The position numbers were made by a program, and so were the translations under genes. A stretch of DNA of 61,082 bases. Origin: Deltaproteobacteria bacterium. GTDB lineage: Bacteria; Desulfobacterota; Dissulfuribacteria; Dissulfuribacterales; QOAL01. Where the stretch lies: the NCBI GenBank assembly GCA_027067775.1, contig JAMOVK010000019.1, forward strand, positions 1 to 61,082. Direction: 5' to 3'. Shown piece after piece: positions 1 to 61,082 of this stretch. The notes under the pieces are model-generated. The model did not search any database, was not told the DNA's origin, and worked only from the letters and a program-made list of their open reading frames with translations. Numbering within the stretch: the stretch's first letter is position 1; the number at the start of each line of letters is the position of its first letter.

Positions 1-822
1 ATTGGATTCCGGTGTGATTTGCATTGTTACACACAGTCCCATGGCCATTATTGCCATGTATGGATTTAGCCTCAGATGTCTTTTGCCAAAAAATACTACA
101 GACAAAATGCCTAAAACGTAAAATATCAAGCTTAAACTGTCTAAAACAATTGGTAATTCCTGGTTTGTTATATTAGAGAGAGATTTCCCAAGTTTGTTGT
201 AATAAAATCCTCCAATTATGTAAAAGCACAAGAAAAATAACCAAAACCAATAAAGCCCAGGATTAACAGGATTTATAGAGTCATAGACCAAATTTTTTAC
301 AGTCTCTGGTTCAGGCCTCTTTATTCGCCATCCAGCCAAGGCAATCCCCAATAAGGCTAAGCCTAAAGGAAAGGGTAATTGCTCAAGTATAAAAAGAATG
401 ATGTTACCCAGAGCTATACCGATACCTATCGATGGAATAAGTTTTTCTATAGGTCTTTTTAGACCCAAAATAGTTAAGTGTAGTATCAAGACTCCAAAAA
501 CAAGCCCAAGAAAAACAAACAAAAAGAGAAACTGTTTCCAAGCACAAATTGAGACAAGAACACCGGCTAATGGCCAAAGATAAAGAGGAATTTTCCATCG
601 CTGGCTATATCTTGTCCAAAGAAATAATCCAACGGGTAAGCCCATCAAATTTCCAAAGAGGAAACACAAGGCGAATTCAGGATTTGGCGCGCCTAGGAGA
701 AGACCCTGCTCCAGGCCTACTCCAAGAAGCAGTATGGCAGTTAGCGCAAAACCCCTTACGAGCGAGTCGTTGAAATATTTTAAAAACATATGCATATGTA
801 CCCAAAATATGGCTATCCTCAT
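1..822 (-). CDS. Multi-pass membrane protein, partial (runs off the left edge; absent from the ORF track)
   Basis: Manual translation gives a stop-free frame from ATG at 822 (alternatives 795, 789) to base 1: MRIAIFWVHMHMFLKYFNDSLVRGFALTAILLLGVGLEQ...FLFLFVFLGLVFGVLILHL...YWFWLFFLCFYIIGG..., with many hydrophobic segments. Confidence 0.75.
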   Translation of the reverse strand, partial: MRIAIFWVHMHMFLKYFNDSLVRGFALTAILLLGVGLEQGLLLGAPNPEFALCFLFGNLMGLPVGLFLWTRYSQRWKIPLYLWPLAGVLVSICAWKQFLFLFVFLGLVFGVLILHLTILGLKRPIEKLIPSIGIGIALGNIILFILEQLPFPLGLALLGIALAGWRIKRPEPETVKNLVYDSINPVNPGLYWFWLFFLCFYIIGGFYYNKLGKSLSNITNQELPIVLDSLSLIFYVLGILSVVFFGKRHLRLNPYMAIMAMGLCVTMQITPESN

Positions 823-950
823 CCTTAGATCTTTTCATATGTATGTATCAGAAAAAGTCAAGAAGTTTGGGTGAAATTTTGGGTATTTTGGTTTTTTAGA
901 TGGGTCTAGAATAGCATGAGGATTTTATGAAAAGCATCAAAGAATGAACC

Positions 951-980
951 AAAAAGGCCGTCCCCTTGGACGGCCTTTTT
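951..980. terminator. Intrinsic terminator downstream of flgE
   Basis: aaaaaggccgtcc-cctt-ggacggccttttt: perfect stem with A/T tracts on both sides, 25 nt past the flgE stop. Confidence 0.85.
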
Positions 981-1004
981 CAGCTGATCCATTTTATTTA
1001 CTGT

Positions 1005-2522
1005 TTATCTTTTCATGTTTAGCAACTCGTTTAACATATCGTCTGTGGTAGTGATGACCCGTGAGTTTGCCTGAAATGCCCTTTGTGTAGTAATGAGCTT
1101 TACAAATTCAGTCCCCATATCAACTGTTGACTGTTCAAGTGCGTTTGCTGCAATGGAGCCAAGGCCATTGCTCCGAGGCGGGCCAGTTATGGCAGTGCCT
1201 GAGGCAGTGGTTTCTCTCCACAGGTTACCCCCTTCTTTTGAAAGGTCGGAAGGACTGTAGAACCTGGCCAGGGCGAGCTGACCAAGGGCTATTATCCTGC
1301 CGTTGGAGTATGAGCCAGAGATGATTCCTTCTGCATCTACGCTGAGGCTTTCTAGAAAACCGGCTCCAAAACCGTTCTGGTCGTAGAAGAGGGTGCTGGA
1401 ACGGTTTGCATACTGGGTGGTGGTTATGGTTTCTGGAGACCAGGACACCACCTGATTGCTGCCTGAATCTATCTGGGCATGTGCGCCAAAGCTGAATTCT
1501 ATCCTCTGGGCAGTGGTATCCAGGCCGGTTGTTGGATCGGTATTGCCAGAAGGTGGCTGGAAGAATGCAATAATTTGGGGATAGTTGTGATCACCAAATG
1601 CCTGATTTGTGTTTGTGTTGTTCTCAAGAGGACCTTCCTCGTTGGTGTCGTTGAAGCGATAGAGATCGAAAACCCTTTCTATTTGGCCATCTGGGGTGAA
1701 CTGGATCTTGCCCCTCATCAGTCTGCCAGCATTGGCGGTACCAGCGTTTCCAGACTTGTCTTCCATTGGGTTCATTGCCACCAGAAATTCCCATGTACGC
1801 TCATCTCCCTGGGTATTTGGATCGTCTATCTCCTTGTCAAAGTAGACTGTCAGTTCATGGGTGTTGCCCAGGCTGTCATACACCTTAAAGGTAGACTTGT
1901 ACTCGTAGTTGATGTTCTGTTTCAGACCACCATTTGGGTCCCCTGTGCTTCCATCCCATGTGTCTGCCAAGGTGTTGTTGCTGTCTACCGGTTTGGCCCC
2001 GTCGTCCAGGTTCACAGCTATTGTGGCCAGGCTGCTGGCCACAGGTGGCGAGGTATTTTGGATCTCTATGTCCTTGATGGAGCCAACTATTTCAAAGGTT
2101 CCATCTGGCTGCTCTTCCATGTCCCAGCCCTGGACTCTCAGTCCGGCCGGATTTACCAGATATCCGTTTTTGTCTACATGAAACTGGCCAGCTCTTGTGT
2201 AGTAGATGCTGTTTTCAATCTTTGGATTGGAGACCATGAAAAAGCCGTTACCTGCAATTGCCAGATCTGTGGGCGAGGCAGTGCTTTCAAAGGAGCCCTG
2301 GATGAAAAGGGGTGCCACGTCTGACATGGCAGATCCTCTACCTACCTGAGAGCCGCCCCTTGCCGTATTGATTGACTGGGCCATAATGTCTTGAAACGTG
2401 CTTCTTGCAGCCTTGAAGCCCGTGGTGTTTACATTGGAGATGTTGTCTCCGATAACCTGCATGGCGTTACCCATGTTTACCAGGCCACTTACTCCTGAAT
2501 ATAAAGAACTAGTTAAAGCCAT
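1005..2522 (-). CDS. flgE: Flagellar hook protein FlgE
   Basis: N-terminal SLYSGVSGL...IGDNISNVNTTGFK, YTRAGQF, and C-terminal LEQSTVDMGTEFVKLITTQRAFQANSRVITTTDDML. Confidence 0.97.
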   Translation of the reverse strand: MALTSSLYSGVSGLVNMGNAMQVIGDNISNVNTTGFKAARSTFQDIMAQSINTARGGSQVGRGSAMSDVAPLFIQGSFESTASPTDLAIAGNGFFMVSNPKIENSIYYTRAGQFHVDKNGYLVNPAGLRVQGWDMEEQPDGTFEIVGSIKDIEIQNTSPPVASSLATIAVNLDDGAKPVDSNNTLADTWDGSTGDPNGGLKQNINYEYKSTFKVYDSLGNTHELTVYFDKEIDDPNTQGDERTWEFLVAMNPMEDKSGNAGTANAGRLMRGKIQFTPDGQIERVFDLYRFNDTNEEGPLENNTNTNQAFGDHNYPQIIAFFQPPSGNTDPTTGLDTTAQRIEFSFGAHAQIDSGSNQVVSWSPETITTTQYANRSSTLFYDQNGFGAGFLESLSVDAEGIISGSYSNGRIIALGQLALARFYSPSDLSKEGGNLWRETTASGTAITGPPRSNGLGSIAANALEQSTVDMGTEFVKLITTQRAFQANSRVITTTDDMLNELLNMKR

Positions 2523-2549
2523 TTTTTTTATACCTCCTGTATCTTAAAC

Positions 2550-3251
2550 TTAGGATTCAACCTTTGTTATATCTTTAAAATCTATGGCCTTGTCACCCTT
2601 AATGGTGATCTTAGGAAAGCCATCTTTGCCGTTTTCAATGCCAGAGACCATGCCCATTGTTTTTGTGGTAAGTTCAACTTCCTGGCCAGAGGCGTCTTCT
2701 GCAGAGATAGAAACCGTATATGCGCCTTCATGGGCCTTGTCTCCGTTGGTATCGGTGCCATCCCATTCCAGGCTCACTTCCTGACCAGGCTCCAGAGGGC
2801 CGATATTTAACTCTTTTACCAGATTCCCTGCTGGAGAATAGATAGACGCCTTTACGTCAACTGCCTGAACATCCTGGTCGTTAAAGATGCTAAAGGGTTC
2901 CACACCTTTGTCTGAGACAAAGATCTTGCTGCCTTCGTATTCCACCCTGTGGCCTAGAAGGCTGATGGCGGTGACAGATGCCGCCATGTTTTGGGCATTG
3001 GTCATACTTTCAAGCGCTGCATTATTTTTATACATAAGATCCACCATGTTGAACTGGGCAACTTGTGAGGCCATCTCAGCGCTTTCCATAGGGTTCATTG
3101 GATCTTGATACTGAAGCTGGGTTACAAAGAGCTTCATAAAGTCATCCCTTCCAAGGGTGGCATGTTCCTCTTTGGTCTTGTATTCGATATCTTCAAGCCC
3201 TGTATTGCTTGTTTGGGCTGAGCTGTTGGGTATGCTACCTAATGCTGTCAC
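2550..3251 (-). CDS. flgD: Flagellar hook capping protein FlgD
   Basis: LGRDDFMKLFVTQLQYQDPMNPM motif and WDGTDTNG Ig-like motif; lies directly upstream of flgE. Confidence 0.95.
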   Translation of the reverse strand: MTALGSIPNSSAQTSNTGLEDIEYKTKEEHATLGRDDFMKLFVTQLQYQDPMNPMESAEMASQVAQFNMVDLMYKNNAALESMTNAQNMAASVTAISLLGHRVEYEGSKIFVSDKGVEPFSIFNDQDVQAVDVKASIYSPAGNLVKELNIGPLEPGQEVSLEWDGTDTNGDKAHEGAYTVSISAEDASGQEVELTTKTMGMVSGIENGKDGFPKITIKGDKAIDFKDITKVES

Positions 3252-3263
3252 GGCTAAATTCTC

Positions 3264-4982
3264 CTATGCAATAATGTGTACCCCATCAGGGCGAATGCCG
3301 GTTGTTCTGGAAGTTGTTACTTCCTCAACCCCGTCGTTTCTGTCTGTAAGTAATGAGGTTGGGTAGCCAAATGGAGTGAGCTTTTCCTGTTGGGCACCTG
3401 TCCACTGACTGAAACCACCACTTACATCCACGTTGACCTGTGACATGGAAAAACCGTTCTGAGAAAGACTGTCCCTTAACTGTTGCATGTTCGCCTCAAG
3501 TATGTGGCGAGTCTCCGGGTGGTCTGCCACAAAACTTGCCTGAACATGATTGTTGTGGGACACGGTGATGTTGACCTTAACACTTCCAAGCTCTGGTGGA
3601 TTGAGATGGAGCACGGCCCTGTTTTTGTTCATCTTCAGTGCCTGGCTGATTCCCTCTCTTACCTGTGTGGTGACCAGATCATCCAGGTTGTTGTCGGCAA
3701 CGTTGGCAGACGTATCTATATCTATATCGTTCCTATAGATGGCTGTGATACTGCTAGGAGTTATACGTCTTTGATCAAATTGTTGAGTGCTTTGTCCTTC
3801 ATCACCGTTCTGGTTATTTCCTGGTTCTTGATTTTGGTTGTTATTGAAATCAATTGTCAGTGCTTCATCGCCTTTTGCATTAATGGTAGAGGTTTGGTTG
3901 TTTTGTGCCTCAGATACCGGAGACGAAGTTGATAAGCGGCCCTTTAGTAAGTCAGGTGAAACATGAAGGGTCTGCATTTCAAGATTGCCATGATCTGTTT
4001 TGATGGAGGCCTTGGCCATTTGGATGCTTTCGTCCTGGCTGTCTTGAGAGGTATCTATAAAAGACAGCCTTTGGTCATTGGATATACGCTGGCCAAATCT
4101 TCCGGAACCTGAATATCTGAGATCAGAGATGTTTAGTCCTCTGCCTTTGCTGTAGGTGACAGTCATAAGGTGCAGGTCAAGATCGTTTTCAGAAGATTGT
4201 CTCTGTTCGGCGATCCTGGAGCCAGGTTCGCCTGTCTGCCTGCCACTCGGTTGTGTGGCAGCTGTCTGTGAAGCTCTATCAGAGTCTGCTTTTGCACCAT
4301 CCGGGTTACCTGGAAATGGGATATTTGATTTCTGGTTTATATCTCCTTGCCAGGTCGTATTGGGTTCATTTTCAACAGTCTCGGATAGGCCTGTTTCTGC
4401 CAGATTAATGCCTGGAGCTACCACTTTGGACATGGATGCAGATTGGATTTGAGGGTTTTCTGAGACCATGTAGGCAGAAGTTGCAGCCTCGTTGGACGGG
4501 GCCTCTAACAGGCCTGATTCCAATGGAACAGTGGGGGATTGGGAAGAAACGGAGCTGGAAGAGTCTCCTTGAAAGGCCATGGCAAGTTCCTGAAACATGG
4601 TAAGTATCATCTGCAACTGTGATATGAATCCATTTGACCATCTATCTGTTCCAGGGTTTGGGGCGTTTTCTTTGGCATCTGAAGATCCTGCCTCTTCTGT
4701 ACCATATTGGCCCTCCTTGGAAGTTAGTGATAGAGGTTGAGAGCCGTTTTCATTGTCTCCGTTGCCCCAAAGAAGGTTCAAAAAAGCAAAGAGATCCTTA
4801 AACGGGTTAGCAGCTTGGTCATTGTTATTAAGACTTTCTCCATGCTGTGCAGAAGCCATTTCAGTGGCTCCGAGTAGATTGTCAAAGTCCGATTTTCCCG
4901 AGGCGGTTCCAGAGGTTGTTATGTTTTCACCTGTTACTGGCGGACTGCCTGGAAATAGGTTTGTAATTGCAGCAGCTGTCAT
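3264..4982 (-). CDS. fliK: Flagellar hook-length control protein FliK
   Basis: Low-complexity S/Q/N-rich N-terminus and C-terminal LHLNPPELGSVKV...LEANMQQLRDSLSQNG domain. Start moved to ATG 4982 (GGGAGA RBS) from the track's 5066. Confidence 0.9.
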   Translation of the reverse strand: MTAAAITNLFPGSPPVTGENITTSGTASGKSDFDNLLGATEMASAQHGESLNNNDQAANPFKDLFAFLNLLWGNGDNENGSQPLSLTSKEGQYGTEEAGSSDAKENAPNPGTDRWSNGFISQLQMILTMFQELAMAFQGDSSSSVSSQSPTVPLESGLLEAPSNEAATSAYMVSENPQIQSASMSKVVAPGINLAETGLSETVENEPNTTWQGDINQKSNIPFPGNPDGAKADSDRASQTAATQPSGRQTGEPGSRIAEQRQSSENDLDLHLMTVTYSKGRGLNISDLRYSGSGRFGQRISNDQRLSFIDTSQDSQDESIQMAKASIKTDHGNLEMQTLHVSPDLLKGRLSTSSPVSEAQNNQTSTINAKGDEALTIDFNNNQNQEPGNNQNGDEGQSTQQFDQRRITPSSITAIYRNDIDIDTSANVADNNLDDLVTTQVREGISQALKMNKNRAVLHLNPPELGSVKVNITVSHNNHVQASFVADHPETRHILEANMQQLRDSLSQNGFSMSQVNVDVSGGFSQWTGAQQEKLTPFGYPTSLLTDRNDGVEEVTTSRTTGIRPDGVHIIA

Positions 4983-5231
4983 GCCTTTTATTCTCCCGTG
5001 TCTTTTTGGTTTAAAACGCAGTGCATTTTGTGATCTGCAAATAGTGTTCCTGGGGAAAAAGAGCAATCCAGACTGCTCAAAGGGTGCTGTAGAGGCGTTT
5101 TTTCAACCGTGGTATGAAAACCGCATATAATAAATGGAAATTGTTTCCCACAGGTGGGCAACAAGTGCCATTTTACTATCCTGATATAATGTTTGTTTTG
5201 TCTTTTCAGACAGTTATTGTGAACAAAGGAA

Positions 5232-5423
5232 TGCAGATTGGCAGGAGGTGACTTTCACAGGCAGGAAAGCAGGGTCAAGAGCTTCGAGGGCTTGGCTTTG
5301 CAGAAATCCAAATTCCCTCGCTCCGCTCGGCTTGAGTGGATTTCTTTTGCTCCGCCTTCGCCAAGAATCTCTAGGCCCTGTTCCCAACACCTGATGAAAA
5401 GCCACCATCCTGGCCAATCTGCA
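5232..5423. repeat. Long imperfect palindrome, element A (~190 nt hairpin)
   Basis: tgcagattgg (5232-41) pairs with ccaatctgca (5414-23); nested arms cagga/tcctg, ggtg/cacc, tttca/tgaaa, ggaa/ttcc, cagggtc/ggccctg; inner stem gaaatcca/tggatttc. Confidence 0.85.
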
Positions 5424-5807
5424 ACCGATCTAGACCCTTTCTCCTGTAACATACAGCTGTTGTACCAATATTTGGTGTTATGCAGCTAGCACTAGAAGAT
5501 CAATGTGGGACATCCAGTGCAGGCTTTAGAAATAACGGCTTTAATAACAGTACAATTTTAAGGCGTCACCTTCACCCTCGATTGCATAAAATGGAGGCAT
5601 TCTGGAAAGTCTAAAAAGTGGGACGGTTTTTTTGAGATTATTACCACCTCAGACCTCCATTCGTCTTGTCACAAAAAACATTCTCTTAGCAACAAAACGC
5701 TCTTACTAAGACATTCTTGGTAGAGTCCAAATATCATGAAATAAAGACATGGAACTTGGGTGATTCCCAATTTTTAAAGGTGGTGTTCTGAACAGCAGGA
5801 TTCATCA

Positions 5808-5998
5808 GATGGATAGGGCAAGGATAGGGGTTTGATTAGACATTTGGGAACAGGGCCTAGAGATTCTTGGTGAAGCGAAGCGGCTGAAACCTCCATTTAG
5901 CGAGCGGCTTTGGAGCGTTTCAGCGAAGCAAACCATAGAAGCACTTGGCCCTGCTTTCCAGTCTAGTCAAAGTCCTTCCTTGCCCGTCCATATCCATC
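5808..5998. repeat. Long imperfect palindrome, element B (inverted relative of element A)
   Basis: gggcaagga/tccttgccc, tttgattagac/gtctagtcaaa, cagggcc/ggccctg, inner gctgaaac/gtttcagc. Shares ttgggaacagggcctagagattcttggYgaa (31 nt, 1 mismatch) with the reverse complement of A. Confidence 0.85.
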
Positions 5999-6167
5999 CG
6001 TTTACCATGGCATGTATAAACTGGAAAAAAGATCCCGCTCATACAGGCAGATTGATAGGTCGAGTATTTCGTTACTGCAGTAATAAGTTGACAAGGGGTT
6101 GGGCTTTTATTTTTTTATCCTAGGATTTTCTGTCTGATTTTCAAAAAGGCCCAAGACAAGTGTAATT

Positions 6168-6740
6168 ATGAAAAGTATCATAGAGTTAGCTCTAAAAGGG
6201 GTTACTAAGGCCCTGGATGAAACGGTAAGTGAACAGTGTCATGTTATTCAGGCTATTGCCTCATCTATTGGTTCCTGCTTAAAGAATAGAGGTAAGGTGC
6301 TTCTTTGTGGAAACGGTGGAAGTGCTGCAGACTGTCAGCACATTGCAGCGGAGTTCGTAAACAGGTTTAAGATGGAAAGATCTCCCCTTCCTGCAGTCGC
6401 CCTGACAACTGATACATCCATCCTGACAGCCATTGCCAACGACTATTCTTTTTCCCAGGTGTTTGCCAAACAGGTTCAGGCCCTTGGCAAAATGGGTGAT
6501 GTACTTTTGGCAATATCAACAAGCGGATCATCTTCGAATATCCTGGAGGCCCTTGAGATTGCAAGACAACTTAACATTGTAACAGTAGGTTTTACCGGGG
6601 CAGCAGATAGTAAGATGGAAGGATTATGTGACATGATCTTGAAGGTAGCCTCTAGAGATACCCCACGCATTCAGGAAGTCCACATATTTTGCGCACATGT
6701 CATATGTGACATGGTTGAAAGGAGTCTTTTTGGCAGATGA
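6168..6740 (+). CDS. gmhA: Phosphoheptose isomerase (sedoheptulose-7-phosphate isomerase)
   Basis: CGNGGSAADCQHIAAEFVNRF, LTTDTSILTAIANDY, ISTSGSS, RIQEVH motifs. Confidence 0.96.
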   Translation: MKSIIELALKGVTKALDETVSEQCHVIQAIASSIGSCLKNRGKVLLCGNGGSAADCQHIAAEFVNRFKMERSPLPAVALTTDTSILTAIANDYSFSQVFAKQVQALGKMGDVLLAISTSGSSSNILEALEIARQLNIVTVGFTGAADSKMEGLCDMILKVASRDTPRIQEVHIFCAHVICDMVERSLFGR

Positions 6741-7678
6741 GCTATCCAAAGCCCTTTTCCTTTGAAAAACTAAATACATACAGCCTTTATGAAAGACCAA
6801 GCAAGGTGGGCATTAAAGACCTTGGCAGGCCTGTTCAGGCTGGTATGGGCATGAAGGACTTTCTTGCCAGTCTTCCCAGCCAGCTTGCTGCCAGGGATCT
6901 TTTGGAAATTGCAAAAAGATGGGCCAAGGCGGTCAGGCAAGGCAGAAAGGTCATATTTGCCATGGGAGCCCATGTTATAAAGGTAGGGCTTACGCCCCTT
7001 TTGATAGATTTAATGGAAAGGGGCCTAGTCAGCGCATTTGCCCTGAATGGTGCTGGCATAATTCACGACTCTGAGCTTGCCATGGCAGGCAAGACGTCGG
7101 AAGATGTGGCATCTGTGTTAGGCTCCGGTGAGTTTGGAGCGGCTAGGGAGACCGGGCAGTTTCTGAATCAGGCAATTGGTGTAGCCTGCCGAGAAGGTAT
7201 CGGCCTTGGCCATGCAGTAGGAAAGAAGCTTCTTGAAGCCTCCTTTCCATATAACAACTGTAGCCTTGTTGCCCAGGCAGCCTTAAGGCAGGTCCCGGTA
7301 ACGGTTCATGTGGCGATAGGCACTGATATTATCCATATTCATCCTGATGCCAATGGAGCGGAGATCGGAGAAGCCACCTACAGAGACTTTAAGATCTTTT
7401 GTTCCCTTGTTGCTGACTTGCAAGATGGTGTATACTTCAACATTGGTTCGGCTGTTCTTCTTCCTGAAGTGTTCCTCAAGGCCCTCACGGCTGTAAGGAA
7501 CCTGGGTCATGCTGTGGACAGGCTTACTACGGTGAATCTTGATTTTATCAGGCAGTATCGGCCCTTGACCAACGTTGTTAACAGACCTACCTTGGAAGGC
7601 GGAAAGGGGTACAACCTGACAGGCCATCATGAGTTGATGTTACCCCTTCTTGCAGCAGCCGTAATGGAAGAACTTTAG
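6737..7678 (+). CDS. Conserved hypothetical protein with deoxyhypusine-synthase-like features
   Basis: MGAHVIK, NGAGIIHDSELA, GSAVLLPEVFLKA and GHHELMLPLL resemble DHS-like NAD-binding proteins; overlaps the gmhA stop (ATGA). Confidence 0.6.
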   Translation: MSYPKPFSFEKLNTYSLYERPSKVGIKDLGRPVQAGMGMKDFLASLPSQLAARDLLEIAKRWAKAVRQGRKVIFAMGAHVIKVGLTPLLIDLMERGLVSAFALNGAGIIHDSELAMAGKTSEDVASVLGSGEFGAARETGQFLNQAIGVACREGIGLGHAVGKKLLEASFPYNNCSLVAQAALRQVPVTVHVAIGTDIIHIHPDANGAEIGEATYRDFKIFCSLVADLQDGVYFNIGSAVLLPEVFLKALTAVRNLGHAVDRLTTVNLDFIRQYRPLTNVVNRPTLEGGKGYNLTGHHELMLPLLAAAVMEEL

Positions 7679-7697
7679 ATACGGAGGATCTAAAAAG

Positions 7698-7928
7698 ATG
7701 CCAATCTATGAATATGTATGCAATTCGTGTGGTGAAGAGTTTGAGCAGTTGGTCTTTAGTTCAGACAAGGTGATAAAATGTAGGAAGTGCGGTTCTGAGG
7801 ATACGGTCAAAAAGATGTCCATGTTTGCCATGAAGTCAGCAGGAACTTTCAGAGGCACTGGCAAGAAGGCCGCCTCTGGCGGGTGTGCAGGCTGCACCAG
7901 CACCAACTGCAGCTCTTGCAGTGGATAG
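7698..7928 (+). CDS. FmdB-family zinc-ribbon protein with Cys-rich tail
   Basis: MPIYEYVCNSCG...CRKCGS signature plus C-terminal CAGC-TSTN-CSSC. Confidence 0.88.
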   Translation: MPIYEYVCNSCGEEFEQLVFSSDKVIKCRKCGSEDTVKKMSMFAMKSAGTFRGTGKKAASGGCAGCTSTNCSSCSG

Positions 7929-7944
7929 GGCATAGGGACAGTCA

Positions 7945-8874
7945 ATGAAGAAAAGGCTTGTACTAGCCACAAGAAGGAGCAAACTGGCCCTGGCCCAAAG
8001 TACATGGGTAAAAGAGCAGATAGAGCGATCTTGGCCGGACTGCACAGTCGAGCTCCTGAAGGTAACCACCAAGGGAGACAAGATACTCGATGTCCCCCTT
8101 GCAAAGGTCGGGGGCAAGGGTCTTTTTGTCAAGGAGATAGAAGAGGCCATGTTGGACGGACGCGCAGATCTTGCTGTCCACAGCCTTAAGGATGTCCCTA
8201 CTGAGATTCCAGAGGGCCTGGAGGTCTCGATTTTCCCAAAGAGGGAAGACTGCCGTGATGCCCTTGTGAGTAGGGAAGGTTCTTGTCTTCAGGGGTTACC
8301 TCAAGGTGCCAGGGTGGGTACAAGCAGTTTGAGGCGCATGGCCCAGCTAAGGCTTGTCAGGCCGGATCTGCAGATAGAATCCTTGAGGGGAAACCTGGAC
8401 ACCAGACTTAAAAAACTAGAAGAAGGAAATTTTGATGCCATTGTACTTGCAGCGGCAGGCCTGAACAGGCTTGGACTGTCAGGGCGGATTTCCTGTTTTT
8501 TGTCAACAGATACCATGATTCCTGCAATAGGTCAGGGCGCCCTTGGAATAGAGTTTAGAAGCGATGACCCGGATACACGGGCCATGCTCGAATCTTTACA
8601 TCACGAACAGACGGCCATCTGCGTTTGTGCAGAGCGCGCCTTCTTAAAGAGGCTTGAGGGTGGTTGTCAGGTGCCTATTGGGGCCATTGCATCCCTTTCA
8701 GATGGAACGCTTGTCCTTGTCGGGATTGTTGCCGACGAGCATGGGAAAAGGGTTGTGCGCGAACAGATTTCTGGTCCGGCTTCCAAGGCTGAAAGTCTGG
8801 GACGGCAGCTTGCAGGCACGATACTGGATCGCGGTGGCAGGGAAATCCTAGAGGAAGTGTACAGTGCAGGATAA
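7945..8874 (+). CDS. hemC: Hydroxymethylbilane synthase (porphobilinogen deaminase)
   Basis: ATRRSKLALAQ, GKGLFVKEIE, AVHSLKDVP, GTSSLRR, RGNLDTRL, LEGGCQVP. Confidence 0.97.
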   Translation: MKKRLVLATRRSKLALAQSTWVKEQIERSWPDCTVELLKVTTKGDKILDVPLAKVGGKGLFVKEIEEAMLDGRADLAVHSLKDVPTEIPEGLEVSIFPKREDCRDALVSREGSCLQGLPQGARVGTSSLRRMAQLRLVRPDLQIESLRGNLDTRLKKLEEGNFDAIVLAAAGLNRLGLSGRISCFLSTDTMIPAIGQGALGIEFRSDDPDTRAMLESLHHEQTAICVCAERAFLKRLEGGCQVPIGAIASLSDGTLVLVGIVADEHGKRVVREQISGPASKAESLGRQLAGTILDRGGREILEEVYSAG

Positions 8875-10399
8875 AGGAAAGGGCAAGGTCTATCTCGTAG
8901 GGGCAGGTCCTGGCGACCCTGGTCTGTTGACTCTCAGGGGGCGCGAGCTTCTTGAAAGGGCCGAGGTCATCATATATGACAGGCTTGCATCTCCCCGTAT
9001 AATGGAGTTTGCAAATCCTTCTGCTGAACGTATCTATGTTGGAAAGAGGGTTGGGAAGCATGTAGCCAATCAGCAAGAGATAAACAATATTATACTGGAA
9101 AAGGCCAAGGCTGGTAAACGGGTTGTAAGGCTTAAGGGTGGAGATCCGTTCATATTTGGCCGTGGCGGGGAAGAGGCCCAAATCTTGGCAGACAATGGAA
9201 TTTCTTTTGAGATTGTGCCAGGAGTCACGTCTGCCATTGCTGTTCCTGCATACGCTGGCATACCCCTTACGCACCGCTCATACACTGCTTCTGTTGCCTT
9301 TATAACCGGTCACAGACGTTTTGATTCCAACGAGGCAGGTGTAGACTGGGAAGGACTTGCAAAGGGCGTTGGAACACTGGTTTTTCTGATGGGCATGACC
9401 AATCTGCCAAACATTGCCAAAAACCTTATCCGTTTTGGCAGAAGGCCTGATACACCAGTGGCTGTTATCAGATGGGGCACAACACCTCTGCAGGAATCTA
9501 TAACAGGCACCCTTTCAGACATTGCCCAAAAGGTAAGGGAGAGCGGTTTCAAACCACCGGCAATAATCGTGGTCGGGGATGTGTGCAAGGTAAGGGACAA
9601 GATAAACTGGTTTGAAAAACAGCCCCTTCTTGGGAAAAAGGTGCTCGTTACAAGAACGCGCGAACAGGCCAGCGTCCTTGTAAGGCTTCTTGAAAGAAGG
9701 GGGGCAGGATGTATAGAATGCCCGACCATTGAAGTTCGTCAGGTTGCAGATACATCAACTACTGACAGGGCCATTGATGGGCTGGCCAGCTTCGACTGGG
9801 TGATCTTTACAAGCCCAAATGCAGTAAAGTTTTTTTTCCTAAGGCTCGATCAACTTGGAAAGGATGTGCGAGCCATGGGGAATGCAAAGATTGCTACCGT
9901 TGGTTCAAGCACGGCCAAGGAACTTGAACGTCATCACATAAGGGTTGACGCTGTTCCAGATGATTTTAGGGCTGAGGGTCTTATAGAGCTTTTTGCCAAG
10001 CAAGACCTGAAAGGGGCAAAGGTTTTGATTCCCCGGGCAGTAAAGGCCAGGGAGATACTTCCTGAGGAGCTTTCAAGGATGGGTGCCCAGGTAACCGTGG
10101 CTCCTGTATATGAGACAGTGCCTCCAGAGGTTGCACCCCAGACTCTGGAACTGCTAGAAGAAGAGAAAATAGACGTTATAACCTTTACTAGTTCATCAAC
10201 GGTGAGTAACTTTTTTAAGACGGTTCCTGATAAGCTGGTAAAAAAGGTTACAAGCCGGGCCAAGATTGCCTGTATTGGGCCTGTCACGGCAAAGACCGCA
10301 GAAAAGAGGGGGCTTTTGGTTCACATAGTTCCAGAAAAGTCAACAATACCAAGTCTTGTGGAGGCCATAGAAAAGAGTTTTTCAAAACACGGAGAATAA
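8864..10399 (+). CDS. cobA: Uroporphyrinogen-III C-methyltransferase / uroporphyrinogen-III synthase fusion
   Basis: VYLVGAGPGDPGLLT, RLKGGDPFIFGRGGEE, then a HemD-like half (VLVTRTREQA, VIFTSPNAV, FTSSSTV, CIGPVTA). Confidence 0.95.
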   Translation: MQDKGKGKVYLVGAGPGDPGLLTLRGRELLERAEVIIYDRLASPRIMEFANPSAERIYVGKRVGKHVANQQEINNIILEKAKAGKRVVRLKGGDPFIFGRGGEEAQILADNGISFEIVPGVTSAIAVPAYAGIPLTHRSYTASVAFITGHRRFDSNEAGVDWEGLAKGVGTLVFLMGMTNLPNIAKNLIRFGRRPDTPVAVIRWGTTPLQESITGTLSDIAQKVRESGFKPPAIIVVGDVCKVRDKINWFEKQPLLGKKVLVTRTREQASVLVRLLERRGAGCIECPTIEVRQVADTSTTDRAIDGLASFDWVIFTSPNAVKFFFLRLDQLGKDVRAMGNAKIATVGSSTAKELERHHIRVDAVPDDFRAEGLIELFAKQDLKGAKVLIPRAVKAREILPEELSRMGAQVTVAPVYETVPPEVAPQTLELLEEEKIDVITFTSSSTVSNFFKTVPDKLVKKVTSRAKIACIGPVTAKTAEKRGLLVHIVPEKSTIPSLVEAIEKSFSKHGE

Positions 10400-10412
10400 G
10401 GTCCTAACACCA

Positions 10413-11837
10413 ATGAGTATTTTTTGTGCCCAGCCAGATCCTCCTGAATTGGCAGCCGTTCTATCCAGGATTCGAAAGAAAAAGGAAGACTACGAAAAAT
10501 ATAACTTTACCGTTACCCAAGATAGGGCTTTAAGGGCATTTTTTGATCTTGCTCAGGAATTTGAGACTTTTGAAAATTTTTATCGCATTGCCGTGTTTGT
10601 CCCAAAGGTCTTTATGGACCTTGATTCCTGTCTGTATCTGGTGGACTTTGATACCGGGGAACTAAAGCGGGTCTGCGACTCTCTCAATGCCCTTGGCGTT
10701 TGTGGCATGGACCCGCCAGAAGGGGTCAGGATTTCTTCTGAACCATACGAGCTGGGAGATTCTTTTTTTGCGCCAATACGGGGTAACAAGAGACTGTTTG
10801 CAATAAAGACCATTACACGGGCCACAGACGTAATAGGTATGTTTGAGGTCTTTCCAAAGACCCACTTGACAGACAAGGACCGGCTCTTTTTTGAAAAGTA
10901 TGCAAACCGAATCGGTTACAACCTGCATTATAAACTTTTGGCAAAACAGAATGAGGAACATATAAAGTTTATTAATACCCTGGTTGCTGATATAGAACAC
11001 AATGTCATCGAGCCCAACATCAAATATAAGTATTTCCTCAAGCAGATAGAGAAAAAGGTCAACGAACTGGATGATGTGATGGGGCTTTTGAGGCAACATC
11101 TTGAGGATGCAGAAAACTGTAACTGTCCTCATGTTAAACAGGCGGAAGAGGTGGAAGCCCGTTTGCGCCACGTGGTAGACGACCTTCGTTCATATTACGT
11201 GGATATCAAAAAACATTTTGAAAATACCAGCCTATTTCTTGAAAGTCTTCTGAGGAGAGAACATTTTCAAAAGGGAGAGCTTGTTCTTAGAAGAAGGAGC
11301 TGCAATTTTAGAAAAGAGGTTATAGAGCCGCAGCTTGAACGTTACAAGGAAAGGCTTGCCAGAAGAGGTATAACCATTGATAACCAGCTGGGAGGCGTAC
11401 CCGATGAAGATGTACCTCTTGCTGTAGATATTGGTCTTATTTCCCAGGTATATGCCAATCTTTTTTCAAATGCGGAAAAATATTGTCAGGAGGTGGTAGA
11501 CGAGCAGGGAAACAGGATAAAGTTTATGGCCTATGGCAGACAGATTCTGCCTGACTACTTTGGCCCTGGCAAGGATGGAATAAAATTTAACGTATTTACC
11601 ACAGGGCCGCATTTGACTCCTGAGGAGGCAGAACATATATTTGAAGAAGGCTTCCGGGCTCGGGGAACTGCTGGCTCGCGTCCAGGAACAGGTCATGGGC
11701 TTCACTTTGTCAAAAAAATAATCGAGGTCCATGGAGGGGAGGTGGGATACGAACCCGTGCCACTTGGAAACAACTTTTACTTTATCTTGCCCATAAAACG
11801 AGAGCCGGCAGATGAAGAACCTAAACAAACTATTTGA
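10413..11837 (+). CDS. Atypical sensor histidine kinase (GAF-like N-terminus, HATPase C-terminus)
   Basis: H-box-like DIEHNVIEP, N-box NLFSNAEKY, F-box IFEEGFR, G2 GTGHGL; no transmembrane segment seen. Confidence 0.75.
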   Translation: MSIFCAQPDPPELAAVLSRIRKKKEDYEKYNFTVTQDRALRAFFDLAQEFETFENFYRIAVFVPKVFMDLDSCLYLVDFDTGELKRVCDSLNALGVCGMDPPEGVRISSEPYELGDSFFAPIRGNKRLFAIKTITRATDVIGMFEVFPKTHLTDKDRLFFEKYANRIGYNLHYKLLAKQNEEHIKFINTLVADIEHNVIEPNIKYKYFLKQIEKKVNELDDVMGLLRQHLEDAENCNCPHVKQAEEVEARLRHVVDDLRSYYVDIKKHFENTSLFLESLLRREHFQKGELVLRRRSCNFRKEVIEPQLERYKERLARRGITIDNQLGGVPDEDVPLAVDIGLISQVYANLFSNAEKYCQEVVDEQGNRIKFMAYGRQILPDYFGPGKDGIKFNVFTTGPHLTPEEAEHIFEEGFRARGTAGSRPGTGHGLHFVKKIIEVHGGEVGYEPVPLGNNFYFILPIKREPADEEPKQTI

Positions 11838-11893
11838 AAAAATTTATTATTTTTTGATTGCTTTTCCCTGAAAATTGGTTAAAAGATTTCATT

Positions 11894-11912
11894 ACGTATC
11901 TAAAAAATACGT
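11894..11912. promoter_or_regulatory. Candidate operator ACGTAT-N7-ATACGT upstream of the porin gene
   Basis: Perfect inverted repeat immediately 5' of TTGACA (11914-11919). Confidence 0.4.
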
Positions 11913-11994
11913 CTTGACAAAATTGGCTATTGGTAGTTTAAGAAAAATAGTAGGTATTTCAGGAGGTTGTAAAAAAAGTAACAAAGGAGGGATT

Positions 11995-13659
11995 ATGCGC
12001 ACGGAATCATTTCCAAAAAAGGGTTTAGGGTTATTGCTACTGTCTTTAGTATTCCTGCTGACAGCATCCGCTGCGGCCTTTGCCGGAGGGGTGCCGCCAA
12101 ACCAGGAGCTTGCTGATCTCAAGGCCCAGGTCCGGGCTTTGACCCAGAGGATTAAGCAGCTAGAGGCTCAACCAAAGACAGTTCCATGCCCTGATACCGC
12201 AGCCCTTGAACAGAAGGTTCAGGAGCTTGAAAAGTGGAAGGCCGACAGGAACAACTTTAAGGTTTTCTGGAAAAACGGTTTTCGTATCAAGTATCACAAT
12301 CCAAAGAACAACAACGAGTATCTCATGAGGCTGCGTGCCGGTATCCAGATGAGGTACACCTATGTGTCAGTTGACGACGACATCGCTGGCGCTGATGAGA
12401 ACTTCAGTTCCTTTACCATGCGTCGTCTGCGTCTCTTTGTAGACGGCTATGCACCAAACAAAGACTGGAAGTACTTTTTGCACGTTCAGTTGGAACCTCA
12501 GGGTAAGGTCCACACCCATGATGCCTTTATCGTTTGGCGTAAGTACAAGTATGCCCGCATACAGTTTGGTCGTATGAAGATCCCTTACTCCATTGAATAC
12601 TGGCAGAGTGGATTTGCCCAGAACGGAGCAGACCGTACCATCTTCACAGGTGACTCCGAGATGGATAAGGACAAGTTTGGAAACCGCACCTATGACATCC
12701 CTGGCTACAACGCAAGGCTCAGGGTTGGTAGCCATCTCGACAAGACTACAGAGTTTCCAACAGGTGGCATGCTGCTCTACAGATCCCAGGGTTTCAACAT
12801 CAACGGTGAGCTTGATATGTTTAACCAGAAGCAGTTCCTGGTCTACTGGGCTGGTATCTACAACGGCAGGGATACCCAGGCCACAGCAAACTTTGATGAT
12901 CAGATGCTCTACGTTGGCAGGATAGGAATCAACTTCCTGCCTGGCTCTGATCCAAAGGGCCCAATGGGATCAAAGGGTTTCAAACATTATTTTATGCAGG
13001 GTGACTACGGATATAACACCACACCCCTTGCAGCCCTGATTCTGGGTGCATTTAACTGGAAGAACAAGGTAAAGAACGTATACGATCCTCACTCCTATAA
13101 TGCCAAGGGCAAGAATGGTGTTTTGGCCAAGAAAGTGGGGTTTGCCCATGACATCAACAACTACGGTGGTGATGTGGCACTGCTCTTCAGATATCTTGGT
13201 TTCTCTGCAGACCTAGAGGCTGGTTGGGAAGAGTTCCAGCAGGCTCCAGACAAGAACAACCAGTACAGCTACAACTGGGATCGCTGGGGTGCCAGGGCAA
13301 ACCTGGGTTACTTCCTAGTTCCAAAGAAGTGGGAAGTCACGGTCAAGTACGCATATATGAAGAGGCTTGACCAGAATAACCTGGAAAACAGCTTGGCCAG
13401 TGGTCTTGGACTCGTCAAGATGTCTGATGATGGCGGATATGCAGTTGAAAAGGATATGCACCAGGTTCGTGCTGGTATCAACTACTACCTCCATGGCTTC
13501 AACCAGTACATCTCTGCTGAAGTTGGGCTTTTTCACAGAAACTTCTATGAAATCAGCCAGGATGAGGCAGACGCCCTTGGATTCAAAGGTAAGCTTGCCA
13601 AGGATCCAAAAGATCAGGATGACGTCCGCTTTAGGATCCAGTATCAGCATTTCTTCTAA
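11995..13659 (+). CDS. Outer-membrane porin, OprO/OprP-like, with N-terminal coiled coil
   Basis: AAAGGAGG RBS, signal peptide ending AAAFA, coiled coil, RRLRLFVDG, HDAFI, FGRMKIPYSIE and C-terminal Phe. Start moved from 11875. Confidence 0.8.
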   Translation: MRTESFPKKGLGLLLLSLVFLLTASAAAFAGGVPPNQELADLKAQVRALTQRIKQLEAQPKTVPCPDTAALEQKVQELEKWKADRNNFKVFWKNGFRIKYHNPKNNNEYLMRLRAGIQMRYTYVSVDDDIAGADENFSSFTMRRLRLFVDGYAPNKDWKYFLHVQLEPQGKVHTHDAFIVWRKYKYARIQFGRMKIPYSIEYWQSGFAQNGADRTIFTGDSEMDKDKFGNRTYDIPGYNARLRVGSHLDKTTEFPTGGMLLYRSQGFNINGELDMFNQKQFLVYWAGIYNGRDTQATANFDDQMLYVGRIGINFLPGSDPKGPMGSKGFKHYFMQGDYGYNTTPLAALILGAFNWKNKVKNVYDPHSYNAKGKNGVLAKKVGFAHDINNYGGDVALLFRYLGFSADLEAGWEEFQQAPDKNNQYSYNWDRWGARANLGYFLVPKKWEVTVKYAYMKRLDQNNLENSLASGLGLVKMSDDGGYAVEKDMHQVRAGINYYLHGFNQYISAEVGLFHRNFYEISQDEADALGFKGKLAKDPKDQDDVRFRIQYQHFF

Positions 13660-13688
13660 ATCATAGCTGATAGTCACTTTTGACTGTG

Positions 13689-13720
13689 AAAGGCCCTGTC
13701 TAAAGGCAGGGCCTTTTTTT
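13689..13720 (+). terminator. Intrinsic terminator after the porin gene
   Basis: aaaggccctg...cagggccttt stem followed by a T-run. Confidence 0.85.
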
Positions 13721-13738
13721 GTGGGGATACATTAGATA

Positions 13739-13766
13739 TTGACATGATCCTATTCTGTGTTATTTT
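13739..13766 (+). promoter_or_regulatory. sigma70-type promoter for rplU-rpmA
   Basis: TTGACA-16 nt-TATTTT with extended -10 TG. Confidence 0.55.
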
Positions 13767-13838
13767 TGTCTGCGCATTTTAAAATAGCATAGAAAAAGAA
13801 AAGGCCACTTTTAACTGGTTGGCCGGAGGAAATAGAAA

Positions 13839-14150
13839 ATGTATGCAGTTGTAAAGACTGGTGGAAAGCAGTATAAGGTTACCAAGGGTGAAGTTATCAA
13901 GGTCGAAAAGCTTGATGCTGATGTAGGTTCTGAACTGGAACTTAAGGATGTCTTGATGGTTATAGACGGTGACAGTGTCCAGGTTGGTACACCAGTGTTG
14001 GAAAATGTCATGGTTAAGGCCAAAGTGTTGGAGCATGGCAAGGACAAAAAGGTGATCGTCTTTAAGAAAAAGAGGCGCAAGGGCTTTAAGAAAAAAAGAG
14101 GCCACAGGCAGCATTTTACCACCCTTGAGATCCGGGACGTATCTATATAG
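13839..14150 (+). CDS. rplU: 50S ribosomal protein L21
   Basis: MYAVVKTGGKQYKV...GHRQHFT. Confidence 0.98.
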   Translation: MYAVVKTGGKQYKVTKGEVIKVEKLDADVGSELELKDVLMVIDGDSVQVGTPVLENVMVKAKVLEHGKDKKVIVFKKKRRKGFKKKRGHRQHFTTLEIRDVSI

Positions 14151-14159
14151 GAGGTCGAT

Positions 14160-14411
14160 ATGGCACATAAAAAGGCCGGTGGAAGTTCTAAAAACGGTAG
14201 AGACAGCAAAGGCCAAAGACGCGGTGTAAAAAGGTTTGGCGGCCAGTTTGTCAGGGCTGGCAATATACTTGTACGACAGTTGGGAACCAGATTCCATCCT
14301 GGAAAGAATGTGGGGATGGGTAAGGATTACACCCTCTTTTCAAAGGTTGACGGTACTGTCAGATTTGAGACAAGGCGAAACAGACAGCTTGTAAGCGTCT
14401 ATCCGGCATAA
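14160..14411 (+). CDS. rpmA: 50S ribosomal protein L27
   Basis: [16 protein letters not shown]. Confidence 0.98.
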
Positions 14412-14447
14412 ACAGATTTTATCCAACAATCCCAACCCTTTGTATGG

Positions 14448-14478
14448 CCCACATCTTTACTGAGATGTGGGTTTTTTT
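14448..14478 (+). terminator. Intrinsic terminator after rpmA
   Basis: cccacatct-ttactg-agatgtggg followed by T7. Confidence 0.8.
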
Positions 14479-14557
14479 GTCTTAAAAACGGATTAACCTT
14501 TTTATTTGGCAGGTCAACCCTTAAGTTATTGTCAAAGACAAGTATGGAAGCGAAAAG

Positions 14558-15589
14558 ATGAATTTTGTAGATGAAGCAGAAATATATGTAAAGGCTGGTG
14601 ATGGCGGACCTGGAGCCGTAAGCTTTCGAAGGGAAAAATATGTGCCCAAGGGGGGACCTGACGGTGGAGATGGTGGCAAAGGAGGAAATGTAATCCTGCA
14701 GGTGGATCCCGGCCTTAATACGTTGCAGCCTTTTAGGTACAAAAAGAGGTTTCTGGCAGAAAATGGCAGGGGAGGTAGGGGTAAAAAGATGCACGGGAGG
14801 GCAGGACGTGACCTGGTAATAAAGGTTCCTCCTGGAACAGTGGTTCGTGATCTGGAATCAGGTCTTGTAATTGCTGATCTTACAAGGCCAGGAGAAATGT
14901 GGACAGCTGCAAAGGGCGGGCTTGGAGGCAAAGGTAATGCCAGATTTGCCACATCCACCAATCAGGCACCTCGCTATAGCCAGGAAGGGAAAAAGGGCGA
15001 GGAGAGAAGGCTGAAACTGGAGTTAAAGCTCTTGGCTGATGTGGGACTGGTTGGCGCTCCAAATGCTGGCAAATCCACCCTTCTTGCCCGGTGCTCTGCT
15101 GCACGGCCAAAGATAGCAGATTATCCCTTTACCACGCTGGTCCCAAATCTGGGTGTTGTGGAGCTGTCTCCTGATGAAAGTTTTGTCATGGCAGATATCC
15201 CAGGCCTTATAGAAGGGGCACACAGGGGTGTGGGTATGGGGCTTGACTTTTTAAGACATGTGGAACGTACAAGCGTACTTCTTCATCTGCTGGATGCCTC
15301 TGTAGGTGTTGACGAGTCTAAAAAGACCTTTGAGGTGATTCAGGCAGAACTAGCAGAGTTTGACCAAGGGCTTGTGGCCAAGGATGTTATAGTTGCCCTT
15401 AATAAAATAGATGTAGCAGAGCCAGCACATATAGATACATTGAAGGCATGGTTTAGGGAAAAAGGCCTTGATGTTTATGCCATATCCGCATTTACTGGAG
15501 AAGGGGTACAGGAATTGGTTCGGGCACTGTTTGGTTGTGTTCAGAAACATAAAAAGACACGGTCAGATCATGGACAGAAGGCTGTTTGA
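14558..15589 (+). CDS. obgE: GTPase ObgE
   Basis: FRREKYVPKGGPDGGDGG, GAPNAGKST, YPFTTLVP, DIPGLIEG, NKID. Confidence 0.97.
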   Translation: MNFVDEAEIYVKAGDGGPGAVSFRREKYVPKGGPDGGDGGKGGNVILQVDPGLNTLQPFRYKKRFLAENGRGGRGKKMHGRAGRDLVIKVPPGTVVRDLESGLVIADLTRPGEMWTAAKGGLGGKGNARFATSTNQAPRYSQEGKKGEERRLKLELKLLADVGLVGAPNAGKSTLLARCSAARPKIADYPFTTLVPNLGVVELSPDESFVMADIPGLIEGAHRGVGMGLDFLRHVERTSVLLHLLDASVGVDESKKTFEVIQAELAEFDQGLVAKDVIVALNKIDVAEPAHIDTLKAWFREKGLDVYAISAFTGEGVQELVRALFGCVQKHKKTRSDHGQKAV

Positions 15590-16709
15590 AGAAAATATAG
15601 ATTCTGCAAAACGTATAGTGATCAAAATAGGAAGCGCCGTTTTGACCAACAAGCAGGGATTAGAAAAGGGATTAATCTTTGATCTTTGCAAGCAGATCGC
15701 TCTTCTTATGAAAAAGGGACGCCAGGTGGTTATTGTCTCTTCAGGTGCGGTTGCAGCTGGCATTACGAAGATGCCTGAAAAGGCGTCTGGAAAAAGCATA
15801 CCTGAGAAACAGGCCCTAGCGGCCATTGGCCAGGGTCTTCTGATGCAGGTTTATGAGGAGGCCTTTTCTAAGTATGGCTTTGAGGTTGCCCAGGTACTTC
15901 TTACGCGTGACGGATTGGTGCCTAGAAGGCGCTACGTAAATGCCAAGAATACCATCAAGACCCTGATGGAATGGACAGTAGTGCCAGTTATAAATGAAAA
16001 CGATACGGTCGCCACAGAGGAACTCCAGTTTACAGATAACGATGCCCTTTCGGTTTTGGTGGTCAATCTTGCAGAGGCAGATCTTTTGGTGTGCCTGAGC
16101 GATATTGATGGCCTTTACGAAAAAGATCCCAGGATCCACAGGGATGCCAAAAAGATAGAGGTTGTGTCACAGATAGACGGAGCGATTCTTTCAATGGCAG
16201 GTGACAGCCCTGGAAGGGCAGGCCGTGGAGGGATGGGTTCAAAGCTAAGGGCGGCAAAGATGGTTACATCCTTTGGTGTACCAATGGTTATCGCAGGAGG
16301 TAAGCAGCCCAGAGTGATCGAGCAGCTTTTTAATGGCAAAGGGGACTGTACCCTTTTTCTGCCTACGAAAAAGAAGAGAATCTTTGGCAGAAAACCATGG
16401 ATTGCCTATGCCCTTGAGAAAAAGGGTACCATCAGAATAGATGATGGGGCAGTAACCGCTCTACTTGAACGGGGAAAAAGTCTTCTTCCAGCAGGTGTGG
16501 TCGGCGTGTCTGGAGAATTTCAGGAGGGCGACTGCATAGTCTGTGTAGACCGCTTTGGAAATGAGGTGGCCCTGGGACTTTCCAACTATTCTTCTTCGGA
16601 TCTGAAGAAGATCTCAGGATGTCATTCAAGTCAGATATGCTCCATGATAGGCAAGGATGGTGCAAAGGCAGAGGTGATACATAGGGACAACATGGTCACT
16701 TTGGAGTGA
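15570..16709 (+). CDS. proB: Glutamate 5-kinase with PUA domain
   Basis: VIKIGSAVL, VSSGAVAAG, INENDTV, GGMGSKL and C-terminal PUA domain (IHRDNMV). Start moved to ATG 15570. Confidence 0.96.
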   Translation: MDRRLFEENIDSAKRIVIKIGSAVLTNKQGLEKGLIFDLCKQIALLMKKGRQVVIVSSGAVAAGITKMPEKASGKSIPEKQALAAIGQGLLMQVYEEAFSKYGFEVAQVLLTRDGLVPRRRYVNAKNTIKTLMEWTVVPVINENDTVATEELQFTDNDALSVLVVNLAEADLLVCLSDIDGLYEKDPRIHRDAKKIEVVSQIDGAILSMAGDSPGRAGRGGMGSKLRAAKMVTSFGVPMVIAGGKQPRVIEQLFNGKGDCTLFLPTKKKRIFGRKPWIAYALEKKGTIRIDDGAVTALLERGKSLLPAGVVGVSGEFQEGDCIVCVDRFGNEVALGLSNYSSSDLKKISGCHSSQICSMIGKDGAKAEVIHRDNMVTLE

Positions 16710-16829
16710 TCAAGATTCTGGTCTTGAACAATAAAGAGACAAGACGGTTCTAAACTTGAAACAAATCACGTGGTAAAAAGATCCTATCTTTGAAAAGATT
16801 GTGCATTTTGGCTGCGAGAAAAATAAATG

Positions 16830-16858
16830 AAAAGGGCCGCCCGAGGCGGCCCTTTTTT
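16830..16858. terminator. Bidirectional terminator between proB and glnA
   Basis: aaaagggccgcc-cga-ggcggccctttttt between convergent genes. Confidence 0.88.
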
Positions 16859-16880
16859 ACTGACTGCAGGAAACCAACTA

Positions 16881-18293
16881 TTAAATGTCGTAGTAAAGGT
16901 AGAACTCGATTGGATGTGGACGAAGTTTTACTTCGTTTACTTCATTCTCTGTCTTGTATTCCAGCCACATATCAATAACGTCCTGGGTAAAGACATCGCC
17001 CTTCAGAAGGAATTCATGGTCTTCCTTCAGAGCAGCCAGGGCCTCTTCAAGAGAGCCTGGAGCAGAAGGAATGTTAGCCAGCTCTTCTGGAGGAAGGTCA
17101 TAGATGTTCTTGTCAAGTGGATCACCCGGATCAATCTTGTTCTCGATTCCATCCAGTACTGCCATAAGCATTGCAGAGAAGGCCAGGTATCCGTTACAGG
17201 ATGGATCAGGCGTTCTGAATTCTATCCTCTTGGCCTTGGGAGAGGCTGAGTACATGGGAATCCTGACTGCTGCGGAACGATTTCTGCTGGAGTATGCAAG
17301 GTTTACTGGTGCCTCAAAGCCAGGAACCAGTCTCTTGTAAGAGTTGGTTGACGGGTTGGTAAATGCACAAAGTGCCTTGCAGTGTTTCAGAATACCACCT
17401 ATTGCGTACATGGCGGTCTCTGAAAGGCCTGCATACTTGTCACCGGCAAATACGGGTTCGCCCGCCTTCCAGATACTTATGTGGGTGTGCATACCTGTTC
17501 CGTTATCGCCAAATAGAGGCTTTGGCATAAATGTGACAGTACGGCCATATTTGTAGGCAACATTCTTGAGCACATACTTAAACCACATGAGCTGATCACC
17601 CATCTGGAGGAGCGGCTTGAAACGCATGTCTATCTCAGCCTGGCCAGCTGTTGCCACCTCGTGATGCTGGCACTCTGTCTCGATACCCAAGGACTCCAGG
17701 GTAAGCAGCATCTCTGTACGCATATCCTGGAATTTGTCTGTTGGAGGAACAGGGAAGTATCCTTCCTTATGGCGAGGCTTGTAGCCAAGGTTAGGGCACT
17801 CGTCCCTGCCACTGTTCCAGATGCCCTCTATAGAGTCTACCTCGTAAAAGCAGCCATTTGATGCATTGTCATAGCGGACATCATCAAAGATAAAAAATTC
17901 CGCCTCTGGACCAAAGAAGGCCGTGTCACCAACGCCTGTACCCTGGAGGTATGCCTCTGCCTTTTTGGCAATGTTTCTTGGGTCCCTGGAATATGCCTCT
18001 TTGGTAACCGGATCTACAATGTCACCGATGAGTACAAGGGTGGGTTCTTCAAAAAACGGGTCGATGAGGGCAGTAGATGCGTCTGGTACCACAAGCATAT
18101 CGCTTGCATGAATCGGCTGCCAGCCCCTGATGCTTGAGCCATCAAAACCAAAGCCTGCCTCAAAGGCACCCTCGTCAAGTTCACTGACCGGAACTGTGAA
18201 GTGCTGCCATACCCCAGGAAAATCAAGAAATCTCAGATCCACAACCTTGATGTCCTTTTCTTTTATCATGTCGAGTACGTCTTTTGGGGTCAT
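16881..18293 (-). CDS. glnA: Glutamine synthetase type I
   Basis: [54 protein letters not shown]. Confidence 0.98.
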
Positions 18294-18420
18294 AAATATC
18301 TCCTCCTGTATGTGTTATTTTTGGGCCTGAACCAGCCAGGCCTTTGCTTCCGGTTAAAAGTGCTATATTAGGAACCAATCAGCTTTTTAATATAAATTTT
18401 AGAAAAAACCATACTTTCTT

Positions 18421-20982
18421 TTAAAAAACACAACTTACTGCTGCATATTCTAGGGCCTTTTCCAATTCCTTTATGAATTCCTTATCTTCTATGCGTTGGC
18501 CAAGTTCATCTAATACATAAAATACATCTACCACCAGATCGGCACTGGTACCAATCTTTGCCTTGTGGATGTTTATGTTAAACTCGGCTAGGGTCTTTGT
18601 AACGCTGTAGAGAAGGCACGGCGAATCTTGGGCGTATACCTCTATTATTGTATAGAAATCCGACTGTTTGTTATCTATGACAACCTTTGTTTTCGGTCTG
18701 ATCGAAACCTTGTGATCTTTGGGGGCAAATCGGGCAAACTTGGCTGCAAGTCTGTGGTTCAGTCCAAGTCTGTCCTGTACCGCCATTTTGAGATCCTGAC
18801 ACAGGCCATCCCAGTTGACCTCTTTAAAGCTGTTGTCAGAAAGGGAACGGACATCGAGCACGTCTACCACTGTTCCGTCTTTCAGTGTGAAGATCTGTGC
18901 CTGCAGTATGGAAAGACCATAAAGGGCGAAGGTACCACAGATTTTTGACAAAAGTCCGGTCCTGTCCGTGGTCATAAGCAGAACGGACCAAAAACTTCCC
19001 CTGTCTTCAGGTATGCACAAGACCCTGTCCTTTGCAAGCTCCTTTTTTAGGGAGATGTGCATGGAAATGGCCTGGGGAGTGAAGCTGAGCAAGTAATCCT
19101 CTGGTAGTATGGGTAGCACCTTTTCTGCTTCGTTACCGAGAAGCTCCGATACTTTCTGTTTCATCCAGTTGACAGCAGCGATTCTGTCAGGGTCCACAAG
19201 TTCTTGTTGCTCAAGCAGGTGTGCAATCTTGTGGTATACCTCAAGAAGCAGGGCTTCCTTCCATTCGTTCCATACGTTAGGGCCAGTGGCAAGGGAATCT
19301 GCAATTGTTATCAGGTAGAGCATGCTCAAGCGATCTATTTTTTTAATGTGGCGGGCAAACTTGAGTATAAGCGATTCATCTTCAAGGTCTCTTCTGGTGG
19401 CGTTGTCTATAAGATAGAGATGGTTGGCAACAAGAAACGACAGGCAGTCCACTTCGGCTTCAGAAAACCCTAACCGTTTGCCTATCTCTTTTACTATCTC
19501 TGCGCCTTTTTTGGCATGACTTCCTCCTCGCCCTTTGCCTATGTCGTGTAAAAGTGTGGCAAGGAGTAAGACCTTGTCATCTCCTATGTTATGAAACTTG
19601 GAAGGATAGCGCTCTCGCAGCCTGTTTAGCTGTACAACACTTTCAATAAGATGTTTGTCAACAGTATTGACATGATATATGTCATGAATGACAAGTGCCC
19701 TTAGGTGTTCAAATTCAGGAATAAAGGCGGATAAAAAGCCGCTTTCTAACATCTGATCAAGGACGGTAGAATCGCTTGAATGCCTGAGTATCTCAAAAAA
19801 GTATTTTGAACATTTCTTTGACAGACGCCATCTGGGCTCAAGGTCATTACATACAGAGGCAATGAGTCTTTTAGTGCGGTAATGTAATGGCCATCTCTCC
19901 TTGGCAGAGATGGCAAAGGCCTTCATGATAATATACGGTCTGTCACGGAGGAGTTTCTCATCCGTGAGGACAATCTTACCCCTAAGAAGTTCTATCCCTG
20001 TAGACAGCGTCTTGGCAGTGGCAGGAGATGAAGGCGGCTCTATTACGTCAAGGACGTGTTCAAAAAAAAGATCCGATGCCACAGAGATGGTCTGGAGACT
20101 CCGGTGCACATCCCGCATGAATCGTTCGACACCAAGCATGTCTGATGTGTCGTAGAATCTGAGCGCCTTGGCTATTTCTTCCTGATATTCAAAAAACAGT
20201 CTGTCATTTTTACGTCCGCTGGCATGATGAAGCCTGTTCCTTACAACAAACAGATGGTCCCTGGCCTCAAGTATCTCTGTAAGCTCCTGTTTGCTCATAA
20301 GGCCAGCCTGGCTGAATTCTTCTAGATTTTTCAGCCCAAAAAGTATCTTGCCAGTCCATATAATGGCATGGAGATCTCTGAGTCCTCCCCGGCTCTCTTT
20401 TATGTTTGGTTCAAGTAGATACGTGTGATCTCCGTAACGTTTGTGCCGTTCTTCTCTGTGAAGCATCATATCCTGGGCAAATTTCTTTCTTGCTCCAGGT
20501 CCAAAGTGGCCAAGAAACTTTTCTGACAATTTTGTAAAAAGTTTTTTGTCTCCACAAATTGGTCGAGAGTCAATAAGCGAGACCATGAAAAAGAAGTCAG
20601 TGTCCATATCCTCCATGCAGGCGTCAATGGTCCTGACTCCGTGTCCTACCTCAAGGCCGGCATCCCAGAGGGGATAAAAGACCGCCTCTGTTACCTTTTC
20701 TACGGCATCCTTTGTCTTCTCCTCGTAAAGAAGCAGCAGATCAATATCAGAGTAAGGAAAGAGTTCCTTTCTGCCGTAACCTCCAAGAGCAACGAGGCAC
20801 AGGCCTTCAGGCGGAGCGCCAAAGACGGAAAAGAATTTTTCCCTTATAAATTCATCTATAAGGGCAGAGTGTTCTCTTAAAAGATCCGCTCCAGACAGCC
20901 CACGTTCCCAAAGGCCAGCCAGGGCCTGTTTGGGTGTAAGTATGTCAAAGACGCCCTTATCTGCCAGAAGGCCTTGATTCAT
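18421..20982 (-). CDS. glnD: [Protein-PII] uridylyltransferase / uridylyl-removing enzyme
   Basis: ALGGYGRKELFPYSDIDLL, EPNIKESRGGLRD, HD motif LLHDIGKG and two ACT domains. Confidence 0.96.
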   Translation of the reverse strand: MNQGLLADKGVFDILTPKQALAGLWERGLSGADLLREHSALIDEFIREKFFSVFGAPPEGLCLVALGGYGRKELFPYSDIDLLLLYEEKTKDAVEKVTEAVFYPLWDAGLEVGHGVRTIDACMEDMDTDFFFMVSLIDSRPICGDKKLFTKLSEKFLGHFGPGARKKFAQDMMLHREERHKRYGDHTYLLEPNIKESRGGLRDLHAIIWTGKILFGLKNLEEFSQAGLMSKQELTEILEARDHLFVVRNRLHHASGRKNDRLFFEYQEEIAKALRFYDTSDMLGVERFMRDVHRSLQTISVASDLFFEHVLDVIEPPSSPATAKTLSTGIELLRGKIVLTDEKLLRDRPYIIMKAFAISAKERWPLHYRTKRLIASVCNDLEPRWRLSKKCSKYFFEILRHSSDSTVLDQMLESGFLSAFIPEFEHLRALVIHDIYHVNTVDKHLIESVVQLNRLRERYPSKFHNIGDDKVLLLATLLHDIGKGRGGSHAKKGAEIVKEIGKRLGFSEAEVDCLSFLVANHLYLIDNATRRDLEDESLILKFARHIKKIDRLSMLYLITIADSLATGPNVWNEWKEALLLEVYHKIAHLLEQQELVDPDRIAAVNWMKQKVSELLGNEAEKVLPILPEDYLLSFTPQAISMHISLKKELAKDRVLCIPEDRGSFWSVLLMTTDRTGLLSKICGTFALYGLSILQAQIFTLKDGTVVDVLDVRSLSDNSFKEVNWDGLCQDLKMAVQDRLGLNHRLAAKFARFAPKDHKVSIRPKTKVVIDNKQSDFYTIIEVYAQDSPCLLYSVTKTLAEFNINIHKAKIGTSADLVVDVFYVLDELGQRIEDKEFIKELEKALEYAAVSCVF

Positions 20983-20993
20983 AATCCTGACTG

Positions 20994-21344
<351 letters not shown>

Positions 21345-21347
21345 TCA

Positions 21348-22565
21348 TTAAATGTTGTAACCTATCTCACTGTGCTGTGTGATATCAAGGCCCTGAATTT
21401 CGTCATCACGTTCAACCCTGAGTCCTACAGTCATGTCAACAAGTTTTAGTATAACAAAGCTTATCGTCAATGAATATACAATTGCAGCTCCTGCACCAAT
21501 GGCCTGAATGAGAAACTGCAGGGGATTGCCAAAAAAGAGGCCGTTGGCTCCGTCAGGATTCCAGGCAACAGAGGCAAACAGGCCCGTTGCCAGTGCTCCC
21601 CATAGACCACCCACTCCATGCACGGCTACTACATCAAGGGCATCGTCGTAGCCAAGTCTTCCTTTCAGAAGGATGGCGCTGTAACATAAGGCCCCTGCTA
21701 CAAGGCCAATGATTGTGGCAGAAACAGGACCTACAAAGCCTGCGGCAGGAGTAATGGCTACGAGGCCTGCAACTGCTCCAGAGGCTGCACCAAGAGTGGT
21801 GGGCTTGCCCTGGATTATCCACTCCGCTACTACCCAGGACATCAAGGCGCAACCTGTTGCTATCTGGGTGGTAAAAAAGGCCAAGGTGGCTATCTTGCCA
21901 GCAGAAAGTGCGCTACCTGCGTTGAAACCAAACCATCCAAACCACAAGATGCCAGCACCAAGCACAGTCATTGGCAGGTTGTGAGGATGAAAGGCCTCCT
22001 GTCCCCATCCTTTCCTCTTGCCAAGCATCAAGGCTGCCACCAAGGCGGCACAGGCAGAATTTATATGTATGACCGTGCCTCCTGCAAAGTCTAGGGCACC
22101 GAGCTTCCCAAGCCAGCCGCCTTGTCCCCATACCCAGTGACAAACCGGCATATACACAAAGGTACTCCAAAGGACAGTAAAGAGCAAAAAGGCCGTAAAT
22201 TTCATTCTTTCAGCATAGGCACCAGAGATAAGTGCCGGGGTGATAATGGCAAACATGAGCTGAAAGGCACAGAATAGCAGATCTGGTATGGTGTCAGAGT
22301 ACGGGCCTGGATCCAGGCCCACCCCTTTCAGGCCTATCCAGTCCAAATTACCAATAAAGCCGCCCAGATCTGGTCCAAAAGCCAAGGAATATCCATATGC
22401 CAGCCATATAAACGAGATCAGCCCCAAGCAGCATATACTGTGCATAATAGTGCTCAAAACATTTTTGTTCCGTACCAGTCCGCCATAAAACAGGGCCAGA
22501 CCAGGAGTCATAAACATTACAAGGGCCGTTGCCACAAGCATAAATGAAGTATCACCAGTGTTCAT
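21348..22565 (-). CDS. amtB: Ammonium transporter (copy 2)
   Basis: LMFAIITPALISGAYAER, DFAGGTVIH, WFGWFGFNAGS, DDALDVVAVHG; twin His present. Confidence 0.95.
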   Translation of the reverse strand: MNTGDTSFMLVATALVMFMTPGLALFYGGLVRNKNVLSTIMHSICCLGLISFIWLAYGYSLAFGPDLGGFIGNLDWIGLKGVGLDPGPYSDTIPDLLFCAFQLMFAIITPALISGAYAERMKFTAFLLFTVLWSTFVYMPVCHWVWGQGGWLGKLGALDFAGGTVIHINSACAALVAALMLGKRKGWGQEAFHPHNLPMTVLGAGILWFGWFGFNAGSALSAGKIATLAFFTTQIATGCALMSWVVAEWIIQGKPTTLGAASGAVAGLVAITPAAGFVGPVSATIIGLVAGALCYSAILLKGRLGYDDALDVVAVHGVGGLWGALATGLFASVAWNPDGANGLFFGNPLQFLIQAIGAGAAIVYSLTISFVILKLVDMTVGLRVERDDEIQGLDITQHSEIGYNI

Positions 22566-22597
22566 AATCAGTTTTTATCCTTTTTATTATTGTTAAA

Positions 22598-23827
22598 TTA
22601 TAAGTTGTAGGCCGTCTCGCTGTGCTGCGACAGGTCAAGGCCCATGACTTCATCTTCAGGTGATACCCTAAGTCCAAACATGGCATCCACCACCTTCAGG
22701 AGCACAAAACTGACTACAAATGCATAAACCAGAACCACTGCTACACCAAAGAGCTGGGTGAAAAAGAACCCTGGGTTGCCTGCAAGGAGTCCATCTGCAC
22801 CACCTGGATTGACTGCCTTTGAAGCGAATATTCCGAGCATCAGTGTGCCGGCAAAGCCTCCAAGTCCATGGATGCCTACAACGTCGAGACTATCGTCATA
22901 GCCCAGTCTTTCTTTCATAGAAACGGCTAGATAACAGATGACGCCAGCAATAAGGCCGATGATTATGGCGGAGTTAGCGCTGATGAAGCCTGCTGCTGGG
23001 GTGACTGTTGCCAGCCCTGCAATGGCGCCTGAGGCAGCACCCAGAGTGGTTGCATTGCCCTGGCGGATTTTTTCCATAAAACACCAGGATGCCATGGCTG
23101 CCATGCCTGCCAGATGGGTTGCAATGAACGCAGTCACTGCCACTCCATTTGCTGCCAGAGCACTGCCTCCGTTGAAACCAAACCATCCAAACCACAAGAG
23201 CCCTGTCCCAAGAAGGGTCATGGGAAGATTGTGGGGCATGAAGCTGCGTTTTTTAAATCCCTGCCTCGGACCAATTACCAGTGCGGCAGCCAGGGCTGCT
23301 GCACCAGAGGTAAGATGGACCACCAGGCCGCCTGCAAAATCAAGCACCCCTTTTGCTCCAAGCCAACCACCAGACCCCCATATCCAATGACAGACCGGAT
23401 TGTAGACCAGAATTGCCCACACCAGGCTGAATATGACAAAGGGTCCAAACTTCATCCTTTCTGCAAAGGCTCCGGTAATGAGTGCAGGAGTGATGACAGC
23501 AAACATGCACTGATAAATCATGAAGAGCAGGTGTGGAATGGTAGTGGCGTAGGTATCGCTAGGTGCGGTTCCAACCCCCTTGAGGCCAAACCAGGAAAGG
23601 TCTCCAACAAAGCCGCTCACGTCCGGACCAAAGGACATGGAATAGCCTATATAGATCCATTCGAAACTGATAATGGCAATCATGATCAGACTGTGCATTA
23701 TGGTCCCAAGGACGTTTTTGTTACGCACCATTCCTCCATAAAACAGCCCAAGGGCTGGTGTCATGAGAAGAACAAGTGCTGCTGAAACAAGGATGAACGC
23801 AGTGTCTCCCGCAGATATGTGTGCCAT
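22598..23827 (-). CDS. amtB: Ammonium transporter (copy 1)
   Basis: DFAGGLVVH, WFGWFGFNGGS, DDSLDVVGIHG. Start moved to ATG 23827 (GGAGGG RBS). Confidence 0.95.
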   Translation of the reverse strand: MAHISAGDTAFILVSAALVLLMTPALGLFYGGMVRNKNVLGTIMHSLIMIAIISFEWIYIGYSMSFGPDVSGFVGDLSWFGLKGVGTAPSDTYATTIPHLLFMIYQCMFAVITPALITGAFAERMKFGPFVIFSLVWAILVYNPVCHWIWGSGGWLGAKGVLDFAGGLVVHLTSGAAALAAALVIGPRQGFKKRSFMPHNLPMTLLGTGLLWFGWFGFNGGSALAANGVAVTAFIATHLAGMAAMASWCFMEKIRQGNATTLGAASGAIAGLATVTPAAGFISANSAIIIGLIAGVICYLAVSMKERLGYDDSLDVVGIHGLGGFAGTLMLGIFASKAVNPGGADGLLAGNPGFFFTQLFGVAVVLVYAFVVSFVLLKVVDAMFGLRVSPEDEVMGLDLSQHSETAYNL

Positions 23828-23870
23828 TTCTCCCTCCATAAAACAGATTTTTTCAAGACCAAATTACCAA

Positions 23871-23886
23871 AGCAAAAAGGTTGCCA
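23871..23886 (-). promoter_or_regulatory. sigma54 (-24/-12) promoter of the amt-amt-glnB-glnD cluster
   Basis: Minus strand TGGCAA-CCTTT-TTGCT with exact GG-N10-GC spacing, ~45 nt upstream of the amt start. Confidence 0.8.
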
Positions 23887-23949
23887 CTTGAAGCTGGCCC
23901 TAACATAGTGAAATCCTAGCCAAAATTTTCCATTAGAATTTTTTGGAGA

Positions 23950-24046
23950 TTACAAAAAAGTAAAATAAATCTGACTAGGTTACAAAATTGTAAATTTTAT
24001 ATGGATTGGAAAGTTCGGGTGCAAAGGCCTGAGACAATTTGTGTCA
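23950..24046. promoter_or_regulatory. Candidate enhancer sites for a sigma54 activator
   Basis: TTACAAAAAAGTAA (23950-63), TTACAAAATTGTAA (23980-93) and TGAGACAATTTGTGTCA (24030-46) lie 65-160 nt upstream of the -24 element. Confidence 0.45.
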
Positions 24047-24209
24047 CTGTCTATAGCTTGTTTTTGTCACAGATTTTCCTATAATCTATTTTTCTGATAG
24101 AATCGGGGCATTACGGGTGTGATCTGGAAGGGAGAGGAAGAAAAAATTGGCACGGGTCATGAGATAACTAGGTGCAGCAAAAGCAATATCATTTTTTAAA
24201 GGGGGGCGT

Positions 24210-24410
24210 ATGGGTATAAACACTCTGTATTGGCTTTTTCTTGTTATTCTTTTGATATTCGTTCCTGCCAAGGGGTATTCCTGAGGTCCAAATATTCCAC
24301 TTGGTTCAAGTGAACAAAAGGTTGAAAAGCTGAAACCCCAAAAGGTTCAGGATAAGGCACCTGTTCAAAGAAAAGATAAGAAGGTAAAAAATACAGTAAT
24401 CAAGACATAG
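24210..24410 (+). CDS. Candidate small secreted selenoprotein (66 aa, in-frame TGA at codon 25)
   Basis: AAAGGGGGG RBS; MGINTLYWLFLVILLIFVPAKGYS-[TGA 24282-84]-GPNIPLGSSEQKVEKLKPQKVQDKAPVQRKDKKVKNTVIKT-TAG; SECIS-like hairpin directly after the TGA. Confidence 0.55.
24295..24314 (+). promoter_or_regulatory. Bacterial SECIS-like hairpin
   Basis: TT(C)CACTT-GGTTC-AAGTGAA: stem starts 10 nt after the UGA, has one bulged base and a G-initiated apical loop ~18 nt from the UGA. Confidence 0.55.
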
Positions 24411-24428
24411 CGGGCATCCACCACCATT

Positions 24429-24453
24429 GGGCTCCCTTTTTAAGGGGGCCTTT
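24429..24453. terminator. Hairpin between convergent genes, probable terminator
   Basis: ggctccc-tttttaa-gggggcc followed by ttt. Confidence 0.5.
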
Positions 24454-24473
24454 CCATCCAACTTATAGCCTAT

Positions 24474-25658
24474 TTAAAAGACAAATCTCTTTATATAAAA
24501 GATGCGGCCCTTCCAGATAAGTCTGGCGGTTGTACCTGACTGGAACTCCACGACCAGGGTTTCTTTGTCAAAGGCTGTTGGCATCCTATATGTACAGCCA
24601 GGGCACTGTCCGTCATGCCATTCTTTCAATATTGCAACAAATGTGGTGTCAGAAGGCCTAAAGGTATCCGAGGCAGTCCACCACAGTGGTCCACCAAATA
24701 TGTCGTAGTTGTACCATGTAAGAAACATGACATCCGACTGGGCCTCCATGAAAAGTCCCATTCCTTCAAAATTAGGGCTGTACCACCATCCTTGGATGTT
24801 TCTTGGATCCTTGTCTCCTGGAGCCAGGCTGTCCATGAATTTTACCATTGTGGCATTCCCGGATATGCCCTTGTACGTCCATGTAAAGATAGTGGAATTG
24901 GTATCCCTGAGATCAAGGTCCACAGTGCCTACAGGTTCAGGTGTCGGAACAGAATAACTGTCTTCCAGATACCATCCGTGCCATTTGTACAGGGTTCCTG
25001 AAAATGTGTTGTTTGTAACAGTGCCGTAAGAACTCATCCATATTGGGTTGCCCCTGTCGTCATAGGTGTACCATCCCATGAAAAGGTGTTCGTTTTGGAT
25101 TTCTATGGATATACCCGAGCCCAAGGCATCAGGATCGTACCACCATCCGTTTTTGTCACTGCTTCCATGTTTGTTTAGGTTTATCTTGTAATGCCAGGTG
25201 CATGATACTCCATTTGAGAAGTTGTAGACAGAGATTCCACTTCCATAGGCAGTTGTTGGAGATGTCCAGGTTATTGATATGGAATTGGTGACAGTCCCTC
25301 CGTTAGAGTCTGACAGACTGTTTGTGACCACCACGTTTTTTTCGCTTTGGAATCCTCCCTGGTATATGCACGCATCGCCAGGATTGCAGGTCATTCCTGA
25401 CAAAAATACCATGGTGACGCTGCTGGAATTTGTTCCTTGGGTAAGAGATAGTGTACCAGAGGCAGGATTGCCTGGTGGGCATGTGCCAGTAACATTATAG
25501 TTTGAAGTCGCAAAGTCCCACAGGCCGTTGATGTCAAGGTAGGCTGAATCTGCATCGCGACCTATGGAAATTCCTGCCGCGTGGCCATCTTGCTCAAATG
25601 GATAGAGACAGGCAAAAAAAAGTATAAAACATATTGAAATGATGTTGTTTTTTTTCAT
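24474..25658 (-). CDS. Secreted hypothetical protein with two tandem ~119-aa Trp/Gly-rich repeats
   Basis: Signal peptide MKKNNIISICFILFFACL; repeats GWWYDPDALGSGISIEIQ...LFMGWYTYD and GWWYSPNFEGMGLFMEAQ...MFLTWYNYD, 357 nt apart. Start moved from 25697. Confidence 0.8.
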   Translation of the reverse strand: MKKNNIISICFILFFACLYPFEQDGHAAGISIGRDADSAYLDINGLWDFATSNYNVTGTCPPGNPASGTLSLTQGTNSSSVTMVFLSGMTCNPGDACIYQGGFQSEKNVVVTNSLSDSNGGTVTNSISITWTSPTTAYGSGISVYNFSNGVSCTWHYKINLNKHGSSDKNGWWYDPDALGSGISIEIQNEHLFMGWYTYDDRGNPIWMSSYGTVTNNTFSGTLYKWHGWYLEDSYSVPTPEPVGTVDLDLRDTNSTIFTWTYKGISGNATMVKFMDSLAPGDKDPRNIQGWWYSPNFEGMGLFMEAQSDVMFLTWYNYDIFGGPLWWTASDTFRPSDTTFVAILKEWHDGQCPGCTYRMPTAFDKETLVVEFQSGTTARLIWKGRIFYIKRFVF

Positions 25659-25809
25659 AATGCACCCTCTTTTTATGTATCGATTTTTAGGTGTCACTGC
25701 TTAAATGAGCAAAAAGGAGACCAGTTGGTTAAAAGGAAGGAATGATTTTTCACCCCTTAAGCTGTATTCTGTAACGATCTTTTGATTTGAAGTGCTTTAA
25801 GAAAGGAGG

Positions 25810-26193
25810 TTGGTTGTTTTGAATCGGTATATCCCGCTTATACTTGCCGGCGTGTTTTTAAATGCCGCGGCCCAGATAGTTATCAAAAAGGGAATGATGC
25901 AGATTGGAACCTTTGCCTTTTCCTTAAAGAATATGGTGCCGGTTGGCATTAAGGTGGCCTCCAGTCCCTTTGTTATCCTTGGTATAATGTTTTACGTTAT
26001 CAGCCTGGTATTGTGGCTAATGGTCCTTTCTAGGGTGGACGTCAGCTATGCCTATCCAATGCTTAGCGTAGGCTACATAGTGGCAGCCCTTTTTGGGAAA
26101 TACATCTTTAACGAACCAGTCGGACCTGTGCGATGGGCTGGTATCATAATTATCTGTATCGGTGTCTATCTCATTACAAGGAGTGCGACCTGA
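25810..26193 (+). CDS. EamA/SMR-family small transporter, ArnE/ArnF-like flippase
   Basis: Four hydrophobic helices; LSRVDVSYAYPMLSVGY motif. True start may be TTG 25819. Confidence 0.8.
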   Translation: MVVLNRYIPLILAGVFLNAAAQIVIKKGMMQIGTFAFSLKNMVPVGIKVASSPFVILGIMFYVISLVLWLMVLSRVDVSYAYPMLSVGYIVAALFGKYIFNEPVGPVRWAGIIIICIGVYLITRSAT

Positions 26194-26195
26194 AT

Positions 26196-27365
26196 ATGAA
26201 AGGCAAAGTTTTTATACCCTTTTGCAGACCAACTATCGAAGAGGACGAGATAAATGAAGTAGTAGACAGCCTTGAAAGCGGTTGGATAACAACAGGTCCA
26301 AAGACTGCCAGATTTGAAGAGGAGTTTAGACACTATCATGGAGGGAAGCAGGAGGCTATAGCGGTAAATTCTGCAACTGCAGGGCTTCATCTGTGCCTTT
26401 TGACCATTGATCTGAAACCAGGAGACGAGGTCATTACCACCTCTATCACCTGGCCCTCCACAGTAAACAATATTGTAATATGTGGTGGAATGCCTGTATT
26501 TGCAGACGTAACCAGGGACACGCTTCAGATAGACCCTTTGGAAATAGAAAGGCGAATTACTGAAAAGACAAGGGCCGTCATCCCTGTACACTTTGCCGGC
26601 GCGCCAGTGGATCTTGACCCCATAAAAGAGCTTTGTCGAAAACACTCTCTCAGCCTTATAGAAGATGCGGCCCACGGCGCAGGAACAGCCTACAAGGGAA
26701 GGCTTATAGGTTCGGATAGCGAGGCAGCGGTCTTTTCCTTTCATCCCATAAAGAATATAACCACAGGCGAGGGTGGCATGATCCTTTGCAAAGACAAAGA
26801 GCAGGCCGGTCGTATCAGGAGGCTCCGTTTTCATGGAATATCAAGGGATGCGTGGAAACGCTACGCCAAGGGCGGAAGCCCCCAGTATCAGGTTGTAGAA
26901 CCAGGTTTTAAATACAATATGCTGGATCTTCAGGCAGCCATTGGCCTGCATCAGCTCAAAAAACTTTCTGCATTTAACAAAAGACGTAAACATCTTGCAA
27001 AAAACTATCTGGATCTGCTTAATGATCTAGAAGCAATAAAGCCTCTTGCCACTGTCCCTTATCCCCACGAACATGCCTGGCATCTTTTTGTAGTACGGCT
27101 TGACATTGACATGTTAAGGGTGAACAGGGACGAATTTATAGCTAGCCTGCAAGATGAAGGAATAGGTGTTGGCCTCCATTTTCCTGCTGTACACTTGCAG
27201 AGTTATTACGCTAGGAGGTTTGGTTTTGGTCGGGGAGAGCTCCCAAACAGCGAATGGAACAGTGACAGGCTTTTTTCTTTGCCATTGTATCCACTTCTTA
27301 AAGAAGACGAACAGGTAAGGGTGGTTGAAACGCTAAAAAGGCTAACTAAAAGGTACAGGATATGA
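26196..27365 (+). CDS. DegT/DnrJ/EryC1/StrS PLP sugar aminotransferase, ArnB-like
   Basis: SGWITTGPK, NSATAGLH, IEDAAH, FSFHPIKNITTGEGG (PLP Lys), GFKYNM. Start moved to 26196. Confidence 0.92.
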   Translation: MKGKVFIPFCRPTIEEDEINEVVDSLESGWITTGPKTARFEEEFRHYHGGKQEAIAVNSATAGLHLCLLTIDLKPGDEVITTSITWPSTVNNIVICGGMPVFADVTRDTLQIDPLEIERRITEKTRAVIPVHFAGAPVDLDPIKELCRKHSLSLIEDAAHGAGTAYKGRLIGSDSEAAVFSFHPIKNITTGEGGMILCKDKEQAGRIRRLRFHGISRDAWKRYAKGGSPQYQVVEPGFKYNMLDLQAAIGLHQLKKLSAFNKRRKHLAKNYLDLLNDLEAIKPLATVPYPHEHAWHLFVVRLDIDMLRVNRDEFIASLQDEGIGVGLHFPAVHLQSYYARRFGFGRGELPNSEWNSDRLFSLPLYPLLKEDEQVRVVETLKRLTKRYRI

Positions 27366-28276
27366 CTGGTAGCAGCGGGCTCAGCCTCAAGATAGATGTA
27401 GACACCCACGACGGCATGAAAAAGGGGGTGCCCAATTTGTTGGAGGACTTTGCCTACTTTGGCATAAAGGCGACCTTTTGTCTTTCTTTTGGGCCTGATA
27501 ATTCAGGAAAGGCCATATTTCGCCTTTTACGTGACCCAAAGTTCATAAAAAAGATGCTTTATACTAGGGCACCAAGTCTTTATGGATTGCGGACAGTGCT
27601 TTCTGGCACACTTCTTCCTGCCAGAGCGATTGCTACGGCCTTTCCAGGGCTTTGTCAAAGAATCAGGGACGAGGGTCACGAGGTAATAGTCCATGCCTGG
27701 GATCACAGGAGATGGCAGGATCACTTGGATATCATGTCAGAGGAGGAAATAAGGGCTCATTTCAAAAAGGCCTTTGACGCATACCAACAGATACTTGGGG
27801 CAAGGCCTTGGGCAGTTGCAGCACCGGGATGGCAGGTAACAACCAGGAGTTTGAAGGTCCAGGATGACCTGGGTCTTCTTTATGCCAGTGATCTTAGACA
27901 GGCCCCGCCATGTATCTTGGAGGCAGAAGGTACAAGATTTAGGACCCTTCAGATTCCCACCACAGGCCCCTGTGTGGAGGAGCTTCTTACCCAGGGAATA
28001 AGGGATGAAGAGGTGCTTGAAGATGCCCTGTTAAAAGGAGTTTCTGACAAGGAGGCCCCGGTTCTGGCCCTTCATGCAGAGGTAGAGGGAACGGTTTTCC
28101 GGCCTTTTTTCAGAAGGCTTATGAGATCTTTGACAGACAGATTTGACGAGTTTCTGACTTTGGCAGATAGGGCAACGAGCCTTCTTGATAATCCAGATGT
28201 TATAAAGATCTGTAAACTTGACTTTATAGAGCTTTCCGGAAGAGCAGGAAAGGTGGCCTCTTGTATCTGTTCATGA
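27362..28276 (+). CDS. Polysaccharide deacetylase-family protein, ArnD-like deformylase
   Basis: LKIDVDT, ATFCLSFGPDNSG, HAWDH, AAPGW, LHAEVEG. Confidence 0.8.
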   Translation: MTGSSGLSLKIDVDTHDGMKKGVPNLLEDFAYFGIKATFCLSFGPDNSGKAIFRLLRDPKFIKKMLYTRAPSLYGLRTVLSGTLLPARAIATAFPGLCQRIRDEGHEVIVHAWDHRRWQDHLDIMSEEEIRAHFKKAFDAYQQILGARPWAVAAPGWQVTTRSLKVQDDLGLLYASDLRQAPPCILEAEGTRFRTLQIPTTGPCVEELLTQGIRDEEVLEDALLKGVSDKEAPVLALHAEVEGTVFRPFFRRLMRSLTDRFDEFLTLADRATSLLDNPDVIKICKLDFIELSGRAGKVASCICS

Positions 28277-28295
28277 TAGATGGCCAAAATGAACT

Positions 28296-29426
28296 ATGAA
28301 GATAGCTATCGTAAGGCGAGAGTGTGGCTTTGGCCTAGGAGGGGCAGAAGGTTACTGCGAGAATGTTGCAAAAGGCCTTTCTAGGCGTGGACATGAGGTC
28401 ACGGTCATAAGCAGGCGTTCGCTTGTCAAGGGAGAGAATATACCCCATGTAAAGGCACGGGTGTTTGGAAGGGGAAGTATTGCCAAGAATCTGTCTTTTT
28501 TTTGGAGCGTTTCCAAAATACTAAAAGGTAACAATTTTGACTGTGTTTACGGGCTTTCAAGAATAGCCAATGCGGACATCCTTCGTATCTCTGATCCGCT
28601 TCATGCTGCATGGCTCGAGCTTGGATATGAAGGCCGTTTTTTACCAAAATGGCTTAGAAGCAGTTTACCAAGGCATATAAGTCTTATTTGGCAAGAAAAG
28701 AAGGCCATTACCAGCGCACGATACATTGTGACCAATTCAAACTTGGTTAAGAATCAGTTGGTGCGCTACTATAAGGTTGATCCATCTTACATAACTGTTA
28801 TTTACAATGGGGTTGATCTTTCTCGCTTTTCTCCCTTGTCTTTGCATGAAAAGAGGCTTGTTAGGCAAGAATTAGGCATCCCATTACAAGATTTGATAGT
28901 GCTTTTTACAGGTTCTGATCCAAGACGTAAGGGTTTTGAGGTATTGCTTCAAGCAGTTGCACCTTTGGTAAATACATTTCAATTCCATCTTGCAGTAGCG
29001 GGATTTACTCCTACAAAGGCCATTAAAGTATTGATTAACAGGCTTGGTCTTGAGGAAAAGGTTATATTCCTTGGCATCAGACAAGATATAGAAAAGATCT
29101 ATGGCGCTTGTGATCTTTTGTGCTTGCCAACCAGTTACGATCCCTTTGCCAACGTTTGCTTAGAGGCAATGGCCTGTGGCCTACCAGTGATAACCACCAG
29201 TCAAAACGGGGCCTCGGAATTGATAAAAGAGGTTGAGGGCGATTGGGTTATACCTGGTCCACAAGAAGACGCCTTAAAAAATGTCCTTGAAACCTGGTTG
29301 CTAATGGATAGTCAGCATAGACAGAAAATAAGTAACAGCTTTGTCTCGCTGGCCTCTAAATTTGGATTTGATTACCATTTGGAAAGGCTTGATCAGCTTC
29401 TGGGTCTTGTTGCGTTGTATAAATAA
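28296..29426 (+). CDS. Glycosyltransferase family 4 (LPS core type)
   Basis: GGAEGY, RKGFEVLL, YDPFANVCLEAMACGLPVITT. Confidence 0.92.
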   Translation: MKIAIVRRECGFGLGGAEGYCENVAKGLSRRGHEVTVISRRSLVKGENIPHVKARVFGRGSIAKNLSFFWSVSKILKGNNFDCVYGLSRIANADILRISDPLHAAWLELGYEGRFLPKWLRSSLPRHISLIWQEKKAITSARYIVTNSNLVKNQLVRYYKVDPSYITVIYNGVDLSRFSPLSLHEKRLVRQELGIPLQDLIVLFTGSDPRRKGFEVLLQAVAPLVNTFQFHLAVAGFTPTKAIKVLINRLGLEEKVIFLGIRQDIEKIYGACDLLCLPTSYDPFANVCLEAMACGLPVITTSQNGASELIKEVEGDWVIPGPQEDALKNVLETWLLMDSQHRQKISNSFVSLASKFGFDYHLERLDQLLGLVALYK

Positions 29427-29555
29427 GACAAAGGTAGTGGCTGATTTTTCTTTTCAGGTGTTAAGTTGAAAATAATATAAATCAAGAATATCATTCTTCA
29501 TCTATGCTACCAAACAGGAAAACGGTTTTTTTAAGTTGTCGCGAAGGTCTGATAT

Positions 29556-30185
29556 ATGGGAATACCCGAAATATTAAAGAGTTTTTCTGGCATCCTGTCA
29601 ATTGTTAACCCCATTGGGGCCATTCCCATATTTATTGGTCTCACCTCTGACTGGACAAAGAAACAGAGAAATCAGACTGCCAACAGTGCTGCAGCTGCCA
29701 CAACCATCATACTTCTCATATCTGCATTTTCTGGCGACTACGTGCTCAAATTTTTCGGTATAAGCCTTTCCTCATTCCAGGTTGGAGGTGGTATACTTCT
29801 GCTGTTGATAGCCATATCCATGCTCCATGCAAAGCTCAGCCATGCAAGACATACGCCCCAGGAGGCCCAGGAGGCAGAAGATATGGAGTCTATCGGGGTG
29901 GTTCCCCTTGCAATGCCAATTTTGGCGGGTCCTGGTTCCATAAGCACCGTTATTCTCTATGCCCACTATGCCCATAAATTTCATGAAAAGGCCATACTGG
30001 CAGGCATAATCATTGTAATCGGCTTGATTGTATGGCTGACCCTCAGAATGGCTGTGCCTATTGGTACAAGGCTTGGTGCAACAGGCATTAACATTGCTGT
30101 CAGGATACTCGGGCTCATACTTGCTGCCATCTCGGTAGAATTCATGGCTGCTGGCCTTAAAGGATTGTTTCCAGGGCTGGGATAG
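29556..30185 (+). CDS. MarC-family membrane protein
   Basis: IVNPIGAIPIF, SFQVGGGILL, PLAMPILAGPGSI, RILGLILAAISVEF. Confidence 0.93.
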   Translation: MGIPEILKSFSGILSIVNPIGAIPIFIGLTSDWTKKQRNQTANSAAAATTIILLISAFSGDYVLKFFGISLSSFQVGGGILLLLIAISMLHAKLSHARHTPQEAQEAEDMESIGVVPLAMPILAGPGSISTVILYAHYAHKFHEKAILAGIIIVIGLIVWLTLRMAVPIGTRLGATGINIAVRILGLILAAISVEFMAAGLKGLFPGLG

Positions 30186-30195
30186 AGGGTAGGAG

Positions 30196-30351
30196 ATGAG
30201 ATCGGGGCCTGATAGAAGACCTTTCTATATCCTTTTTGAAAACATGCCTGTCGGCTGTTTTGTTGTTGACAAGGTTGGTCCTGTAACTGAAAAATACAGG
30301 ACAGTACCAGGGATTTGTTTTTTGAAAAGTCAGCATAAGCCTGACCCTTAG
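30196..30351 (+). CDS. Small ORF (51 aa) with PAS-start-like motif, possible gene remnant
   Basis: GAGGG RBS; MRSGPDRRPFYILFENMPVGCFVVDKVG...; fills the marC to fusion-gene gap. Confidence 0.35.
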   Translation: MRSGPDRRPFYILFENMPVGCFVVDKVGPVTEKYRTVPGICFLKSQHKPDP

Positions 30352-30364
30352 ATCTGTTTCTTTC

Positions 30365-31873
30365 GTGTCGATGCACAAAGTAAAGCTGGTCTTTACCGTT
30401 TCAGCCAAGGACGAGATACCACTTGAGTTCATTAAATCTTGCGGTTGGCAGGTTGTCACTGCAAAGGCGCTTAGAAGCGGCATTCTGTCCAAGGTTTTAG
30501 AGAACAGGAGATCTTCCATTCTTTTCGTTGTTACCGGTGTGGGCAAGGAGAGGACTATTGAGGCTGCAGTTTCTATCTGCCAGTTTCTGTCTCCCCTTGC
30601 GGTTGTCAATATTGGAAGCTGCGGTCTTAACACTATTACCAGCCAGGAGGAAGGCACTGTTTTTATTGCATCCAAGACCCTTGCAGACGGCAAATGGAGA
30701 CAATGTCTGCCCCAGCCTCCCTTTGCCCTGCCCAAGAAGATAAAAATCACAAAGACACCTGTTCAGACCCTTTTGCGTCCTCTTTTTCATAAGACCCCCT
30801 GCATCTGTCAGGTGGTGGATATGGAGGCAGGATATCAGCACGATATATTTGAAGCGCATAACATTCCCTTTTGTGCAATAAAGATTCCTACGGACACCTG
30901 TTCCAGTTCCAGTAGACTTCAATTTGCAAGAAACGTTTCAAGGGTTCGAAATATTATTAAAGATATCTTGGGCTTTTTAACTCTTTCTGCAAAGGATATG
31001 GACATATCCGTTGTCATTCCTGTCCACAACAGGCCTGATTTTATAGAAAGAGCAATAGGGTCTGCGATAAGCCAGAGTCATAGGCCAAAGGAGATAATTG
31101 TGGTGGATGATGGCTCGCAGCCACCTGTCAGTACACTGTTGGGAAGCAGTCTGAAAGAAAAGGTGCGGATAATTAGATTACCGGACAACCGAGGAGTTGC
31201 AGCCAGTCGGAACGCTGGAATTAGGGAGGCCTCTGGCAAATGGATAGCCCTTCTTGACTCAGACGACCAGTGGACCAGGGACAAACTCAGAAACCAGGCA
31301 AATTATATAGAGAACAACCCCTTCTTTGAGATCCTCCAGTGTCAGGAGATCTGGATAAGAAACGGGGTCAGGGTCAACATGTGCAAACATCATGAAAAGA
31401 GGGAAGGGTGGATATGGGAAAAGAGCATCAGGCTTTGTGCCATAAGTCCATCTGCGGTTATTGCTACAAAAGAGCTGCTTTTAGACTTTGGGCTTTTTCA
31501 GGAAGAATTTCCTGCCTGTGAAGATTACGAACTCTGGCTGAGAATAACAAGAAAAAAACCTGTTGGACTTAATCCTGAGGCCGACCTCATAAAATATGGG
31601 GGACATGCGGACCAGCTGTCTGTCAGATTTCCTGCTATGGACAGGTTTAGGGTGGCAGCCTTGTTAAGGGCCCTTGAGGAGGAAGAAAGTCACGTGCACA
31701 GGTATAAATTGACAACGAGTCTTAAAGAAAGACTTGAGATACTTTATAATGGGGCCCTAAAAAGGAAAAAGACAGATGCTGCCAACGTGTATCAAAAGAT
31801 TCTTGGCGCAATAGAGAAAAATGAAGCCGTTTCATGGAACAAGTATCCATTGCTAATTCAAAAATTCACGTGA
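30365..31873 (+). CDS. Nucleosidase/phosphorylase-like domain fused to a GT2 glycosyltransferase
   Basis: N-terminal VTGVGKE, VNIGSCG, VVDMEAG, IKIPTD; C-terminal SVVIPVHNR, VVDDGS, ALLDSDD (DxD), CEDYELWLR. Confidence 0.82.
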   Translation: MSMHKVKLVFTVSAKDEIPLEFIKSCGWQVVTAKALRSGILSKVLENRRSSILFVVTGVGKERTIEAAVSICQFLSPLAVVNIGSCGLNTITSQEEGTVFIASKTLADGKWRQCLPQPPFALPKKIKITKTPVQTLLRPLFHKTPCICQVVDMEAGYQHDIFEAHNIPFCAIKIPTDTCSSSSRLQFARNVSRVRNIIKDILGFLTLSAKDMDISVVIPVHNRPDFIERAIGSAISQSHRPKEIIVVDDGSQPPVSTLLGSSLKEKVRIIRLPDNRGVAASRNAGIREASGKWIALLDSDDQWTRDKLRNQANYIENNPFFEILQCQEIWIRNGVRVNMCKHHEKREGWIWEKSIRLCAISPSAVIATKELLLDFGLFQEEFPACEDYELWLRITRKKPVGLNPEADLIKYGGHADQLSVRFPAMDRFRVAALLRALEEEESHVHRYKLTTSLKERLEILYNGALKRKKTDAANVYQKILGAIEKNEAVSWNKYPLLIQKFT

Positions 31874-32826
31874 TTAACCCAGGGCATATTGATCTTGGCC
31901 TTGATTTTTCATATGTCCTTGATCTTATTGGTCTTTGGAACACGACAAGGCTTTTTGACAGCCTTGAAATGTCAGGCATTGTCTGTCCCTTGGTAGCTGT
32001 TGATACCGATCTATCAACAAGAAAGGGGTCTTTAAAATTGATAGATGGCTTTAAAAGGCTTGAGTGGGCAAGGCAGAAAGACCTTGAGAAAATTCCAGTT
32101 GCAACAGTCCATATGACCAACATGGACCTCCTTGTCTTTTTTCTTTCAAAATATGCTCCCATGCTCAAAAGTTGTGTTTCAAAGGCATTGTTTTTGAGAT
32201 TCCTTTTGAAAGTTGGCGCCAACAGGCAAGCAGTAGTTGACAAGGCTATGAAGTCTCTTGGACTTCAGGCCCATAAAGGGCTTTTAGAAAAATATCTTCG
32301 CATTGCGCAACTGCCAGAAAGGTTTTTGGCATTTTGCCATAAAAAGGATTTTTCCCTTAAGCGGTGCCTGAATTTCACCTATCAGCCAAGAGCGCTTCTT
32401 GAAAGGATAATGGACCTCGAAGGTCAGATATCCCTCTCGGCAAGCCTGTTGCAGGAAGTGTGTGACAGTATCTCCGAGATTATAAGACGTAAAGAAATAG
32501 ACGTGGAAGAATTTTTCCAACTGGATGAAATAAAAGGGATTATAGATTCAGATCTCGAATGCTCATACAAGACCGGTCTGCTTCGTCAGGCTATAAGGAG
32601 GCTTCGATATCCTGCTGTTACCAGGATTCAAAAGGAGCTGTGCGATATTGAAAAACAGTATCTGGCCTCGCTTCCCTTTAAGGTAAAATGGGACGAGACC
32701 CTTGAAAACAGAAAACTGATTATTACTGCATCAATTAAGCAGATCGATGAATTTTCCAGACTAAGGGCCTCCTTTTCAAGCCCTGAGGCCAAGGAAGGAA
32801 TTAAAAGACTTCTTTCTTACTTTTAA
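31834..32826 (+). CDS. ParB/Srx N-terminal-domain protein
   Basis: SLEMSGIVCPL...LIDGFKRL resembles the ParB/sulfiredoxin fold; helical C-terminal region. Confidence 0.65.
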   Translation: MEQVSIANSKIHVINPGHIDLGLDFSYVLDLIGLWNTTRLFDSLEMSGIVCPLVAVDTDLSTRKGSLKLIDGFKRLEWARQKDLEKIPVATVHMTNMDLLVFFLSKYAPMLKSCVSKALFLRFLLKVGANRQAVVDKAMKSLGLQAHKGLLEKYLRIAQLPERFLAFCHKKDFSLKRCLNFTYQPRALLERIMDLEGQISLSASLLQEVCDSISEIIRRKEIDVEEFFQLDEIKGIIDSDLECSYKTGLLRQAIRRLRYPAVTRIQKELCDIEKQYLASLPFKVKWDETLENRKLIITASIKQIDEFSRLRASFSSPEAKEGIKRLLSYF

Positions 32827-32828
32827 AC

Positions 32829-33941
32829 ATGAAATTTAAAAGCGTAACCGTTGATCCGCATGTCGCAGAACCATCTGTTTTGAAACATTTTCCATATTAT
32901 TCCTTGTCTTCACAGAGTCCCAAATTTTCAGATTACAGGCAGGGCAAACGGCATCTTTTTGTTGCGCCAAAAAAGGGCGAGCTTTTTCATATATGTGCCT
33001 CCCTGGATACCCGTTACATATGTTGCAGTACCCATGTCATCTCTCACATTAGTAACTGCCCTTTTGAGTGTACCTACTGTTTTTTACAAAATTATCTTAC
33101 GGACACAACCCTGACAGTTGTTGCGGATACAGAGGCCATAATGAGGGAGATTTGCTATAAAACTGCCCTTCAGCCTTGGAGACTTTTCAGGATTGGCACA
33201 TGGGAACTTGGAGACAGCCTTGCCGTTGAGCCTCTTAATAAATTCGCTGTCGATCTTGTAAGGCGGTTTAGAGATCTTGATAATTGCCTGCTAAAGTTGA
33301 GAACCAAGGGGGATGCTGTTGAGCCGCTGCTTGATGTTGAACATGGTGGCAAAACGGTTGTATCCTGGACGGTTAATCCTCCTGAAATCATAAAACGAGA
33401 AGAGATAGGTACCGCAGGCCTTGAAAAACGCATTCAGGCCATGAAAAAGGTGGCAGGGGCTGGGTATCCAGTTGGCCTCCACTTTGATCCCATGATTATG
33501 TTCAGCGGTTGGGAGGCAGCATACAAGAGGCTGGTTGAGGCCATCTTTTCTGCCATTGATCCTGAAGATGTTATCTGGATCTCCATAGGAAGTCTCCGTT
33601 TTAATCCCGAGATGAAAAAAAAGATAGAGAATAACTACCCTTCTTCTAGGATAACAGCTCAAGAAATGATACTGGGTGATGACAACAAGTTCCGCTATCC
33701 AAGGCCGCTGAGGGAGGAGATGTACAGACTGCTTTTGTCTTTTTTAGAGGAGGTAGGAGCTGATCAATGCTTTACCTATCTGTGTATGGAGAGATGGAAT
33801 GTCTGGGAAAGGGTCTTTGGACGTTGCCCCAGTTCTATAGGCCATCTTGATTATCTAATGGCCCAGACAGTGTACGAAAGGTTTCCGCAGAGTGTTTTCC
33901 AAAAACCCCAGAAGGCGTTTTATATGGCTCTGACCTATTGA
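32829..33941 (+). CDS. Spore-photoproduct-lyase-like radical SAM protein
   Basis: NCPFECTYCFLQNY (CxxxCxxC), LRTKG, SWTVNP, LHFDPM, KFRYPRPLR, YLCME. Confidence 0.85.
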   Translation: MKFKSVTVDPHVAEPSVLKHFPYYSLSSQSPKFSDYRQGKRHLFVAPKKGELFHICASLDTRYICCSTHVISHISNCPFECTYCFLQNYLTDTTLTVVADTEAIMREICYKTALQPWRLFRIGTWELGDSLAVEPLNKFAVDLVRRFRDLDNCLLKLRTKGDAVEPLLDVEHGGKTVVSWTVNPPEIIKREEIGTAGLEKRIQAMKKVAGAGYPVGLHFDPMIMFSGWEAAYKRLVEAIFSAIDPEDVIWISIGSLRFNPEMKKKIENNYPSSRITAQEMILGDDNKFRYPRPLREEMYRLLLSFLEEVGADQCFTYLCMERWNVWERVFGRCPSSIGHLDYLMAQTVYERFPQSVFQKPQKAFYMALTY

Positions 33942-33945
33942 GATC

Positions 33946-34899
33946 TTAAAAAAGCGGGCTTTTCCTGGCCTTGTGCCAGTTCAGTATGATATTCCAGGCC
34001 TCTTCGGCATTATCTGCAAAGGAAAAGATTTCAAGATCCTTTGCCGCGATGGTACCCTCTTCAACAAGGAATTCAAAGTCTATAAGCCTGTTCCAATACC
34101 TCTTGCCCAACATTACAATTGGCATCGGTTCCTGTTTGTGGGTCTGGACCAGGGTAAGGGTCTCAAAAAGTTCGTCCAATGTGCCAAATCCTCCAGGATA
34201 CACTACAAGGGCCTTGGCCCTGTTAAGGAAGTGAAGCTTTCTCATTGCAAAATAATGAAACTGGAAACAAAGCCCAGGTGTGATGTACGGATTTGGATAC
34301 TGTTCGTGAGGAAGCTGGATATTTAAACCAATAGATTTTGCCCCAACATCAAAGGCCCCCCTGTTTGCTGCTTCCATGATGCCAGGACCTCCACCAGTCA
34401 TCAGTATGATTCTGCAATCTTCAGGCCCTCTGCCGCTTTGGCCTATTAGTCTTCCAAGCTGTCTCGCATCGTCATAGTAGATGCTTTTTTCAACCATTTT
34501 TTCGGCAACAGCAAGCTTCCTCAAGAGTTTGTCAGATTCGCCAGACTGTTTCAACTTTTTCTGGACGGCCTCCAACCTCTTTAGTGCGGTCTTTTTTTCC
34601 ACTATCCTGGCACTACCAAAGACTACAATGGTGTGTTCCACACCAAGCTCTTGGAGTTTCAACTCCACTTTCAGGTAGTCCAGCTGAAGCCTGATGCCCC
34701 GGGCCCTTGGAGATTTGATAAAATCAATATCCTCCTCAGCCAGCCTGTAACTAGGGTCTTCCATAATACGTTTTACAAGCTCCTGGGCCTTGGGGTCCTC
34801 ATCTTTACGCTTTGGTCTCTGCCAGGGAAGAATCTTTTCGTTTTCGTCGTTGTTTATCTTGTTATTTTTTGTCATAAAGTTAGTTATCTGTTGAGGCAT
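33946..34899 (-). CDS. LOG-family nucleotide phosphoribohydrolase (lysine-decarboxylase-like family)
   Basis: [49 protein letters not shown]. Start may be 34875. Confidence 0.92.
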
Positions 34900-35362
34900 A
34901 AAACTTCACAAGTTCTATGCCAGCCTCGTTTAACATCTCTCTTGCCAGATCGTCTGGATAGCCTTCTTCGTAATAGATGCGTTTGATACCGGCATTTATC
35001 AGCATTTTTGTACATATGGCGCAAGGAAGATTTGTACAGTAAAGCACAGAGCCGGCCACTGGTATACCATGAAAGGCTGCCTGAATAAGCACATTTTGTT
35101 CAGCATGGAGAGCCCGGCACAACTCATGCCTTTGACCAGATTTGATGCCGAGTTTCTGCCTCAGACAGCCAATCTCAAGACAGTGTTTCAGCCCGGCAGG
35201 TGCTCCGTTATACCCTGTGCAAAGCACCCTTTTATCCTTTACCAGTATAGCTCCCACCTTTCTTCTAAGACATGTGGAGCGGCCAGCCACCAGTCTGGCA
35301 ATGGACATAAAATATTCATTCCAGCTGGGTCTTTTGTCTTTGCCACCTTCAGTCTCACTCAC
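34880..35362 (-). CDS. dCMP deaminase-family protein
   Basis: [27 protein letters not shown] zinc motifs. Confidence 0.93.
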
Positions 35363-35366
35363 CTTT

Positions 35367-36653
35367 TCACTCGTTTTGATTACATTCTTTCAAGGTTTCC
35401 TGATATCTCTGAAGCCTTGACTCGTATAGGGGAAATCTCTTGCATATCTCTAGCACCTTGCCCCTTACATCCTTTACCAGTGCTTCATTGCCAGGGTCAA
35501 GGAGTAGATCGGCTATAAAACCGCCTACAAGTCTGATTTCATCCTCTTTTAACCCTCTGGTAGTAACTGCCGGAGTGCCTATTCTGATGCCACTGGTAAC
35601 AGTTGGCGGCTGAGAGTCAAAGGGGATGGCATTTTTATTGACTGTTATGCCGGCCGACTCTAGGATTTTCTCAGCTTCTGCTCCGGTAATGGACTTGTCA
35701 GACAGATCCACAAGTATAAGGTGATTGTCCGTGCCCCCTGAAATCAGCCTGAATCCTCTTTCAATTAGTACATCTGCCAGGGTCTTGGCGTTTGATACGA
35801 TACGCTGGCAGTAAAATTTGAATTCGTCTCCAAGGGCCTCTTTGAAGGCTACGGCTTTTGCAGCAATTACATGCATAAGCGGGCCACCTTGGATCCCAGG
35901 GAAGATCTGGCTGTTGAGCAGTCTTGAATACTTTTCCGTTGAGAGAATGAAACCGCCCCTTGGTCCACGCAGGGTCTTGTGGGTGGTGGAGGTGACAAAC
36001 TCAGAAAAAGGGACCGGAGAAGGATGTATGCCCGCGGCCACAAGACCTGCAATATGTGCCATGTCCACCATGAGATAAGCGCCTACTTCGTCGGCGATCA
36101 TGCGGAAAGTGGCAAAATCAATGGTTCGTGGATAGGCGCTTGCACCTGCTACTATGAGTTTGGGCCGGTGTTCTCTTGCCAGCCGTGCCACTTGGTCAAA
36201 GTCTATGGTTTCGCTTTCTTTGTCTACCCCATAGTGTACTACATTAAAGAGCCTGCCTGAAAAGCTTACCGATGCCCCATGGGATAGATGCCCACCATGG
36301 GCAAGATTCATGGAAAGAATCGTGTCCCCCGGGTTAAGGACTGCAAAATAGACTGCCATGTTGGCCTGGCTTCCAGAATGTGGTTGCACATTGGCATATT
36401 CTGAGCCAAAAAGCATGTTAAGACGGTCTATGGCCAAACGTTCAACTACATCAACATTTTCGCAACCGCCATAGTAACGCCTGCCTGGATACCCCTCTGC
36501 GTATTTGTTCATGAATACGCTTCCTTCAGCCTGCATCACCGCTTCACTGGCGAAATTTTCAGAGGCTATCATCTCAAGTTGACTCGTTTGCCTGCCTATT
36601 TCTGCCTTAAGTGCCTTGAAAACCTCGTAATCAGTCTCACACAGCTCTTTCAT
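35367..36653 (-). CDS. glyA: Serine hydroxymethyltransferase
   Basis: [41 protein letters not shown]. Confidence 0.98.
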
Positions 36654-36686
36654 TTACACACCTGCCTAAGTCCAACTCAAGAACGA

Positions 36687-37124
36687 TTATTGTTCCTGGC
36701 TGTCAATTTGAGACAGACGTCTCGAATGTCTGCCGCCTTCAAAGGGGGTTGAAAGCCAGACCCTAACCATCTCAAGGGCGAGTCCAGGGCCTATAACCCG
36801 TCCACCCATGCAAAGAATATTGGAATCGTTGTGTCGTCTGCTCATCTCAGCTGTAAAAAGCTCATGGCACAGCGTAGCCCTGATCCCGGGAGTTCTGTTG
36901 GCGGCAATGGACATTCCAATGCCTGTTCCACAAATGAGGATCCCGCGTTCCGCCTTTCCACCTTTTATTAGAGAAACGACCTTTTTGGCCTGAACCGGGT
37001 AGTCAACAGAATCAGTGGAGAAACATCCAACATCTTCTACCTGGTGACCAAGTTCGGTCAGAAGGGGTTTCACCGCTTCTTTTAGTTCAAAGCCTCCGTG
37101 ATCAGAACCGATTGCAATTTTCAT
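36687..37124 (-). CDS. rpiB: Ribose-5-phosphate isomerase B
   Basis: [26 protein letters not shown]. Confidence 0.96.
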
Positions 37125-37128
37125 CTTG

Positions 37129-38379
37129 TTAGACCTTTTTGAATATTAGTACCCCGTTTGTTCCGCCAAAACCAAAAGAATTGCTCATGGCGGTCTGAAT
37201 CTCCATTTTTCTTGCCTTGTTGGGTACATAATCTAGATCACACTCCGGATCAGGATTTTCATAATTTATAGTAGGTGGTATTATCCCGTTTTCCAGAGCC
37301 TTTACAGTAAATATTGCCTCTACTCCTCCTGCACCACCAAGCAGGTGTCCAGTCATGGATTTGGTTGAGCTCACGGGAATCTTGTAGGCATGCTGGCCGA
37401 ATACACTTTTGATGGCCTTTGTCTCACAACTGTCATTAAGGGGCGTGCTTGTGCCATGGGCATTTATATAGTCTATGTCTTCCGGCACCATATCAGCGTC
37501 CTTAAGGGCCTCTTTCATGGCCCTTGCCCCTCCTTCGCCATCGTCTGGAGGCGCAGTCATGTGGTATGCATCTCCTGAGAGGCCAAATCCAACAAGCTCT
37601 GCCCTTATTCGCGCATTACGTCTTTGGGCATGTTCAAGGCTTTCTATTATAAGTATTCCAGCACCTTCACCAATTACAAAGCCGTCTCTATTTCTTTCAA
37701 ACGGCCGAGATGCCTTTTCTGGCTCGTCGTTTCGGGTGGAAAGGGCCTTGAGGGAACCAAAACCGGCCAAGGCGAGTTCGGTTATAACCGCCTCGGTGCC
37801 TCCGCAGAACATGACATCAGCTGCTCCTCTTTGTATCTCCTTAAAGGCCTGGCCAATGGCATGGGTTCCTGCTGCACAGGCTGTGCACACAACAGTATTT
37901 GGCCCTTTGGCATTAAAGAGTATGGATATTTGCCCAGAGGCCATATTGGGTATGGCCATTGGGATGAAAAAAGGACTAACCCTCCGTGGCCCCCTCTTTA
38001 CCAGGACGTCTCTGAAATATTCGATGGAGCTAAGGCCACCAAGACCGCAGCCAGTGATTACTCCAACCCTTTCGGGATCAGTTTTTTCAACGTCTAGGCC
38101 AGAATCTTCCAAAGCCTCTTTTGAGGCAGCAATGGCATATTGAACAAAGGGATCGAGCCTTTTTGCCAACTTGGCCGGCATAAACCTTTCTGGTTCAAAC
38201 CCCTTTACCTCACCTGCAATGCGGCACGCATAACCTTCCGTATCAAACTTGGTTACAGGACCGATTCCAGATTTGCCAGCTACTATGTTGCCCCAACCTT
38301 CCTGAACTCCAATTCCAACTGGACAGACCAGCCCCAGGCCAGTAACCACCACCCTGCGGCTGCAATCTTTTGTAGCCAT
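37129..38379 (-). CDS. fabF: 3-oxoacyl-ACP synthase II
   Basis: Catalytic C (TACAAG), H (AHGTST), H (TGHLLG); SNSFGFGG. Confidence 0.97.
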
Positions 38380-38397
38380 GAAAGCCCCTTTGAGAAA

Positions 38398-38634
38398 TTA
38401 TTTTTCCAGATGCTGCTTTACGTAATCAATGGTGTCCTGTACAGTCTGCAGCTTTTCGGCGTCTTCGTCGGCAATTTCCATACCAAACTCTTCTTCCATT
38501 GCCATGACAAGTTCCACAAGATCCAGGCTGTCTGCACCAAGGTCATCTGTAAAAGATGCCTGTGGCACCACCTTTTCCTTTGGTACGCTTAGCTGGCTTG
38601 AGATTATTTCAATAATTTTTTCCTGAACATCCAT
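38398..38634 (-). CDS. acpP: Acyl carrier protein
   Basis: [12 protein letters not shown] phosphopantetheine site. Confidence 0.97.
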
Positions 38635-38657
38635 TTTATTTCCTCCTGAAACATTTC

Positions 38658-39413
38658 TTATTGGCAGACCAAGCCGCCATTAACGTGCATTGTATGTCCT
38701 GTTATGTATGATGCCTCTTCCGAGGCCAAAAAGGCTACTGCAGCAGCAACCTCGCTTGTGTTTCCCATTCTTCCCATGGGAATCTCACCAAGAAGCCGGT
38801 CTTTGACTTTTTCTGGCAGTGCTGCCGTCATGTCTGTCTCGATAAAGCCAGGGGCCACCAGGTTGGAAGTTATGCCTCGGGTGGCCATCTCCTTTGCCAC
38901 GGTTTTGGTAAAGCCTTCAAGTCCTGCCTTGGCGGCTGCGTAGTTGGCCTGGCCAGGATTGCCCGAGGTACCAACTACAGAGCCGATGTTTATTATGCGT
39001 CCCCATCTGGCCTTCATCATAGCCCTGGAACAGGCTTGAACACAGTTAAAGGCCCCTTTTAGGTTGACTGAGATCACCTTGTCCCAGTCATCTTCCTTCA
39101 TCCTTGCAAGAAGAGCATCACGGGTAATGCCTGCATTGTTGATCAAAATCTGAATGGGGCCATGCTCTTTTATAAAACTAGATATTTTTTCTTTGACCTG
39201 GGATGTGTCAGAAACGTCAAATGGCAAAAGTGTGGCAGTTCCTCCCATATTTTCTATGGTATTAAGGACCTGTCTAGCTGCTTCTTCGTTTGAGGCGTAG
39301 TTAATGGCAACGTGCGCACCGTCTTCAGCAAGCCTCAGGCATATTGCCCTCCCTATACCCCTTGAGCCACCGGTGACAAGGGCATTTTTACCCTTTAGTC
39401 TTTTCTCACACAT
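38658..39413 (-). CDS. fabG: 3-oxoacyl-ACP reductase
   Basis: [26 protein letters not shown]; overlaps the etfA stop by 8 nt. Confidence 0.96.
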
Positions 39414-40617
39414 CTTTTACTCCACGCTCCTTGCAAATCTTTTTTATTAGTACAGGAAGTATCTCTTTGACATCTCCCACTATGGCATATGTGGCAACAT
39501 CAAAGATAGGGGCGTCTTTGTCCTTGTTTATTGCAACGATGATGTCAGAGCCCTGCATTCCTACAAGGTGCTGTATGGCCCCGCTTACGCCACATGCTAT
39601 GTACAGTTTTGGTGACACGGTTACTCCAGTCTGGCCAATCTGGTGGTTGGTTGAAATCCACCCTGCATCGGTGATAGCCCTTGTTGCACCTACTGCTGCA
39701 TCAAGACATTTGGCTAGCTTTTCCACAAGAGACAGATTCTCCTTTTTCTCAAGCCCTCTTCCTGCAGTAACAACTATTTCAGAATCGGTAAGACTTGGAC
39801 CATCCGATTCCTCTACTACAGAGTCCAAGACATTTATTTTGTGTTCAAGTAGTTCCTTTGTAGGCTCAAATTCTACAATCTCTCCCTTTCGATTCGTGTC
39901 TGGCGCCAGTGCCTTTAATACGTGAGGCCTTACAGTGGCCATCTGGGGCCTGTGCTCGTCACAAACTATGGTGGCCATAAGATTTCCACCAAAGGCAGGG
40001 CGTGTCTGCAAGAGGTTCCGTCCTTCTTCTTCGATCTCAAGGGCAGTGCAATCAGCAGTAAGGCCCGTCTCTAGCATTGTGGCGACTTGAGGAATGAAGG
40101 CCCTGCCCATGGCAGTTGCTCCTGCCAGTATAATCTCCGGTTTCTCTTTTGCAGCAATGTGGGCAACTATTTTTGAATAGACCTCGTCCATAAATTTGGA
40201 AAGATCTGGATGATCAACAACGATTACCCTGTCTGCTCCCCTGTAGACAAGCTCCTGAACTTTTTCCCTGATATTGCTTCCAATGGCAATGGCCGTCACC
40301 GATACAGAAAGGGCATCTGCAAGCTGCCTTGCCTTTCCAAGAAGTTCAAAGGTTACAGGGGCAAAGGAGCTTCCCCGCAACTCGGTTACCACCCATACAC
40401 CCTGCCAGGCCGAAAGATCCTTTTTGTCACCTGGTGCCTTGTCATCAGACTCTATTTCTAAGGCCCCTTCCGGACAGGTATCAACGCAGGTTCCACACAG
40501 GGTACACAGATCCTGGTCCACCTTTGCCTTTTCATCCGAGACGGTAATGGCACCAAAACTACATACCTCCTCACATTCTCCGCAACCGTTGCACCTTTTT
40601 AGATCTATTTTGAGCAT
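39406..40617 (-). CDS. etfA: Electron transfer flavoprotein alpha with N-terminal 2x[4Fe-4S] ferredoxin domain
   Basis: CNGCGECEEVC and CTLCGTCVDTCP, then GLTADCT, RPAFGGN, QIGQTG, GVSGAIQH. Confidence 0.95.
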   Translation of the reverse strand: MLKIDLKRCNGCGECEEVCSFGAITVSDEKAKVDQDLCTLCGTCVDTCPEGALEIESDDKAPGDKKDLSAWQGVWVVTELRGSSFAPVTFELLGKARQLADALSVSVTAIAIGSNIREKVQELVYRGADRVIVVDHPDLSKFMDEVYSKIVAHIAAKEKPEIILAGATAMGRAFIPQVATMLETGLTADCTALEIEEEGRNLLQTRPAFGGNLMATIVCDEHRPQMATVRPHVLKALAPDTNRKGEIVEFEPTKELLEHKINVLDSVVEESDGPSLTDSEIVVTAGRGLEKKENLSLVEKLAKCLDAAVGATRAITDAGWISTNHQIGQTGVTVSPKLYIACGVSGAIQHLVGMQGSDIIVAINKDKDAPIFDVATYAIVGDVKEILPVLIKKICKERGVKDV

Positions 40618-41405
40618 CAGATGATCCCTGCCTCTTTAAGTCTGTCTATCAAGGCCTGCGCCTGCTCTTCTGGTGTGCCATGCAGGAACTCCCTTTTTGC
40701 CTCAAACTTTGGGATATATGTGGAATGGACTTTGGTTGGCGAGCCGGCAAGGCCAATCTTTTCAGGTTCAGCACCTATGTCAGATGCACTCCACATGGGA
40801 ATTTGGGCCTTTTTTGCCCTCATCTTACCTTTTAACGAAGGCACCCTTGGTACGTTTAGGGATGACAAAACGGTCAACAGCACCGGAAAGGCAACTTCTA
40901 TAATATCATAGCCATTTTCACACATGCGTTTAAGCCTCAACCTCTTGCCATCTTCAACCACTTCCATTTCAGATACATAGGTGACACACGGGATACCAAG
41001 ACGAACGGCAAGCCCTGGGCCTACCTGTGCCGTATCTCCATCTATTGCCTGCTTACCGCAAAATACTGCATCCACATCACCCATCTTTTTTATTGCCTGG
41101 GCAAGGGTATAGGTGGTGGCCAGGGTATCTGCACCAGCAAATGCCCTGTCCGAGACCACGACACCTTCATCAACCCCCATTGACATAGCCTCTCTGATGG
41201 CGTCTTGGGCCTGTGGTGGCCCCATGGTAACTGCCGTTACCTTGCCGCCAAGGGTATCTTTGAGGCTGAGGGCCGCCTCTATGGCATGGTAGTCAAAGGG
41301 ATTTATGACACTTTTTACCCCATCTCTGATCAGTGTTCCTGTTTTGTGATCCCACTTGACACTTTCTGCATCGGGGACCTGTTTGATGCATACTACAATA
41401 TTCAT
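40617..41405 (-). CDS. etfB: Electron transfer flavoprotein beta
   Basis: VCIKQVPD, LIRDGVKSVINPFD, AGADTLAT, GKQAIDGDTAQVGP. Confidence 0.96.
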   Translation of the reverse strand: MNIVVCIKQVPDAESVKWDHKTGTLIRDGVKSVINPFDYHAIEAALSLKDTLGGKVTAVTMGPPQAQDAIREAMSMGVDEGVVVSDRAFAGADTLATTYTLAQAIKKMGDVDAVFCGKQAIDGDTAQVGPGLAVRLGIPCVTYVSEMEVVEDGKRLRLKRMCENGYDIIEVAFPVLLTVLSSLNVPRVPSLKGKMRAKKAQIPMWSASDIGAEPEKIGLAGSPTKVHSTYIPKFEAKREFLHGTPEEQAQALIDRLKEAGII

Positions 41406-41407
41406 GG

Positions 41408-42571
41408 CTATTTTCTTGCGTATTCTTTATTAAGGGCTTGGCCTATTACGTTTCTTTGTATCTGGTTTGTTCCTTCGTAAATTTGCAATATCTTGGCATC
41501 CCTCATCATCTTTTCTACTGGATATTCCTTCATGTATCCATAACCGCCAAGTATTTGAACAGCATCTGTCGTGACTTTCATGGCCACGTCTGTAGGAAAG
41601 AGTTTGGCCATGGCCGAGATCTTTGAGATGTCTTTTTCACCAGAATCAATCGTACGGGCCACTGCATAAACCAGCGCCCTAGCTGCCTCTATCTGGGTTG
41701 CCATATCTGCAAGCATGTGCTGTATGGCCTGAAAGGAGATTATTGGTTGACCAAACTGGACTCTCTGACGTGCATAGGTGACAGACTCGTCAAGGGCAGC
41801 TTGAGATAGTCCAACTCCTATGGCACCTATTCCAGGCCGGGCAAGGTCCAGGGTTCTCATTGCCAGTATAAACCCCAGGCCTCTGCGTCCAAGAAGCCTG
41901 TCTTTGGGAATGCGGCAGTCGTTAAAGATAAGTTCCCTTGTGGCAGAGGCACGAAGCCCCATCTTTTTTTCCTTTTTTCCAAAGCTGAAACCAGGGTCTC
42001 CCTTTTCAACAATAAAGGCTGATGCCCCCCGTGGCCCTTTGTTTTTGTCAGTCAGGGCAATTATTGTGTAGATTTCCGCCTCTCCTCCACTTGTTATCCA
42101 CTGTTTGGTTCCATTCAGTACCCAGTAGTCACCATCCTCAACAGCCGTGGTTTTTATGGCAGCTGCATCACTTCCTGCTCCAGCCTCGGTCAGACCAAAG
42201 GCAGCAAGTCTTGCTCCTGATGCAATGTCTGGCAGATATTTCTTTTTCTGTTCATCGGTTCCAAACATGACTATCGGATAGCCACCAAGTGCACTGGCTG
42301 CAAAGGTGGTGGTTACGGCAATGCACCCATATGCCAGCTGTTCCACCGCCAGGCAGTTTTCAAGGCATCCTCCACCAAGACCACCGTATTCTTCAGGGAT
42401 ATAGAGACCAAACAGGTCTGCCTGGGCCAGATCCTTCATGATATCCCAAGGAAACTCCTCTGTTTCGTCAAGTCTTGCTCTAACGGGAATAATCTTTTCA
42501 TGAGCGATCTGGCGGGCCAGATCCACTATCATCTGCTGTTCTTCAGTCAGAAAATAATTAACATTTGCCAT
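41408..42571 (-). CDS. Acyl-CoA dehydrogenase (butyryl-CoA dehydrogenase-like)
   Basis: FGLTEAGAGSDA, NGTKQWIT, KKMGLRAS, RVQFGQPI, QILGGYGY, IYEGTNQIQR (catalytic Glu). Confidence 0.95.
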   Translation of the reverse strand: MANVNYFLTEEQQMIVDLARQIAHEKIIPVRARLDETEEFPWDIMKDLAQADLFGLYIPEEYGGLGGGCLENCLAVEQLAYGCIAVTTTFAASALGGYPIVMFGTDEQKKKYLPDIASGARLAAFGLTEAGAGSDAAAIKTTAVEDGDYWVLNGTKQWITSGGEAEIYTIIALTDKNKGPRGASAFIVEKGDPGFSFGKKEKKMGLRASATRELIFNDCRIPKDRLLGRRGLGFILAMRTLDLARPGIGAIGVGLSQAALDESVTYARQRVQFGQPIISFQAIQHMLADMATQIEAARALVYAVARTIDSGEKDISKISAMAKLFPTDVAMKVTTDAVQILGGYGYMKEYPVEKMMRDAKILQIYEGTNQIQRNVIGQALNKEYARK

Positions 42572-42621
42572 TAAAAGCCCTCTCTTTCCCTTCTGCTATC
42601 AATGAATCCATGACTCAGAGC

Positions 42622-43596
42622 TTACCACTTAACTGTAACGCCTGCCCATGTAAAACCTCCTCCAAAAGAGATCATGAGCAACTTGTCTCCCGGCCTGAGT
42701 CTGCCTTGACGGTTGGCCTCATCCAAGGCAATGGGTATACTCGCCGCAGAGGTATTACCATACTTGTGAATATTGATAAAGACCTTGTCCTTTGGAAGGG
42801 ACAACCTTTCTCTAAGATGCTCCAAAATTCTTATGTTGGCCTGATGGGCTATTAAAAGATCCAGTTCTTCCATGGTCCAGCCAGAGGCATCTACTGCCTC
42901 AAAGGCCACAGACTCAAGGGCCTTAACAGCATGTTTAAATACGTCTCTGCCTTGCATTTCAATATATTGACACCCTTTTTTGCCATCTAAAGGGTAAGCA
43001 GTGCCATGCCCTCTGATGGTCAACAATTCCCAGAGGCTCCCGTCTGCATGAAGATGTGTAGAAACAATTCCCTCGTCTCCCTGGCTTCCAGAGACCACAG
43101 CAGCACCTGCACCATCTGCAAAAAGCACGCAGGTGGTTCTGTCTTGCCAGTTCGTTCTTCTGGAAAGGACTTCGCTTCCAATCACCAGGATTTTCATATC
43201 AGGTGAGCATCTCACGAACTTGTCTGCTACAGACAGGCTGTAGAGGAATCCGGAACAGGTGGCAGAAACATCCATGGCACCTGCCTTTCTGGCACCAAGG
43301 GCGTGCTGCACAAGGCAAGCCACCGAAGGCATAGGCATGTCGGGGGTGAGTGTGCCAACAATTATGAGATCCAGCTCTTCCGGCTCCACTTGAGCCATTT
43401 CCAAGGCGGCTCTGGCCGCCTTTACAGCAAGATCAGAATTGTTTTCCCCATCCTGTGCAATGTGTCTTTCTTTTATGCCCGTTCTTGTTGTGATCCATTC
43501 ATCACTTGTATCAATCATCGTTTCAAGGTCTTTGTTGGTAAGGACCTTTTCTGGTACAAATGACCCAGTTCCTAAGATTTTTGTCCTTGTTGTCAT
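42622..43596 (-). CDS. fabH: 3-oxoacyl-ACP synthase III
   Basis: Catalytic C (ATCSGF), H (HQAN), N (YGNTSAAS). Confidence 0.96.
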   Translation of the reverse strand: MTTRTKILGTGSFVPEKVLTNKDLETMIDTSDEWITTRTGIKERHIAQDGENNSDLAVKAARAALEMAQVEPEELDLIIVGTLTPDMPMPSVACLVQHALGARKAGAMDVSATCSGFLYSLSVADKFVRCSPDMKILVIGSEVLSRRTNWQDRTTCVLFADGAGAAVVSGSQGDEGIVSTHLHADGSLWELLTIRGHGTAYPLDGKKGCQYIEMQGRDVFKHAVKALESVAFEAVDASGWTMEELDLLIAHQANIRILEHLRERLSLPKDKVFINIHKYGNTSAASIPIALDEANRQGRLRPGDKLLMISFGGGFTWAGVTVKW

Positions 43597-43605
43597 GATG
43601 GAAAA

Positions 43606-44613
43606 TCAAATGATCCTGAGGATGTCCTTACGGTTGGACATGGACATTTCAAGCTTGTCTGCAAGATTAAGGGAGGCCAGATTATGGGCAATGCCTATGG
43701 CATTTTTCACTGCCTTTGGTTCAGAGCTTCCATGGCATATGATTGCTGTCCCTTTTACTCCCAAAAGGGGTGCACCACCATATTCAGCATAGTCAACCCG
43801 TTTCTTGAACCTCTTAAAGGCCTTTTTGGCAAGCCCGTAACCCATGGTTGCAAGGAAGTTGCCCTCGATCTCGTTTTTGAGCATGGCAATAACCGTCTCT
43901 GCCAGACCTTCACTAAGTTTCAGGCAGATATTGCCCACAAAGCCGTCACAGACAATCACATCCACATCTCCCTTAAAGACATCCCTGCCTTCCACATTGC
44001 CAAAGAAATTCAGTTTGCTGGCAGCAAGCAGATCATAGGCCTTTTTAACCTGCTGATTTCCCTTGCTGCCTTCCTCTCCAATACTCAGAAGCCCTACCTT
44101 AGGACTGTCCTTCTTTAAGAACTCCCTTACAAAAAGGGCTCCCATAATGCCAAACTGGAGGAGATGATGGGGTTTGCAGTCCACATTGGCGCCGACATCT
44201 ATTATAAGCGAAGGATCTTTTAGGGTTGGAACCAGTGTACCAATAGCAGGTCTGATACCCTTGATGCGGCCAAGAATAAACATAGCTGTAGCCAGGGTAG
44301 CTCCAGAATTACCTGCGCTTACCACTCCTTGGGCCTTGTCTTCCTTCACGAGATTGAAGGCCACCCTTACAGACGAATCTTTTTTTCTCCTCAGGGCATC
44401 AGATGGCGATTCAGCCATTCCTACCACCTGGGAAGCGTTTTTGATGGATATGGGCAGGCCTCTGCCTCCAGCCTCGGAAAGCTCTTTTTCCAAAAGAGTA
44501 GCCTTTCCCACCAGGATAATCTCGGTTCCAAGTTCCCTAGCGGCCTCGACTGCTCCTTTGACAAGTATGGAAGGGCCTTTGTCCCCTCCCATGGCATCAA
44601 GAGCTATGGCCAT
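43606..44613 (-). CDS. plsX: Phosphate acyltransferase PlsX
   Basis: IALDAMGGD, SAGNSGA, DVGANVD, CDGFVGN, HGSS. Confidence 0.97.
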   Translation of the reverse strand: MAIALDAMGGDKGPSILVKGAVEAARELGTEIILVGKATLLEKELSEAGGRGLPISIKNASQVVGMAESPSDALRRKKDSSVRVAFNLVKEDKAQGVVSAGNSGATLATAMFILGRIKGIRPAIGTLVPTLKDPSLIIDVGANVDCKPHHLLQFGIMGALFVREFLKKDSPKVGLLSIGEEGSKGNQQVKKAYDLLAASKLNFFGNVEGRDVFKGDVDVIVCDGFVGNICLKLSEGLAETVIAMLKNEIEGNFLATMGYGLAKKAFKRFKKRVDYAEYGGAPLLGVKGTAIICHGSSEPKAVKNAIGIAHNLASLNLADKLEMSMSNRKDILRII

Positions 44614-44619
44614 AATCCC

Positions 44620-44802
44620 TTATTCCACATCCTCACCGGTAAACACCTTGCCCTTGTATGTTCCGCAATGAGGGCAAATTCTGTGTGGAGCCTTGGGCTC
44701 AGCACATTGTGGACATGTGGATACTGCTGGTTTTTTAAGGGCATCATGAGAACGCCTGTTACCTCTTCTTGCCCTTGATACTTTTCTCTTGGGTACAGCC
44801 AT
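44620..44802 (-). CDS. rpmF: 50S ribosomal protein L32
   Basis: [19 protein letters not shown] with CxxC...CxxC. Confidence 0.97.
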
Positions 44803-44835
44803 CTGTTGTAATACCTCCGTATTTAAAAGTTGTTT

Positions 44836-45372
44836 TTATCCAGACATCTTGAGTTGTTTAAGAATCGCAAAGGGTCCCTGTTCTTCCTGCTCCGGACATT
44901 GACATTGTGTCTTGTTCAAGTCTGCACCACATCCCGGACACAGCCCTTTACATTCTTCGTTGCACAATATCCTCATAGGAAGCTGTAGCAGGATCTGCTC
45001 CCTGAAGAGTTCTTCACCCCGAATTTCACCATCTTCATACCAGTAGACTTCTATCTCGTCAGATGAAAGCTGATGATCAGGCGAGAGATCAGAACCAAAA
45101 TCAGATTTTGGCTGAAGAAAGTAGAAAAAGGAGGTTTCCACTTCTTTTGGGAAGCTGGTTAGGCACCTGTCACAACACAGATAGACAAGACTTTTTACCC
45201 ATCCATGTATTTCAATGTCGTTTCCCGATTTGTGGATTTCAAGTCGCCCCTGGGTGGTACCTATCTTTACAAACTCGTCCACTTCAGGAATGAGCTTTGA
45301 CAGTTCTGTAAAATTTAAAAAAAGCCCCTCTTCAGGGACATCTGATACCTGAATACGTGTTTCTATTTGCAT
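44836..45372 (-). CDS. YceD/DUF177-family protein
   Basis: CDRCL and CNEECKGLCPGCG motifs; upstream of rpmF. Start moved to 45372. Confidence 0.9.
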   Translation of the reverse strand: MQIETRIQVSDVPEEGLFLNFTELSKLIPEVDEFVKIGTTQGRLEIHKSGNDIEIHGWVKSLVYLCCDRCLTSFPKEVETSFFYFLQPKSDFGSDLSPDHQLSSDEIEVYWYEDGEIRGEELFREQILLQLPMRILCNEECKGLCPGCGADLNKTQCQCPEQEEQGPFAILKQLKMSG

Positions 45373-45432
45373 GTTTCTTCTTTTTGCCCTTTTGGCAAAA
45401 ACACTAAGATAAATTTTTATTAGAAAAGACAC

Positions 45433-45460
45433 AATATATGGCCTGGATAGCGCTTGTCAA
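45433..45460 (-). promoter_or_regulatory. sigma70-type promoter of the yceD-rpmF-plsX-fab operon
   Basis: Minus strand TTGACA-16 nt-TATATT. Confidence 0.6.
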
Positions 45461-45480
45461 GTAATGGACAGACCCGAAGG

Positions 45481-46230
45481 CTATTTTTTACTGCTTAGCC
45501 GTGCAATGAGTATGCCGATTTCATAAAGTAGGTAGAGGGGTAGTCCCATTAGGGCCATGTTTATGACGTCTGGAGTAGGTGTAAGGACAGCGGCAAGAAT
45601 GGCGATTACTAAAACGGCGTAACGGCGTCCCTTGTGAAAGAATTTGTAGGAACAGAGACCGATACGGCAGCTCACAGTCATTATGAGAGGTAGTTCGAAG
45701 ATCAGACCAAAGGCTAACAGAAACAGGCCAACAAAGTTTACAAATTTTCCTACACTTATAACAGGTCTTATATGTTCTGACTGATAGCCAAGAAGAAAGT
45801 TGATTCCAAAAGGTAAAGTAATAAAGAAGCAGAAGGCAGCTCCAGCATAAAAGAGTATCAGACTGGACAGTACCAGTCCTATTCCAAAACCCTTTGTAAT
45901 GCCAAAGTTTGATACCAGGATCTGGGTTATACGAAACAGTATCCAAGGCATGAGTACCAGAATTGCCATGACAGAGGCAATTTTTATTAGTGAGACAATG
46001 GGCTCCATTACGCCAAAAAATGCGAGCTTTTGATCAAGGTGAAGCTGAAGGAGATGGAGAATATCCGGAGCAACCCAATAAAACGCAAAACTAAGTAGTA
46101 CGAAGGAGATGACTAGTTCGAGAATAAAACGCCTGAATCTGTATAGGAAAAGGGCAATTTTTCTTACTGCAGAATCTTCTTCAGAAGGCGCATTGCCGGC
46201 TGTGATAGGGGAAGCTTCCTGTCCACCCAT
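45481..46230 (-). CDS. tatC: Twin-arginine translocase subunit TatC
   Basis: FGLIFELP, RRYAVLVIAILAAVLTPTPD, LYEIGI. Confidence 0.93.
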   Translation of the reverse strand: MGGQEASPITAGNAPSEEDSAVRKIALFLYRFRRFILELVISFVLLSFAFYWVAPDILHLLQLHLDQKLAFFGVMEPIVSLIKIASVMAILVLMPWILFRITQILVSNFGITKGFGIGLVLSSLILFYAGAAFCFFITLPFGINFLLGYQSEHIRPVISVGKFVNFVGLFLLAFGLIFELPLIMTVSCRIGLCSYKFFHKGRRYAVLVIAILAAVLTPTPDVINMALMGLPLYLLYEIGILIARLSSKK

Positions 46231-46255
46231 GTTTACAATAGGTTCGAGTGTGTGA

Positions 46256-47104
46256 TCAAATGATATGATCTCTTATGTATCTTACAGCATTTCTGAAAAG
46301 GGCAATTCCAGCTCCTTCTTCCGAGTCGAACATTTTTCTGGTCCACTGGGGGTGATTGGTAAAATGATGATAGGCTTCCGGATGCGGCATGAGGCCCATG
46401 AGTCTGCCAGTTGGATCACATATTCCTGCAATGGATAGGACCGAGCCGTTGGGATTCATCGGATAGTCCTGCGTTGGTTCTTTACTGACAGGATCTATAT
46501 ATTGGACAGCTATAAGATTTTCCTTGTCAAGGGTATCTATAATCTCGTTATTCAGGCCAACAAATTTTCCCTCCCCGTGGCGGACCGGCATTTCGATGGT
46601 ATCAATTCCTTTGGTATAGACACAGGGAGATGAAGGATTTGTCCTGCAGATAATCCATCTGTCTTCAAAACGGCCGGAGTCATTATGGGTAAGACTTACC
46701 ACTCTATTTTCATAGTTTCCCCCAAGTCCAGGCAGGAGGCCGGTTTTCACCATCAGCTGAAAACCATTGCATACACCGAGAATAAGCCCGCCATTTTGCA
46801 CGAAATCTAGAATCTGATCCATAAGCCTTTCCTTAGTCCCGGCAATCAGCGCATGACGTAACCGGTGTGCCCCAGCCTGGGCGGCCCCAAGGTTGTCGCC
46901 ATCCAAAAAGCCACCTGGCAGATTAAGGAAATGATAGTCAGTAATCCGGACAGAGCCGTCCAGGATATCACTTAAATGTACAATGTCTACCTGTTCTGCC
47001 CCTGCGACTTTGCAGGCATGAGCCATTTCCATTTCGCAGTTGGTACCATATCCTGTTGTTACTATTGCCTTAACATGAGATGCCATTTCATGCTCCAGAT
47101 CCAT
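46256..47104 (-). CDS. purQ: FGAM synthase glutaminase subunit
   Basis: GYGTNCE, PGGFLDGD, GVCNGFQ, MPHPE. Start may be 47086. Confidence 0.93.
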   Translation of the reverse strand: MDLEHEMASHVKAIVTTGYGTNCEMEMAHACKVAGAEQVDIVHLSDILDGSVRITDYHFLNLPGGFLDGDNLGAAQAGAHRLRHALIAGTKERLMDQILDFVQNGGLILGVCNGFQLMVKTGLLPGLGGNYENRVVSLTHNDSGRFEDRWIICRTNPSSPCVYTKGIDTIEMPVRHGEGKFVGLNNEIIDTLDKENLIAVQYIDPVSKEPTQDYPMNPNGSVLSIAGICDPTGRLMGLMPHPEAYHHFTNHPQWTRKMFDSEEGAGIALFRNAVRYIRDHII

Positions 47105-47244
47105 TTATTAAACTTTTAAAAATCTACTTCATTGACTGGACAGGGGCAACTCTTTCATTGGTAAAGAAGTCTGTTAGACTGTAACTCGTCTTTAGCTAGT
47201 TTTAAAATCCTGCATGTAGCATCCTGACAAGGAGGGAGAGTGAT

Positions 47245-47586
47245 ATGAGCATACAAGATGGCGACTTAATAATTGTAATAACCACCTGTTCAAGTGAAGG
47301 CGAGGCAGAAAAGATTGCTCGTCTTCTTGTGGAGCACAGGCTTGCAGCATGCGCGCAGGTTTCTGGCCCAATAAAAAGTTATTACTGGTGGCAAGGCAAC
47401 TTTGAACAGGACAAGGAGTGGCAGGTCAAATTCAAGATGCCCTCAGCAAACTTCGAGCAGGCCTGCGAGATGATCAAAAAAAACCATTCATACGAAGTGC
47501 CCCAAATCATATCTGTAAAAATAGATCAGGTTTTGTCTGAGTATGCTGCTTGGATTGTCAGTGAAACCCGCTCAAAAAATCCTTAA
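47245..47586 (+). CDS. cutA: Divalent-cation tolerance protein CutA
   Basis: LAACAQ, SYYWWQG, HSYEVPQI. Confidence 0.92.
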   Translation: MSIQDGDLIIVITTCSSEGEAEKIARLLVEHRLAACAQVSGPIKSYYWWQGNFEQDKEWQVKFKMPSANFEQACEMIKKNHSYEVPQIISVKIDQVLSEYAAWIVSETRSKNP

Positions 47587-47648
47587 ACCTTGCCAAGAGC
47601 ATCGGGGAGGATTAATTTTGCCTAAATTTTGCGCTCGGAGCATTTAAA

Positions 47649-48038
47649 GTGATTAGAAAAGCAACGGATCTGGCGTTTGAAAAGTGCGGTGGGCTTTTGC
47701 CAGCGATCGTTCAAGATGCAGATTCTGGTGAAGTCCTGATGCTTGCCTATATGAACCTAGAGTCATGGAAGAAGACCGTTGAGACAGGCAAGGCGCACTA
47801 CTGGTCACGTTCCAGGAATAAACTCTGGCTTAAGGGAGAGACCTCCGGTCATGTCCAGGTGGTGAAGGAGGCCTATGTTGACTGCGATTTTGACACCATA
47901 CTGTTAAAGGTGGAGCAGGTTGGCGGTGCAGCATGTCATACCGGCCATAGGAGCTGTTTCCACAACAAGGTTGAAGGTGAAGATATCAAGACAGTAGGAC
48001 AGCTAGTATTTGATCCCAAGGAGATCTACAAAAAGTGA
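47649..48038 (+). CDS. hisI: Phosphoribosyl-AMP cyclohydrolase
   Basis: [33 protein letters not shown]. Confidence 0.95.
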
Positions 48039-48907
48039 ACAAACTCAAATTTGGCATACCAAAGGGAAGCCTGGAAAGGGCGACGATTGAACTCCTGGCC
48101 AAATCAGGCTGGAGGATCAATGTTCATCACAGAAGTTACTTTCCCGAGATAGATGACCCAGAGATTTCCTGCAGTATTTGCAGGGCACAGGAGATGTCAA
48201 GGTATGTAGAAAATGGCACGTTGGATGTTGGAATCACTGGTTACGACTGGATCTTGGAAAACGAATCAAGGGTTCACATTGTTACAGACCTTATCTATTC
48301 CAAGGTAAGCAGAAAACCTGCCAAATGGGTCTTGGCAGTACCGGCAGACTCACCTTACAAAAGGCCAGAAGATCTGCATGGCAGAAAGATCGCTACGGAA
48401 CTGGTCAACTTCACAAAACGCTATTTTGCCCAAAGGGGAATAGACGTTGAGGTAGAGTTTTCCTGGGGGGCTACAGAGGCAAAGGTGGTTTCCGGTCTGG
48501 CTGATGCCATTGTAGAGGTAACAGAGACCGGTACCACCATCCGTGCACACGGCCTTCAGATAATAGAGGAGCTAATGCAGTCCAACCCCAAGCTTATCGC
48601 TAACGAGGAGGCATGGAGGGACGAGTGGAAAAGAAAGAAAATAGAGCAGATAGCCATGCTTATGAAGGGCGCCCTCAGGGCAGACCGGTTGGTTGGTCTC
48701 AAGATGAACTGTCCCAAAGACAGGGTGCAGCGGGTGGTTTCCATACTTCCAAGTCTCAACGCTCCGACAGTTTCTCCACTTTATGACCAGGATTGGTGTT
48801 CTATAGAGACAGTTATAGACGAAGGCAGCGTAAGGGAACTGGTTCCAAAACTCCAGGAGGCAGGGGCGCAAGGCATAATAGAGTATTCTCTAAACAAGGT
48901 GCTTTAA
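48035..48907 (+). CDS. hisG: ATP phosphoribosyltransferase (long form)
   Basis: [34 protein letters not shown]-terminal regulatory domain. Confidence 0.96.
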
Positions 48908-48912
48908 TAACA

Positions 48913-49530
48913 GTGTCCGGTGCTGGTGCAAACTGCATAAAAAGTGTGGAATTTGTCAAAAGTGTCTATTCCTTGAAGGAGCTTCCAGGGGAGTTACCCG
49001 TTGAGATTGCCTTTGCGGGCAGGTCAAATGTTGGTAAATCCTCACTGCTCAATGCCCTATTTGGCCGACGCAAATATGTAAAGGTAAGCAGCCGGCCAGG
49101 TTTTACCCAGTCTCTGAATTTTTTTCTCGTAAACAAGCGTTCATACTTTGTGGATCTTCCAGGTTATGGTTATGCCAAGGCCCCTAAAAAGGTGATTCAA
49201 CAGTGGCAAAGACTTATAGAAGGTTATCTCACCAATCGTGATTCTTTGCGAGGAGTGGTCTGTATTTTTGATATAAGGAGAGGACTTGGGGATTTGGATA
49301 TAGGCCTGATAAATTATCTCAAATCCATAAAAGTGGAGCCTTGGGTTGTTTTCAACAAGGCTGACAAGCTTTCTTCAAACAAGCTCAATGCCAACATCAA
49401 GCAGGCAAAAATCCTGCTTCCATCACTTTCTATGGAACCCTTTGTGGTCTCAGCCAAGACCAAAACAGGCATAACCGATCTCTTGGATTCCCTTGTCTGC
49501 CCGCTCTTGGCAGAGGCTGACGATCTTTGA
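48913..49530 (+). CDS. engB: Ribosome-biogenesis GTPase YihA/YsxC (EngB)
   Basis: GRSNVGKSS, DLPGYG, NKAD, SAK. Start uncertain; the track's 48793 overlaps hisG by 115 nt. Confidence 0.92.
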   Translation: MSGAGANCIKSVEFVKSVYSLKELPGELPVEIAFAGRSNVGKSSLLNALFGRRKYVKVSSRPGFTQSLNFFLVNKRSYFVDLPGYGYAKAPKKVIQQWQRLIEGYLTNRDSLRGVVCIFDIRRGLGDLDIGLINYLKSIKVEPWVVFNKADKLSSNKLNANIKQAKILLPSLSMEPFVVSAKTKTGITDLLDSLVCPLLAEADDL

Positions 49531-49540
49531 TGTCTTCTAT

Positions 49541-50215
49541 CTATGCCAGTAGAACGGCGATAATTCCTGCCAGGAATATACCGTCAAAGGTACCGGCTCC
49601 TCCAATAGAGACAAGGGGAGCCTGGATCTTCCTGATATCTTTCAGATGGTAGATGTCTGCACCAAGGAGTGTTCCCATTGTTGCGGCAATATATGCAATA
49701 GCAGGGGCATGGTGGATAGGTCCCAAAATTAGTGCAACCAGGACGGCTATAAAAGGTGGTATTATCATAGGAATGGCTATTCCTACGCCTGGGACGGGCT
49801 TTGCAAAAAAGTAGGTAATGGCAGATACCAAAAGGGCTGCAAGGATCGGTTCAAAAAAAATCCCGTTTTTCACCATAAGATAACAGGACAGTAAAAAGGG
49901 GACCACAGCACCGCCAAGATTAATGGCTATAATCATTTGACCATTTTGGTCCTGGGGAACGTTGTATACCATGCCAAAAAACTGGACCCTTTTCCCCAAG
50001 GGTTCATCAAAGGATGGCACCTCGATCTTTTTTATGGGAATGTTTATGTTGCTTCCAAGAAGAGACAGCAAAAGAATGCCTAATGTCTGGCCTTCGGTGA
50101 GTCCGAGCCGTTCAAAGGCAATGGTAATAAGCCCAATATGTATGAATGTGAAGACGATAAAAAAGAAGATTAAAAAGATGAAGAAAAACAGGATACTAAA
50201 TGGGCTAAAAAACAT
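49541..50215 (-). CDS. DUF1614-like membrane protein
   Basis: SNINIP, IAINLGGAVVP, PVPGVGIAIP, GTLLGADI, SIGGAGTFDGIFLAGI. Confidence 0.8.
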   Translation of the reverse strand: MFFSPFSILFFFIFLIFFFIVFTFIHIGLITIAFERLGLTEGQTLGILLLSLLGSNINIPIKKIEVPSFDEPLGKRVQFFGMVYNVPQDQNGQMIIAINLGGAVVPFLLSCYLMVKNGIFFEPILAALLVSAITYFFAKPVPGVGIAIPMIIPPFIAVLVALILGPIHHAPAIAYIAATMGTLLGADIYHLKDIRKIQAPLVSIGGAGTFDGIFLAGIIAVLLA

Positions 50216-50439
50216 AGGCTCTCCATAAATTTGTTAAAGGTATTTTCGAACCTAAAATGAGAAAAGGCAAGTCTAGAATTACGCCTTTTTAAGATCCTAA
50301 CTTCAAAATATTACTTCTAATTTATCTTTTTTCTTGCATTTTGGTAGATTTTTTTTTGTTTTACATTTTATATTTCAAAAGTTTCAACTGGTACGACTGA
50401 TTATCCGATATCAAAAACTATACAAGTTAGGGAATTGTT

Positions 50440-51603
50440 ATGGAATTTAAAAACATTCTTATAGTGGATGACGAGCCTGTTAACTTAAAGATCCTAAAGG
50501 CTATGCTTGTTCCCGAAGGCTACAATGTCATCGAGACGGAAAGTGCTATCCAGGCACTAGAGATCTTGAATAGCATTTTGCCGGATATCATCTTGCTAGA
50601 TGTGATGATGCCTGAAATGGATGGTTTCGAGCTTTGCCGAAAGATAAAGGCCCAGAAAGACAAGCGCATGATTCCCATCCTTATGGTTACCGCCCTTCAG
50701 GATAAAGTTCATAGACAGGAGGCAATGGAGGCTGGAGCTGATGATTTCTTGAGCAAGCCTATTGACCGGGTTGAACTTTTGATCAGAGTCAAGTCCCTCC
50801 TGCGCATAAAGATGTATTCTGATGAGCTGATCAGAAGTTACAAGGTGCTAGAAAAAAAGAATCGTCAGCTAGAAGAACTTGAAAGGGCAAAGGAAGGGCT
50901 GACACACATGATTATACACGATCTTAGAGGGCCGTTAACCAACATCAGCATGAATATAGAGATGTGTCTTATGAAGCTTGATCCTGGTTCGGAGATCAGA
51001 AGATATCTAGATAATGCCGGACGCCAGTGTCTTTACATGAATGACATGATCCAGGGGCTGCTGGATATTCATAAAATGGAAGAAGGAAAGCTCGAAATAG
51101 TTAGAGAATTGGTTATTCCACGGGAGTTGATAGAGGAGATTGTAGAGAGCTACAAACCACAGATACATGCCAACAAGGTAAGGCTTGAAGTAGAGCAGCT
51201 GTCCAGTACCAATCAAATTCTTGTTGATTCCAGGCTTGTAAAGAGAATCATCGCCAATTTGTTGGATAATGCCATACGACATACGCCCCAAAACGGTCAA
51301 ATTGTTCTTAGCATAAAAGATAGTCCAGATGGCAGATATGTGATCTTCACCATTACAGACAGTGGCGAAGGGCTTCATGAAAAATATCATAAACGCATAT
51401 TTGATAAGTTTGAACAGGTGAAACTCAAAAAGGACGGTGTGATCACCGGCAGTATAGGGCTGGGATTGGCCTTTTGTAAGATGGCTGCGGAACTTCATGG
51501 TGGAAAGATTTGGGTGACACATGGGCCTGAAGGAAGAGGTTGCTCCTTTTCATTTTCACTGCCAGTTGAGTCTGGGCATGTTTGCCAGGAGTTCGATGGA
51601 TGA
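50440..51603 (+). CDS. Hybrid response regulator / histidine kinase (REC-HisKA-HATPase)
   Basis: ILIVDDE, LLDVMMP, HDLRGPL, NLLDNA, DSGEG, GLGLAFC. Confidence 0.93.
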   Translation: MEFKNILIVDDEPVNLKILKAMLVPEGYNVIETESAIQALEILNSILPDIILLDVMMPEMDGFELCRKIKAQKDKRMIPILMVTALQDKVHRQEAMEAGADDFLSKPIDRVELLIRVKSLLRIKMYSDELIRSYKVLEKKNRQLEELERAKEGLTHMIIHDLRGPLTNISMNIEMCLMKLDPGSEIRRYLDNAGRQCLYMNDMIQGLLDIHKMEEGKLEIVRELVIPRELIEEIVESYKPQIHANKVRLEVEQLSSTNQILVDSRLVKRIIANLLDNAIRHTPQNGQIVLSIKDSPDGRYVIFTITDSGEGLHEKYHKRIFDKFEQVKLKKDGVITGSIGLGLAFCKMAAELHGGKIWVTHGPEGRGCSFSFSLPVESGHVCQEFDG

Positions 51604-51968
51604 AAAAGAAGGTTTTGGTCATAGAAGACAACAAGATAAACATGAAGCTTGTCAGGACTCTTCTTCAGATAGGAAAGTACGAAATAATGGAGGCGGAAGA
51701 CGCAGAAACCGGAATAGAAATGGCACGGACCGATAGCCCGGACATGATACTTATGGATATTCAGCTTCCTGGTATAGACGGTTTCGAGGCCACGGCAATA
51801 TTGAAATCTGATCCTGTTACAAAGCGCATTCCAATAGTTGCACTTACTTCCTACGCCATGGATGGAGACAAAAAAAGGGCCAAAGAAGTAGGATGCGACG
51901 GTTATATTTGCAAACCTATAGATACCAGGACCTTTCTGAAAGATATTGAAAGATTTTTTGTGTCTTAG
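51600..51968 (+). CDS. Single-domain response regulator
   Basis: VLVIEDN, LMDIQLPGIDG, ALTSYAM, CKPID. Start moved to ATG 51600. Confidence 0.93.
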   Translation: MKKKVLVIEDNKINMKLVRTLLQIGKYEIMEAEDAETGIEMARTDSPDMILMDIQLPGIDGFEATAILKSDPVTKRIPIVALTSYAMDGDKKRAKEVGCDGYICKPIDTRTFLKDIERFFVS

Positions 51969-51987
51969 ATAAGGGCAAAAAATAAAA

Positions 51988-54012
51988 ATGAAAAAAAGCT
52001 TCCTTTTCATATTAGTAACGCTCGCCTGTTGGATGATCCTGGCCATTTTTAGGGTGCCATTTGTGGAGAGTGAAACCATCCAAGACAAAGGTCTTTTGTA
52101 TCTCAAGAACCTTTCCATCTCTGAACTGGCTTCCCTAGAGGTAACATCTGTATCCAAGACCCAAGAAAGGATGGCGGATGCAGATGCAGCCATATACGTC
52201 ATCACCTCTGAAGACATCAGGCGGAGCGGACTGACCTCTATTCCAGAGCTACTCAGAATGGTGCCCGGACTGCAGGTGGCTCATATTGACAGCAACAAGT
52301 GGGCCATTAGTTCCCGCGGTTTTAATGGATGGTATGCAGATAAGCTATTGGTCCTGATAGATGGCAGGAGCGTGTATACTCCCCTCTTTTCAGGTGTGAA
52401 CTGGGATATACAGGATACATTGCTCGATGACATTGAACGCATAGAGGTAATCCGCGGTCCAGGAGCCACTCTCTGGGGGGCAAATGCTGTAAATGGTGTT
52501 ATTAATATTATTACCAAAAGGGCCCAAGAGACACAGGGGGGATTGTTAAAGGCCGGAGGCGGAAATCTGGAACAGGGATTTGGTGGCCTGAGATATGGAG
52601 GGAAAATAGGAACAGTTGGCTGGTACAGGGTCTATGCCAAATACTTTAACAGGGACGCATTCAAAACCAAAGATGGACACGATGCCAAGGGCGAGTGGGA
52701 TATGGGAAGGGCCGGCTTCCGTGCAGATCTTGAGCCTTCTGTTCATGATTCCTTTACTCTTCAAGGAGATATATACAGTGGCAATACGCATGATTATTTT
52801 AAAGATCTGCCTTCCCAGAAGTCGCCCTTCAACGATGATGTAAAAACAGATCTGGATGGAGGAAACATACTTGGCAGATGGCATCGCCACCTATCTGATA
52901 CCTCAGCCCTTACCTTTCAGGTTTACTATGACCGAACTGAAAGACGTTCTATTTACATAAAGGAGACAAGGGACAATTTTGATTTAGACTTTCAGCATTC
53001 CTTCCATGTTTTCAAAAGACACAACATTATTTGGGGACTAGAATATCGCTTGACACACGATAACATACCTACAAGTAGTGTTTTTATCTTTGATCCCAAA
53101 AGCAGAACGGACCATCTCTACTCGGGCTTTGTTCAAGATCAGATATCAATCATTAAAGGCAGGCTTGATCTTACCCTTGGAACCAAGCTTGAGCACAATG
53201 ACTACAGTGGTTTTGAGATTCAGCCAAGCGTAAGGTTGCGCTTTAAGCCTGATAAATATCAGACCTTCTGGGCGGCTGTGTCAAGGGCTGTCAGAACTCC
53301 CTCCAGGGCAGAGCATGACATGAATTTTGTACTTCGGAGATTCGAGATAGGCCCGTCAAAAAATATCCTACTGTTAAGAGGAAATAGAGATTTTGACTCT
53401 GAAAAACTGATTGCCTATGAGCTGGGCTACAGGATAGTTCCACAGAAGCGTTTTTCGTTTGATATTGCCACTTTCTACAATGTCTATCATGATCTTAGAA
53501 CTACAGCTCCCGGCCCTCCGGAAAGCGGTGACGAACTCTTTCATGAACAAAATGTCAAGGTCATACCAGTCAATATAATAAACCGGTATCATGAAGACGT
53601 TTATGGAATAGAGGTAACCGGAACTGTTCAAGTTACCCCTTGGTGGAAGGCCTCGGCATCATATTCTTGGCTAAAGCTTAATCTTCATACCAAGAGGACG
53701 GTGATGAATCTTGAAGTGAGTGAAGGCAGCGTTCCAAGAAATCAGTTTTCACTTAAGAGCTACATGGATCTTCCCCATAACCTGCAGCTTGATACCCTGC
53801 TTTTTTATGTTGATGGCATGCCAGACATGCATATCCCTGGCTATACAAGGTTGGATCTGCGTCTTGGCTGGAACCCGATGAAAAACCTGTCTATAAGCCT
53901 GAAGCTGGAAAACCTGCTTGACAACCAGCACCAGGAATATAGGAGTATTGGCAATCTGGCGGCATCAGAAGTACCTCGCAGTTTTTACGGAAAGATAACG
54001 TGGCATTTTTAA
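51988..54012 (+). CDS. TonB-dependent receptor
   Basis: LSISELASLEVTSVSK, plug motifs LRMVPGL and IERIEVIRGPGATLWG, C-terminal ENLLD...RSFYGKITWHF. Confidence 0.93.
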   Translation: MKKSFLFILVTLACWMILAIFRVPFVESETIQDKGLLYLKNLSISELASLEVTSVSKTQERMADADAAIYVITSEDIRRSGLTSIPELLRMVPGLQVAHIDSNKWAISSRGFNGWYADKLLVLIDGRSVYTPLFSGVNWDIQDTLLDDIERIEVIRGPGATLWGANAVNGVINIITKRAQETQGGLLKAGGGNLEQGFGGLRYGGKIGTVGWYRVYAKYFNRDAFKTKDGHDAKGEWDMGRAGFRADLEPSVHDSFTLQGDIYSGNTHDYFKDLPSQKSPFNDDVKTDLDGGNILGRWHRHLSDTSALTFQVYYDRTERRSIYIKETRDNFDLDFQHSFHVFKRHNIIWGLEYRLTHDNIPTSSVFIFDPKSRTDHLYSGFVQDQISIIKGRLDLTLGTKLEHNDYSGFEIQPSVRLRFKPDKYQTFWAAVSRAVRTPSRAEHDMNFVLRRFEIGPSKNILLLRGNRDFDSEKLIAYELGYRIVPQKRFSFDIATFYNVYHDLRTTAPGPPESGDELFHEQNVKVIPVNIINRYHEDVYGIEVTGTVQVTPWWKASASYSWLKLNLHTKRTVMNLEVSEGSVPRNQFSLKSYMDLPHNLQLDTLLFYVDGMPDMHIPGYTRLDLRLGWNPMKNLSISLKLENLLDNQHQEYRSIGNLAASEVPRSFYGKITWHF

Positions 54013-54044
54013 TCAAAGGGCTATCCAAGATTAAAGGCTGTTTG

Positions 54045-54605
54045 ATGAAACCCGTATTTCTATGTGGATGGGTAGTTCTAATTGTGTTTTTATTCGCAAA
54101 TTCTTATCCATCTGTACAGGCTGGTTTCAAGCCAGACCAGGTTAAGGCCGCCTATATTTACAATCTACCCAACTTTGTATCCTGGCCAGATTTTCAAGAA
54201 ACCGCAGGTGAAGACATCTTTATCATAAAGGTGCTGGGAAATAGATCAATTGCCCGATACCTTGAGGTTCTAACCCAAGGAGAAAAGATAAAAGGTCTTC
54301 CAATAAGCATCGTTTATATTGATTCAATATACCAGGCCCGGAATTGCAAAATATTATTTGTTGATAACTCGTATGAGGATGCAGTGACTGATGGGCAGCT
54401 TGCAGATCTTGCAAACAACGGTATTCTCACCGTGGGAGAGAGCCTTGATTTTTTGAAAAAAGGCGGAATTGTAGGCTTGGTGCCTGTGGACAAAAGGATA
54501 GTGGTAGTTGTTAATCTCTCCATGGCTCAAAGGGCACGAATATCTTTCAGCTCCAAGCTTATGAAAGTCGCAAAGGTTTTTCAGCATGAGCAGGGGGAGG
54601 AATGA
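54045..54605 (+). CDS. YfiR-family periplasmic protein
   Basis: Signal peptide, VKAAYIYNLPNFVSWP, ILTVGES, FSSKLMKVA. Start moved from 54000. Confidence 0.88.
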   Translation: MKPVFLCGWVVLIVFLFANSYPSVQAGFKPDQVKAAYIYNLPNFVSWPDFQETAGEDIFIIKVLGNRSIARYLEVLTQGEKIKGLPISIVYIDSIYQARNCKILFVDNSYEDAVTDGQLADLANNGILTVGESLDFLKKGGIVGLVPVDKRIVVVVNLSMAQRARISFSSKLMKVAKVFQHEQGEE

Positions 54606-56776
54606 GAATGGTGGATTTTCGAGATCTCTCCCTGAAAAACAAGCTCACTTTAATAATACTTGCAACCTCCGGCCTGATGATATTCATCATATCAGTCATT
54701 TTCTTTATCAATGAGGCCATTTCCATAAAGAGATTCTTGAGGCATAATGTCTCTACCATTGCCAAAATTACTGCCCGCAACAGTACAGCCGCCCTGGTGT
54801 TTGATGATTCGGATACAGCCAGGGAACTTCTCCAGGCCCTCGAGGCTGAACCTCATATTGTGGCAGCGGCCATCTATGACAAACACGGGAAGCTTTTTGC
54901 CAAATTTTCCCTTTTGAAAAACGAAGATCTTCCTCAAAAAATAGATCTTAAAAGGGCGTTTCAGCAGCCACAGTTGAGTCCGAATATGTATCTGTGTTCT
55001 AAGGACTCGGGCGGTTTTATGACAGACTTTCTTGATGTGTTAACTCCTGTAAGGCTGAAAGGTAGGCTGATAGGAGCGGTCTTTATCAGGGTGGATCAGA
55101 GGTGGATATTTACTCACATAAAACTTTTTGCAGTCATGATACTTGGAATCATGGTTTTGCTGATAGTCTTTTCCTACTTTATTTCCTCAAGGCTTCAAAA
55201 GATTGTATCAGAGCCAATCGAGAGACTGGTCCGTACCATGCAAAAGGTAAAAACAGAGCAGGATTACTCCATAAGAGTGGCGTCACAATGGGGAAGAGAC
55301 GAGCTCGGAATGCTTATGGAAGGCTTCAACAATATGCTTGAACAGGTGCAGGAACGTGACAGACGTCTTAAAGAAAGTCGGGAACAGCTTCAGAGGCAGG
55401 TTGTACTTCGCACAGAGGCGTTAAAGCTCAGCGAGGCACAGAAACAGAAGTTATGGTTCCAGAAAAAGATCCAGCAGGCCTACAGTGAGCTTGTAAGCAG
55501 GATGAATTCCATTGATATAGACGAAATGCTCGATACCTGCCTTAACCAGATATCGGATGTGGTTGGAGCTGCATGGGGCAGTGTATTTCTATGGGACCAG
55601 CAGGCTGAGGATCTTGTAGAAAAGCAACATTATGTGGCAGAGGTTGTTAACAAATGGAAAGAGCAAAATCCGGCCTGCCTGGATCGATTAAACGATATTG
55701 CGTATAAAAAGGCCAAGGAGGCCTTGGAAAAGAATGAACTAATTCGAGATAATATTAAAGAGGAGCCGAAAAATGGTATTTTTTCATCCTTAGTACTTAT
55801 GGCCTTGCCACTAAGGTTCCAAAACCGTAGTATCGGGGCTCTTGTCTTGGCTGGGCCAAGGGAACCTGATGACTATACCTTAGCCTTTCTAAATAATTCT
55901 ACAAGGCAACTGGGAGTTGCTATCCACAATGCAATGACCTTTGAGGATCTTGTAGAGAAGTCTGCTGAATTAGAACACAGTAATCTTGAACTACAGAGGG
56001 CGTCTAGAATGAAAAGTGATTTCCTTGCCAACATGAGTCATGAATTACGTACACCACTTAATGCAATAATAGGATTTTCAGAACTCTTGCTTGATCAGCA
56101 TTTTGGCAAGTTAAACGATGTTCAAAAAGACTACTTGTCGGATGTGCTTGATAGCGGAAGACATCTGCTTTCATTGATAAATGACATACTGGACCTTTCA
56201 AAGATAGAAGCCGGCAAGGTGGAGGTGTTGGCGGAAAATGTGTCTATAAAAGAAATACTGGAATCGGGTTTTACGATGATTCACTACAAGGCAATGAAAC
56301 ACAATATCGACCTCGCTCTTAATCTGGATGAGTCGGTACCCGAAACCGTATGGGCGGACCAGCAGAAAATGAAGCAAATCGTCTACAACCTGGTCTCAAA
56401 TGCAGTCAAGTTTACTCCTGATGGTGGCAAGATAGAACTTGCTGCCAAAAAGGTGAACAGATCGTGGCTGAGGCAGCATGTTCCAGATGATTTTGTGGAT
56501 GATGATCTTTTGTCCCAAGGTAAGGAAGACGATCCCTTTCTTTTGATATCTGTAAAGGATACAGGTATTGGCATTCCAGAAGAACACATAAAAAAGATCT
56601 TTGATGCCTTTGAACAGCTGGATTCTTCCCGTTCAAAAAGATATAAAGGCACGGGCCTGGGACTTGCTCTTTGTAAAAACCTGGTGAGGCTTCATGGTGG
56701 ACTGATATGGGTGAAAAGCAAGCCTGGTGAGGGTAGCACCTTCTATTTTTCCATACCTCTTAATCAACAAAACTAA
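54602..56776 (+). CDS. Membrane sensor histidine kinase (periplasmic YfiN-like sensor, HAMP, GAF-like, HisKA, HATPase)
   Basis: Two TM segments, AALVFDD, DELGMLMEGFNNM, FLANMSHELRTPLNAIIGFS, NLVSNAVKFT, DTGIGI, GTGLGL. Confidence 0.92.
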   Translation: MRMVDFRDLSLKNKLTLIILATSGLMIFIISVIFFINEAISIKRFLRHNVSTIAKITARNSTAALVFDDSDTARELLQALEAEPHIVAAAIYDKHGKLFAKFSLLKNEDLPQKIDLKRAFQQPQLSPNMYLCSKDSGGFMTDFLDVLTPVRLKGRLIGAVFIRVDQRWIFTHIKLFAVMILGIMVLLIVFSYFISSRLQKIVSEPIERLVRTMQKVKTEQDYSIRVASQWGRDELGMLMEGFNNMLEQVQERDRRLKESREQLQRQVVLRTEALKLSEAQKQKLWFQKKIQQAYSELVSRMNSIDIDEMLDTCLNQISDVVGAAWGSVFLWDQQAEDLVEKQHYVAEVVNKWKEQNPACLDRLNDIAYKKAKEALEKNELIRDNIKEEPKNGIFSSLVLMALPLRFQNRSIGALVLAGPREPDDYTLAFLNNSTRQLGVAIHNAMTFEDLVEKSAELEHSNLELQRASRMKSDFLANMSHELRTPLNAIIGFSELLLDQHFGKLNDVQKDYLSDVLDSGRHLLSLINDILDLSKIEAGKVEVLAENVSIKEILESGFTMIHYKAMKHNIDLALNLDESVPETVWADQQKMKQIVYNLVSNAVKFTPDGGKIELAAKKVNRSWLRQHVPDDFVDDDLLSQGKEDDPFLLISVKDTGIGIPEEHIKKIFDAFEQLDSSRSKRYKGTGLGLALCKNLVRLHGGLIWVKSKPGEGSTFYFSIPLNQQN

Positions 56777-56921
56777 GATGCTGTTCTCATTTCATGTAAA
56801 CAATCTCGACAGGTTTATTTGAACGAGGATCAACAGATGAGGCCCTGTTTTTTTGATTTTGGGTTTAGGAACGATAACTTTCATTGACTAAGGTTCTTTA
56901 TTAACTTTAAAATAGCCAGTT

Positions 56922-58493
56922 ATGGAAAATAACCATCCTGTCAGGTCTAGGAGTAACCTGTCTGTTTTCTTGCCTGCCTTGTCTGTTCTTTTAGGTTTTT
57001 TGGCCGTTTTTGCCGGTCTCAATCTTTACAAGTATCTGACAACCAGACAGGATTTTTCTTCAAATGCGCTTCAGTCCATGGCAAAGGGCGATTTCGAGCG
57101 CATAGATTCCTTTTTTAAAGGAGTTGCCAACCAGCTTACGATAGTCAGGGATCTTGGCAAAAATGGGGTCTTGGACAAGTCCGATATTATTTCATTAAAC
57201 AAGAAATTTATCCCGCTTCTGAAAAATCAAAAAGTATTCAGCGGGATCATTCTGTCTGATAGCACTGGATGGGAATATTTTCTTTTTCAAGAAGATGGGG
57301 CATGGGTTACCAGGATAACAGGTGCCGCTGGTAATAATATCACTTTATTTATCAAATGGAGTAGGCCGGACAGGCCTCTAAAAAGGTGGGAAAAAAGTAG
57401 CGATTATGATCCAAGGACCAGGCCCTGGTTTAAGCAAGAGGAGAACGAGGTCCACTGGTCTGCAGTATATACTTTTTTTCAGACAGGCAGGCCCGGGGTA
57501 ACAGCATCTATAGCATGGAAGACACAAGAGCAGCAGCCTGTTACCATGGTTTTTGCAGTTGACATCCCCGTATCTCATCTCGAACATATTCTTCAGATGA
57601 AAAAGCCTAGGCCGGGAGTTGTGCCCTTTTTGCTGGATTCACGCACAAAAAAGGTGATAGCTGGCAAAATAGAGCCCTCGGAAGGAGACAGGACCAATTA
57701 CCGGCTTCTTCTGGCGGCAACTGTCAAAAAGTGGCAGACAAAGGGGATGCCAGAGGGGACGCCCTTTGCTTTAAAGTTTGACTCCAAAGACTGGTTCTCC
57801 CTTTTGATGCCCATAGCCTCCACGTCCAAAGACTTTTGGTTTGGCATGTTGGTGCCAGAGAAGGTGATTCTGGCTGATTTGAAACATACGTTCTTTAGAC
57901 TGGACCCTAAGGATATAATAGTGGCCATTTTAGGAGGATTGGCTCTTGTGTTGCTGGTCTGGAAGTTTGGAGGCCTTGGCAGAGCCGTTCAGAAGGAAGT
58001 GTCGGATCCACTCATGCGCCTTTATGATTATGTAAAAAGAGGCGAAGGGGACAAGGTAGAGTTTAAGTCTACAGTTAGGACTAACCTCCGTACAGGCAAA
58101 CAGGGAAAGGAGATAGAGCTTGCATGGCTAAAGGCTGTGGTGGCTTTTTTGAATTCAGAGGGCGGAACGGTTCTTATAGGTGTAGACGACAGTGGCCGGA
58201 TAGTTGGAATCGAACAGGATGGATTTGACAATCCTGACAGGTGTATGCTGCATGTCAAAAATCTTATAAATCAACATATTGGAGCAGAATTTTCCAATTT
58301 TATCAATACAACAATGGTTGAGGCGGATGGCAAAGAGATCGTGCTTATCGAGTGTTTCCCTTCAAACAAACCGGTTTTCCTGAAGATAGGCAAAAACGAG
58401 GAGTTTTATGTCAGGACAGGACCTTCCTCTGTAAAGCTCTCTCCAAGCCAGACCATCAACTATCTGTTACATAGCGAGAAGTTAAAGACCTGA
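56922..58493 (+). CDS. Membrane protein with periplasmic dCache-like domain and cytoplasmic Schlafen/AlbA_2 domain
   Basis: TM1; YDPRTRPWF...Y...D Cache motif; TM2; GEGDKVEFKS...AFLNSEGGTVLIGVDDSG...FYVRTGPSS. Confidence 0.85.
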   Translation: MENNHPVRSRSNLSVFLPALSVLLGFLAVFAGLNLYKYLTTRQDFSSNALQSMAKGDFERIDSFFKGVANQLTIVRDLGKNGVLDKSDIISLNKKFIPLLKNQKVFSGIILSDSTGWEYFLFQEDGAWVTRITGAAGNNITLFIKWSRPDRPLKRWEKSSDYDPRTRPWFKQEENEVHWSAVYTFFQTGRPGVTASIAWKTQEQQPVTMVFAVDIPVSHLEHILQMKKPRPGVVPFLLDSRTKKVIAGKIEPSEGDRTNYRLLLAATVKKWQTKGMPEGTPFALKFDSKDWFSLLMPIASTSKDFWFGMLVPEKVILADLKHTFFRLDPKDIIVAILGGLALVLLVWKFGGLGRAVQKEVSDPLMRLYDYVKRGEGDKVEFKSTVRTNLRTGKQGKEIELAWLKAVVAFLNSEGGTVLIGVDDSGRIVGIEQDGFDNPDRCMLHVKNLINQHIGAEFSNFINTTMVEADGKEIVLIECFPSNKPVFLKIGKNEEFYVRTGPSSVKLSPSQTINYLLHSEKLKT

Positions 58494-58635
58494 TCTTCAT
58501 TCTGTTACTATATGGGCGGTACAATCGCAAAATTCGGCCAGACAAAAATTGATGGTTGTATTGGGCATTGCTTAGGAATAAACTTTTGCACATCAGACTT
58601 ATTTTATTTACCCAATGAGAAAGGAGGAAACAGCC

Positions 58636-60537
58636 GTGTCAACCGGGTATGATTCTCAAATTCAGGCCCTAACCAAGATCAGCCAAAAGATAGAGCCTCC
58701 CCAGCGTGTTAAGGACGAGGCCTTTATAAAAGATTATGACTCTGTCTACGCCTACTCCATTAGGGACCCTGAAGGTTTCTGGGGACAGATCGCCTCTGAA
58801 CTCCAGTGGTTTGAACCCTGGACCAAGGTCAGGGAGATAGATATTCCAAATCACAAGTGGTTTGTTGATGGAAAGACAAACATTACCCTCAACGCCCTTG
58901 ACCGTCATGCTGACTCGTGGAGACGCAACAAAGTAGCCTTCATATGGCTTTCAGAGGAAGGGGAAGAGCTGACTGCCACCTACGGTCAGTTAAGGGACAG
59001 GGTGAACCAGTTTGCCAATGCACTCAAATCAAAGGGAGTAAAAAAGGGGGACCGTGTTGTCATATACATGCCTCTCACCATTGAAGGGGCCATTGCCATG
59101 CTGGCATGTGCCAGGATTGGTGCCATACACTCGGTTGTCTACGCTGGAATGGGAGCAGGGGCTCTACGTTCACGTATAGAAGATTGCAGGGCAAAGGCAG
59201 TTGTATGTGCAGATGTAGGCTACAGAAGAGGCAAGGTGGTTCGCCTTAAGGCAGTGGTTGACGATGCCCTCCAGGGCCTAGAATATGTCGAAAGCGTAAT
59301 TGTTCTAAGGCGCCAGGAACCCAAGATAGAGCTAAGCGAATGGGAAGACGACTATTGGGAGCTGTTAAACAGCCAAAGCCATCGCTGTGCCCCTGAAGTA
59401 ATGGATTCCGAAGACCCTCTCTTTATCCTTTACACCTCTGGAACCACTGGCAAGCCCAAAGGGGTGGTGCATGTGCATGGAGGTTTTATGGTTGGTACAT
59501 ACTATCTGACCAGGGCCTTCTTTGACGTAAAGGACAAGGATGTCTATTGGTCTACCTCTGACATTGGCTGGATTGTTGGACATTCCTATATTGTCTATGG
59601 TCCCCTTGTTGCCGGGGCAACTGTTCTTATAAGGGAAGGGGCACCAGACTATCCACACCCGGGTGTGATCTGGGAAAAGGTCCAGAAGTATGGGGTCTCT
59701 GTAATGTTTACAGCACCAACCGCCCTTAGAATGTTCATGCGTTTTGGCAAGGAGCACATCGAAAAGTATGACCGATCCACCTTGAGGATCATCGCCTGTG
59801 CTGGAGAGCCATTGAATCCCGAGGCATGGAGCTTTGCCCAGGAGGTAATACTTGATAACAACGGTCACTGCATAGACAACTTCTGGCAGACAGAGGTGGC
59901 CTCACCCATCCTTGGCACCATGCCTTCCATGCCAAACAAGCCGGGTAGGTGCGGAAAGCCCATGCCTGGCGTTGTTGCAGACGTGGTGGATGAAAAGGGG
60001 AAGCCAGTGGCTGCAGGCAAGGGTGGCAACCTGATACTTCGTCAGCCCCTACCGTATATGATGAGAACCATATATGGAGATCCAAAACGTTACGAGGAAA
60101 TATGGAACGTCATACCTGGCACCTATTTCACAGGAGACGTGGCAGTGTGTGACGAAGAGGGATATTTCTCGGTTCTTGGCCGTTCGGACGATGTCTTGAA
60201 TGTTGCAGGCCATAGGATTGGAACCGCGGATGTAGAAAACGCCCTTGTAAGTCATCCTGCTGTGGCAGAGGCTGCTGCCATTGGACTGCCTGACCCGATA
60301 AAGGGTGAAAACATCAAGGTTTTCGTGGTGTTAAGGGCTGGAAAGGAGCCTTCTGATGGTCTTAAAAAGACCATAATCCAACATGTACGCCACGAGCTCG
60401 GCCCCATTGCAACCCCCAAAGAGGTAGAGTTTACAGACAAACTGCCCAAAACCCGATCAGGTAAAATAATGAGAAGGCTTCTCAAGGCCAAGGAACTTGG
60501 CCTTGAGCTTGGAGACACTTCCACCTTGGAAGACTAA
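58636..60537 (+). CDS. acs: Acetyl-CoA synthetase (AMP-forming)
   Basis: YTSGTTGKPKG, AGEPLNPE, DNFWQTE, KTRSGKIMRR. Likely start GTG 58636 (AAGGAGG RBS); the track uses 58615. Confidence 0.94.
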   Translation: MSTGYDSQIQALTKISQKIEPPQRVKDEAFIKDYDSVYAYSIRDPEGFWGQIASELQWFEPWTKVREIDIPNHKWFVDGKTNITLNALDRHADSWRRNKVAFIWLSEEGEELTATYGQLRDRVNQFANALKSKGVKKGDRVVIYMPLTIEGAIAMLACARIGAIHSVVYAGMGAGALRSRIEDCRAKAVVCADVGYRRGKVVRLKAVVDDALQGLEYVESVIVLRRQEPKIELSEWEDDYWELLNSQSHRCAPEVMDSEDPLFILYTSGTTGKPKGVVHVHGGFMVGTYYLTRAFFDVKDKDVYWSTSDIGWIVGHSYIVYGPLVAGATVLIREGAPDYPHPGVIWEKVQKYGVSVMFTAPTALRMFMRFGKEHIEKYDRSTLRIIACAGEPLNPEAWSFAQEVILDNNGHCIDNFWQTEVASPILGTMPSMPNKPGRCGKPMPGVVADVVDEKGKPVAAGKGGNLILRQPLPYMMRTIYGDPKRYEEIWNVIPGTYFTGDVAVCDEEGYFSVLGRSDDVLNVAGHRIGTADVENALVSHPAVAEAAAIGLPDPIKGENIKVFVVLRAGKEPSDGLKKTIIQHVRHELGPIATPKEVEFTDKLPKTRSGKIMRRLLKAKELGLELGDTSTLED

Positions 60538-60554
60538 ACCCAAAAGGAGGTTAC

Positions 60555-61082
60555 ATGCTACCTGCAAAGGCGGTTATACCGGTTGCCGGCCTTGGAACCA
60601 GATTTCTTCCGGCAACCAAGGTAATCCCCAAGGAAATGCTTACTGTGGTTGACAGACCAACCATCCAGTACATTGTAGAAGAGGTGGTTGCTTCAGGCAT
60701 TAAGGAGGTTGTGCTTGTTACGGCCTCCGGTAAGTCTGCCATTGAAGACCACTTTGACTACTCTTTTGAGCTTGAGACATTCCTGGCTCAAAAGGGCAAG
60801 CTAGATCTTTTAAACGAGGTCCGTCAGATCTCAAACCTTATTGAGGTTGTGTCTGTGCGGCAGAAAAGGCCACTTGGACTTGGCCATGCAGTGCATGTGA
60901 CAAAGCAGGTAGTTGGAGAACAGTCCTTTGTTGTCTGTCTAGGGGACGATCTAGTTGAAGCTGAAGAACCGTGCGTCTATCAGATGCTCAGGATATTTGA
61001 AAAGTATCAGGAGGCCGTGGTGGCTGTGCAGGAAGTGGAGGAACACGAGGTAGAGCGCTACGGCATTGTGGAAGGTGAAGAG
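60555..61082 (+). CDS. galU: UTP--glucose-1-phosphate uridylyltransferase, partial (runs off the right edge)
   Basis: Manual translation: MLPAKAVIPVAGLGTRFLPATKVIPKEMLTVVDRPTIQY...RQKRPLGLGHAV...LGDD; AAGGAGG RBS. Confidence 0.95.
   Translation, partial: MLPAKAVIPVAGLGTRFLPATKVIPKEMLTVVDRPTIQYIVEEVVASGIKEVVLVTASGKSAIEDHFDYSFELETFLAQKGKLDLLNEVRQISNLIEVVSVRQKRPLGLGHAVHVTKQVVGEQSFVVCLGDDLVEAEEPCVYQMLRIFEKYQEAVVAVQEVEEHEVERYGIVEGEE

Follow-up and report, generated by a model that had tools for sequence, protein, structure and literature searches.

How repeats of the REP and REPIN type move is still unsettled. In REPIN–RAYT systems the repeats are extragenic hairpins that make up the commonest short repeat of their genome and act as one strand; REPs of 20–40 nt are arranged in doublets of ~100 nt, and the candidate enzyme, acting in trans, is encoded by a single-copy RAYT gene flanked by inverted copies of the repeat (PMC3116915, PMC5581495). 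Hairpin-forming MITEs (Correia/NEMIS, ERIC/IRU) are small, transposase-less and intergenic, have ends that are inverted copies of one another, and give rise to deletion derivatives; mobile insertion cassettes (MICs) are transposase-less units with variable passenger DNA, possibly including genes, between IS-type ends. In the BIMEs of enterobacteria, REPs of Y and Z type alternate in orientation and are joined by set linkers into mosaics. Elements of the IS200/IS605 type, and their non-autonomous derivatives, the PATEs, combine Y1/HUH chemistry with structured ends, make no target duplication and form internally deleted derivatives. A further point of reference is the integron attC site, which is 57–141 nt long, has RYYYAAC/GTTRRRY core sites and forms arrays of one orientation beside intI.

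The window, by which we mean the whole 61,082-nt stretch analyzed, belongs to the genome of a hydrothermal-vent bacterium (G000; 2.4 Mb in 165 contigs). A first-pass annotation had drawn attention to two ~190-nt hairpins within it, A and B, and had offered three readings: that they form a non-autonomous element akin to REPINs or MITEs, that they delimit a cassette, or that they belong to a structured ncRNA family. On balance, we favor the view that the hairpins terminate a single copy (~5220–6024) of a non-autonomous mobile element, A at one end and B at the other; the element is specific to this lineage and probably moves as single-stranded DNA. In its workings it comes closest to a REPIN or to a mobile insertion cassette. 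What is new is the two-end architecture at the locus, the mapping of the insertion by comparison with congeners, the statistics on strand bias, and an amplified form that bears a Y1 transposase gene.

The hairpins lie between fliK and a gmhA-like gene, in an intergenic gap of 1.2 kb. The same two genes are adjacent in five genomes of the genus, with a spacer of 220–290 nt. Alignment of these five loci defines two host edges in the window: on the left a genus-conserved sequence with the motif AATGGAAATTGTTTCCCACAGGTGGGCAACAAGTGCCATTTT (5133–5174), and on the right a promoter-like sequence, GTTGACAAGG...TTTTATTTTTTTA (6087–6120, + strand), conserved upstream of the gmhA-like gene. In the congeners a conserved ...GTGCCAYTTT is followed by 3 nt and then by promoter-like TTGACAAGG...TTTTATTTTTTTA. 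Host motifs thus end at 5174 and resume at 6087, and since the ~910 nt between them are missing from the spacer of all five congeners, the window copy is an insertion; the relatives are merely 70–75% identical, and mapping is limited to the ~910-nt gap. On a low-depth contig of run X1 homology stops exactly past 5174. The insertion is old, because both of its junctions are present in a ~9% diverged population (run X2). It sits between the divergent fliK and gmhA-like promoters, each of which has been retained on the side of its gene. The 1.2-kb gap should be annotated as a non-coding insertion; it hides no overlooked gene and no regulatory RNA belonging to the flagellar operon.

The repeat itself accounts for ~5220–6024 of the extra DNA. 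It is bordered by ~45 nt on the left (5175–5219; missing from relatives and unrepeated in G000) and ~60 nt on the right (6025–6086; missing from relatives) of unique sequence. From left to right the repeat consists of a short extension, TGAACA (5220–5225), which alignments show to be common to three or four copies (C19, C58 and C72, with C98 similar); hairpin A (5226–5427, − strand); a non-coding interior of the main type (5428–5807), also found in C72, C149, C154, C35 and C98; hairpin B (5808–5998, + strand); and a right extension of ~25 nt (5999–6024) shared with a single other copy, C160. The conserved ends therefore reach further than was first supposed, on the left to 5226 and, with TGAACA, to 5220. 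No target duplication is visible at the window insertion. An exact empty site was not found among the congener loci, in run X1, where joints were not clean, or in a second metagenome; this last represents the G023 population (its flanks are 100% identical), so no filled and empty pairs come from it.

A and B each form one long hairpin and face opposite ways, as the first-pass annotation proposed. The − strand of hairpin A reaches −96.9 kcal/mol (z −5.6) and its + strand −91.0; for hairpin B the + strand reaches −103.5 kcal/mol (z −10.7) and the − strand −93.9. None of 200 shuffles folds as well as either hairpin. The two are inverted copies of each other at 72–78% identity, that is, terminal inverted repeats are present. 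Their core arms (5356–5387 and 5844–5875; 32 nt) are 97% complementary and a second pair of arms (5259–5294 and 5929–5964) is 81% complementary; a 27-nt core occurs twice in the window against 0.00 expected. Hairpin A is built of outer, middle and inner stems and, read on the − strand, carries the loop AGATTCTTGG at 5361–5370 and GCGGAGC at 5348–5354 and 5319–5325. In hairpin B AGATTCTTGG is at 5861–5870 and GCGAAGC at 5875–5881 and 5922–5928; the window copy of B has 10 nt missing at its apex. The shared core arms were found where the annotation placed them, as was the apical CGAGCGG in both hairpins, and the differing stems that it listed are present and pair: tgcagattgg/ccaatctgca and gaaatcca/tggatttc in A, gggcaagga/tccttgccc and gctgaaac/gtttcagc in B. 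Its estimate of ~385 bp of non-coding DNA between the hairpins compares with a measured 384 nt (5424–5807). The interior (5428–5807) contains no convincing ORF. It does contain a 31-nt palindromic indel (~5451–5481) and, just before B, a small conserved hairpin followed by a T-run (5756–5770) that resembles a terminator.

The hairpins are repeated. G000 holds ~22 copies together with internally deleted remnants, and the commonest 14-mers of the genome (16 occurrences) all derive from this family. Types A and B have the middle stem and the loops in common and differ in their outer and inner stems; one copy, on C149, is a chimera that joins an A outer stem to a B inner stem. Together they form an A–interior–B unit of ~0.8 kb with ~8 occurrences, and in all composites A and B stand in the same order and relative orientation. 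A(−)–interior–B(+) composites are found on contigs C19, C58, C72, C149 and C154 and degraded ones on C98, C35 and C48; C160 has a truncated composite (B plus a little interior), and solo hairpins are found on C25, C87, C81 and C118. All 15 copies that could be located are intergenic, between convergent, tandem or divergent neighbors. Copies in G000 are 83–98% alike, and most are therefore not recent. The earlier suggestions of a REPIN- or MITE-like non-autonomous element and of cassette ends are both borne out: the unit is multi-copy, is missing at the same site in relatives, and has A and B as its two ends around a variable interior. Of the outcomes that the first-pass annotation would have taken as refutation (no further copies, no significant covariation, a match to a described REP or IS end), none was encountered.

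Most composites enclose the same ~385-nt non-coding sequence. The interior of C58 and C48 is different, and that of C149 contains an extra ~650 nt with decayed reading frames for a BrnT toxin and a CopG antitoxin (BrnT/BrnA); at least three interior types therefore exist within G000 in a unit that lacks a transposase. It is a repeat, an insertion, and a modular unit that carries cargo. Variable cargo that includes a toxin–antitoxin pair, lying between constant structured ends in which structure is kept over sequence, brings to mind integron cassettes, and the single-strand specificity described below resembles that of attC bottom strands. We nonetheless hold it very improbable that the hairpins are folded sites of an attC- or Xer-like site-specific recombinase, with A–interior–B units as exchangeable cassettes. 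The ends are opposed, with no array in a single orientation; at ~190 nt they exceed the size of attC; RYYYAAC/GTTRRRY core sites are absent on direct reading; copies are scattered singly in unrelated intergenic sites; and a recombinase gene is seen beside none of them. In length, core sites, orientation and dispersal, the hairpins are not attC sites.

The copies invite comparison with REPINs and BIMEs. Like REPINs they are extragenic hairpins, the commonest short repeat of the genome, and act as one strand. They differ in being ~190 nt long and made of three swappable stem modules with conserved internal loops (no short REP unit was found recurring alone), in also bracketing cargo, and in that the bracketed unit is itself multi-copy. 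With BIMEs they share two related palindrome types, paired in inverted orientation across a linker, and a modular, mosaic character; they are, however, ~5 times larger, have a linker of 330–385 nt or cargo, and are far lower in copy number.

Beyond G000 the family is narrowly distributed. BLAST detects the hairpin in seven of 41 related genomes, and a loop-anchored pattern detects it in five of the 27 genomes, and two of the six genera, of the taxonomic family (12 matches in G000, six in G001, one in G003, 23 in G023 and one in G015). Among 185,579 species genomes the exact B/Y-type pattern was found only in G023, in G001 and on one mis-binned contig of the same sample, and real matches among JGI metagenomes came from two vent samples only. 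Plasmid and phage collections returned no match to the family; a single pattern match on a viral contig was discarded as a false positive, its 98-nt span being identical to that of unrelated human-gut matches. G023 has the A–interior–B build too, with its own ~330-nt interior, other outer stems and its own chimeras, and one of its copies has a cargo of 1.65 kb.

The first-pass annotation held that structure is conserved over sequence. We aligned 30 hairpins from three genomes with MAFFT and took the structure from the minimum-energy folds of the copies themselves. Paired cells amount to 79.4%, against 35–53% when partners are slid by one to three columns. Both sides have changed in 42 of 73 pairs. 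There are 187 double-change cells, a count that none of 500 shuffles reaches (78.9 ± 7.5); RNAalifold finds compensatory changes in 10 of 20 predicted pairs. These figures come from copies that are related to one another, from a structure drawn from the same sequences, and from an alignment that is not structure-aware and is poor in the outer stem. Pairing has been conserved through compensatory change, as proposed, and the columns without variation are those of the loops: AGATTCTT(G/A)G, GCG(A/G)AGC, AGCGAG and CAGCG(A/G)AG..CC.TAGAAG. The symmetry of a palindromic DNA element could persist for reasons besides folding.

The ends are also strand-specific. In 30 of 31 copies the better fold belongs to the strand that reads outward from the interior; this holds with RNA and with DNA parameters, the mean difference being ~13 kcal/mol and 6.1 kcal/mol respectively. 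Mismatches in paired columns are G.T more often than A.C (171 vs 110) and purine–purine more often than pyrimidine–pyrimidine (203 vs 113), and unpaired positions are A-rich and C-poor. The outward strands carry 83 instances of GCGNAGC/GCGNNAGC and the opposite strands four, three of these four coming from one copy that is probably mis-oriented; the background density in the genome is 0.146 per kb per strand. The motif occupies three fixed sites, in the 5′ arm, at the apex and in the 3′ arm, and both arms have GCGAAGC where a perfect palindrome would have GCTTCGC on one. Heptamers and octamers of this type are extraordinarily stable "mini-hairpin DNA", with melting temperatures of 70–76 °C, and are known from G4-type phages and RSF1010, where they lie in single-strand initiation sites (PMC13037366). 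A protein-binding site in double-stranded DNA fails to explain such asymmetry; a single-stranded DNA or an RNA form does.

It is quite improbable, in our judgment, that the element is an ordinary double-stranded MITE or foldback, with ~190-nt terminal inverted repeats moved by a DDE transposase, and with the paired changes due to paired sites or to gene conversion between the arms. A and B are inverted copies at the level of identity given above, and recombination between arms is evident from A/B chimeras (on C149 and L051) and from a hairpin that is flipped (L136). Such an element would not, however, retain GCGAAGC over its complement on both arms, nor would it favor the fold of one strand in nearly every copy. 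No direct repeat marks a target-site duplication at the junctions of any of five composites, or of solo copies; the ends are fuzzy, so a short duplication could have been missed. A target motif for insertion was not found. Nor does G000 have a multi-copy transposase gene: a hidden one was sought, and its other long repeats proved to be paralogous housekeeping genes. With MITEs and MICs the element shares small size, absence of a transposase, intergenic position, inverted ends, deletion derivatives, and the capacity for passenger genes. It differs from them in that each end is a full long hairpin, that strand-specific loops and not double-stranded end sequences are conserved, and that no parent IS with identical ends is known; lacking a visible target duplication, it is not a classical MITE.

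A second way to account for the strand bias is that the hairpins act as RNA (as a REP-like 3′ stabilizer, a terminator, an insulator, or a stand-alone structured ncRNA), mobility being secondary. Outward transcripts in either direction would fold into the stable outward-strand hairpin; the stems covary around invariant loops; and the A-rich, C-poor unpaired positions and the one-stranded excess of G.U-compatible mismatches are as expected of RNA. The motifs alone do not settle the matter between DNA and RNA, since the two arm motifs could lie opposite one another in a purine internal loop (GAA/AAG), and the octamers at the apex, GCG(U/C)(G/A)AGC, read as GNRA tetraloops; purine-rich loops suit RNA equally. 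Copies are often at the 3′ ends of genes, and the downstream hairpin of the Y1 unit described below would be in the 3′ UTR of the mRNA in the orientation that folds well. We still think the RNA reading unlikely. A search of Rfam with 4500–6800 at E ≤ 10 gave chance-level matches only (E 0.25–7), none of them on the hairpins, which match no described RNA family, REP or IS end. No promoter signal stands out, the terminator-like hairpin stands just before B, and the region appears in none of the RNA runs searched. The patchy, multi-copy, cargo-carrying distribution is the pattern of a mobile element, and the RNA reading leaves the spread of copies unexplained.

The first-pass annotation found no transposase in the window, which holds for Y1-type enzymes, and suggested a search for one beside other copies. 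A candidate transposase was found only in G001, a congener from the same sample as G000. On three contigs of G001 a 294-aa ORF (342–1223 on L087, − strand) lies between or beside hairpins of a third subtype ("Y type"), which have the loops of the family and other stems. By eye, the translated ORF has an HUH motif (HFH) and YxxxNP. The protein passes Pfam Y1_Tnp with 42 bits (cut-off 23), and on the NCBIfam model for REP-associated tyrosine transposases, REP_Tyr_transpos, it reaches 67.9 bits and falls short of the cut-off of 80; relatives are named RayT by JGI, and a PDB sequence search gave no significant match. In sample Ga0256835 there are at least seven junctions between the Y1_Tnp/RAYT-like gene and Y-type hairpins, and contigs of the sample also hold solo Y hairpins and one flipped hairpin. 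The junctions of gene and hairpin are identical among copies with different outer flanks.

Read depth points to amplification of this arrangement. Summed over contigs at ≥95% identity in run X1, and hence as rough values, depth is 26–32 in the single-copy flanks of contigs with the Y1 gene and hairpins, 31–35 in single-copy DNA of G001 and 21–22 in that of G000, about 180–1600 in the Y1 gene, and 2000–5000 in the Y hairpins; the return to single-copy values comes at the outer foot of each hairpin. These depths indicate that the hairpin–Y1–hairpin unit is present in tens of copies in G001. A derivative with the Y1 gene deleted is also seen, in which a joint from 259 to 1318 on L087 skips the gene. 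G000 has no ortholog of the gene. Its contig C16 does have a Y-type hairpin beside an inverted pair of Y1 end repeats that enclose no sequence; this is what remains of the hairpin–Y1–hairpin unit after deletion. All five carrier genomes have the Y1 gene, fragments of it, or (G000, on C16) the end-repeat remnant, as do seven of 22 non-carriers. The interiors of the composites are a separate matter: the possibility that they are decayed Y1 genes was rejected, tblastn of the Y1 protein against all composites giving noise.

The unit of the sister genome has loops in common with the A and B ends, and its stems are different. Like a RAYT, its Y1/HUH gene is flanked by inverted copies of the repeat in one lineage and is a candidate enzyme in trans; unlike a RAYT, which is single-copy, it is present there in tens of copies, and G000 has no flanked RAYT gene. 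On account of its unit size, and because there is no flanked single-copy RAYT, the element is not a member of the REPIN–RAYT family.

The link between this enzyme and the hairpins is weakened by what other genomes show. Orthologs of the Y1 gene (55–79% identity) occur at non-syntenic places in 11 other genomes, where they are bounded by a 16–29-nt inverted repeat, GGGGACAGGCAAATWAT. No hairpin lies near them in any of the 11, including G023 with its 23 or more hairpins, and none lies beside close homologs from other samples; hairpins adjoin only Y1 copies that are ≥93% identical and all from one sample. Bounded by its own inverted repeat and free of hairpins in those genomes, the Y1 gene is a low-copy IS in its own right. 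It may encode the mobilizing enzyme, may be carried along as a passenger, or may derive from the insertion of an IS into a hairpin unit. Motifs like the ends of the Y1 IS lie on both sides of several Y-type hairpins, as would suit hairpins that are preferred landing sites of the IS, a role that REPs play for some IS families. Degenerate copies of GGGACAGGCAAAT (the Y1 end repeat) were also considered in the extra flanks of the window, and were rejected: the outer flanks of all 21 copies are at genomic background.

A reversed relationship, in which the IS lands in hairpins or the Y1 gene is passive cargo and another host or mobile enzyme moves the units, is consistent with the independent, hairpin-free movement of the IS elsewhere and with the absence of any hairpin near the Y1 gene of G023. 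It accords poorly with the unit as amplified in run X1, which ends at the outer feet of the hairpins and not at the IS inverted repeats, and with the constancy of the gene-to-hairpin junctions across differing outer flanks. We regard the reversed relationship as quite unlikely.

Under the reading that we favor, of A and B as ends of a non-autonomous element, a copy consists of hairpin(−), a variable non-coding or cargo interior, and hairpin(+), the one in the window having inserted long ago between the divergent fliK and gmhA-like promoters. Each end is a ~190-nt hairpin of three modules, with stems free to vary as long as they pair and with conserved purine-rich loops (AGATTCTTGG, GCGNAGC in both arms and at the apex, and CCNTAGAAG) kept on the outward strand only. 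The ends would be recognized as folded single-stranded DNA. A hairpin-binding Y1/HUH (RAYT-like) transposase may then move the ends in trans, as is thought to be the case for REPINs, the 294-aa protein encoded between two family hairpins in the co-occurring congener being the candidate mover. With the Y1 gene lost from G000, the copies there are probably relics or moved by another enzyme.

The element resembles IS200/IS605 and PATEs in its structured ends, in the lack of a target duplication, in internally deleted derivatives, and in a Y1/HUH chemistry that we infer. The subterminal hairpins of IS200/IS605 are small and are both recognized on the top strand; in the present element they are several-fold longer, and the strand that bears the motifs and folds better at one end is the opposite of that at the other. 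Conserved loops on opposite strands at the two ends do not fit the IS200/IS605 mechanism, in which a single strand is acted on at both ends, and the element does not belong to that family. It is conceivable, though unlikely, that this is a distinct class of HUH-driven transposon, whose ~190-nt ends, covarying hairpins of single-stranded DNA, present three GCGNAGC-type loops on the outward strand and can bracket any cargo, their own transposase included. If so, the hairpin–Y1–hairpin unit would be an "autonomous REPIN", a living intermediate between IS200/IS605 and the domesticated REPIN–RAYT system, and, with a well-folding hairpin at the 3′ end of each strand, the mechanism would differ from that of IS200/IS605 and of REPIN–RAYT alike.

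The family is a compact natural example of stems being swapped wholesale around a hairpin structure and a handful of strand-specific loops that have been kept, and in one lineage hairpins of this kind are still linked to a RAYT-like transposase that is amplifying. Hairpins so large and rich in information, together with an autonomous form that seems to be active, would make it a good substrate for biochemistry; should the link to the enzyme fail, an ordinary lineage-restricted selfish repeat remains.

G000 itself encodes two RAYT-like proteins (on C62 and C118) and has an IS200 gene; none of the three genes is flanked by the repeat. The RAYT-like pair was considered as the cognate enzyme and rejected, being unflanked and having no orthologs in the carriers G023 and G015; within the genus their orthologs are confined to G001 and G007. 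Finally, copies on C44, C45, C142, C100 and C98 lie at contig ends, and many breaks between contigs of these vent genomes are also explained by the hairpin repeat.

The genome that contains the window also carries, on contig C16, a stretch in which parts of a hairpin-Y1 unit lie side by side. An inverted pair of the end repeats that bound the Y1 insertion sequence (that of the candidate RAYT-like Y1/HUH transposase) occupies positions 435-448 and 511-528, with nothing between its arms. Adjoining this pair is a Y-type hairpin (575-765), the subtype that shares the loops of the family but has other stems, and a third end-like motif follows at 800-817. C16:435-817 is the gutted leftover of a hairpin-Y1 unit.

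The candidate transposase belongs to a widespread family of ∼299-aa Y1/HUH 'RayT' proteins: more than 3851 homologs were found at E≤1e-40, most of them on contigs of 1-2 kb. Terminal inverted repeats are unusual for Y1 transposons, but they are present in this family, where repeats of 16-29 nt bound the Y1 orthologs (L089, L090, L094-L105). In places the end repeats of the family also occur as short inverted doublets.

At locus L136, the hairpin at 1043-1237, downstream of the Y1 gene, is inverted relative to its counterparts at L140 and L087, as if the arms of the palindrome had recombined. Three solo Y-type hairpins (L173, L110 and L120) have in common ∼80 nt past the hairpin foot on the 5′ side, and a small extra palindrome, CGCACAGGCGTTGTGAG, is retained at the inner foot in most Y copies.

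Upstream of fliK in the window lies a 42-nt motif, AATGGAAATTGTTTCCCACAGGTGGGCAACAAGTGCCATTTT (5133-5174), which includes the inverted repeat TTTCCCAC..GTGGGCAA; because it is kept in five of five same-genus genomes compared, it is likely to act in the regulation of the flagellar hook-length operon. On the other side of the insertion, a promoter-like sequence conserved across the genus, TTGACAAGG-N-TTTTATTTTTTTA (6087-6120), is still intact upstream of the gmhA-like gene despite the insertion. Immediately beyond the ends of the repeat, two unique stretches, ∼45 nt (5175-5219) and ∼60 nt (6025-6086) long, are likewise missing in relatives; they may be left over from an earlier insertion, or else belong to an outer part of the element that varies.

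The loop-anchored search pattern also matched ∼35 human-gut contigs (for example L123, L129 and L133), always with a span of 98 nt. Beyond the pattern these matches bear no resemblance to the hairpin family; what they have in common is probably a conserved sequence unrelated to it.

One composite copy in the window's genome (C149:64204-64603) encloses decayed reading frames for a BrnT toxin and a CopG-type antitoxin, which are split and truncated. In G023, another carrier genome, the ∼220 nt to the left of one hairpin (L159) form a dispersed repeat present in 14 copies (87-94% identity), which is either a second repeat family or another type of interior.

Follow-up and report, generated by a model that had tools for sequence, protein, structure and literature searches.

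A Predicted Family of Very Small Selenoproteins Restricted to One Uncultured Bacterial Genus

In bacteria, the insertion of selenocysteine (Sec, U) at UGA depends on a hairpin, the bSECIS element, which has a G at the start of its apical loop; the model of Zhang and Gladyshev reportedly comprises a stem-loop 3' of the UGA, a G within the first two bases of the loop and a loop lying 16-37 nt from the UGA. Most selenoprotein families also have a homologue with cysteine (Cys). Prokaryotic selenoproteins are collected in a 2026 inventory of 119 families and subfamilies, the models of which are held in NCBIfam (PMC13188914). Among the described systems that come closest to the locus reported here, the selenobacteriocin or SbtA product is a RiPP precursor modelled by TIGR04081 and characterized by the motif SGUG (Lewis et al. 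2021, listed in PMC13188914), the small "star" selenoproteins UXX-star and KCU-star have Sec 2-3 residues from the C-terminus (Haft & Tolstoy 2025, PMC13188914), and SaoB is an exported ABC-transporter substrate-binding selenoprotein for which metal binding has been proposed (Haft & Gwadz, bioRxiv 10.1101/2022.07.06.499078). The gene described below would, as judged from comparative sequence analysis, represent a new selenoprotein family restricted to one genus, for which any function is at present a guess.

The DNA analysed, called the window throughout, is the 61,082-nucleotide stretch of contig C19 (JAMOVK010000019.1) in a 2.4-Mb assembly of 165 contigs (GCA_027067775.1) that derives from a hydrothermal-vent metagenome and belongs to an uncultured genus of Desulfobacterota. 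On its forward strand, a small ORF runs from an ATG at 24210 through an in-frame TGA at 24282-24284 to a TAG at 24408-24410, a length of 66 codons with the TGA counted as Sec; codons 1-24 encode MGINTLYWLFLVILLIFVPAKGYS and the 41 sense codons following the TGA encode GPNIPLGSSEQKVEKLKPQKVQDKAPVQRKDKKVKNTVIKT. The ribosome-binding site (RBS), the 24-residue leader, the TGA, the 41 codons leading to TAG and the terminator-like hairpin were each found where an initial annotation of this DNA had put them. The features of the locus are as follows.

24033..24070 (+): palindrome GACAATTTGTGTC (24033-24045) and TTTTTGTCAC (24061-24070), possible activator-binding sites; GACA/TGTC-type motifs recur upstream in the orthologues
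24148..24162 (+): sigma-54-like putative promoter element TGGCAC-GGGTC-ATGA, with GG at -24 and TGA instead of TGC at -12; conserved in 11/11 orthologues
24200..24206 (+): Shine-Dalgarno-like AGGGGGG, read from the sequence; in the orthologues the same ATG is preceded by AAGGAGG-type sites
24210..24281 (+): 24 codons for a predicted Sec-type signal peptide (n-region MGIN, h-region TLYWLFLVILLIFV, c-region PAKGYS), from a layout common to 11/11 orthologues and an AlphaFold helix
24282..24284 (+): in-frame TGA, predicted Sec codon (residue 25), invariant in 11/11 species, unlike the codon before it and the terminal stop, which vary
24285..24407 (+): 41 codons for a basic, Cys-free, disordered tail, GPNIPLGSSEQKVEKLKPQKVQDKAPVQRKDKKVKNTVIKT, as indicated by dN/dS, codon log-odds and pLDDT of about 50
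24295..24314 (+): bSECIS-like hairpin, from RNA folding, a position kept in all orthologues and covariation
24408..24410 (+): TAG, the true stop codon, read from the sequence and from comparison of terminal stops
24429..24451 (no strand assigned): GC-rich hairpin GGGCUCCCUU-UUU-AAGGGGGCCU with a 10-bp stem (-19.6 kcal/mol) and a weak U-tract, between the small gene and its convergent neighbour, likely a terminator shared by the two

That gene callers would miss such a gene was expected from the outset and is borne out by the databases, in which it occurs among the proteins only as fragments split at the TGA, namely a 30-aa piece ending at the TGA (P0003) and a 44-aa C-terminal piece. The 41 post-TGA codons of the window copy include no in-frame ATG, GTG or TTG, so translation can reach this region only through the TGA. 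An open run of 41 codons after the TGA has a probability of about 0.07 on shuffling of the window sequence alone; the features of the window lie within chance when taken by themselves and become significant only through their conservation across 11 species.

These species all belong to one genus and represent about six independent lineages, ten having been found in a first translated search and the eleventh, G003, in an order-level search. Orthologues are present in 11/11 species of the genus, with a strong RBS, an ATG and the TGA in one alignment column, and they are 65-76 aa long and 27-71% identical in protein sequence to the window copy. Residues P19, U25 and G26 are invariant in the 11-sequence alignment, and W8, L11, G22, S24 and P30 are nearly so. 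The internal codon is TGA in every orthologue and never TAA, TAG or a sense codon; homologues with a sense codon other than Cys at this position, which the initial annotation had considered a sign of a pseudogene, were thus not encountered. The codon before it varies, mostly synonymously, among TCC, TCA, TCG and ACA, and the terminal stop is TAA in six orthologues, TAG in two and TGA in three. TGA accounts for 30% of the stops in the long ORFs of the genome.

Beyond the TGA, frame 0 remains open for 41-51 codons in 11/11 orthologues, against a median of about 15 codons before the first stop in the two remaining frames; by shuffling, this openness has P = 0.015-0.10 for each sequence and a joint P of about 7e-9 over the six lineages. 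The comparison of the window genome, G000, with G009 gives dN/dS values of 0.24 upstream and 0.21 downstream of the TGA, and of 0.14 in the tail past the hairpin, where 10.8 of 19 synonymous and 10.2 of 74 non-synonymous sites have changed (Fisher P = 1.6e-4), while frames +1 and +2 in the same comparison give 2.0 and 0.54, neither of them significant. Downstream of the TGA, the pair G004 and G006 shows three synonymous changes and one non-synonymous change. Codon-usage log-odds past the TGA are +0.22 per codon, the same as upstream of it and in real genes, and lie between -0.3 and -1.3 in the remaining five frames. A lack of conservation downstream of the TGA, another sign that the initial annotation had named as speaking against Sec, was not seen either; selection there is purifying, in frame 0 only (dN/dS 0.14-0.21). 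For the recognition of new selenoproteins, at least ten examples, 100% TGA and similarity running through U have been proposed as criteria (Haft & Gwadz, bioRxiv 10.1101/2022.07.06.499078); here there are 11 examples, all from one genus, with TGA in each and similarity extending through the U.

The hairpin had been placed directly after the TGA in the initial annotation, which is incorrect: the inverted repeat TTCCACTT/GGTTC/AAGTGAA lies at 24295-24314 and starts 10-13 nt past the TGA. Its core is CACUUG (24298-24303)/GUU/CAAGUG (24307-24312), and when it is drawn as a 5-bp stem the loop is GGUUC, which puts the loop G at +21/+22 counted from the U of the UGA, a spacing which we take to be the same as that of G23/U24 in E. 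coli fdhF. The three elements of the bSECIS model introduced above, namely a stem-loop 3' of the UGA, an early loop G and the loop distance, are all found in the candidate. Judged from the window alone, the hairpin is ordinary, with an energy of -5.5 kcal/mol and z = -0.37 (+0.9 when a longer stretch is folded); 6-10% of the TGA triplets in this genome are followed by a comparable one, and an Rfam scan of 23500-24800 at E <= 10 found no SECIS or other credible RNA family.

Across the orthologues, positions +15..+20 pair with +26..+31 in a 6-bp helix in 11/11, the loop being one base longer in G003, G004 and G006, and in all 11 the stems of 5-8 bp start at +13 to +17, with the loop at about +21. 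Pairing is kept in 83% of the cells of the ungapped alignment of orthologues. G002 and G005 each have one mismatch in the stem, and G003 has a bulge. Compensating changes include CCA...AGU to CCG...AGC, at third codon positions, one in a Pro and one in a Ser codon, and synonymous in both, and UU/AA to UA/UA in G001; the arms in G004, G006 and G007 are fully different yet still pair. Covariation scores 0.345, against 0.172 +/- 0.041 in shuffled alignments, none of which (0/500) reaches it, and controls slid out of register score at most 0.194. The loops of the orthologues read GGUUC, GGGUC, GGGCU, GUUCC (four times), AGUGU, AGUUCA/G and UGGAUC, so that at least 10 of 11 have a G as the first or second loop base, G003 depending on how its bulge is drawn. 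The earlier claim of a SECIS-like hairpin stands in so far as the hairpin is present and conserved; as stand-alone evidence it is weak, given the 6-10% chance frequency and the z of -0.37.

The genome has what is needed for Sec insertion, as a check proposed in the initial annotation now confirms: SelA is matched at 534.6 bits, the SelB wing domain at 68.4 bits in a 670-aa frame and selD at 362 bits, the latter gene itself having one in-frame TGA, and there is one tRNA-Sec(UCA). SelA also occurs in 10/11 species of the genus and across the family as a whole. When ORFs were scanned for an interrupting TGA flanked on either side by coding potential, at least five selenoprotein genes emerged that are confirmed by HMMs (Pfam), namely those for a peroxiredoxin (FTFV-U-PTEI), a [NiFeSe] hydrogenase with Sec at the large-subunit C-terminus (DP-U-ISCATH), two MvhD/FlpD proteins and one HdrA-like protein; FdhA (CARV-U-HAPS), two more HdrA and SelD were recognized by motif or model alone. 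The known selenoprotein genes of the genome have post-UGA hairpins with stems of 5-8 bp and loops starting at +19 to +30 (GGUC, GGUCU, GGAC, AGUU, AGGU and CGGGA), a range within which the candidate's GGUUC at +21 falls.

Two further observations concern the selenoproteome of this organism at large. Three HdrA-like genes of about 1000 aa (on G000 contigs C139, C66 and C156) each have an in-frame TGA in a DC-x-x-U context, which suggests that the selenoproteome is unusually large for a genome of 2.4 Mb. On the minus strand of G000 contig C150, an ORF of 1377 codons with a signal peptide and CxxCH-type haem-binding-like motifs contains an in-frame TGA (LGAW-U-PPSYRQ, at 57322 of the reverse-complemented contig), after which comes a strong hairpin, CCGCC-AGGU-GGCGG (-24 kcal/mol). 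By sequence, its product qualifies as a candidate multihaem selenoprotein, the first 400 residues of which match no NCBIfam model, ExtKL included.

The distribution of the small ORF is narrow. None of the other 58 genomes of the order (the order here being equal to the class) contains it, nor do 397 genomes sampled from other genera of the phylum; a search with a 4-sequence alignment for related loci recovered only the same four MAGs. In the sister genus g6 there is no syntenic small ORF, and the orthologue of the convergent neighbour is flanked there by a different convergent coding region. Weak order-level matches in genus g7 ("1 TGA, 1 TAG") proved spurious, lying beside tRNA-like sequence. 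At the protein level, a word-index search of 5.8 billion predicted proteins found no homologue, and among 1.84 billion representatives a profile recovered just two pieces of the same genes, split at the TGA, besides one repeat protein that was discarded as spurious. Metagenomes searched with a DNA pattern of the TGA form gave 22 matches, only on contigs of G001-, G009- and G010-like organisms; the pattern with Cys at the position of U gave 55 matches and no relative among them. Three members of the family matched none of the families of NCBIfam release 20.0 at E <= 10, Pfam gave only a chance match (DUF2681, E = 0.31), and no motif in the inventory table fits [YF]SUG (PMC13188914), so that the first impression of a protein unlike any known selenoprotein family holds against all 119 entries. 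A search for RNA-seq runs containing the locus or its G010 orthologue found none, the source DNA metagenome being the only data set that holds them.

The small ORF lies inside a 634-bp gap between the 5' end of the ammonium transporter gene amtB (22598-23839, minus strand; Pfam Ammonium_transp) and the 3' end of the gene for a 407-aa secreted protein (24474-25697, minus strand) that has no Pfam or NCBIfam domain. At least 8 of the 11 species have the small ORF in divergent orientation to the amtB operon; G001 has retained ORF, RBS, TGA and hairpin with amtB not adjacent. The amtB gene is one of two in tandem in the window (21348-23839, minus strand), and in relatives the amtB genes are followed by a gene for a 112-aa PII protein (GlnK/GlnB-like) and an 853-aa gene, a conserved nitrogen-uptake operon divergent from the small gene. 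As for the 407-aa protein, its C-terminal 225 residues or so form a module that most species of g1 and g6 have in roughly ten or more paralogous copies per genome, often within proteins of 270-900 aa; the protein also has a C-terminal CPGC motif.

The intergenic region has putative regulatory signals of its own. All 11 orthologues (loci L015-L035) have nGGCAY-N5-nTGAR 45-60 nt upstream of the ATG, and amtB has a canonical sigma-54 promoter, TGGCAA-CCTTT-TTGCT (minus strand, 23886-23871), about 300 bp away. The sigma-54-like element and the GACA...TGTC motifs also persist in G001. The small gene is probably transcribed from this sigma-54-like promoter, and the palindromes at 24033-24070 may be sites for an enhancer-binding protein of the small gene rather than of amtB.

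The first 24 residues had been read in the initial annotation as a signal peptide that would place Sec at the N-terminus of the mature product or adjacent to it, a reading that fits the n-h-c layout of 11/11 leaders. Their n-regions comprise 2-5 residues with a charge of 0 or +1, the hydrophobic run 13-14 residues, and the c-region is P-x-x-[G/S]-[Y/F/V]-[S/T] directly before Sec, with Pro at -6 and small residues at -3/-1, as in Sec-type signal peptides; G003, G004 and G006 have textbook examples, MK-h-SAPxxGxS/T. A lipoprotein processed by signal peptidase II, with Sec in place of the lipobox Cys, was considered and rejected, the residues at -3/-2/-1 being G/S, Y/F/V and S/T in 11/11 as against [LVI]-[ASTVI]-[GAS]-C. 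The tail is, as first described, basic and devoid of Cys, being Lys-rich in the 11 orthologues with a net charge of +4 to +7 and a pI of 9.6-10.5, and the candidate has no Cys or redox partner motif near Sec. AlphaFold, given the 11-sequence alignment, predicts a helix only at residues 3-17, the remainder having a pLDDT of about 50.

These observations raise a double question: How is the UGA read, and where does the product go? The best explanation is that UGA is decoded as Sec in a genuine small gene, which the comparison of orthologues makes very likely, and we consider it likely that positions 24210-24410 on the plus strand of the window constitute a real gene, standing by itself and encoding a selenoprotein precursor of 66 residues. 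Were the TGA a true stop, the product would be a hydrophobic micropeptide of 24 residues, the hairpin an element of the 3'-UTR or of RNA stability and the downstream ORF incidental. The chance-level hairpin and open frame of the window, the failure to find a Cys homologue and the 30-aa fragment that gene callers end at the TGA (P0003) would all agree with this, but purifying selection confined to frame 0 past the TGA (dN/dS 0.14-0.21), a frame open for 41-51 codons in 11/11, post-TGA codon usage like that of real genes, a Gly that is invariant right after the TGA and a TGA that never swaps to TAA or TAG, whereas the real terminal stop does, render it very improbable. Very improbable, too, is a regulated recoding switch, for example a sensor of selenium availability or a near-cognate read-through, in which the ratio of truncated to full-length product would be the functional output. 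Bacterial Sec insertion is inefficient and competes with RF2, and the gene has its own conserved regulatory region, both in keeping with such a switch; however, the next gene is convergent, so there is no downstream gene on the same strand to be regulated, and the conserved SECIS-like hairpin and single tRNA-Sec(UCA) make plain Sec insertion sufficient. The use of the standard genetic code, as follows from TGA making up 30% of stops, also speaks against a switch. That there is no gene here, and the ORF arose by chance in a conserved regulatory stretch of the amtB operon, is hardly credible when ORF, RBS, TGA and hairpin are retained in G001 away from amtB, substitutions follow a codon pattern with the frame preserved and amtB has its own canonical sigma-54 promoter some 300 bp away (23871-23886), even if the ORF does sit in the 634-bp intergenic region divergent from amtB and the searched databases hold no protein homologue.

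With Sec insertion as the preferred reading, two fates of the leader come into question. Export and cleavage are favoured by the n-h-c layout, the small residues at -3/-1 and the nearly neutral first ten residues after Sec (net charge -1 to +1), and a mature product starting at Sec is on this ground quite possible, if short of likely. If the leader were instead uncleaved, the product would be a single-pass N-out/C-in membrane microprotein with Sec at the cytoplasmic face of the membrane and its basic tail in the cytoplasm, possibly in contact with AmtB/GlnK or anionic lipids. Such an anchor would satisfy the positive-inside rule, the tail having a net charge of +4 to +7 versus 0 to +1 at the N-terminus, and would accommodate the Lys found at -4 in 8/11 leaders; the conserved G-[YF]-S-U-G could then have a function of its own rather than mark a cleavage site, and the divergent arrangement of the gene and the amtB operon, seen in at least 8 of the 11 species, would be in keeping with it. 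We nevertheless regard it as unlikely, the hydrophobic run, at just 13-14 residues, being short to cross a membrane, each of the 11 leaders having after it a Pro at -6 as well as small residues at -3/-1, the signal peptides of G003, G004 and G006 being of textbook form and the first ten residues past Sec being nearly neutral.

The mechanism that we propose for the cleaved form would run as follows. A Shine-Dalgarno site and ATG open a frame running through one TGA; SelB with Sec-tRNA(Sec) would bind the short hairpin, the loop G/U of which lies about 21-23 nt after the UGA, and Sec would be inserted at position 25, as in bacterial selenoprotein genes of the fdhF type. The first 24 residues would act as a Sec-type signal peptide, cut by signal peptidase I after G-[YF]-S, and the exported peptide of about 42 aa would begin with Sec (U-G-x-x-x-P...) and continue as a polycationic (pI about 10), disordered and Cys-free tail. 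A cut exactly before Sec25, which we put forward as tentative, would leave a free 1,2-amino-selenol head on this tail, a new kind of exported selenopeptide in which Sec would have been present from the start within one genus, with no Cys ancestor; the semi-tryptic N-terminal peptide predicted to start at Sec would be, for example, U-GPNIPLGSSEQK. As the most likely role, speculative and on balance doubtful, the N-terminal amino-selenol would serve in the periplasm or at the cell surface as a single binding group for soft metals, metalloids or chalcogens, or as a redox head group, with the Lys-rich tail keeping it on anionic envelope or mineral surfaces.

If this reading is true, the prokaryotic selenoproteome gains a tiny, exported and disordered family with Sec at predicted mature position 1 and neither a Cys partner nor a Cys homologue, which sets it apart from nearly all others. 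Such a selenoprotein is necessarily missed by gene callers, which stop at the TGA and discard the 24-aa ORF, as well as by searches for Sec/Cys pairs, which need a Cys homologue. In evolutionary terms, its restriction to one genus raises a question: Could Sec be recruited at the birth of a gene, beyond the replacement of Cys by Sec in redox sites? For peptide chemists, an exported N-terminal Sec would be of interest for metal binding and selenium-mediated ligation, and a product cleaved before Sec25 might be a binder of soft metals or chalcogens or a surface-tethered handle for redox reactions or ligation.

Compared with known systems, the locus resembles genes of the fdhF type in its in-frame UGA, in a short hairpin starting about 12 nt past the UGA with a G (mostly also a U) at the start of the apical loop, some 21-23 nt from the UGA, and in the full sel machinery of its genome, the own FdhA, Prx, HdrA and SelD genes of which have similar hairpin loops. 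It differs from them in that its protein, of just 66 codons with Sec at the predicted +1 position of signal peptidase, is unrelated to known selenoenzymes and lacks a redox motif, a Cys partner and Cys orthologues. With SbtA-type precursors it shares a small ribosomal peptide, a Sec in S/G-rich context (here [YF]-S-U-G) and an N-terminal leader, but it has one Sec versus two, and a predicted Sec-type signal peptide versus a RiPP leader. Membership in this group was rejected, no TIGR04081 or other NCBIfam match being found and no radical-SAM maturase adjoining the gene, the neighbours of which are amtB and the 407-aa secreted protein. SaoB is folded, contains the motif CU, has homologues with Cys and lies in an operon, whereas the candidate is predicted to be disordered and has a single Sec, no Cys and a stand-alone gene; in common with SaoB, a signal sequence would precede a Sec-containing extracytoplasmic product. 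Unlike the "star" selenoproteins, the candidate has 41-51 residues after its Sec, a signal peptide before it and no match to their models; like them, it is very small, was earlier overlooked, and is recognized by a universal TGA and an alignment that continues through the U.

Follow-up and report, generated by a model that had tools for sequence, protein, structure and literature searches.

Three co-oriented genes in the window (the whole stretch of DNA analysed, 61,082 nucleotides) form one operon, encoding a nucleosidase-GT2 fusion, a ParB-like protein and an SPL-like radical SAM enzyme. This three-gene arrangement is not due to chance, and the gene set probably builds a sugar-bearing modification, possibly on DNA. 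The present analysis establishes the structure of the genes, the folds of their products, the integrity of the catalytic motifs and the co-inheritance of the set.

Results

Organisation of the operon

The features of the locus are the following.

30266..30295, + strand: promoter-like site TTGACA-18-AAAAAT (weak, from a consensus scan only)
30365-31873, + strand: gene 1, nucleosidase-GT2 fusion, 502 aa from GTG (longest ORF)
30371..30990, + strand: MTAN/HpnG-type nucleosidase domain at the N-terminus of gene 1 (about aa 1-207)
31000..31873, + strand: GT2 (GT-A) domain of gene 1, extended at its C-terminus by conserved helices
31834-32826, + strand: gene 2, ParB-like protein, 330 aa
32829-33941, + strand: gene 3, SPL-like radical SAM enzyme, 370 aa

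The overlapping and abutting arrangement reported in the first-pass annotation is confirmed in the sequence. The ATG of gene 2 (31834) precedes the TGA of gene 1 (31871-31873) with an overlap of 40 nt, which recurs in relatives (for instance 8001 versus 8040 at locus L009), and the junction TAAacATG leaves a gap of 2 nt between genes 2 and 3. For gene 1, an ATG at 30371 (500 aa) is favoured by the database entry and by the alignment of orthologues. A gap of 179 nt, containing the promoter-like site, separates gene 1 from a marC-like gene; the consensus scan returned as many sites as in shuffled sequence. No terminator-like site above shuffle level was found between the three genes, and a riboswitch search found none. 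In this window the operon adjoins ArnB-like, ArnD-like and GT4 sugar genes.

Co-inheritance and distribution

In a set of 41 related genomes, 20 carry both the SPL-like gene and the fusion gene. Of these 20, 19 also have the ParB-like gene, which is interrupted at a contig end in the twentieth, and the remaining 21 genomes have none of the three; the arrangement is thus non-random. The co-occurrence on which the earlier proposal of a module had been made to depend was therefore found in 20/41 relatives, and also in several other phyla, usually with the genes adjacent. It holds even where the fusion gene sits on a separate contig (G011, G015 and G021). Orthologues are present in at least six phyla, the hosts including Thermodesulfobacteriota, Nitrospirota, Bdellovibrionota and Margulisiibacteriota; the genome studied here comes from a hydrothermal-vent metagenome. 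The module is chromosomal, vertically inherited within the family and flanked by housekeeping genes.

The idea of a three-gene module stands as regards a co-inherited set, but the conserved unit is larger and layered. The ParB-like/SPL-like pair is its invariant part. In other lineages, 18 of 23 module-bearing genomes have the nucleosidase, either within a full-length fusion (12) or as a stand-alone orthologue (6), often unlinked. The core thus consists of the ParB-like protein, the SPL-like enzyme and the nucleosidase, which is nearly always present although sometimes unlinked; GT2 and an aldo-keto reductase often accompany it as accessory members. In 25 of 62 loci the SPL-like gene is immediately followed by the reductase orthologue, which is encoded in 15/20 module-bearing relatives and 0/21 of the others, with its Asp-Tyr-Lys-His tetrad intact; in the present genome it is unlinked to the operon (contig C52). 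Since GT2 and the reductase are absent from many module-bearing genomes, they are not essential steps.

Our searches of papers, curated families and defence models brought up none that covers this gene set, so its first description as an undescribed pathway stands.

The nucleosidase and GT2 domains of gene 1

Both domain calls of the proposed nucleosidase-GT2 fusion were upheld. By its profile, the N-terminal domain is a nucleosidase of the MTAN/HpnG type with the catalytic set intact. A single-sequence Pfam search gave a marginal match only (0.011); a profile of 14 orthologues matched MTAN structures with an E-value of 8e-12, and hhalign aligned the domain with the HpnG of the same genome (96.3% probability, E 1.7e-9). 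Residues E15, D150-M151-E152 and D175 are invariant and correspond to E12, M173-E174 and D197 of MTAN. The invariance of E15, E152 and D175 was scored over 24 sequences, E152 and D175 being aligned by HMMER and E15 placed by its position in strand 1. We take the catalytic residues of MTAN to be Glu12, Glu174 and Asp197 in the E. coli numbering. The nucleosidase fold, whose absence had been named as a ground for refutation when the module was proposed, is accordingly of MTAN/HpnG type with the Glu/Glu/Asp set in place. The domain falls below the named equivalog cut-offs (HpnG, 15.2 bits versus 187.1; fut_nucase, 11.9 versus 124.7; MTAN, 12.5 versus 169). With three other PNP_UDP_1 genes in this genome, it is a fourth, dedicated paralogue.

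The C-terminal domain matches PF00535 (2.3e-31, 109.4 bits against a cut-off of 23.3), and its motifs DDGS, DSDD (DxD) and CEDY(D/E) are nearly invariant. Its best Foldseek matches are CgT, WrtF, TarP/TarS and RmlT (1e-13 to 1e-15), and none of the NCBIfam equivalog cut-offs was reached. The AF2 model of the fusion (pLDDT 91.4, pTM 0.90) suggests, through its pTM, that nucleosidase and GT2 form a fixed two-domain unit.

The ParB-like protein

On profile and model comparisons, gene 2 encodes a divergent ParB-fold protein whose DNA binding is putative. It is built of a ParB/Srx N-domain, a helical region like that of ParB and a C-terminal domain peculiar to the family, and its family comprises 128 representative clusters at E<1e-30. 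Single-sequence Pfam searches gave nothing above threshold (ParB_N only at E 0.2); the earlier ParB/Srx call was nevertheless borne out by a family profile against Caulobacter ParB 6T1F (2e-4), by Foldseek and by hhalign. With the AF2 model (pLDDT 89), the best Foldseek matches are Noc, ParB and KorB (about 4e-5 over ~200 columns, probability 1.00); Srx and SbnI are also among the matches, but the full N-domain plus helical domain of ParB/Noc/KorB match better than these small domains. The genome's canonical ParB, from a ParAB pair on contig C118, aligns at 82% (hhalign, E 1e-5) through the HTH region, where the turn of the ParB-like protein is 6 residues longer.

The likeness to ParB/Noc/KorB thus covers the N-terminal ParB/Srx fold and the helical region, including LRIAxLP for the LRLLxLP of ParB. 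The differences lie in the CTP-binding and hydrolysis motifs GERRxR (box II) and ENxQR (box III), which are absent (DGFKR versus GERRW, FFLSKY versus LIENIQRED), and in the lack of a parA neighbour and of a detected ParB_C dimerisation domain. Neither Pfam HTH_ParB nor ParB_C was found in the protein, whereas the genome's own ParB has both. The DGFKR motif at the box II position, which stands in place of GERR, is itself wholly lost in one marine clade.

The SPL-like enzyme

Gene 3 had been read as an SPL-like radical SAM enzyme, and its match to PF20903 (1.5e-27) and its motif CPFECTYC agree; by sequence it belongs to the SPL family, in a non-canonical clade. It matches the SPL of G. thermodenitrificans at 2e-21, is about 26% identical to SplB and stays below the SplB equivalog cut-offs (TIGR04070, 115.6 bits versus 400; TIGR03886, 55.1 versus 437.55). 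G. thermodenitrificans SplB is known from the structures 4FHC-4FHG; Arg273 and Lys309 are its lesion-phosphate residues, Arg304-Tyr305 form the tip of a beta-hairpin, and the H-atom donor is Cys140 in the Bacillus type, with Tyr98 as relay, and Cys77 in the Clostridium type (PMC3467042).

The SPL-like enzyme shares with SplB the radical SAM fold, the CxxxCxxC motif and Tyr96 (Y83). Over 57 orthologues seven cysteines are invariant, C77/C81/C84 (counterparts C90/C94/C97) among them, and so is the SAM-carboxylate lysine K160 (K174). As a candidate H-atom donor, the invariant C56 falls at the position of the donor in clostridial SPL (Ser76 in the G. thermodenitrificans enzyme). R257, R289-Y290 and R295, also invariant, line up in the sequence alignment with R273, R304-Y305 and K309, so that lesion-phosphate and hairpin-tip residues would both be represented. 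In contrast, the radical relay is altered, an invariant glutamate (E126) replacing Cys140 and F85 replacing Tyr98, and a 7-residue insertion with a Cys-Cys pair and a further invariant cysteine (C319) also set the enzyme apart from SplB. The context differs too: the upstream partner is ParB-like and not SplA as in the splA-splB operon of endospore formers, the hosts belong to non-sporulating lineages, and nucleosidase, GT2 and reductase are co-inherited with the gene.

Discussion

From these data we infer an adenosylation chemistry, an order of steps and a substrate. In the proposed mechanism the SPL-like enzyme would cleave SAM while the ParB-like protein holds it on the substrate. The 5'-deoxyadenosyl radical would then, in the manner of HpnH and MqnE, add to a substrate sp2 carbon instead of abstracting a hydrogen, and the product radical would be quenched by the invariant Cys56. 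Removal of adenine by the dedicated nucleosidase domain would leave a C-linked 5-deoxyribosyl group, which the reductase, where present, may open and reduce to a pentitol chain, prior to the addition of a sugar by the fused GT2 domain. The acceptor would most likely be a pyrimidine nucleotide, possibly in DNA, because the lesion-holding residues of SPL are conserved in sequence. We put forward this sequence of adenosylation, base removal, reduction and glycosylation as a tentative model, to which we give slightly less than even weight.

The model draws on the co-inheritance of the genes, also when the fusion or the nucleosidase is unlinked, on the co-inherited reductase with its intact tetrad and on the dedicated nucleosidase paralogue with its invariant catalytic set. 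An SPL-like active site that seems to keep a donor-position cysteine and the equivalents of R273, K309 and R304-Y305 is consistent with it, as is the predicted rigidity of the fusion (pTM 0.90). By analogy, the pairs HpnH/HpnG and MqnE/MqnB offer a precedent: to our knowledge they are the sole operon-encoded pairs of a radical SAM enzyme and a PNP-fold nucleosidase, and both are adenosylating. Against the model, many module genomes lack GT2 and the reductase, and known SPL-family enzymes abstract hydrogen. Adenosylation, as far as we know, has been shown only in unrelated radical SAM subfamilies, and we know of no nucleosidase, reductase or GT2 acting on a DNA-bound group. The ParB-like protein, in turn, has neither GERR nor ENxQR and carries the 6-residue insertion in the HTH turn, so its DNA binding is putative.

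In the futalosine pathway, MqnE couples the 5'-deoxyadenosyl radical to a double bond, much as proposed here, and MqnB (or MTAN), a nucleosidase of the MTAN fold, then removes the base. The nucleosidase domain matches the futalosine hydrolase model weakly; the module differs in its radical SAM subfamily, in having no linked menaquinone genes and in its GT2, reductase and ParB-like partner, which are without counterpart there. The hopanoid side chain is made by HpnH, which adenosylates, the nucleosidase HpnG, ribose opening and reduction to a polyol, and the GT2 HpnI (PMC13459092). The module has the same order of enzyme types and its nucleosidase is homologous to the genome's own HpnG, yet its radical SAM enzyme is SPL-fold and not HpnH, its GT2 misses the HpnI model, and hopanoid synthesis has no ParB-like component. 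The HpnH/HpnG precedent invoked at first therefore holds as an analogy of logic only, since elsewhere this genome encodes a genuine HpnH (contig C106; 525 bits, cut-off 225) and, next to HpnA, an HpnG-like gene.

A DNA base modification or repair system and a glycosylated small-molecule product had both been suggested, and either may be right. As regards DNA, the radical SAM isomerase gp53 of phage M6, an SPL-like enzyme of thymidine hypermodification, acts on a DNA base, which shows that this fold can serve to install DNA chemistry and not only to repair it; gp53 differs in being phage-encoded, in starting from 5-hydroxymethyl-dU and in its partners, a kinase and amino-acid transferases (PMC8989533). 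In a chromosomal, oxygen-independent hypermodification the ParB-like protein would recruit the SPL-fold enzyme, the C5=C6 bond of a pyrimidine flipped into the SPL-type pocket would be adenosylated, in place of hydrogen abstraction at C6, with quenching by Cys56, and nucleosidase, reductase and GT2 would complete a base bearing a glycosylated pentitol chain. The hosts would be uncultured and probably mostly anaerobic bacteria. Known DNA hypermodification systems are usually phage- or plasmid-borne and/or have a restriction-type partner; neither was found here, which speaks against the model, and we consider this form of it doubtful, although conceivable.

Alternatively, the SPL-like enzyme may reverse a non-UV C-C or cross-link lesion of DNA or RNA by hydrogen abstraction like SplB, its closest characterised relative, with the ParB-like protein finding or holding DNA, the nucleosidase clearing inhibitory 5'-deoxyadenosine, and GT2 and reductase in a side function. 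The conserved lesion-phosphate and hairpin residues, the candidate donor cysteine, the ParB fold of the partner, the invariance of the ParB-like/SPL-like pair alone and the vertical inheritance of the module among housekeeping genes all agree with such repair. Some lineages have SprT-like or ribonucleotide reductase genes close to the module, but such DNA-related neighbours are specific to their lineages and frequently sit on the other strand. Three other PNP_UDP_1 enzymes could clear 5'-deoxyadenosine, yet the dedicated nucleosidase is co-inherited even when unlinked; repair would not account for the strict co-occurrence of GT2 or for the frequent reductase, Cys140 and Tyr98 of the relay are replaced, and spore photoproduct is not expected in non-sporulating hosts such as the present hydrothermal-vent one. 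We regard lesion repair as unlikely.

A soluble route is in our estimate just as improbable. In it, the radical SAM enzyme would act on a pyrimidine nucleotide-sugar or other metabolite and the reductase on a keto or aldehyde group, GT2 would transfer the product to an envelope or metabolite acceptor, and the ParB/Srx protein would be a subunit that binds nucleotides or works like a kinase, comparable to SerK, SbnI and sulfiredoxin. In its favour, GT2, reductase and nucleosidase are of kinds typical of metabolism, the fold matches include Srx and SbnI, and the conserved R257/R295 pair could bind a diphosphate instead of DNA. The sugar genes upstream of the operon would fit, but they are missing from the loci of the closest relatives, and across the 62 loci a nucleotide-sugar synthesis gene was never a conserved neighbour. 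The ParB-like protein is, moreover, closer to full ParB/Noc/KorB than to Srx or SbnI, and the nucleosidase has a weak role unless adenosylation occurs.

ParB-like proteins such as DndB and DpdB are found in some DNA-modification defence systems. An anti-phage or restriction-linked modification island is nonetheless highly improbable here: no PADLOC defence model matches any of the three proteins, a nuclease, helicase or restriction partner is not conserved at the 62 loci, housekeeping genes flank the module, its inheritance within the family is vertical, and searches of plasmids and of phage and viral-contig collections found no orthologue (the latter giving two weak SPL-family matches of 23-27% identity). 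An alternative or additional hopanoid side-chain pathway to glycosylated bacteriohopanepolyols, whose enzyme logic (HpnH, HpnG, reduction, HpnI) matches and whose squalene-hopene cyclase is encoded in this genome, is rejected as effectively refuted, the cyclase being missing from 20 of 22 other-lineage module genomes (two complete chromosomes among the 20) and the genuine hpn genes lying elsewhere.

If the adenosylation model is true, radical SAM chemistry that adds a 5'-deoxyadenosyl group would have arisen a third time independently, on the SPL scaffold, in addition to HpnH and MqnE, and for the first time in an enzyme that has a ParB-fold partner. Were the substrate DNA, several phyla would share a new type of base modification that is produced without oxygen and encoded as a housekeeping function; long-read signals from these organisms would then have to be read with this in mind, and one would have to ask what the modification is for. 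On the conservative reading, in which the enzyme is a new lyase for lesion repair, radical DNA repair would no longer be confined to spores. The SPL-like enzyme family comprises >500 sequence clusters, whose members carry the public labels 'hypothetical', 'spore photoproduct lyase' or 'DNA photolyase'; the latter two are probably wrong for the family.

Operon organisation

The three genes are open reading frames of the forward strand and occupy exactly the positions that the first-pass annotation had assigned to them:

30365-31873, + strand: gene 1, nucleosidase-GT2 fusion
31834-32826, + strand: gene 2, ParB-like protein
32829-33941, + strand: gene 3, SPL-like (spore photoproduct lyase-like) radical SAM enzyme

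As read in the sequence, the ATG of gene 2 lies 40 nt ahead of the stop of gene 1, and genes 2 and 3 are joined through TAAacATG with a gap of 2 nt. The database entry and the alignment of orthologues favour ATG 30371 as the predicted start of gene 1 (500 aa) over GTG 30365. No terminator-like site above shuffle level was detected between the three genes, and the sole candidate 5' of the operon is a weak promoter-like site. Control by a riboswitch was rejected, since Rfam gave no riboswitch or leader RNA in the window or in 12 module loci. Among public sequencing runs the sequence was found in a single DNA run, a hydrothermal vent metagenome, and in no RNA run.

Several neighbouring genes were also considered. 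On the same strand upstream (26133-29426) there are an ArnB-like aminotransferase (NF008658, 4e-145, below cut-off), an ArnD-like deformylase and a GT4 glycosyltransferase, which were rejected as module members as they have no conserved adjacency to the module in relatives; this block looks like a local amino-sugar gene insertion, because in the closest relatives this position is occupied by TsaE, a nucleotidyltransferase, or ribosomal and tRNA genes. Congeners carry a PAS-HisKA histidine kinase between a marC-like gene and the module (5444-6517 in locus L009; 5418-6488 in L011), where the window has only a gap of 179 nt (30186-30364); the kinase was likewise rejected, being absent from the genome of the window, whose best paralogue (contig C95) is merely 36% identical. 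Downstream, a LOG/SLOG-like (Lysine_decarbox) gene on the minus strand converges with gene 3, the two stops being separated by 4 nt, and is followed by genes for a cytidine/dCMP deaminase-family protein, SHMT and RpiB (33946-35362, - strand), a synteny confined to the genus.

Conservation of the module

The trio is a real, conserved gene module, as demonstrated by its distribution in 41 related genomes.

Co-inheritance of the module components in 41 related genomes (component: module-bearing genomes; other genomes)
SPL-like orthologue: 20/20; 0/21
Nucleosidase-GT2 fusion: 20/20; 0/21
ParB-like gene: 19/20 (the twentieth cut at a contig end); 0/21
Aldo-keto reductase orthologue: 15/20; 0/21

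The trio is contiguous wherever contigs permit, the fusion being on a separate contig in three of these relatives (G011, G015 and G021). Some module-less relatives encode a distant SPL-family paralogue with 22-30% identity. In the genome of the window the reductase is unlinked (contig C52) and its catalytic tetrad is intact.

A wider survey, in which species-representative genomes were scanned, yielded 62 loci from Thermodesulfobacteriota, Nitrospirota, Bdellovibrionota, Margulisiibacteriota, Gammaproteobacteria and MAGs labelled Rickettsiales or Actinomycetota. The SPL-like gene has the ParB-like gene ahead of it in 50/62 loci, the remainder mostly ending at a contig edge. A nucleosidase orthologue is adjacent in 27/62, fused to the GT2 in 25 of them and free-standing in the other two (L049 and L073), and an aldo-keto reductase (PF00248) lies immediately 3' of the SPL-like gene in 25/62. 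For loci that lack an adjacent fusion, the same genome usually has, at another site, either a full-length orthologue or the nucleosidase domain on its own; 18 of 23 genomes tested carry one or the other (12 full-length, 6 nucleosidase only), and 11 of these 23 encode the reductase orthologue. Thus the module is layered: its core consists of the nucleosidase, the SPL-like enzyme and the ParB-like protein, and the GT2 and the reductase are frequent accessories. The module is also carried by complete chromosomes (CP070669.1, CP070644.1 and CP070632.1).

Other neighbours vary with lineage. In Nitrospirota (e.g. L046 4817-6077 and L052 8842-10095) SprT-like metalloprotease, Cys-rich zinc-ribbon-like and PIN/PhoH-like genes recur downstream of the SPL-like gene (clusters c5 in 12 loci, c11 in 7 and c18 in 5), the SprT-like and small zinc-ribbon-like genes lying on the strand opposite to it; this neighbourhood may be mere lineage synteny. 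In a marine clade, which comprises Marinamargulisbacteria and some MAGs with the labels Rickettsiales or Actinomycetota, an acidic low-complexity protein is encoded after the SPL-like gene, before the reductase where one exists, and class I ribonucleotide reductase genes are located downstream. In one MAG (L037, 2703-5007) the ParB-like gene is immediately preceded by an AMP-nucleosidase-like PNP_UDP_1 gene (NF005500, 8.5e-103) and a gene for a Memo-AMMECR1 fusion, whereas this genome has its true nucleosidase-GT2 orthologue on a different contig.

Domain assignments

Residues 215-400 of gene 1 form a GT2 domain (PF00535, 2.3e-31) whose motifs DDGS, DSDD and CEDY are nearly invariant in the orthologue alignment. 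The AF2 model of the fusion (pLDDT 91, pTM 0.90) resembles in its GT2 half CgT, WrtF and the ribitol-phosphate glycosyltransferases TarP, TarS and RmlT. Since the fold search was dominated by these GT2 matches, the N-terminal domain was assessed by profile searches instead. The first ~210 residues gave marginal matches in a single-sequence search (PNP_UDP_1, 0.011; HpnG, 0.012), whereas a profile built from 14 orthologous N-domains matched MTA/SAH nucleosidase structures at about 1e-11, and hhalign aligned the family with the HpnG of the same genome, whose gene adjoins HpnA, at 96% probability. The nucleosidase domain looks active, given that E15, D150-M151-E152 and D175 are invariant and align with the MTAN catalytic residues Glu12, Met173-Glu174 and Asp197.

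The protein encoded by gene 2 is a divergent ParB. It has no Pfam match above threshold; its family profile matches the ParB structure 6T1F (2e-4), its AF2 model (pLDDT 89) matches Noc, ParB and KorB across about 200 columns, and hhalign aligned it with the canonical ParB of its own genome across the N-domain and HTH region. Compared with the latter, it has DGFKR instead of GERR, lacks box III, shows an HTH turn longer by 6 residues and has no detectable ParB_C domain. The family comprises 128 representative clusters at E<1e-30. A distant member, an Acidobacteriota MAG protein (P0024; 27% identity, motif VDGFKRLEWA), is named 'ParB/RepB/Spo0J family partition protein' at NCBI, a name that is probably misleading for this family. 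In seven marine-clade loci (L053, L060-L063, L066 and L067) the DGxKR motif is lost in six and retained in L066.

Gene 3 belongs to the SPL family (PF20903, 1.5e-27; Geobacillus structure, 2e-21) and scores 115.6 bits against an SplB equivalog cut-off of 400, far below it. At E≤1e-60 its clade numbers at least 517 clusters; the organisms named among the 120 best matches are all MAGs. The GT2 Pfam match, the MTAN profile, the ParB fold match and the SPL family match thus bear out the three domain assignments made at first reading.

Active site of the SPL-like enzyme

The active site was compared by two alignment methods in 57 orthologues and a Bacillus SplB, using the residue roles described for SPL (PMC3467042).

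SPL residues and their equivalents in the SPL-like enzyme
C90/C94/C97 (cluster): C77/C81/C84, kept
Lys174 (SAM carboxylate): K160, kept
Tyr96: Y83, kept
Arg273 (lesion phosphate): R257, kept
Lys309 (lesion phosphate): R295, kept, basic
Arg304-Tyr305 (hairpin tip): R289-Y290, kept
Cys140 (Bacillus-type H donor): E126, replaced
Tyr98 (relay): F85, replaced
Clostridial Cys77 / Gt Ser76 position: C56, invariant Cys

Since the lesion-phosphate and hairpin residues are conserved but Cys140 and Tyr98 are replaced, the enzyme is predicted to retain an SPL-type pocket suited to a phosphate-linked pyrimidine substrate, and not the Bacillus-type radical relay. The orthologues have further invariant cysteines, C65, C66 (7-residue insertion) and C319, which might be auxiliary cluster ligands or a thiol relay.

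Proposed pathway

To our knowledge, all characterised MTAN-fold nucleosidase subfamilies (MTAN, HpnG, MqnB) release adenine or hypoxanthine from 5'-substituted adenosines, and HpnH/HpnG and MqnE/MqnB are the only operon-encoded pairs of a radical SAM enzyme and a nucleosidase. HpnH and MqnE add the 5'-deoxyadenosyl radical to a double bond, and in the hopanoid route the ribose is then opened and reduced before glycosylation by a GT2 (PMC13459092). The enzyme types of the module match this series, and its nucleosidase is co-inherited despite three further PNP_UDP_1 enzymes in the same genome. By this analogy we tentatively favour, at somewhat below an even chance, a pathway of adenosylation, de-adenination, reduction and glycosylation. 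In the SPL pocket the pyrimidine C6 sits beside the SAM 5' carbon; an undamaged C5=C6 bond at that point would make radical addition, rather than abstraction, plausible on chemical grounds, with C56 as a possible quencher of the radical.

The conserved lesion-binding residues, together with the ParB fold of the partner, point to a nucleic acid as the putative substrate. These features would also fit a system for SPL-type lesion repair, which we consider unlikely, the Bacillus-type H donor and relay tyrosine being replaced. Caution over a nucleic-acid substrate is required because the ParB motifs are degenerate and we know of no precedent for a nucleosidase, reductase or GT2 acting on DNA; a nucleotide-sugar or small-molecule pathway seems improbable in its turn. 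Either leading reading would extend radical SAM chemistry, and the boldest, if true, would represent a new kind of DNA modification. The first-pass annotation had cautiously proposed an undescribed pathway to a glycosylated nucleoside-derived product, or DNA base modification or repair; that interpretation is supported, with the trio conserved across 20/41 relatives and other lineages and the nucleosidase fold found. No paper combining SPL, ParB and radical SAM was returned by the literature search, and the gene set is undescribed as far as we found.

A catalogued defence system was rejected, as PADLOC gave no match to the module proteins, and a defence role is very improbable. Mobile or phage origin was rejected too: no orthologue was present in phage, viral-contig or plasmid collections, the phage collection giving two weak SPL-family matches (23-27% identity), IMG/VR none and the plasmid search only distant true splB genes. 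Hopanoid-related chemistry is the least credible reading and was rejected: the genome encodes squalene-hopene cyclase, HpnH, HpnG and HpnA, but its genuine HpnH, HpnG and HpnA lie apart from the module, and 20 of the 22 other module-bearing genomes have no such cyclase. Because it carries these cyclase, HpnH, HpnA and HpnG-like phosphorylase genes (C2:17027-17923, C106:23543-24502 and C157:767-3541), this Thermodesulfobacteriota MAG of hydrothermal-vent origin probably synthesises extended hopanoids; the phosphorylase gene adjoins an MlaA-like lipoprotein gene.

Follow-up and report, generated by a model that had tools for sequence, protein, structure and literature searches.

An acyl-CoA dehydrogenase-electron transfer flavoprotein module in a fatty-acid synthesis operon as a candidate enoyl-ACP reductase

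The fatty-acid synthesis operon of a hydrothermal-vent sulfate-reducer relative encodes an acyl-CoA dehydrogenase homologue (Acd) and both subunits of an electron transfer flavoprotein (EtfB and EtfA). The genome has no known enoyl-ACP reductase and no β-oxidation genes, which makes this module the leading candidate for the final elongation step, in a form that would be undescribed and might conserve energy. Acd-EtfB-EtfA is, on balance, probably an ETF-coupled enoyl-ACP reductase; electron bifurcation by the complex is proposed tentatively. The first reading, already put forward in the initial annotation of this DNA, draws its support from comparative genomics, namely the lack of another reductase, the presence of a sole ACAD and a sole ETF and the lack of an enoyl pathway at the CoA level. 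If true, Acd would constitute a new structural class of enoyl-ACP reductase. No publication describing such a module was found in the literature, and a 2022 review of reductase classes mentions neither acyl-CoA dehydrogenase, nor ferredoxin, nor electron transfer.

Organization of the operon

The window, which is the whole stretch of 61,082 nucleotides analysed, displays on its minus strand the order yceD-rpmF-plsX-fabH-acd-etfB-etfA-fabG-acpP-fabF-rpiB-glyA, with open reading frames named using NCBIfam and Pfam. The only sequencing run that contains the stretch is a DNA run. The features of the locus are the following:

45433..45460, minus strand: candidate sigma-70-like promoter directly upstream of yceD (TTGACA-16-TATATT, 11/12 matches), a consensus match only, the number of such sites in the region being equal to the shuffle expectation
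44836..45432, minus strand: yceD (DUF177), first backbone gene, weak YceD match (1e-09)
44620..44802, minus strand: rpmF (ribosomal protein L32, 60 aa), read from the sequence between yceD and plsX
43606..44613, minus strand: plsX, phosphate acyltransferase (TIGR00182, 362 bits against a cut-off of 243)
42622..43596, minus strand: fabH, ketoacyl-ACP synthase III (NF006829, 437 bits)
41408..42571, minus strand: acd, Bcd-like acyl-thioester dehydrogenase with three ACAD domains
40617..41405, minus strand: etfB, bifurcating-type ETF small subunit, closest to bifurcating EtfBs
39406..40617, minus strand: etfA with an N-terminal 2x[4Fe-4S] ferredoxin domain, CarE-like (Fer4 at residues 2-56, ETF, ETF_alpha)
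38658..39413, minus strand: fabG, 3-oxoacyl-ACP reductase (TIGR01830, 346 bits against a cut-off of 298)
38398..38634, minus strand: acpP, acyl carrier protein (TIGR00517, 106 bits)
37129..38379, minus strand: fabF, ketoacyl-ACP synthase II (TIGR03150, 665 bits), lying beyond the interval covered by the initial annotation
35367..37124, minus strand: rpiB and glyA, conserved backbone tail (profile matches)

The rpmF gene is below the size of the program-listed open reading frames and is hence missing from that list. Both fabH, with a single tblastn match, and fabF are sole copies in the genome. Among the backbone genes, yceD is syntenic in 45 of 80 related loci, while rpiB and glyA are syntenic in carriers and non-carriers of the acd block alike. 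A gap of 2 nt separates acd from etfB, etfB and etfA overlap by 1 nt and the last 8 nt of etfA are shared with the start of fabG. The open reading frames thus confirm the order plsX-fabH-acd-etfB-etfA-fabG-acpP-fabF and the three junctions as originally described, and the window is likewise devoid of fabD, fabI/K/V and fabZ, as had been stated.

Conservation of the arrangement

Acd is found at 70% identity or above in more than 592 genomes. The fab genes adjoin acd in 59 of 80 related loci and the full order fabH-acd-etfB-etfA-(fabD)-fabG-acpP-fabF is present in 39, so that the recurrence of this order, both complete and partial, is not due to chance. In approximately 20 of the 80 loci, mostly from Nitrospirota, acd is located away from the fab genes. 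Elsewhere in Nitrospirota the acd-etfB-etfA block lies between fabH and fabD, and loci retaining fabD read fabH-acd-etfB-etfA-fabD-fabG. Non-carriers in the phylum display yceD-plsX-fabH-fabD-fabG-acpP-fabF-rpiB-glyA on the same backbone. From gene order, the arrangement is judged to be ancient. The earlier description of the block as occupying the fabD slot holds in that the block is positioned between fabH and fabG, but is imprecise in that the loci keeping fabD place it before this gene, which implies that the block was inserted before fabD and that fabD moved away later. A lineage-specific insertion, raised initially as an outcome contrary to the proposal, does not describe a block common to Desulfobacterota and Nitrospirota.

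Protein features of Acd, EtfB and EtfA

Acd comprises the N-terminal, middle and C-terminal ACAD domains (PF02771, PF02770 and PF00441, respectively) and its best PDB match is the Bcd chain 5OL2_C (7e-120, 53% identity). The catalytic Glu is contained in the motif IYEGT, aligned with Bcd, and residues W158, E201, Y344, E349 and Y350 align with Bcd F155, E198, Y340, D345 and Y346, which are the ETF-docking residues of that enzyme (PMC5691135). By this alignment, the ETF-docking residues are conserved in Acd. In the profile search Acd remains under every NCBIfam equivalog cut-off, with bit scores against cut-offs of 455/640 for AcrC, 383/650 for cyclohexane-1-carbonyl-CoA dehydrogenase, 298/470 for glutaryl-CoA dehydrogenase, 67.5/700 for MbtN, 267/650 for RedW and 238/500 for PigA; assignment as an AcrC, cyclohexane-1-carbonyl-CoA dehydrogenase, glutaryl-CoA dehydrogenase, MbtN or RedW equivalog was rejected on these curated cut-offs. 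The Acd sequence displays no mark of ACP binding or of a long-chain pocket.

EtfB matches CarD with 3.5e-73 and the EtfBs of T. maritima, C. difficile and A. fermentans, together with LctB, with 1e-63 to 1e-68, while non-bifurcating ETFs are matched with 1e-22 to 1e-26 only. The motifs CIKQVPD and GKQAIDGDTAQVGP are both present, and by sequence EtfB is classed as the FAD-binding (not AMP-binding), NADH-binding type. EtfA is covered by CarE (6FAH_A) over residues 3-396 (6e-114), and its ferredoxin domain contains two CxxCxxCxxxC motifs. Similarly, EtfA is classed as the type with a mobile α-FAD domain docking on the dehydrogenase, to which a CarE-like 2x[4Fe-4S] domain is added.

Reductases and CoA-level enzymes of the genome

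The genome, with a completeness of 99.97%, contains fabZ in lpxD-fabZ-lpxA on contig C123 and encodes a single copy each of ACAD, EtfA and EtfB. The genome search suggested at the outset for fabI, fabK, fabV, fabL and fabD located fabD on contig C77 (5151-6095) and none of the reductases. For FabI/FabL-type proteins, the PF13561 profile retrieved FabG and one odd SDR only, and E. coli FabI used as a query matched only FabG. FabV is absent from the genome (the positive control, G136, was recovered at 2e-107), FabK was not found, the NMO-family search yielding a FabX orthologue only, and the genome contains no MDR or OYE homologues. Thiolase, crotonase and 3-hydroxyacyl-CoA dehydrogenase are also lacking, so that nothing in the genome makes or consumes enoyl-CoA, and the CoA-pathway supply of enoyl-CoA that is a trait of Bcd- and CarCDE-type enzymes is missing. 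A closed chromosome from the same order (G097) displays the same absences. Acd itself is an ACAD and not a homologue of FabI, FabL or FabV (SDR) or of FabK (NMO). Acd, EtfB and EtfA are encoded among other FASII genes, as enoyl-ACP reductases are, and would fill the otherwise missing reductase step, for which the FabX orthologue and an atypical SDR are candidates too.

Distribution across the phylum was surveyed in 301 genomes, with figures taken over 150 carriers and 147 non-carriers and FabL not separable from other SDRs. FabI occurs in 2/150 carriers and 45/147 non-carriers (p = 1e-13, without phylogeny correction), and 73/150 carriers have neither FabI nor a FabK-like gene, compared with 28/147 non-carriers (p = 6e-8, likewise uncorrected for phylogeny). 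Strong FabK-like genes are present in 56 of the carriers and FabI-like SDRs in 17, and at one locus (L032) the FabK-like gene lies inside the same operon. This coexistence indicates that the module is not simply a replacement, and the 28 non-carriers with no recognised reductase imply that unrecognised reductases exist in the phylum and could serve here too. The anti-correlation with enoyl-ACP reductases, a test of which was suggested at the outset, is real for FabI but blurred over the reductases as a whole. FabV is absent in 51 of 52 carriers tested and 3HCDH in 39 of 80, and in at least 17 carriers the Acd of the block is the only ACAD candidate.

Proposed mechanism

Acd-EtfB-EtfA is envisaged as a flavoprotein complex of the Bcd/EtfAB or CarCDE type that was recruited to type II fatty-acid synthesis and that probably carries out the reduction of trans-2-enoyl-ACP that completes each elongation cycle, giving acyl-ACP. 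NADH would reduce the β-FAD of EtfB, from which a first electron would pass through the α-FAD of EtfA and the FAD of Acd to the enoyl thioester, while the second would leave via the pair of [4Fe-4S] clusters in EtfA and be passed to ferredoxin or flavodoxin. Reduced ferredoxin would in this way be a further product of each cycle. We infer that Acd accepts ACP rather than CoA thioesters, works in the reductive direction and covers chain lengths from C4 to C16/18.

Alternative explanations

That another protein reduces enoyl-ACP, be it FabX operating in reverse with ferredoxin, the atypical SDR or an unrecognised class, is unlikely but deserves serious weight; Acd-EtfBA would then have a different FASII-linked role, which could be, for example, the oxidative backtracking of acyl-ACP for unsaturated or modified lipids. 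The NMO protein, encoded on contig C135, is a FabX orthologue (7E1Q, 6e-88, residues 13-360) in which the FMN and [4Fe-4S] motifs are present, with the catalytic His (GGH) and the four-Cys motif C-x3-C-x3-C...C retained; its assignment as FabK was rejected at 136 bits against a cut-off of 453. FabX is a member of the FabK superfamily for which no anaerobic electron partner is known (PMC8626469). However, FabX of H. pylori functions alongside FabI as a dehydrogenase/isomerase and not as a reductase (PMC8626469), a second dehydrogenase of this kind devoted to backtracking would be redundant given FabX, and the NMO protein is wholly absent in 49 carriers. The SDR (C71:20398-21282) is kept in 11/11 genomes of the order and found in 2 non-carriers with no recognised reductase, but it has Asn at the position of the catalytic Lys, is more similar to FabG-type SDRs than to FabI/FabL, adjoins a sensor kinase instead of lipid genes and is absent from 41/41 tested carriers outside this order. 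Thus, neither FabX nor the SDR provides a general solution, while an unrecognised class gains from the 28 reductase-less non-carriers, as does another reductase in general from the FabK-like genes found beside the block in many carriers and once in its operon.

An ordinary CoA-level enzyme, either a crotonyl-CoA reductase priming FabH with butyryl or branched units or a catabolic dehydrogenase located beside the fab genes, is very improbable. The top matches of Acd are true acyl-CoA dehydrogenases/reductases, as the 5OL2_C alignment and the AcrC model score illustrate, and the neighbouring FabH takes acyl-CoA primers, but with no thiolase, Hbd or crotonase to make enoyl-CoA the primer supply initially suggested is not sustained, and the same holds in 39/80 carriers. 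In addition, the tight coupling to fabG and a position kept in two phyla are unexpected for a chance neighbour, and Acd scores under all the equivalog cut-offs. An enoyl-ACP reductase that lacks bifurcation, with linear flow from reduced ferredoxin or from NADH alone and no energy conservation, is improbable. The ferredoxin domain would serve equally well as an entry or an exit port for electrons, crossed flavin potentials are not visible in sequence and, in small family f34 genomes, the aligned part of EtfA does not include the ferredoxin domain; against this, EtfB and EtfA match bifurcating ETFs better by at least 40 orders of magnitude, the β-FAD motif is kept and CarCDE, in which a ferredoxin domain is fused in the same way, has been characterised as a bifurcating complex (as the name of its PDB entry also says).

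Comparison with known systems

The caffeyl-CoA reductase-Etf complex CarCDE of Acetobacterium woodii (6FAH) presents the same three-subunit design, EtfA aligning with CarE from end to end, 2x[4Fe-4S] domain included (6e-114), EtfB resembling CarD (3.5e-73) and Acd resembling CarC (2e-95), although Acd is nearer to Bcd than to CarC. CarC reduces phenylacrylyl-CoA in caffeate respiration and the Car genes are grouped with CoA-activation genes, whereas the acd block is placed in a FASII operon and its genome lacks any enoyl pathway at the CoA level. Bcd-EtfAB (C. difficile 5OL2; A. fermentans 4KPU) includes the best solved relative of Acd and shares the catalytic Glu, the docking residues and the bifurcating-type ETF. 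In contrast, Bcd operons carry thl-hbd-crt, none of which is found in this genome, EtfA here has an additional ferredoxin domain and the complex is proposed to act on enoyl-ACP whatever its chain length.

Precedents for parts of the proposed function exist in other enzymes. One is H. pylori FabX, which uses flavin and Fe-S cofactors to act on the acyl/enoyl-ACP couple in FASII, although it has another fold, is oxidative and C10-specific and has its role in making unsaturated fatty acids and not in the bulk reductase step (PMC8626469). Similarly, MbtN and RedW/PigA use the ACAD fold on carrier-protein thioesters, but run oxidatively, uncoupled from a bifurcating ETF, and Acd is far under the cut-offs of their models. 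FabI, FabL/L2 and FabV (SDR) and FabK (FMN, NMO fold) catalyse the reaction proposed here from the same position in fab clusters, and FabK resembles the module further in being flavin-dependent and frequently located between fab genes. The fold of Acd-EtfBA is unrelated to these enzymes, with three subunits, three FAD and two Fe-S clusters, and while FabI, FabL, FabV and FabK take hydride from NAD(P)H, Acd-EtfBA would receive its electrons singly.

Gene organization of the fab operon

The genes encoding Acd, EtfB and EtfA are located on the minus strand of contig JAMOVK010000019.1, inside a run that extends from yceD to glyA and contains the fatty-acid synthesis (FASII) operon.

Genes of the fab run, in order of transcription
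45432-44836, minus strand: yceD, first gene of the run
44802-44620, minus strand: rpmF (L32, 60 aa)
44613-43606, minus strand: plsX
43596-42622, minus strand: fabH
42571-41408, minus strand: acd, acyl-CoA-dehydrogenase (ACAD)-family gene
41405-40617, minus strand: etfB
40617-39406, minus strand: etfA
39413-38658, minus strand: fabG
38634-38398, minus strand: acpP
38379-37129, minus strand: fabF
End of the run, minus strand: rpiB, then glyA

The 2-nt gap between acd and etfB, the 1-nt overlap of etfB with etfA and the 8-nt overlap of etfA with fabG all read as described in the initial annotation and, again in agreement with it, no fabD, fabZ or known enoyl reductase gene was found in the window. 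The rpmF gene between yceD and plsX, too short for the ORF list, was absent from the gene order given there. A sigma-70-like site (11/12 consensus) was detected by a promoter scan immediately 5' of yceD; the promoter and terminator scan overall performed at chance level and is thus uninformative on operon-internal signals. The source assembly (2.4 Mb, 165 contigs) is rated 99.97% complete, and the stretch is contained in one sequencing run only, of DNA from a hydrothermal-vent metagenome.

Conservation and origin of the acd-etfB-etfA block

The placement of acd-etfB-etfA within the fab operon is genuine and far from random. Acd at ≥70% identity was recovered from more than 592 species-representative genomes, distributed among Desulfobulbales (including Electrothrix), Thermodesulfobacteria, Desulfobacca, Syntrophobacteraceae, Desulfofervidaceae and Thermodesulfovibrionia. 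Genes of the fab set adjoin acd in 59 of 80 fetched loci, 55 of these 59 also bearing etfBA, and the complete fabH-acd-etfB-etfA-(fabD)-fabG-acpP-fabF order is displayed by 39 of the 59, while many of the remaining loci among the 80 end at contig borders. Several Nitrospirota present the order fabH-acd-etfB-etfA-fabD-fabG, and acd-etfB-etfA-fabD stands alone in 4 loci. Phylum genomes without an Acd orthologue display yceD-plsX-fabH-fabD-fabG-acpP-fabF-rpiB-glyA; comparison of the two orders thus identifies the block as an ancient insert separating fabH from fabD on a common backbone. The proposal that it occupies the fabD slot is therefore imprecise, as the block did not replace fabD, which was relocated secondarily in this lineage.

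In approximately 20 of the 80 loci, mostly from Nitrospirota, acd is separated from the fab genes and neighbours Zn-ADH and DeoC aldolase genes. At two such Thermodesulfovibrionales loci (L042:4917-8158 and L023:4880-11202) the place of fabH before the gene of the Acd orthologue (~73% identical) is taken by genes for a Zn-dependent alcohol dehydrogenase and a DeoC-family aldolase, and at Thermodesulfovibrionales loci of this type etfBA-fabD is present in some and absent in others. Four closed genomes of 1.5-1.8 Mb from family f34 (G026, G064, G095 and G238; loci L112-L115) carry acd-etfB-etfA outside the fab operon. Their Acd is ~60% identical, and their EtfA alignment spans only ~300 residues, which suggests that it has no ferredoxin domain. 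No FabI, NMO or 3-hydroxyacyl-CoA dehydrogenase (3HCDH) was found in these four genomes, nor FabV in the three searched for it (G026, G064 and G095). In genome G277, plsX and fabD flank a partial acd (L100:8525-9250; 69% identity over 726 nt) at a locus devoid of fabH, etfBA and fabG; the fragment is a remnant of a decayed block or else an artefact of assembly. The idea that, within families, loss of acd is confined to genomes with FabK was rejected, the apparent losses being a truncated contig and this partial acd beside plsX (G227 and G277).

Relationship of Acd, EtfB and EtfA to electron-bifurcating complexes

Acd comprises three ACAD domains and reaches none of the NCBIfam equivalog cut-offs. 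[quoted passage not shown] Residues W158, E201, Y344, E349 and Y350 of Acd align with Bcd F155, E198, Y340, D345 and Y346, which provide the contact to EtfA domain II and the flavin bridge (PMC5691135). Similarly, EtfB matches the bifurcating EtfBs (CarD, T. maritima, C. difficile, A. fermentans and LctB) at 1e-63 to 1e-73, in contrast to only 1e-22 to 1e-26 for non-bifurcating ETFs. The full length of EtfA aligns with CarE, a subunit of the caffeyl-CoA reductase complex, including the N-terminal domain, where two CxxCxxCxxxC motifs are located. Thus, by homology, Acd-EtfBA is predicted to form a complex of the CarCDE or Bcd/EtfAB type.

Enoyl-thioester metabolism in the source genome

FASII genes and reductase candidates were also located outside the window.

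Features on other contigs of the source genome (C77, C135, C71) and at a fetched locus (L032)
C77:4699-6095 (L001:1043-2439): GcvH-like gene and fabD, outside the fab operon
C135:3408-4535 (L002:1450-2577): the only NMO-family protein of the genome, matching H. pylori FabX
C71:20398-21282: atypical SDR, adjoining a 7TMR-DISM hybrid sensor kinase
L032:12155-13132: FabK-like NMO gene, 326 aa, between acpP and fabF

FabD is encoded on contig C77 and FabZ in an lpxD-fabZ-lpxA cluster on contig C123. The stop of the GcvH-like gene and the start of fabD share 1 nt; the GcvH-like product of 150 aa displays an acidic tail, and this overlap suggests a link of malonyl- or octanoyl-ACP supply to lipoyl-carrier proteins. 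A PF13561 search of the genome returned FabG and one other SDR, and the E. coli FabI query matched FabG alone. FabV was not found with PF12241, which did detect FabV in genome G136 and was used instead of PF12242, a model giving no matches even in controls. MDR (E. coli QorA and YhdH) and OYE (NemA) queries were equally without a match in the genome, and an ene-reductase of either family was accordingly rejected as the enoyl reductase.

The CoA-level genes are missing as well. E. coli FadA, PaaJ, PaaF, PaaG, PaaH and FadB found no match in the genome, nor did 3HCDH_N, and the crotonase model reached 18 bits at most, while ACAD, EtfA and EtfB are each present once. The sole enoyl thioester predicted is thus the enoyl-ACP made by FabZ, and, apart from FabX, the searches recovered no dedicated enoyl/acyl oxidoreductase other than the fab-operon Acd. 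The closed chromosome of another member of the order (G097) displays the identical operon and identical absences, so the missing reductase and CoA-pathway genes do not reflect an assembly artefact. Supply of primers to FabH, the other role proposed in the initial annotation, was therefore rejected for this genome, where no thiolase, crotonase or 3HCDH was found, as was a catabolic role in beta-oxidation; with no CoA-level pathway, both readings come close to exclusion here.

The protein encoded on C135 is not a FabK: it scores 136 bits against a FabK cut-off of 453 and aligns over its full length with H. pylori FabX (7E1Q, 6e-88), keeping the catalytic His and the four-Cys [4Fe-4S] motif, and is thus a FabX orthologue. 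FabX is a decanoyl-ACP dehydrogenase/isomerase of unsaturated fatty-acid synthesis and not a reductase (PMC8626469). This orthologue occurs in a strictly anaerobic vent bacterium; for H. pylori FabX, O2 is reported as the required final electron acceptor. Its gene lies 3' of sulfite-reductase/hydrogenase-like Fe-S genes and is convergent with a branched-chain aminotransferase gene. FabX operating in reverse, or the C71 SDR, could provide the enoyl-ACP reductase in Dissulfuribacterales only, a minor possibility. Conservation of the SDR throughout the order (11/11 genomes) keeps it as a minor rival; it also occurs in two unrelated non-carriers without a recognised enoyl reductase and was not found in any of the 41 other reductase-less carriers searched. 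It resembles FabG, with Asn replacing the catalytic Lys (YSMSN), and neither FabI nor FabL models appear among its top family matches, so that assignment to FabI or FabL is not supported.

Distribution of Acd and enoyl reductases across Desulfobacterota

Among 301 phylum genomes, 150 carry a clear Acd orthologue (E ≤1e-148, 59-100% identity), the rest having generic ACADs or none. True FabI (E ≤1e-50) is present in 2/150 carriers versus 45/147 non-carriers (p = 1e-13, uncorrected for phylogeny). No FabI, FabI-like SDR or FabK-like protein better than 1e-45 was detected in 73 of the 150 carriers, in a phylum-scale SDR search to which FabL is indistinguishable from other SDRs. An NMO protein is absent altogether from 49 carriers, and FabV was not found in 51 of 52 carriers searched. 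Similarly, 3HCDH was not found in 39 of 80 carriers searched, which include all of Dissulfuribacterales and families f13, f23, f34, f42 and f51, and the Acd orthologue is the sole ACAD candidate in at least 17 carriers. Strong FabK-like genes are found in 56 carriers and FabI-like SDRs in 17. The anti-correlation with enoyl reductases holds for FabI but is imperfect across the reductase classes as a whole. The fab operon at L032, from a MAG labelled actinobacterium, bears acd-etfB-etfA-fabD together with its FabK-like gene, so two putative reductase systems coexist there. Conversely, 28 non-carriers (e.g. L091, L092, L094 and L098) lack an acd orthologue, FabI, a strong FabK-like gene and FabV and have a canonical plsX-fabH-fabD-fabG-acpP-fabF operon, revealing that reductase detection in the phylum is incomplete.

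Proposed function and comparison with known enoyl-ACP reductases

Acd-EtfBA very probably belongs functionally to FASII and, on balance, appears to carry out enoyl-ACP reduction, one of the two roles proposed in the initial annotation, for which the support is partial and comes from comparative genomics. More tentatively, ACAD-EtfAB might constitute a bifurcating enoyl-ACP reductase of a new structural and mechanistic class, serving a housekeeping role here and in many Desulfobacterota and Nitrospirota. We infer bifurcation, ACP specificity and the chain-length range of Acd-EtfBA. NADH would reduce the EtfB β-FAD, as its homologues suggest, where the electrons would split, one branch passing through the EtfA α-FAD and the Acd FAD to the enoyl thioester and the other through the [4Fe-4S] clusters to ferredoxin. 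The corresponding potentials are -10 mV for the crotonyl-CoA thioester couple, -320 mV for NADH and about -405 mV for ferredoxin (PMC5691135). Each elongation cycle would oxidise two NADH and return one reduced ferredoxin.

If correct, this would provide the first demonstrated case of an anabolic housekeeping pathway that recovers the energy of enoyl reduction as reduced ferredoxin, making membrane-lipid synthesis partly energy-conserving in anaerobes living near the thermodynamic limit. It would account for the missing annotated reductase in many sulfate reducers, relatives of cable bacteria and Thermodesulfovibrionia, possibly for the hydrogen-isotope signatures of their lipids, and for the routine assignment, by mis-annotation in metabolic reconstructions, of such genes to butyrate metabolism or beta-oxidation. 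With a single ACAD and a single ETF, and lacking both beta-oxidation and any other known reductase, the source genome offers an unusually clean test case.

Enoyl-ACP reduction pulls FASII forward and has long served as an antibiotic target; the enzymes known for it are SDRs (FabI, FabL and FabV) and the FMN enzyme FabK. In all known classes, to our knowledge, the energy of the wide potential gap separating NAD(P)H from the enoyl thioester is dissipated as heat. FabI, FabV, FabL, FabL2/FabI2/FabMG and FabK are the bacterial enzymes described in a 2022 review of enoyl reductases, which makes no mention of acyl-CoA dehydrogenase, ferredoxin or electron transfer. In full-text literature searches, no article was found that reports ACAD/ETF genes within a fab operon or gives a name to a reductase of this kind. 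If confirmed, Acd-EtfBA, itself a variant of a known complex type, would define a new reductase class, a further one unrelated to the SDR and FabK classes.
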